Of a stretch of DNA of 15,310 nt, positions 1 to 15,310 are shown in pieces. The first letter of the stretch is position 1. Every line of letters begins with the position of its first letter. The notes beneath the pieces were generated by a model, which saw only the letters and a list, made by a program, of their open reading frames with translations, did not search any database and was not told where the DNA came from. Made by a program: the position numbers and the translations under genes. Source of the DNA: an uncultured bacterium (GTDB lineage: Bacteria; Abyssobacteria; SURF-5); the NCBI GenBank assembly GCA_964510165.1, contig CAZEBC010000093.1:1-15310 (forward strand), given 5' to 3'.

Positions 1-62
1 ACGATGTGGGAATCACGATGTCAACGGGGTCGAAAGGCGAAGAGGGAGGGTGCGAGAAGGCG

Positions 63-1151
63 CTAGCTTCCGAGGAGCATCAGCGTGGCGACGGCCGCGC
101 ATACACGTACGTTCTTCACCGGGTCTTCAAGCATTATCTTGAGGGTGGCGACCGATTCTTTGTGGCCGAGCCGCCCGAGCGCTACGGCAGCATCGGCGCG
201 CATCTGCCAGTTCTCGCTGTCGAGTTTCTCGGCGAGCGCCTTTGCGACCGAGGTGTCGCCGAGCTTGCCGAGAGCGGTGACTGCCATGGACTGTATGGCG
301 GAGTCGGGGTCCTTCAGGGCGTCCACGAGTAGTTCGACCCCGGTCCTGTAGCCGAGCTTTGCCAACGATTCCGAAGCCTTGTATTTCACCCGCTTGTCAT
401 CGTCGACCAGCATTGCCTTAAGAATGGCCATTGCGTTGTCTTCGCCGAGCCTTCCAAGCGCCTCAGCCGAGCTCACACGCACGAGCTTCTCCCTGTCATG
501 CAGGAGCGGCCGCAACGCCTGGACGGCGCTCCGGTCGCCAATCATTCCGAGTGCCCAGGCGCTGCTCGCGCGGACCGGCCAATGCGGGTCGTGAAGCATC
601 GTGCTTATATGAGAAATCGCGGCCAACGACCCTATCTCGCCGAGGCATTCTACCACGAATACCTTCAGTTTCCATGCGCGACGACTGCTGTGGTCGGGAG
701 AACCGGGCGAGATAACGCTGGGAGTCATTCCCAACGTATCCACGAGGACTTTTGAGCCTTCCGTCTCCCCCAATTGACTGAGCGCCTTCGCCGCGTTGAT
801 GCGGACGTAGTCATCTTTATCATTGAGCGCGGCGCGGACCGTGTTTATTTGCTCTTCCGACCCGAGCTTGCCTATCGCATCCACGACCCAGAATCGCACG
901 AAACCATCGCGGTCGAGCATCGCTTCGGCCAATGCATCCAGGGCAGGCTTCAGCACGTCGGCGGGCAGTCGTTCAGCGGCGACTCCGAGGCCCCATGCCG
1001 CGCACGCGCGTGTGCGCCACTCGGAATCGTTCAGCGCGTTCCGCAACAAGACCCAGCAGAAGCGCGCGAGTTGACCCCTGTCCTCGGAGGGAACGGGATT
1101 CCCTTTTTGTCTTTCCTGGTCTTCCGGCTTTTTCTTTGGGTCCGATGGCAT
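63..1151 (-). CDS. HEAT repeat (PBS lyase HEAT-like) protein
   Basis: About ten ~31-aa repeats of the form L.D....VR..AA.ALG.LG (e.g. ALNDKDDYVRINAAKALSQLG, MLHDPHWPVRASSAWALGMIG, LLHDREKLVRVSSAEALGRLG, KLDSENWQMRADAAVALGRLG). ATG at 1151 preferred over TTG at 1157. Confidence 0.9.
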   Translation of the reverse strand: MPSDPKKKPEDQERQKGNPVPSEDRGQLARFCWVLLRNALNDSEWRTRACAAWGLGVAAERLPADVLKPALDALAEAMLDRDGFVRFWVVDAIGKLGSEEQINTVRAALNDKDDYVRINAAKALSQLGETEGSKVLVDTLGMTPSVISPGSPDHSSRRAWKLKVFVVECLGEIGSLAAISHISTMLHDPHWPVRASSAWALGMIGDRSAVQALRPLLHDREKLVRVSSAEALGRLGEDNAMAILKAMLVDDDKRVKYKASESLAKLGYRTGVELLVDALKDPDSAIQSMAVTALGKLGDTSVAKALAEKLDSENWQMRADAAVALGRLGHKESVATLKIMLEDPVKNVRVCAAVATLMLLGS

Positions 1152-1220
1152 GCGCAAGCCTTAATCAAGAGAGGTCCGAAGAAACGGCTCACGGCATCAG
1201 GCGACTCCCTGTTTCGCTTA

Positions 1221-1250
1221 ACACTACCATATTCCTGCCAGCGCTTTCAA
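1221..1250 (-). promoter_or_regulatory. Putative sigma70-type promoter for the HEAT gene
   Basis: Minus strand TTGAAA (1250-1245), 18-nt spacer, TAGTGT (1226-1221) preceded by TGn (extended -10). Confidence 0.45.
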
Positions 1251-1279
1251 GTTACGGGCACGCACACGCACGCCACAAC

Positions 1280-1309
1280 TTGACATAATCCGAAATGTGC
1301 TATTATATA
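1280..1309 (+). promoter_or_regulatory. Putative sigma70-type promoter for the plus-strand cluster
   Basis: Perfect TTGACA at 1280-1285, then TGcTATTAT (extended -10, hexamer 1301-1306, 15-nt spacer) or TATATA at 1304-1309 (18-nt spacer). Confidence 0.55.
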
Positions 1310-1338
1310 GATGATCGTCAGGCCAACCGTAACCGAAA

Positions 1339-1371
1339 CCCCTCACCCTCAGGGAGGGTTGGGGTGAGGGG
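1339..1371. repeat. BoxC-like palindromic element (perfect 10-bp inverted repeat)
   Basis: CCCCTCACCC (1339-1348) and GGGTGAGGGG (1362-1371). The minus strand reads CCCCTCACCCCAACCCTCCC, resembling the CCCCTCACCCnAACCCTCTCCC repeat family as I recall it. Confidence 0.65.
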
Positions 1372-1428
1372 GAGAATCACGACGCAGTTTCAAGAAACTG
1401 ATACTTGGTGGCGCAAAGAGGCTCTTTG

Positions 1429-1830
1429 ATGAAGTCTCCCGAGCTTGACAATCTACTTGAGAAACTCCGCAAGGCTGGTCATGGAACGGTGATCAAGCTT
1501 GGGATGATGAATGCCGGCGCTCCCGTCGAGGGCATCATCATTGAGCCGGGCGCCAAGAGGCCTTCCGGCTACGAATCGGGCGTATTCGTGACGGTTCCTT
1601 CCGACCCCGGCCATCTCTACTATCTCGATCCTCAGGCCTCAAGAGAGCAGGGAAAACTCGTTTTTCAGGTCATTGACTTGAAGGTGTCGGGCGCCGAGGC
1701 GCGGGAGGAGAATACCGAGGAGTATCTCAAGCAGTTCGAGTACCTTTGGCGCGCGCCGGACATCAAGCGCGGCGGCGGGGCGACCGGGGAAAAGTGCTCA
1801 AAGCATAAGGGCATTGTGGAAGTAGGCTGA
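1429..1830 (+). CDS. Hypothetical protein (133 aa, soluble)
   Basis: Open frame with protein-like composition and G/C-rich third positions. AGAGG lies upstream of ATG 1429; alternative TTG start at 1405. No family recognised. Confidence 0.7.
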   Translation: MKSPELDNLLEKLRKAGHGTVIKLGMMNAGAPVEGIIIEPGAKRPSGYESGVFVTVPSDPGHLYYLDPQASREQGKLVFQVIDLKVSGAEAREENTEEYLKQFEYLWRAPDIKRGGGATGEKCSKHKGIVEVG

Positions 1831-1841
1831 GCAAGCAGTCT

Positions 1842-3656
1842 ATGGAATGTTCTCCGACATCTTCCTGCGGCCCGGAGCGGTGGCGCCTCGCGTTTCTGGT
1901 TATAACCTTCCTCGCTTTCGTCACTGCATCGGTTTCCTACAGCGTCGTCATACCGGTCTTCGAATCTCAGGACGAAGAGCACCATTTCTATTTCATCAAG
2001 TTTATTTCAAACGAGATGCGGCTGCCGGACTATCGCCGTCTTGAGGACTTGGCCTCTGCGGGAAACCAGGCGATTCAGACTCCGCTCTACTATTTCTTCC
2101 AGGGACTGTTGCTGAACATCTCCGGCAAGAGCCACATCGACTTCGAATTCGAGCCGAATCCTTTCAGAAGCGACGGCATCGCGGCCATATACTATCATAA
2201 CCAGCCCGGAGAAGGGTTCCCCTATGCCGGCAAGTTTCGAGCCTTGCATCTATTGAGGCTTACCAACGTCGCTGCGGGCGTTCTCGCGCTTCTCGTCATT
2301 TACAGGTCACTGCAACTTGTTCCCTTTCTCACGGATGGCTTCCGTCTGGCCACTCTCGCGTTCGTGGGGCTTATTCCCCAGTTCACGTATCTATGCGGGA
2401 CATTGAATAACGACGTGTTCTCGATCTTGTTCGCGAGCCTTTCCTTGTTCTTTCTCATGAAGTTGCTGCTCGACCCGGGCGCCCCCGTAAAGCATGTGGC
2501 CTTCATGGCGGTTGCGCTGGGGGCGGCAATCATGAGCAAACAGATGACGCTCTCCTTCCTGCCCGTGTGTTATTTCGCCGCGCTTTACAGAGGGCCGAAC
2601 CGCAAGCGAATCCTGCATGGCCTCGTGCTGACCGGCGTTCTCGTGGCGCTCGTTGGGTGGTACTACGCCCGGAACTGGCTGCTCTTCGACGACCCGTTCA
2701 GCACGAAGACGCTGGAGGCGGTCGTCCCGAACCTGGTTCAAAAGAAATCACTGGCACAACTCGGGGAGTATCTCTTTGACCACTTTACACCGTCATTCAT
2801 AACCAGCTTTTGGGGAAGTTTCGGCTATATGACGGTATGGCTTCACTGGAATATCTATCTTGTCTACAATCTTGTCGCGGGACTTGGACTCCTTGCATTC
2901 GTTAGTGGACTTCTGGACCGTGACTTCAGACAGCGATTCTCTCGAAATGAAAAAACGGCGTTCGCATTCCTGGCGGCATCCCCCCTTTTTCTCCTGGCCG
3001 AGATAATCTCATACAACCTTTCCTTTTCTCAGCCGCAGGGCAGATACGCTTTCAATGCTCTCACTTGTCTGGCGGTCTTCTGGGGTTTGGGAATGGATCG
3101 GGTATTTAAGGGAAGGCGAACCCCTCTGCATATCGTGTGCTTGCTGCTGATCATCGGGTTTGCGTTCCTGAACCTTTCGACGCTTTTCATAAGCGTCAGA
3201 AAGTCCTTCCCGAGGTTGCCGAACGTCCTTGATGTCGTCCAGAACCGGGTGCAGGTGAATTTCGGCCCATTGACACGCGCGTCCACGGTGGGACAGGTCT
3301 TTCATTGCTCCATAGACGGACTCGACCAGATAGGGGTCATGTTCACGACCTATAACCGTTACAACAACTCGCACATCGTCTTTCGCTTGAGGAACCTGAA
3401 CGATCCTGCGCGCGACCTGTTCACTCAGAGAATCCCCGCGAGCAGCCTCCGACACAATACCTATCACATATTCAAGTTTCCTCCGCAGGAGTCCCTGGGC
3501 AGGGACTACCTTTTCCTGCTGGAATTTCCCGACGCCACCGAGAGTCAGGCGGTGAGCTGTTTCTACACGGTGTCCGATACATTCCCGGGAGGCAACGCGA
3601 TACTTAACAACCAGACCCTTCCGGGAGACCTCACATTCATAACGGGCAGGACTTGA
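1842..3656 (+). CDS. GT-C fold membrane glycosyltransferase (DUF2142/ArnT-PMT-like) with C-terminal extracytoplasmic domain
   Basis: Many hydrophobic TM segments; acidic motif after TM1 (ESQDEEHH, cf. PDE..H); QTPLYY, NND, SK, WYYARNW, SFWGSFG and QPQGRY motifs; soluble beta-rich tail of about 140 aa. Confidence 0.75.
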   Translation: MECSPTSSCGPERWRLAFLVITFLAFVTASVSYSVVIPVFESQDEEHHFYFIKFISNEMRLPDYRRLEDLASAGNQAIQTPLYYFFQGLLLNISGKSHIDFEFEPNPFRSDGIAAIYYHNQPGEGFPYAGKFRALHLLRLTNVAAGVLALLVIYRSLQLVPFLTDGFRLATLAFVGLIPQFTYLCGTLNNDVFSILFASLSLFFLMKLLLDPGAPVKHVAFMAVALGAAIMSKQMTLSFLPVCYFAALYRGPNRKRILHGLVLTGVLVALVGWYYARNWLLFDDPFSTKTLEAVVPNLVQKKSLAQLGEYLFDHFTPSFITSFWGSFGYMTVWLHWNIYLVYNLVAGLGLLAFVSGLLDRDFRQRFSRNEKTAFAFLAASPLFLLAEIISYNLSFSQPQGRYAFNALTCLAVFWGLGMDRVFKGRRTPLHIVCLLLIIGFAFLNLSTLFISVRKSFPRLPNVLDVVQNRVQVNFGPLTRASTVGQVFHCSIDGLDQIGVMFTTYNRYNNSHIVFRLRNLNDPARDLFTQRIPASSLRHNTYHIFKFPPQESLGRDYLFLLEFPDATESQAVSCFYTVSDTFPGGNAILNNQTLPGDLTFITGRT

Positions 3657-3743
3657 TTGGGCATGGAGAAAGCGATATCATGGAGTTGGACAACATTCGG
3701 GGCGAGCGAATTCCGTCATCGCATGCGGGAAAGGTGAGGCGCA

Positions 3744-4214
3744 ATGAGCGAAGACAAATACGCGAAGTATGAAAAGTATCGGCCACTGGTGGAATCGATC
3801 GAACTTTTCGAGGGCATCGAGTTCAACAACTGCATCAAAATCATGGCGATGGCCCTTCAGTCGAAGATCATGCCGGGCGACGTCATCTTTCACAAGGGCG
3901 ACGTTGGTCACGAGATGTACGTGCTCTTGAAGGGCAGGGTGGAGATACTCGATGAGGGGCCTGGAGGCGATAAGACGCTGGCCCTGCTTGGCCCGGGCGA
4001 GACCTTCGGCGAGATGGCGCTGTTTGACCGCAAGGAACGCTCGGCCAAGGCGGTCGCTCTGGACAGCTGCGTCCTGCTCGCCCTCGACGAGGAGAAAATT
4101 CAAAGGCTGCTGACCAAGAGCGTCGCCATCCGGCTCCTGCTAAACCTCGCGAAGATGCTCTCCAGACGCCTGCGCGACACCAACGTGCTGCTGGCCCGCG
4201 CGAAACAGCACTGA
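3744..4214 (+). CDS. Stand-alone cyclic nucleotide-binding domain protein (no HTH)
   Basis: GDVIFHKGD...MYVLLKGRVEI and phosphate-binding cassette GETFGEMALFDRKERSA; ends after the C-helix (LSRRLRDTN). RBS-like AAGGTGAGG upstream. Confidence 0.92.
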   Translation: MSEDKYAKYEKYRPLVESIELFEGIEFNNCIKIMAMALQSKIMPGDVIFHKGDVGHEMYVLLKGRVEILDEGPGGDKTLALLGPGETFGEMALFDRKERSAKAVALDSCVLLALDEEKIQRLLTKSVAIRLLLNLAKMLSRRLRDTNVLLARAKQH

Positions 4215-4280
4215 TGGTGTCTTAGGAAGACATGTCCTTGCCTTTCCCGGCGCAGCCGGCGGGCTTCTGTCACATTAGAA

Positions 4281-4295
4281 TTATAATCAATATCA
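4281..4295. promoter_or_regulatory. Putative Fur/PerR-family operator (7-1-7)
   Basis: TTATAAT-C-AATATCA matches 12/14 to the Fur box TGATAAT-N-ATTATCA and 12/14 to the Per box TTATAAT-N-ATTATAA. Confidence 0.45.
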
Positions 4296-4318
4296 TTGTT
4301 TAAGGGTATTTGCTGGAA

Positions 4319-4347
4319 TTGACGCATATCCTGAATTCTGTTAGTAT
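4319..4347 (+). promoter_or_regulatory. Putative sigma70-type promoter of the GRE gene
   Basis: TTGACG (4319-4324), 17-nt spacer, TAGTAT (4342-4347) with extended TGn; RBS AAGGAG at 4384-4389. Confidence 0.65.
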
Positions 4348-4395
4348 TATAAGCGCCGTTCAGAGGCTTATCGGACTAGTACAAAGGAGTATGTA

Positions 4396-6834
4396 ATGGC
4401 TGTAGCCGCACCCCGTTGCCTGAAAACGCGGGCACGCGCCCGGCTTCACTCCCTCCGGGAGATAATGCTCAAGACCCCCTATTCTGTATGCATTCAGAAG
4501 GCTCGCTTGATAACCGAATACATGAAGAGCCGCGAGGGACAGGTTGGCCCGATGATCCTTCGCCGCGCGGGAGCGCTGGCGCATATACTCGATAACGTCG
4601 AGGTCATCATCTATCCCGAAGAATTGATAGTAGGCTCAACGGCAAGCCGCAGGATTGCCGCGATGCTGCACCCCGACCTCTCCGGCCTCCTGCTTTGGCC
4701 CGAGATACACGACCTTCGCACGCGTCCGACCAACCCGCTCCAGATAACTGATGAGGAAATCCGTGTCCTCGAAGAGGAAGTATTCCCCTTCTGGTCTGAC
4801 AAGAGCGTGGCCGCGTATGCCGGCAAGTTCTCGTGTCCCGAACAACCGATGGAGATGCTGATGCAGATTGGCTACTACATCCTCACGCAGTTCGCGGGCA
4901 TCTCTCACATAACCCCGAAGTACGAGAAGGTGGTTAGACAGGGGTTTCTCGGGATTTGTGAGGAAGCCGAGCGGCACATCAATCGGCTCGAGGAAATCGA
5001 ATCCGCCGGGGGTATGACGCCCGAACTCCTTAGCCAATTGCATTTCTATGAAGCAGTTCGTGTGACATCTCAGGCAGCCACGAGGTTCGCCGAACGCTAT
5101 CGCGCGGGGGCGCTCCAACTCGCCGAAGTCACTGCCGACGTGACACGCAGGCAGGAACTGCTTGAGATTGCCGAAGTCCTGGAGCGAGTTCCGGCCCTGC
5201 CCGCGCGGACGTTCCGCGAGGCGGTCCAGTCGGTGTGGCTTGCGCATGTCGTCGTCCATCAGGAAAACTTCCAGCATGGCATCTCGTTCGGCAGACTCGA
5301 CCAGTATTTATATCCTTATTACGCGGCCGACATGGAGGCTGGCAGGCTCGAATACGGCGATGCCGTCGAGCTGCTCGGATGCATGATGGTCAAGTGCGCC
5401 GAAATCCTGCCGCTCTTTAACTCCGTCGGCACGAAATTCTTCAGCGGGCTTTCCTCCGCGCAGGGGATTACTCTCGGCGGCACGAACGAGAGCGGCGAGG
5501 ACGCGACAAACGATCTCAGTTATGCGTTTCTGGACGCATTCGATATGGTGCGTCTGCGCCAGCCCAATCTACACGCGCGCATTCATCCGAAAACGCCCGA
5601 TGAATTCCTCATGAAGATAGCCGATACAGTGAAGAAGGGCGGCGGCATGCCCGCGCTGTTCGGCGACAAGGGCGTCATTCCCGGTTTGTCCCTGCAAGGA
5701 GACACGGCCTCGGACGCATGGGACTACTCGATCGTCGGCTGCGTGGAGCCAAACGTGCAGGGAAAGACGTTTTCCGCGTGCGGAGCCGCCTTCCTGAACC
5801 TCGGCATTGCGCTCGAGATGGCGCTCACCGGCGGCCAAAGCCGCTTCAACGACCTGCGGATCGGCCCCGACACGGGTGACGCGTCACGGTTCACGTCCAT
5901 TGAAGATGTCATCGAAGCGCTGGGCGAACAAATAGCCTTCCTCGTGAGAAACGCCGCCGCTGGCAACACCGCGATCGAGCTTGCCCACATGGATATATAT
6001 CCGACTCCGATGCTGTCCGCGCTGGTGGAGGGCTGCATGGAAAGCGGAAAAGATGTGACTGTCGGCGGCGCCCTCTATAACTTCACCGGCATGCAGGGCG
6101 TCGGCCTGGCCGATGTGGCCGATTCGCTCGCGGCCATTGATGAGCTTGTGTTCAAGCGCAAATCGGTCACCATGGCAGAGCTTCTCAAGGCGCTCGACGA
6201 TGATTACGTCGGCCATGAGCGGCTCCGACAGCAAATACGGAATCACGCGCCGAAGTTCGGAAACGAGAACGAGGCCGCCGACGCTTTCGCCCGCCGGGTC
6301 GCCGACATTTATTCCAAAGAGGTACTCAAGTATCGCAACCCGCGCGGCGGAAACTACGTGCCGGGCTTTTGGTGCATGACCACCCACAACGGCTTCGGCT
6401 CATACCTTGGCGCGTTGCCCAACGGCCGAAAGGCAGGCGCAGGACTGGCGGAGGGCATAACCCCCTCGGCCGGCATGGACAGAAGCGGCCCGACCGCCGC
6501 ATTGAAATCCATCATTTCAGTCGGAATGCAGCGCATCGGAAACGGCTGCACCGTGAACCAGAAATTCTCGCCGTCCGCGCTTGCGGGCGAGAAGGGCAGC
6601 CGCGACCTCGCCTCGCTCATTCGCGCGTATTTCGACCTCGGCGGCATGCATGTGCAGTTCAACGTGGTTGACCGGGAGACCCTCATCGACGCCAGAAAGC
6701 ATCCTGAAAGATACCCCGGCCTGCTGGTGAGAGTATCGGGTTATTCGGCTTATTTCGCCGACCTCACGCCCGAAATGCAGGATGAGATAATCGCGCGCAC
6801 CGAACAGGCGTTCGGCGGAAGTTGCTGCAGCTAA
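4396..6834 (+). CDS. Glycyl radical enzyme (PFL superfamily, single-Cys GCVEP eliminase-like class; substrate unknown)
   Basis: 812 aa; Cys loop YSIVGCVEP (Cys449); glycyl radical loop [12 protein letters not shown] (Gly782); [25 protein letters not shown] and HVQFNVV motifs. Lacks the CC pair of true PflB. Confidence 0.95.
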
Positions 6835-9374
6835 GCATGTTGCCCTGGATGGTTGCGCATGAACACCGCTGCAACCGATGCCCCGACAGTCGCCAACAAA
6901 GCCATCCCGCTTACGATAGCCCCGATTAGAAGCGAGCGCGGCCGGTACACAAAGCGAACCGTGTGGCTTCCTTCCGTCACTGGGACGGCCCTGAACACAT
7001 GGTTGGCCCTGTATATTTTTTCTTCCACGCCATCCACATAGGCTTTCCAGCCCGGGTAGTAGGTATCGCACAGAACGAGTAGTCCATCGGACGGGGCTAA
7101 AACCTCGATCAGCAATTCGCCATTGAGTTCGTTCTTGATCTCGGCCCCCGCCGTCCGGAGGCGCATACCTGAAGAGAGGCCCTCCGGCTGCTCCTCCAGC
7201 AGCGCCACTCTTCGCAGGTCCACCTCACCACGTGCGAGAGAATTCAACACCGCCTCCTTCGAACCCAGAACGAGATAATCGGAGACGAAGAAGGCGCGCT
7301 CGAAGGCCTCCGTGTTCTCGTGAATTCTGATTTCGTCCTCATATGCCAGCCTCAAGGCCGGCCCCACCAAATTGACTTTGGTGTCCGTCAAGATGTTTTT
7401 CACGCCGGAGAGGTCAATCAACTGGCTTTCCAGCGCCTTGGGATCACTGAAGGCGACGGCCCATCTCTCACGCACCACCGAATCCTCATCCAAGAGTCTC
7501 AGAAAGTCGCTCATGCGGTCGATTACCAGAGGAACATAGCCCTGCGCATCCCTGAGACCGAACGGAAGGCCGGTGTTAAAGGGAAGTATTCGCGAGTTCC
7601 CGAACCGCGCCATGCGGGCATTCCCGAGGTTGTTCTGAAGGAACCGTATGCTGCCAGCCGTGAAATAGGGTTCCCCTTTCTGAATGGGATGGAATCTGAA
7701 ATGAAAGAAGAGCAGTTCAGCGGCACACACGACCGCTGCCAGGACAAAGAACATGTTCGAGCTTATTCTTCTCCTTCCCAAGAGCAAGAGCGCGAATCCG
7801 AAGCAAGCCAGCGTGGCCGCGAAAACCAGCACCGTCTGGACCGTATGGGACCAGAAGAACGCCAACGCCGAAAGAGCAACCTGGTACCCGGCGAGCCGGC
7901 CGAACAGTCCGTTGCCCTGCATGGGCGGCTGTTTAAGGAAATCCGCGTCAACGAATCTCAAGTAACCCATCACACAAAGCAAGAGCACACAGATTCCTGC
8001 CGTCCAGAAACAGGCTTTCTGAATTCGAGCGTGCCCTCTTGAATCCTCGGGAATCGGGTTCCGGATGAGTTGCTCCAGCCCCAGGCTGGCCAGCACAATT
8101 ACTGAAAACATATGGACGAACAAAGCCCGGCCCGGCCACGAGGTCTGGAATCCGGGAATCGCATGGTAAAACAAGGTCAGAGCCGTTCGTGAGAAGATGG
8201 GCAATAGCGCCAGCGCGGCGAGACACACGAAAAACCTCACGAGCTTCTTTCGGTCGGCCTTCAGGCCGATGAGCGCCAGGACGAGTACTATCACCCCAGT
8301 GTACCCGTTCAGTTCCGTAAGGTTCAGCCCCCAATCGGGACTCTCGCGCAGGGCCGCGTTCAAGTGCTGTGCCATTCCCAGGAACCAGAAATCCCCCTCG
8401 ACAGGACTTCCAAAAAACTCGGGCATCAGAAACTGCACCAGCGTCTCGGGCGGGTTGACCAGAGGAAAGAACTCGTTCTGCAGGTCCGCGACGCGGCGAT
8501 ATGAATTCGACAGCAATTCGTAAAAGGGTAGAATCTCGACCGCACACAGCGCCAAGGCGAGTATTCCCGCCCCGCCGAATTCCGCGAAGAAACCCAGGGC
8601 CCTCCGTCTTCCGAGCGCCCTGGCTTCCGTTCCCGCCCGCCAGACTGCGTACAATCCGGCTGCATAGAGAGCATACAACGTAATCTGAAACATCCCCGCC
8701 AGCATGCTCATGCTCATGGCACATGCGAGCAAGAGGACGGCCCTGATTCCTCCTCCCTTCACGAGTTTTTCGACGCCCAGGAACATCAGGGGAAGCCATA
8801 CGACGGCGTCCACAAACGGATGGTACTCGATCCAGACAATGAAGAAGCCGTTGAACATGAAGCACATCGCGCCAAACAGGCACGCGCGACGGCTCAGTCC
8901 AAGCTCCTTCAAATACAGGAACATGAAGAGTCCGGCAAGGAAGGTTCGCGCCATGCCGGAGACCGTGAGCGCAGTCACAAGGTCAGATAATTGATATACC
9001 CAAAAGAACGGATAGAAGAAGCCGGACCCCGTCGCCCCGAGCGGATATCCGCACATGATGTTCGGGGTCCACATCGGGAATACACCCTGGCTGACCGAAT
9101 CACGCGCAAAGGAGTAATATGGGATTGTCAGCGCCAGCGTATCGGAAAGGAGCGGGTTGACAGGCTGCGAAAGTTGCTGTTCGGTGGCCAGGTGACGCCA
9201 GGGCAGATATTGGTAGAGATTCGTCGAGACAAGCGCCCCGCCGCAGAATAGCTGTCTCCAATAGAACAGGCAGGCAAGCAAGAGGATGGCGATACAAGGA
9301 AGAAGATAATCTCTGCTGCGTGTATGCAAACCGGCGGTTTTCCTTGGGAATGACCATCGGACAAGCGATTTCAC
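6831..9374 (-). CDS. YfhO family membrane protein (GT-C type glycosyltransferase)
   Basis: [12 protein letters not shown] and FFYPF N-terminal motifs, multiple TM helices, and the C-terminal [17 protein letters not shown]...[24 protein letters not shown] signature plus a final TM. GTG 9374 (GGAAGA upstream) preferred over TTG 9428, which overlaps the upstream gene. Confidence 0.88.
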
Positions 9375-9403
9375 GACTGTTCTTCCATCAGAGACCGCAT
9401 GAA

Positions 9404-10042
9404 CTAGTTTGGCGGGGTTCCGAACCAATTCTTGAGTATCTCACGGAGGCGATTGAAGGCAGAATCCGTGCATCGACTTAAACTTACTCTTTTTGCTAGA
9501 TCATAATAGATCGCAGAAGACCTGGGCTTGTTCGTCCTGCAGAGGATCATCTCCATTGCTCTCTTTGGATCGGAGGGTTTGGGATCGTTTTTATTCCAAA
9601 GGTCTTGGGAGACAAGAAAGCTTTTCAAATCTGTTGGTTGGTTTAACCATCCGAGACATTGGGACACCTGTGAAGAGTCGCTCCATACCCACATTTCCAG
9701 TTCGGGCTCGATAACAACCACTTGCGCGCTTTGCCAACCCGTGCGCGTGAGTTGGTCACGGACATGTTGGGCGATTCCCTCGCACGATCCCTCTTGGCCG
9801 CATCCTGCATAATCGAACAGAACCAGTGCATGGTCATATTTGTTGAGATGCAGGCGCAATAGATTGTGTGACTGATGGAAGCATCCTGGGTCATTCTTGC
9901 CCACGAAGGGAACGATGTCGAAAGTCACTTGCCGTATCCCGAGGGCTTCTGGCCGCTCCATCATTCCCCTAACGGCAAATTCCATGTTTCTGTCAGCCAC
10001 TAGAATTATGAGGTCCTTCTTAGGAATTTGGGGCTCGTTCAT
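9404..10042 (-). CDS. MAD4-like / DUF4276-like TOPRIM-related protein, partner of the upstream ATPase
   Basis: Motifs DLIILVADRNME, DPGC, ALVLFD, IEPELEMWVW and KPSDPK; ATGA overlap with the ATPase stop at 10039-10042. Family assignment is from recall. Confidence 0.7.
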   Translation of the reverse strand: MNEPQIPKKDLIILVADRNMEFAVRGMMERPEALGIRQVTFDIVPFVGKNDPGCFHQSHNLLRLHLNKYDHALVLFDYAGCGQEGSCEGIAQHVRDQLTRTGWQSAQVVVIEPELEMWVWSDSSQVSQCLGWLNQPTDLKSFLVSQDLWNKNDPKPSDPKRAMEMILCRTNKPRSSAIYYDLAKRVSLSRCTDSAFNRLREILKNWFGTPPN

Positions 10043-11289
10043 CCCAATATCCCTGAGGCGAAGACATCTCCCAGACTAATTTCTCTCTGCCATTCTTTGA
10101 GATAGGGATGTTCGGCTCCGTTGACGATATCAACTAAGCCGTCCTCGGTCTTCGCGAAACAAAGAAGGTATTCCGGCTCTGTGATGGACAGGAGAATCGG
10201 AGAGTGTGTGGCAAGTAACACCTGCCCGCCATACACGGAAGAGAGGGACTGATAGATCGTTTGAATGGCTTTGGGATGGATACCGTTTTCCGGTTCTTCA
10301 ATCAGGTATATGCCTGGCATCCCAGGAAGATATGCTAAGAGCGTCAATGCCAGCAGCCTGAGAGTCCCATCCGATGTCAACCAAGAGGGTACTCTCAAGC
10401 CATTAGCGTGTTCCATCATAATGTATTTATGTTTATCCTCCGGCCGTTCAATCACTTTAATGTCTCTAACGTCAGGTAAAGCAGTCTGGATATGAGCGAT
10501 CCACTCGCGGAATCGGGGAAAATTCCTTGCCTTCAGGCCTTCAATTACTAATGGCAGGTTTGAGCCATTCGGACTGAACTTGTGAGGGGTTCCCGGCGGA
10601 CACGCTGAGCGCATGGCTTCACTATTGAGAACAAGTATTTGTATGCTATCCTGTAATATCTTCTTAAACCAGGTGGAGACAGGAAATTTTTCCTCGTCCT
10701 CAGGCAGGTTCGCCAGCGCGGACTTCTGAGGTCCCAGCTTGAATGAATGGTCCCACTTTCCGGTTTCGGAGTAGAAATTGTCGTTGCCCTTATATATCTT
10801 GTTCACGAGAGTCTTTCTACCCGATTTGCGACCCGAGTGAACGAGCGACTTCCTTGCGGGAAGCCCGGTTTCCGGAAAGAGCGTACGCTGCCTAAAGACT
10901 TTCTCAGTTGGCCTCAAAAGCGACAGCGTTTCCCAGAGAATTCCCAACTCCTCAACGTAATCCTCCTGCACTCCGATGGCCATTTCATACCGGCAAATGC
11001 CGTACGATTTGTTTTCGAGAAGGGCAACTAGGTTCTCCGGTATCTTGGCCTCTATTGCAAGTTCAAACCTGGTGCCAAACCCCCTCCAAAAAAGGTCTTC
11101 GAAGTTTGGGGCCCGCTTCAAAACGGCGCGAACAGGCCCTTCACGGACGACATCGGCCATGAATCCAATTACATCCAGGAACGTGGACTTACCGCTGGCG
11201 TTTGGGCCGACCAGAACATGAAAAGCCCCCAAATCCTGCTCAATGTCTCTGAGACACTTGTAATTAAGCGCTTCTATCTTAGTGATCAT
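10039..11289 (-). CDS. ABC-type (AAA_21/AbiEii-like) ATPase, MAD3-like, putative defence component
   Basis: N-terminal ITKIEALNYKCL, Walker A GPNASGKST, signature SDGT, Walker B/D-loop YLIEEPENGIHP, H-loop ATHSP; no TM segments. Confidence 0.88.
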   Translation of the reverse strand: MITKIEALNYKCLRDIEQDLGAFHVLVGPNASGKSTFLDVIGFMADVVREGPVRAVLKRAPNFEDLFWRGFGTRFELAIEAKIPENLVALLENKSYGICRYEMAIGVQEDYVEELGILWETLSLLRPTEKVFRQRTLFPETGLPARKSLVHSGRKSGRKTLVNKIYKGNDNFYSETGKWDHSFKLGPQKSALANLPEDEEKFPVSTWFKKILQDSIQILVLNSEAMRSACPPGTPHKFSPNGSNLPLVIEGLKARNFPRFREWIAHIQTALPDVRDIKVIERPEDKHKYIMMEHANGLRVPSWLTSDGTLRLLALTLLAYLPGMPGIYLIEEPENGIHPKAIQTIYQSLSSVYGGQVLLATHSPILLSITEPEYLLCFAKTEDGLVDIVNGAEHPYLKEWQREISLGDVFASGILG

Positions 11290-11348
11290 GTGCCTACGTT
11301 GCAGACGTGATTATTAAACAAATCTGGCTTCCTTTATCTTATCATTAG

Positions 11349-11377
11349 ATTATACGTGATAGCCGGCGGGGAAGCAA
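11349..11377 (-). promoter_or_regulatory. Putative sigma70-type promoter of the ATPase cassette
   Basis: Minus strand TTGCTT (11377-11372), 17-nt spacer, perfect TATAAT (11354-11349). Confidence 0.65.
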
Positions 11378-11390
11378 CAGATCCCGGCCC

Positions 11391-11945
11391 TTACAACTTC
11401 CTCACCAAGAGGTTGCCTTCGCGAACGGCCTTCTTGTTGAGTTCCAGCATGTGTTCGCGGCGGCCTCCCTTGAAATGCTTGCTGAGAGAGCGCTCGAGCA
11501 TGCCTACCGGCACCGATTCGGTCTTGCCGACATACGCCCCGAGAAGCACCATGTTGGCTACCTGCAGGTCTCCGAGTTCCACCGCCTTTTGCGAAGCGGG
11601 GACATGAAAGACCTCGATGTCCGAACGTTCGCCCTTCGCCGAGATGATGGAATCATCGCAGAACAATATGCCCCCGGGCTTCAGTCGCATCTCAAACGTC
11701 GTGAAGGAGGCCGGGTCCATCACGATGGCGTGACGCGGACTGAATATCAGCGGGCTCGGGATGGCCTTGTCGGAGAAGATGACGGTGCATTCGCTCTCGC
11801 CGCCGCGCATCGCCGGCGCGTAATTGGGGAAATACGATACATGCTTGAACAGGTCCATGCCGGCGTCGGCAAGGATGCGTCCGAGCGTGAGAACACCCTT
11901 CCCGCCAAGCCCCGACATCGTGACCTCGAAATATCTGTCCGCCAT
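11391..11945 (-). CDS. 2-oxoacid:ferredoxin oxidoreductase gamma subunit
   Basis: SGLGGKGV, PNYAPAMRGGESEC and ANMVLLGA motifs; RBS AAGGAG. Confidence 0.93.
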   Translation of the reverse strand: MADRYFEVTMSGLGGKGVLTLGRILADAGMDLFKHVSYFPNYAPAMRGGESECTVIFSDKAIPSPLIFSPRHAIVMDPASFTTFEMRLKPGGILFCDDSIISAKGERSDIEVFHVPASQKAVELGDLQVANMVLLGAYVGKTESVPVGMLERSLSKHFKGGRREHMLELNKKAVREGNLLVRKL

Positions 11946-11960
11946 TTGGCTCTCCTTGCG

Positions 11961-12731
11961 TCAATCGAAGATCGAGTCTATGTTCTTGAATTCACCCAGC
12001 GGAAATTCCTCGATCATGTGCTCCTGGATGTACGCCACCGATTCCACCGGGCTCATTCCCCACACCGATGGGCACGCCGAGAGAAACTCCACGAAGCTGT
12101 AGCCCGCACCGTCCATCTGCTTCCTGAATGCGGTCGTCAGCACTTTCTTGGCCTTCCTGAAATTGGCAGGCGTATGAACGCTCACCCGCGCCGAATAAGC
12201 GACGGATTTCATGTATGCCGCCAACTCGGCCCCATGAAAGGGAAACCCGTGCTCAGCCGTCCGACCGTCCTGTGTGGTCGTCGTCTTCATTCCCATCAGC
12301 GTGGTGGGAGCAAGCTGGCCGCCGGTCTGTCCGTAACCGGCGTTGTTCAAGAAGATAGTGGTCAGGTTTTCATTCCTTAAGACAGCACTCAGGAAACAAC
12401 CGAGGCCGATCGCCCCAAGGTCGCCGTCACCCTGGAGCGTGAACACAAGAGCGTCGGGATGGATTCGCTTGATCGCGGTGCCCATGGCCGGCGCTCGCCC
12501 GTGTGGGCATGAAACCCAATCTATGTTTACCGATATCGGCGCGCCCCCGAAGCTGCACCCCACTCCGGCCAGCCCGATCGCCCGACCCGCCAGGTTCGTT
12601 TCCTCGAGAACCTCGCAGATGACGCGCGTGATGATGCCGTAATGGCATCCGGGACAATAGGTGCTCGGAAACACGGTTCGAAGCTCCGGCTTCCCGCACA
12701 CCAACACTTTCTTCTTGTCTGTAGCGCTCAT
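11961..12731 (-). CDS. 2-oxoacid:ferredoxin oxidoreductase beta subunit (TPP-binding)
   Basis: YCPGCHYG, GVGC, HGRAPA, TPP motif QGDGD...NN.GYGQTGGQ, EFLSACP; RBS AGGAG. Confidence 0.95.
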   Translation of the reverse strand: MSATDKKKVLVCGKPELRTVFPSTYCPGCHYGIITRVICEVLEETNLAGRAIGLAGVGCSFGGAPISVNIDWVSCPHGRAPAMGTAIKRIHPDALVFTLQGDGDLGAIGLGCFLSAVLRNENLTTIFLNNAGYGQTGGQLAPTTLMGMKTTTTQDGRTAEHGFPFHGAELAAYMKSVAYSARVSVHTPANFRKAKKVLTTAFRKQMDGAGYSFVEFLSACPSVWGMSPVESVAYIQEHMIEEFPLGEFKNIDSIFD

Positions 12732-12789
12732 GGCTGAAATCCGTTTCTCCTGGTAGCCTGAATCATTGAAGAGTTGGCCCAGCCATCCA

Positions 12790-13872
12790 TTAGCCGGCCA
12801 GTTTCTTTATTTCCTGATACACTCGTTCCGGAAAGATAAGGCCTTGCGGCTGGTCCGAGTTCCGCGCCCACAGGCCAAGATAATGCACGGGCACTTTTCC
12901 CTGAACCACAAGGTCCACGTCCTCCTGCATCTGACCGTTGCTGTCCTCGACGCACAGCACTTTCCCGGCCTTCAGAGCCGCCTCTCGAAGCGCCTCTCCC
13001 GGGTAGGGCCACAGCGTAATCGGGCGGAACAGGCCTACCTTCAGCCCGTCGGCCCGCGCCATCTCCATCGCTTTGGCGCACGTTCGCGCCGTGGACCCAT
13101 AGGCGACCAGCAGCAGCTTCGCATCATTGACGCCGACTGCCTCGTGCCTCTTCTCGGCTTCTTCCACTCTCTTGTATTTCTTCAAGTACGCTTCATGCAT
13201 CGATACCACGCCGCCGTGCGTGAAGAAAGCGACCACGTGCATGTAGCGCATCCCGCCTTTCTTCTCAGACCCTTTGAGCGCCCAGAACTTTTCGGGCAAT
13301 TCTTCATTGAACTCGAGTGTCTTCAGTTCCACGTCCTCGGCCATTTGACCAAGAACGTAATCCGACAGCACGATGCACAGAATCCGATACTTGTCGGCAA
13401 GATGGAAGGCAAGCTGCATCAACTCGTATGCTTCCTGCGGCGACGCGGGCGCCAGCACGATCGCCCGATACCCGCCGTGTCCTCCGCCCTTCACCACGCA
13501 CCGATAGTCGGTCTGGCCCGCCTGGCCGCCGGTACCGATGCCCGGCCCCATGCGCGAGACGTTCACCACGACGCACGGCGCCTCCATCTCGGCTATGTAC
13601 GAGATGCCCTCCTGCATGAGCGCGTAACCGGGACTGGATGTGGAGGTCATCACGCGCGCGCCCGCCAGTCCGCCGGCGTACACCATGTAAATCGAGGAGA
13701 CTTCGCTCTCCGATTGCACGAAGACGCCCCCGACCTTCGGAAGCTCGCGCGACATGAATTCGGGAATATCGTTTTGGGGCGTGATCGGATAGCCGAAGAA
13801 GTGTCTGCATCCCGCGGCAATCGCTCCCCGGGCAACCGCCTCATTGCCCGTGATAAACATTCGCTCTGTCAT
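12790..13872 (-). CDS. vorB: 2-oxoacid:ferredoxin oxidoreductase alpha subunit (VorB-like)
   Basis: GNEAVA, FFGYPITPQ, VQSESE, TSTSSPG..LMQE, KGGGHGGY, LFRPITLWP, VED.NGQM; RBS AGGAG. Substrate specificity is not established. Confidence 0.92.
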   Translation of the reverse strand: MTERMFITGNEAVARGAIAAGCRHFFGYPITPQNDIPEFMSRELPKVGGVFVQSESEVSSIYMVYAGGLAGARVMTSTSSPGYALMQEGISYIAEMEAPCVVVNVSRMGPGIGTGGQAGQTDYRCVVKGGGHGGYRAIVLAPASPQEAYELMQLAFHLADKYRILCIVLSDYVLGQMAEDVELKTLEFNEELPEKFWALKGSEKKGGMRYMHVVAFFTHGGVVSMHEAYLKKYKRVEEAEKRHEAVGVNDAKLLLVAYGSTARTCAKAMEMARADGLKVGLFRPITLWPYPGEALREAALKAGKVLCVEDSNGQMQEDVDLVVQGKVPVHYLGLWARNSDQPQGLIFPERVYQEIKKLAG

Positions 13873-13890
13873 TGCGGTCGTATCTCCTGA

Positions 13891-14121
13891 TTAGTCGCCT
13901 TCCTCGACGAATTTATACACCTCGATTGCGAAATCCGGGCACATACTGCCGCAGGTTCCACAGGCCGAACACTCCTCAACGTTCACAAATTCCGGCAGCA
14001 ACGCGCCCGAGCGCGTGAACTTGTCCTTTGATATCTGAATGCAGCTCTTCGGACAATATTCGACACACAGCGCACACCCCTTGCAGGAATCTTCAAGTAT
14101 GACTATTTCGCCTTTCGCCAT
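13891..14121 (-). CDS. 2[4Fe-4S] ferredoxin-like delta subunit of the oxidoreductase
   Basis: Two CxxCxxCxxxCP motifs (CKGCALCVEYCP, CSACGTCGSMCP); RBS GGAG. Confidence 0.95.
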   Translation of the reverse strand: MAKGEIVILEDSCKGCALCVEYCPKSCIQISKDKFTRSGALLPEFVNVEECSACGTCGSMCPDFAIEVYKFVEEGD

Positions 14122-14147
14122 GGTTCACTCCGTTATTCCTCGTTGAT

Positions 14148-15116
14148 TCAGAAGTTCACGCAAAAATCGGGCTTCTGGCCTTGCGCCAGCCTTCGTATGT
14201 TCCGCGCAACCTGCGCAAAACTGCGCGCGCGCGACTCGACGGTCGAAGTCGCCACGTGCGGAGTCAACACGACATTGTCAAGGGCGAGCAGTTTGTCCTC
14301 CGCGCGCAGCGGTTCCTCCCAGAACACGTCAAGTCCGGCTCCCGCGATTTTTCGCTCCTTCAGCGCCCGAACCAGTCCCTCCCGGTCCACCAATCCGGCG
14401 CGCGCGATGTTTATGAAATACGCGGTTTCCTTCATGCGGCATAGCTGCTCATAGCCGATCATGCGGCGAGTCTCTTCATTCAGCGGACAGTGGAGCGACA
14501 CAAAATCGCTCTCGGTCAGAACCTTATCGATCTGGTCGATGCCGGCGAGGAATTCGACGTCCGGATTGTGTATCTGCTGATGGTATTTGTCAACGGCGAC
14601 GATTCTCATGTCGAAGGATTTGGCCCGTTTGGCCGCTTCCTTGCCGCTATGACCCAGGCCAATAAGCCCGAGCGTCTTGCCGCAGAGTTCCGTCCCTATT
14701 GGCAAGAAGAAGACTCCCTTCCGCAGATTGCTCTGCGCCTCGTTCAATCTGCGCGAGAGCAGCAGCATAAGCGCAATCGTCAACTCACCCATCGAGGTCG
14801 CGCTCCCATACGGCACATTCGCAACATATATGTTCCGTCTGGTCGCGGCCTCGATATCCACGGTGTCGAGTCCTACCCCCGCCTGGTTGATCAGCTTGAG
14901 CCTGGTTGCGGCCTGGATGACCCGCGCGTCTATATCGGAGAGCGCGGGCACTATGACATCGACATCAACCACCTGGTCGATGAGCGATGCCGAATCCGAG
15001 AGAAAAGCCAACTCCACCGGCATCCCCTTCAATTCTTCGTAAAAGGCAAGCAGGGGGCTTGTGCTGGAGGCGCTGGCGGCAGCGGCGCTAGGAACGACGG
15101 CAATCAATACCTTCAT
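14148..15116 (-). CDS. D-isomer-specific 2-hydroxyacid dehydrogenase (NAD-dependent)
   Basis: GVGLDTVD, Rossmann GLGHSG with Asp at VDK, SLHCPL, catalytic Arg (NIAR), Glu (DVFWEEP) and His (TPHVA). ATG 15116 has GGAGGT upstream; the ORF-track start at 15218 falls within the promoter/leader. Confidence 0.93.
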   Translation of the reverse strand: MKVLIAVVPSAAAASASSTSPLLAFYEELKGMPVELAFLSDSASLIDQVVDVDVIVPALSDIDARVIQAATRLKLINQAGVGLDTVDIEAATRRNIYVANVPYGSATSMGELTIALMLLLSRRLNEAQSNLRKGVFFLPIGTELCGKTLGLIGLGHSGKEAAKRAKSFDMRIVAVDKYHQQIHNPDVEFLAGIDQIDKVLTESDFVSLHCPLNEETRRMIGYEQLCRMKETAYFINIARAGLVDREGLVRALKERKIAGAGLDVFWEEPLRAEDKLLALDNVVLTPHVATSTVESRARSFAQVARNIRRLAQGQKPDFCVNF

Positions 15117-15218
15117 TGGACCTCCGACCCCAAGGGTCGAACCGGCTGTGAGCGAAGGATTTCGCAGGAAACTTGATGGATGGGACCGCCAAATCCAACT
15201 ACCATAACTGCGATTCAC

Positions 15219-15247
15219 ATTATAGCATCCGTATTCCCGTTTTTCAA
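15219..15247 (-). promoter_or_regulatory. Near-consensus sigma70-type promoter of the dehydrogenase-oxidoreductase operon
   Basis: Minus strand TTGAAA (15247-15242), 17-nt spacer, TATAAT (15224-15219) with extended TGc. Confidence 0.75.
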
Positions 15248-15310
15248 ATGCTCCGCTGACGTGCTCCCCGAAATTAGTACCACGTGAAGTGAGAGGGTCC
15301 TGATAGAATA

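Follow-up and report, generated by a model that had tools for sequence, protein, structure and literature searches.

The glycyl radical enzyme gene

In this work, we have analysed a glycyl radical enzyme (GRE) gene carried by a contig of 15,310 nucleotides, which as a whole is called the window here. The ORF list and the translation show that the reading frame is open and intact, and its features are collected in Table 1. The promoter-like site, a consensus match only, ends 48 nt ahead of the ATG and comes from a scan that returned four sites where 1.6 are expected. The start and the N-terminus (MAV...) are kept in four orthologs, and the dN/dS values of 0.06–0.10 obtained in all ten pairs among five orthologs indicate purifying selection on the gene. 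Among the public sequencing runs, the stretch or part of it is found in five DNA runs from three studies, with no RNA run listed.

Table 1. Features of the GRE gene and of its start region (positions in the window)
Feature	Position	Strand	Basis or remark
Glycyl radical enzyme (GRE) gene	4396..6834	+	ORF, translation, Pfam; 812 aa plus stop
Promoter-like site, TTGACG / 17 nt spacer / TAGTAT, TG preceding second hexamer	4319..4347	+	Consensus scan
Shine-Dalgarno-like AAGGAG, close 5' of ATG 4396	4384..4390	+	Read from sequence
His171 (GISH), beta1 'common site' residue	4906..4908	+	Aligned with GD H164 and CutC D216
Gln293-His294-Gly295 (FQHGIS), beta2 family signature	5272..5280	+	H294 = GD H281, G295 = GD S282
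Leu352-Ser-Ser-Ala355 (FSGLSSAQG); Ala355 = GD Tyr339 column	5449..5460	+	HMMER alignment
Cys loop Cys449-Val-Glu451, CXE motif	5740..5748	+	Translation, alignment, codon check
Ala461-Cys462-Gly463, Cys+12 to +14; Gly463 in place of GD Asp447	5776..5784	+	Alignments
Gly657-Phe-Trp659-Cys660-Met-Thr-Thr-His664, beta8 strand	6364..6387	+	W659 = GD Y640
Arg779-Val-Ser-Gly782, glycyl radical motif	6730..6741	+	Translation, Pfam, codon check
C-terminal Cys810-Cys811, tail FGGSCCS	6823..6828	+	Translation

Domains and predicted fold

The protein comprises a Pfam PFL-like domain (640.9 bits, residues 16–668) and a Gly_radical domain (114.7 bits, residues 685–787). TIGR01774, the model of the PFL2/glycerol-dehydratase subfamily, is the sole NCBIfam model passed (772 bits against a cut-off of 678), and the score lies far under the cut-off of every equivalog, that is, function-specific, model. 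Two such identities were considered and rejected: CutC (TIGR04394, 582 against 1050), in which the column of the GGGD Asp (D216) is occupied here by His171, and HypD (NF043068, 565 against 1100; 32% identity to 6vxc). A sequence search of the PDB returned AfPFL2 (PFL2 of Archaeoglobus fulgidus; 2f3o) as the best match with 601 bits, and E. coli PFL with 129 bits. Identity of this protein to the solved GREs is 30–39%, with 28% for the alpha subunits of BSS/MASS (4pkf, 9o8u); high identity to a characterised enzyme together with retention of its specificity residues was not seen among the solved GREs. The database names given to homologs of this protein include 'formate C-acetyltransferase'.

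The AF2 model (pLDDT 87.8, pTM 0.91) drops below a pLDDT of 50 at residues 661–663, within the beta8 signature. Foldseek matched it to GD (glycerol dehydratase), AfPFL2 and PD (1,2-propanediol dehydratase) with TM scores of 0.91–0.96 at 36–39% identity, those for DhaB1 (1r8w) being 0.92–0.95. The superposition on DhaB1 was made at the level of these scores, and the pocket lining was inferred from the alignments.

Catalytic residues and pocket signature

Residues were paired through a HMMER alignment to the C. butyricum GD (1r8w), counted by hand, and their codon positions were checked. Nearly all the residues listed in the preliminary description of this gene proved correct at the codon level (C449, E451, G782, H171, H294, C462, G463, W659, C660 and H664), the exception being one mapping: Leu had been placed at the Y339 column of GD, but this is off by three residues, since Y339 aligns with Ala355 and Leu352 with GD Y336. 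The substrate-binding residues of GD, which we take to be S282, Y339, D447 and Y640, thus correspond to G295, A355, G463 and W659, and the GD set is not present in this protein. HypD F340 and GD F333 are assigned by the HypD paper to the same segment, in agreement with Ala355 as the pocket column.

The catalytic set itself is retained. C433, E435, H164 and H281 of GD are matched by C449, E451, H171 and H294, so that both substrate His positions are kept, as had been described. The match of C449 with GD C433, and of the AF2 fold with 1r8w, places the catalytic residue in the Cys loop within a ten-stranded barrel; the radical motif RVxG[FWY] is found as R779-V-S-G782-Y. The C449-V-E451 sequence is a CXE motif, which sections 5.6 and 5.7 of PMC13450708 give as the mark of GRE eliminases and isomerases. 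Section 5.6 of the same work assigns to E435 of GD the role of base and to H164 that of the acid that protonates the leaving hydroxyl. His171 occupies the beta1 common site, for which PMC8473560 equates Q193 of IslA, D216 of CutC and H160 of HypD; the replacement of the CutC Asp by His noted earlier is borne out by the alignment to CutC 9f3w.

Six positions are changed with respect to 1r8w: D447 to G463, H446 to C462, Y640 to W659, P641 to C660, N645 to H664 and S282 to G295. The Asp at Cys+14 is therefore a Gly, preceded by Cys462, just as first read. In alignment A1, Gln293-His294-Gly295 and S353, S354 and A355 are invariant. Cys462 falls in the column of CutC Thr502, a residue that contacts the substrate.

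A pocket signature shared with a large uncharacterised family

A large uncharacterised family has its pocket signature (GISH / FQHG[IV]S / FSGLSSA / A-x-G-A following the Cys loop / GFWxMTTH) in common with this protein, and family members were retrieved from genome contigs with the peptide pattern FQHG[IV]SFGR. Its hosts belong to at least six phyla and include Myxococcota (among them the cultured Enhygromyxa and Plesiocystis), Desulfobacteraceae, Chloroflexota, Binatota and others. Our protein has all elements of the signature (H171, Q293-H294-G295, S353-S354-A355, A461-x-G463 and W659 to H664). A FastTree phylogeny, which included paralogs from the same genome (HpsG among them) and two neighbouring uncharacterised families, recovers the signature family as monophyletic, with an Abyssubacteria-like clade, to which our protein belongs, as the sister group of all other members (SH-like support 99, 100 and 100); the characterised GREs were compared through PDB identities and NCBIfam cut-offs. 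A literature search found no paper on the FQHG[IV]S family, and neither 'glycyl' nor 'formate lyase' occurs in the Abyssubacteria genome paper.

H171, H294, G295, A355, G463, W659 and H664 are kept in every clade member that covers them (10/10, or 9/9 where the fragment P0026 does not reach the region) and in 81/81 proteins of the main family; A461 and G463 are invariant across the signature family. The two cysteines stressed in the preliminary description are not conserved in this way: Cys462 is confined to the Abyssubacteria-like clade, the main family having Ala in 81/81 proteins, and Cys660 is unique to this sequence, with Thr or Ser in the nine other clade members and in all 81 main-family proteins. 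Of the 10 clade proteins, 8 end in a tail that bears Cys, as do 73 of the 81 main-family proteins.

The main family (FQHG[IV]S / GCVEW / AAGA / GFW[ST]MTTH, about 870 aa) is 44–51% identical to this GRE and has the same pocket residues, but it carries a Trp after the catalytic Glu where this GRE has Pro452, Ala instead of Cys462, and an N-terminal insertion. The clade also departs from it at positions 460 and 356, and these differences (452, 460, 462 and 356) suggest that both groups may not share a substrate.

Gene neighbourhood and candidate activase

A Pfam scan found no activase gene in the 15.3-kb contig. The window and the four ortholog loci have nothing in common beside the GRE except one cluster, convergent to it and coding for a VorB-type 2-oxoacid:ferredoxin oxidoreductase and a 2-hydroxyacid dehydrogenase, which is present in three of the five loci with variable cargo between cluster and GRE; we have treated it as backbone synteny and not as a GRE operon. 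The upstream cNMP-binding gene (3744–4214) was likewise discarded as a partner, being absent beside the GRE in the four ortholog loci. A metagenome scan added only three clade loci, two of them almost alike (L111 and L112) and one partial (L113), where the neighbours are RecO, PilT-like or YfhO and no activase is seen. Across the eight clade loci (the window; G005, G006, G007 and G009; L111, L112 and L113), neither an adjoining activase nor an SDR module, a transporter or sulfur genes were found, and the neighbours vary.

The loci of the signature family differ in this respect. In 24 of 46, tblastn places an activase directly downstream of the GRE. In 18 loci an OleD/HpnA-like extended SDR occurs close by, and in 14 a classical SDR does, a context compatible with a substrate that is hydroxylated or carries a carbonyl and is rather lipophilic. 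In our genome, the homologs of these OleD-like and SDR partners are generic matches (25–41%), none of them near a GRE or an activase. Three GRE activases over the TIGR02494 cut-off are encoded elsewhere in the genome, on contigs C146, C9 and C40. The one on C9 is an orphan that was the best match of the family-cognate activases in 9 of 12 cases and that is conserved across the genomes of the family. Its orthologs also occur in genomes without this GRE (G001, G003 and G004), which makes the profile non-diagnostic and the pairing no more than the best guess at hand.

Discussion

The anaerobic reactions performed by glycyl radical enzymes are difficult ones, and among thousands of sequences no more than a few dozen have been given a function. 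Taken together, our results favour, with reasonable though by no means full confidence, a functional GRE of the 1,2-eliminase/isomerase class, from a small Abyssubacteria-like clade whose sister group is the large uncharacterised signature family. That the gene encodes an eliminase-like enzyme of an uncharacterised clade had been anticipated, and this agrees with TIGR01774 being the only model passed and with the 30–39% identity to solved GREs. Since the catalytic set matches that of the dehydratases, the enzyme, an oxygen-sensitive one, would be a 1,2-eliminase of the diol-dehydratase type with conventional machinery. The proposal that it marks new radical chemistry is not sustained, because the Cys/Glu pair and the beta1 His that serves as leaving-group acid are intact. 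The substrate would probably be hydroxylated, larger and less polar than glycerol, as suggested by the change of S282, Y339 and D447 to Gly295, Ala355 and Gly463, and of Y640 to Trp659; a roomier and less polar pocket, as suggested before, is hence a fair reading of the substitution of polar or large GD residues by G295, A355 and G463, together with Trp659.

By homology, we propose that an unlinked radical-SAM activase, the best candidate being the C9 orphan, would set the radical on Gly782, which in turn would oxidise Cys449 to a thiyl radical. This would strip the substrate's carbinol carbon of a hydrogen atom, Glu451 would deprotonate the carbinol hydroxyl, and His171 would protonate the group that departs from the adjacent carbon, most likely a hydroxyl, the reaction then being a dehydration. 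The product radical would finally regain the hydrogen from Cys449, yielding an aldehyde or a ketone.

It is conceivable, although we consider it doubtful, that the FQHG[IV]S family as a whole, with the clade in it, runs a GRE reaction not yet described, and that in the clade Cys462 donates or accepts hydrogen atoms as a second such residue and alters the outcome. For example, a lipophilic vicinal diol or 2-alkoxy alcohol derived from lipids may undergo radical dehydration or ether cleavage, and the OleD-like and SDR reductases may then process the carbonyl product.

Somewhat less credit can be given to a ring-opening or ether-cleaving enzyme with an alkoxide as leaving group, either a GRE isomerase like YbiW/PflD or a 2-alkoxy-alcohol ether lyase. 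According to section 5.7 of PMC13450708, the isomerases share with the eliminases the CXE motif and the first steps; the roomy pocket with His171 as general acid would suit an alkoxide, and in two family loci (L046 and L049) the GRE has a MIP channel next to it. Against this reading, identity to PflD and YbiW is only 34%, PRK09983 scores 555 with a cut-off of 1109, and PTS, kinase or aldolase genes were not found nearby.

A sulfonate C-S lyase like IslA, IseG or HpsG, which would release sulfite for dissimilatory sulfite reduction, is improbable. The same genome has a dsrA over the cut-off and an HpsG/HpsH pair, two Desulfobacteraceae loci carry a TauE-family permease, and in 11 of the 46 signature loci, belonging to one Chloroflexota lineage, the GRE and dsrAB-dsrN-dsrC-dsrM are divergently arranged, and a putative sulfate exporter of the YeiH type is close by. 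This Dsr adjacency is, however, confined to a single lineage of the tree (10 rows, one clade) and so counts as one event, and none of the eight clade loci has sulfur genes alongside. Moreover, all three solved C-S lyases (PMC13450708, PMC8473560) hold the sulfonate by an Arg/Gln/Arg triad that is absent here: the -4 Arg site is occupied by Ala167 and the Gln site by His171, and Gly657 stands where the HpsG paralog of the same genome has an Arg. The score for the sulfonate C-S lyase model NF048011 is 620, with a cut-off of 1000.

Still less probable is a hydroalkylase of the alkyl- or aryl-succinate synthase type. It would be suggested by AfPFL2 being the best PDB match, as PMC13450708, where it treats this protein, presents its function as debated between GD and MASS, and the CANT-HYD paper refers to the proposal on alkanes made by Khelifi et al. 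2014. Nevertheless, our GRE is 28% identical to the BSS/MASS alpha subunits and 39% to GD, keeps the CXE motif and the beta1 His as in eliminases, lacks genes for small subunits (beta, gamma or delta) in the window and the four ortholog loci, and differs in its pocket from AfPFL2 too.

We give little more than passing weight to a silent or decaying relic whose activation was lost with its activase. The lack of an activase in the contig and beside the eight clade loci would agree with it, but the low dN/dS, the intact catalytic motifs, the gene's own promoter-like site and ribosome-binding site, and the conservation of the orphan activase across the family genomes all speak against decay. A pyruvate formate-lyase (formate C-acetyltransferase), the name carried by homologs in their source records, is hardly tenable, given the single Cys in GCVEP, where the PflB-type CC pair is absent as described before, the TIGR01255 score of 138 against 994, and the weak match to E. 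coli PFL.

What would the assignment of this enzyme as a 1,2-eliminase with a remodelled pocket mean? The gene marks a distinct pocket type that it shares with a family found in at least six phyla. Assigning the substrate would add a new step of anaerobic degradation, possibly relevant to carbon or sulfur cycling in the subsurface and sediments, and the 'formate C-acetyltransferase' label, now in wide use, would be corrected. Taken by itself, this gene promises a modest gain, its machinery being conventional and the surroundings giving no clue to the substrate.

The nearest known systems place these conclusions in context. The main signature family, with the same pocket, has its own activase adjoining in 24 of 46 loci, often with an SDR and an OleD-like reductase, which none of the eight clade loci has. 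IslA, IseG and HpsG share the class, the CXE motif and the fold (33–35% identity) and are set apart by their sulfonate triad. AfPFL2 (39% identity) has in common with our GRE the GISH and the beta8 MTT segment, but bears Asp at Cys+14, Gln-Ala at the His294-Gly295 positions and Tyr at that of Trp659, a signature that it shares with a separate 805-aa group from Dehalococcoidia. The B12-independent GD DhaB1 (1r8w/1r9d) and the GRE PD (5i2a, 9rco) have the same fold (TM 0.92–0.95, rmsd 1.7–2.0 Å) and share the catalytic Cys, the CXE Glu, the beta1 and beta2 His and the Gly radical motif, although they are only 36–39% identical; after the Cys loop they carry G-W-H-D where our GRE has S-A-C-G, and, unlike in their systems, the gene described here stands without adjoining activase, 1,3-propanediol or BMC genes.

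Results

Gene, family models and fold

The gene encodes an 812-aa glycyl radical enzyme (GRE; ORF call and translation) on contig C93, which is complete in the window (15,310 bp) and belongs to a genome of 4.17 Mb in 325 contigs. Pfam places a PFL-like domain at residues 16–668 (640.9 bits) and a Gly_radical domain at residues 685–787 (114.7 bits), and the broad PFL2/glycerol-dehydratase subfamily model TIGR01774 of NCBIfam is passed (772 bits, cut-off 678). All function-specific NCBIfam models score far under their cut-offs: HpsG (620, cut-off 1000), CutC (582, 1050), HypD (565, 1100), the PflD-type PRK09983 (555, 1109), HpfG (530, 1000) and indoleacetate decarboxylase (391, 1100). A pyruvate formate-lyase is excluded by its own model (138, 994) and by the lack of the PflB-type Cys-Cys pair, which the preliminary description had already noted.

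The AlphaFold2 model, built from an alignment of 35 sequences (pLDDT 87.8, pTM 0.91), superposes on all solved GREs. At the level of scores, the proposed superposition on the B12-independent glycerol dehydratase (GD, PDB 1r8w) holds well (TM 0.92/0.95, 39% identity), and GD is among the best matches together with A. fulgidus PFL2 (AfPFL2, 2f3o; 39%) and the 1,2-propanediol dehydratases (36–38%). Identity is lower to CutC (35–36%), PflD and YbiW (34%), IseG, HpsG and IslA (33–35%), HypD (32%), HplG (30%), and BSS and MASS (28%). No characterised enzyme is close to this GRE.

In all ten pairs among five orthologs dN/dS is 0.06–0.10, with dS saturated (1.4–2.4); the orthologs share the start codon and N-terminus, and every motif is intact. 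No terminator-like hairpin was found at 3600–7000 (3.3 expected by chance). The stop codon overlaps by 4 nt (6831–6834) the end of the convergent YfhO-like gene. The protein ends in a short tail, FGGSCCS, beyond the final helix of its glycyl radical domain, where model confidence falls below 50; a tail Cys is present in 8/10 clade, 73/81 main-family and 19/29 805-aa-group proteins among the aligned relatives P0001–P0120 and in the paralogs C211 and C40a, and absent from the HpsG paralog.

Features of the window around the GRE gene
Feature	Position	Strand	Remarks
Cyclic-nucleotide-binding protein	3744–4214	+	156 aa, stand-alone, no output domain; just upstream of GRE
Promoter-like site	4319–4347	+	consensus match
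Ribosome-binding site			AAGGAG, upstream of ATG; read from sequence
GRE	4396–6834	+
Cys810-Cys811 of GRE tail	6823–6831	+
YfhO-like gene	6831–9428	-	865 aa
AAA ATPase and small partner	9404–11289	-	NCBIfam MAD3 500 (cut-off 420), MAD4 214 (160)
VorB-type 2-oxoacid:ferredoxin oxidoreductase	11391–13872	-	three subunits; alpha 424 bits (cut-off 399, NF005507)
117-aa ORF	12728–13081		probably spurious
D-2-hydroxyacid dehydrogenase	14148–15218	-	convergent to GRE

Active site

Residues were paired by counting along the HMMER alignment to 1r8w, and the codons were checked. The catalytic residues said to be retained from GD are indeed in place (C433=C449, E435=E451, H164=H171, H281=H294), Gly782 lies within RVSGY, and the substitutions described earlier were recovered as D447→G463, preceded by C462 (GD H446), Y640→W659, P641→C660 and N645→H664. 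GD Y339, previously matched to a Leu, falls instead on Ala355, and it is Y336 that falls on Leu352. A passage of the HypD paper puts HypD S334 in the place of GD F333 and F340 six residues on, which is consistent with Ala355 being the pocket column. At the Asp of the CutC GGGD motif this protein has His171, as had been claimed, in agreement with the common β1 site (IslA-Q193 = CutC-D216 = HypD-H160) described in part of PMC8473560. Further changes are S282→G295 and W445→A461; the GD motif G-W-H-D reads S-A-C-G, and three GD side chains are reduced to Gly or Ala (G295, A355, G463).

Relatives and distribution

The best 120 of 1098 database relatives with E≤1e-50, among 8000 scored candidates, split into three groups in the alignment.

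Groups among the best 120 relatives
Group	Proteins	Length	Identity	Signature
Clade of this GRE	10 (one a fragment)		77–81%	TFGISH / FQHGIS / FSGLSSAQG / GCVEP / FSACGA / GFW[CTS]MTTH
Main family	81	~870 aa	43–51%	FQHG[IV]S / FSGLSSASG / GCVEW / FPAAGA / GFW[ST]MTTH; nearly as clade
AfPFL2-like (Dehalococcoidia)	29	~805 aa	46–51%	YEQALC / FSGFPANPA / GCVE[ILV] / FGSTDAA / GFLSMTTH; differing

The pocket is therefore not private to this GRE: H171, H294-G295, A355, G463, W659 and H664 form a conserved family signature. Among the residues considered special, Cys462 is confined to the clade (10/10, against Ala in 81/81 main-family proteins) and Cys660 to this one sequence, Thr or Ser standing in all others; His664 does not set this GRE apart, since the 805-aa group and several paralogs retain it as well.

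One genome per prokaryote species was scanned with the peptide patterns FQHG[IV]SFGR and VR[IV]SGYSAY; 598 stretches matched, 586 being confirmed relatives, and FQHG[IVM]S is present in 46 of the 74 retained loci. By record title, these belong to Myxococcota (including the cultured Enhygromyxa salina and Plesiocystis pacifica), Desulfobacteraceae, Chloroflexota/Dehalococcoidia, Binatota, Bdellovibrionota, Schekmanbacteria and a Candidatus Abyssobacteria MAG, whose ortholog (locus L043) is 79% identical to this GRE. In a midpoint-rooted tree of 69 rows (FastTree only, with long paralog branches) all signature proteins form one clade (SH-like support 99), in which the clade of this GRE (5 rows, support 100) is the sister group of the remaining 41 rows (support 100); outside the signature clade fall the 805-aa group, a further 'STDAA' group and the five own-genome paralogs.

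Genomic surroundings

No GRE activase was found in the 15.3-kb window, where the neighbours are a lone cNMP-binding protein, PMT_2-like and YfhO-like glycosyltransferases, a MAD3/MAD4-like defence pair, the VorB-type oxidoreductase and a 2-hydroxyacid dehydrogenase. Orthologs (76–80% identity) occur in four of nine same-family genomes; neighbours differ among these loci and ours, and only the oxidoreductase cluster recurs, lying with the dehydrogenase convergent to the GRE in three of the five. Three more metagenome loci of the clade have RecO, PilT-like and YfhO neighbours, and in none of the eight clade loci does an activase adjoin the GRE. The cNMP-binding gene, whose PADLOC matches are limited to the nucleotide-binding part of Pycsar-type effectors, was not detected next to the GRE in any of the four ortholog loci. 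The MAD3/MAD4-like pair (PADLOC best matches HEC-01A/mad3 and mad4), with no further MADS genes within the window, lies alongside the YfhO-like gene in the interval that separates the GRE from the oxidoreductase cluster; since it occupies the same place in one related genome (G006) but not in another (G005), the spot looks like a variable cargo site. Read in a different frame, the 117-aa ORF overlaps the gene for the alpha subunit; its counterpart in G006 is 48% identical.

Across the 46 signature loci an activase lies directly downstream of the GRE in 24; the 22 others are three loci from this clade, 11 from a single Chloroflexota lineage and eight more, two of which end at a contig edge. An extended SDR is near the GRE in 18/46 (best NCBIfam matches OleD, HpnA and SdmB, all far under cut-offs) and a classical SDR in 14/46. 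A few main-family loci also have TetR or XylR-type sigma-54 regulators, a TauE-family permease or a MIP channel. In the Chloroflexota/Dehalococcoidia lineage (L047, L055, L056, L058, L059, L060, L068, L081, L083, L087, L088) the GRE is divergent from dsrAB, dsrN, dsrC and a dsrM-like gene, and no GRE activase was found near it; downstream are a SPASM-type radical SAM protein, a YeiH-type putative sulfate exporter and a CcsA-like gene. As these 11 loci form one tree clade, the adjacency counts as one event, and a functional link with sulfite respiration is possible.

The genome is unusually GRE-rich, with six GREs (C93, C211, two on C40, C146, C28; paralogs 33–39% identical to this one) and three activases (C146, C40, C9). 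The C146 pair scores above the cut-offs for HpsG and HpsH (HpsG 1200, cut-off 1000; HpsH 438, 430), as a DHPS sulfolyase pair, and the others pass none; C40 carries a tandem GRE-GRE-activase cluster. The C9 activase is isolated amid housekeeping genes (LpxK, DprA, Dus, TPR proteins) and is the best match of 9/12 main-family cognate activases, the C40 activase being that of 3/12 (42–48% identity). Its orthologs (71–77%) occur in five same-family genomes, three of them without this GRE, which suggests that it may be shared by several orphan GREs. Two dsrA hits on C8, identical in score and separated by 14.3 kb, pass the cut-off; they may reflect a genuine duplication or a repeat in the assembly.

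Discussion

This GRE combines conventional radical machinery with a distinct, conserved pocket. The preliminary description of an eliminase-like GRE of an uncharacterised clade stands, with no close characterised enzyme and no function-specific model passed, but the suggestion of new radical chemistry is not supported. The surroundings of the gene give no substrate clue, which limits the interest of this single gene. GREs go unmentioned in the Abyssubacteria genome paper, and no study of the FQHG[IV]S family was found in the literature searched, including sections of the 2026 GRE review (PMC13450708), where entire GRE clades are described as still unvalidated.

The same machinery could serve a ring-opening isomerase or an ether lyase, although we consider this unlikely. 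A sulfonate C-S lyase would agree with the dsr, TauE and YeiH neighbours in the main family and with dsrA and HpsG in this genome; it is nevertheless quite improbable, as the Arg/Gln/Arg triad that the review sections describe as common to IslA, IseG and HpsG is replaced by Ala167, His171 and Gly657 (our HpsG paralog has Arg at the last column). An X-succinate synthase, a role debated for AfPFL2 in the same review, is very unlikely here: identity to BSS and MASS is 28%, no small-subunit genes were found in the window or the four ortholog loci, and the motifs are those of eliminases.

According to the review sections, all GRE eliminases and isomerases retain the CXE motif, and in GD the C1 hydroxyl loses its proton to Glu435 as the leaving C2 hydroxyl receives one from His164. 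Since the counterparts of both residues and of the thiyl Cys are all present, we propose the standard eliminase sequence: by homology, the Gly782 radical would generate a thiyl on Cys449, which would abstract a hydrogen from the carbinol carbon of the substrate, followed by Glu451-assisted ketyl formation, His171-assisted loss of the neighbouring group and return of the hydrogen to the product radical. The small residues G295, A355 and G463, the S-A-C-G motif and Trp659, together with the lipid-type reductases beside the sister family, point to a putative substrate that would be a larger, less polar hydroxylated compound than that of GD.
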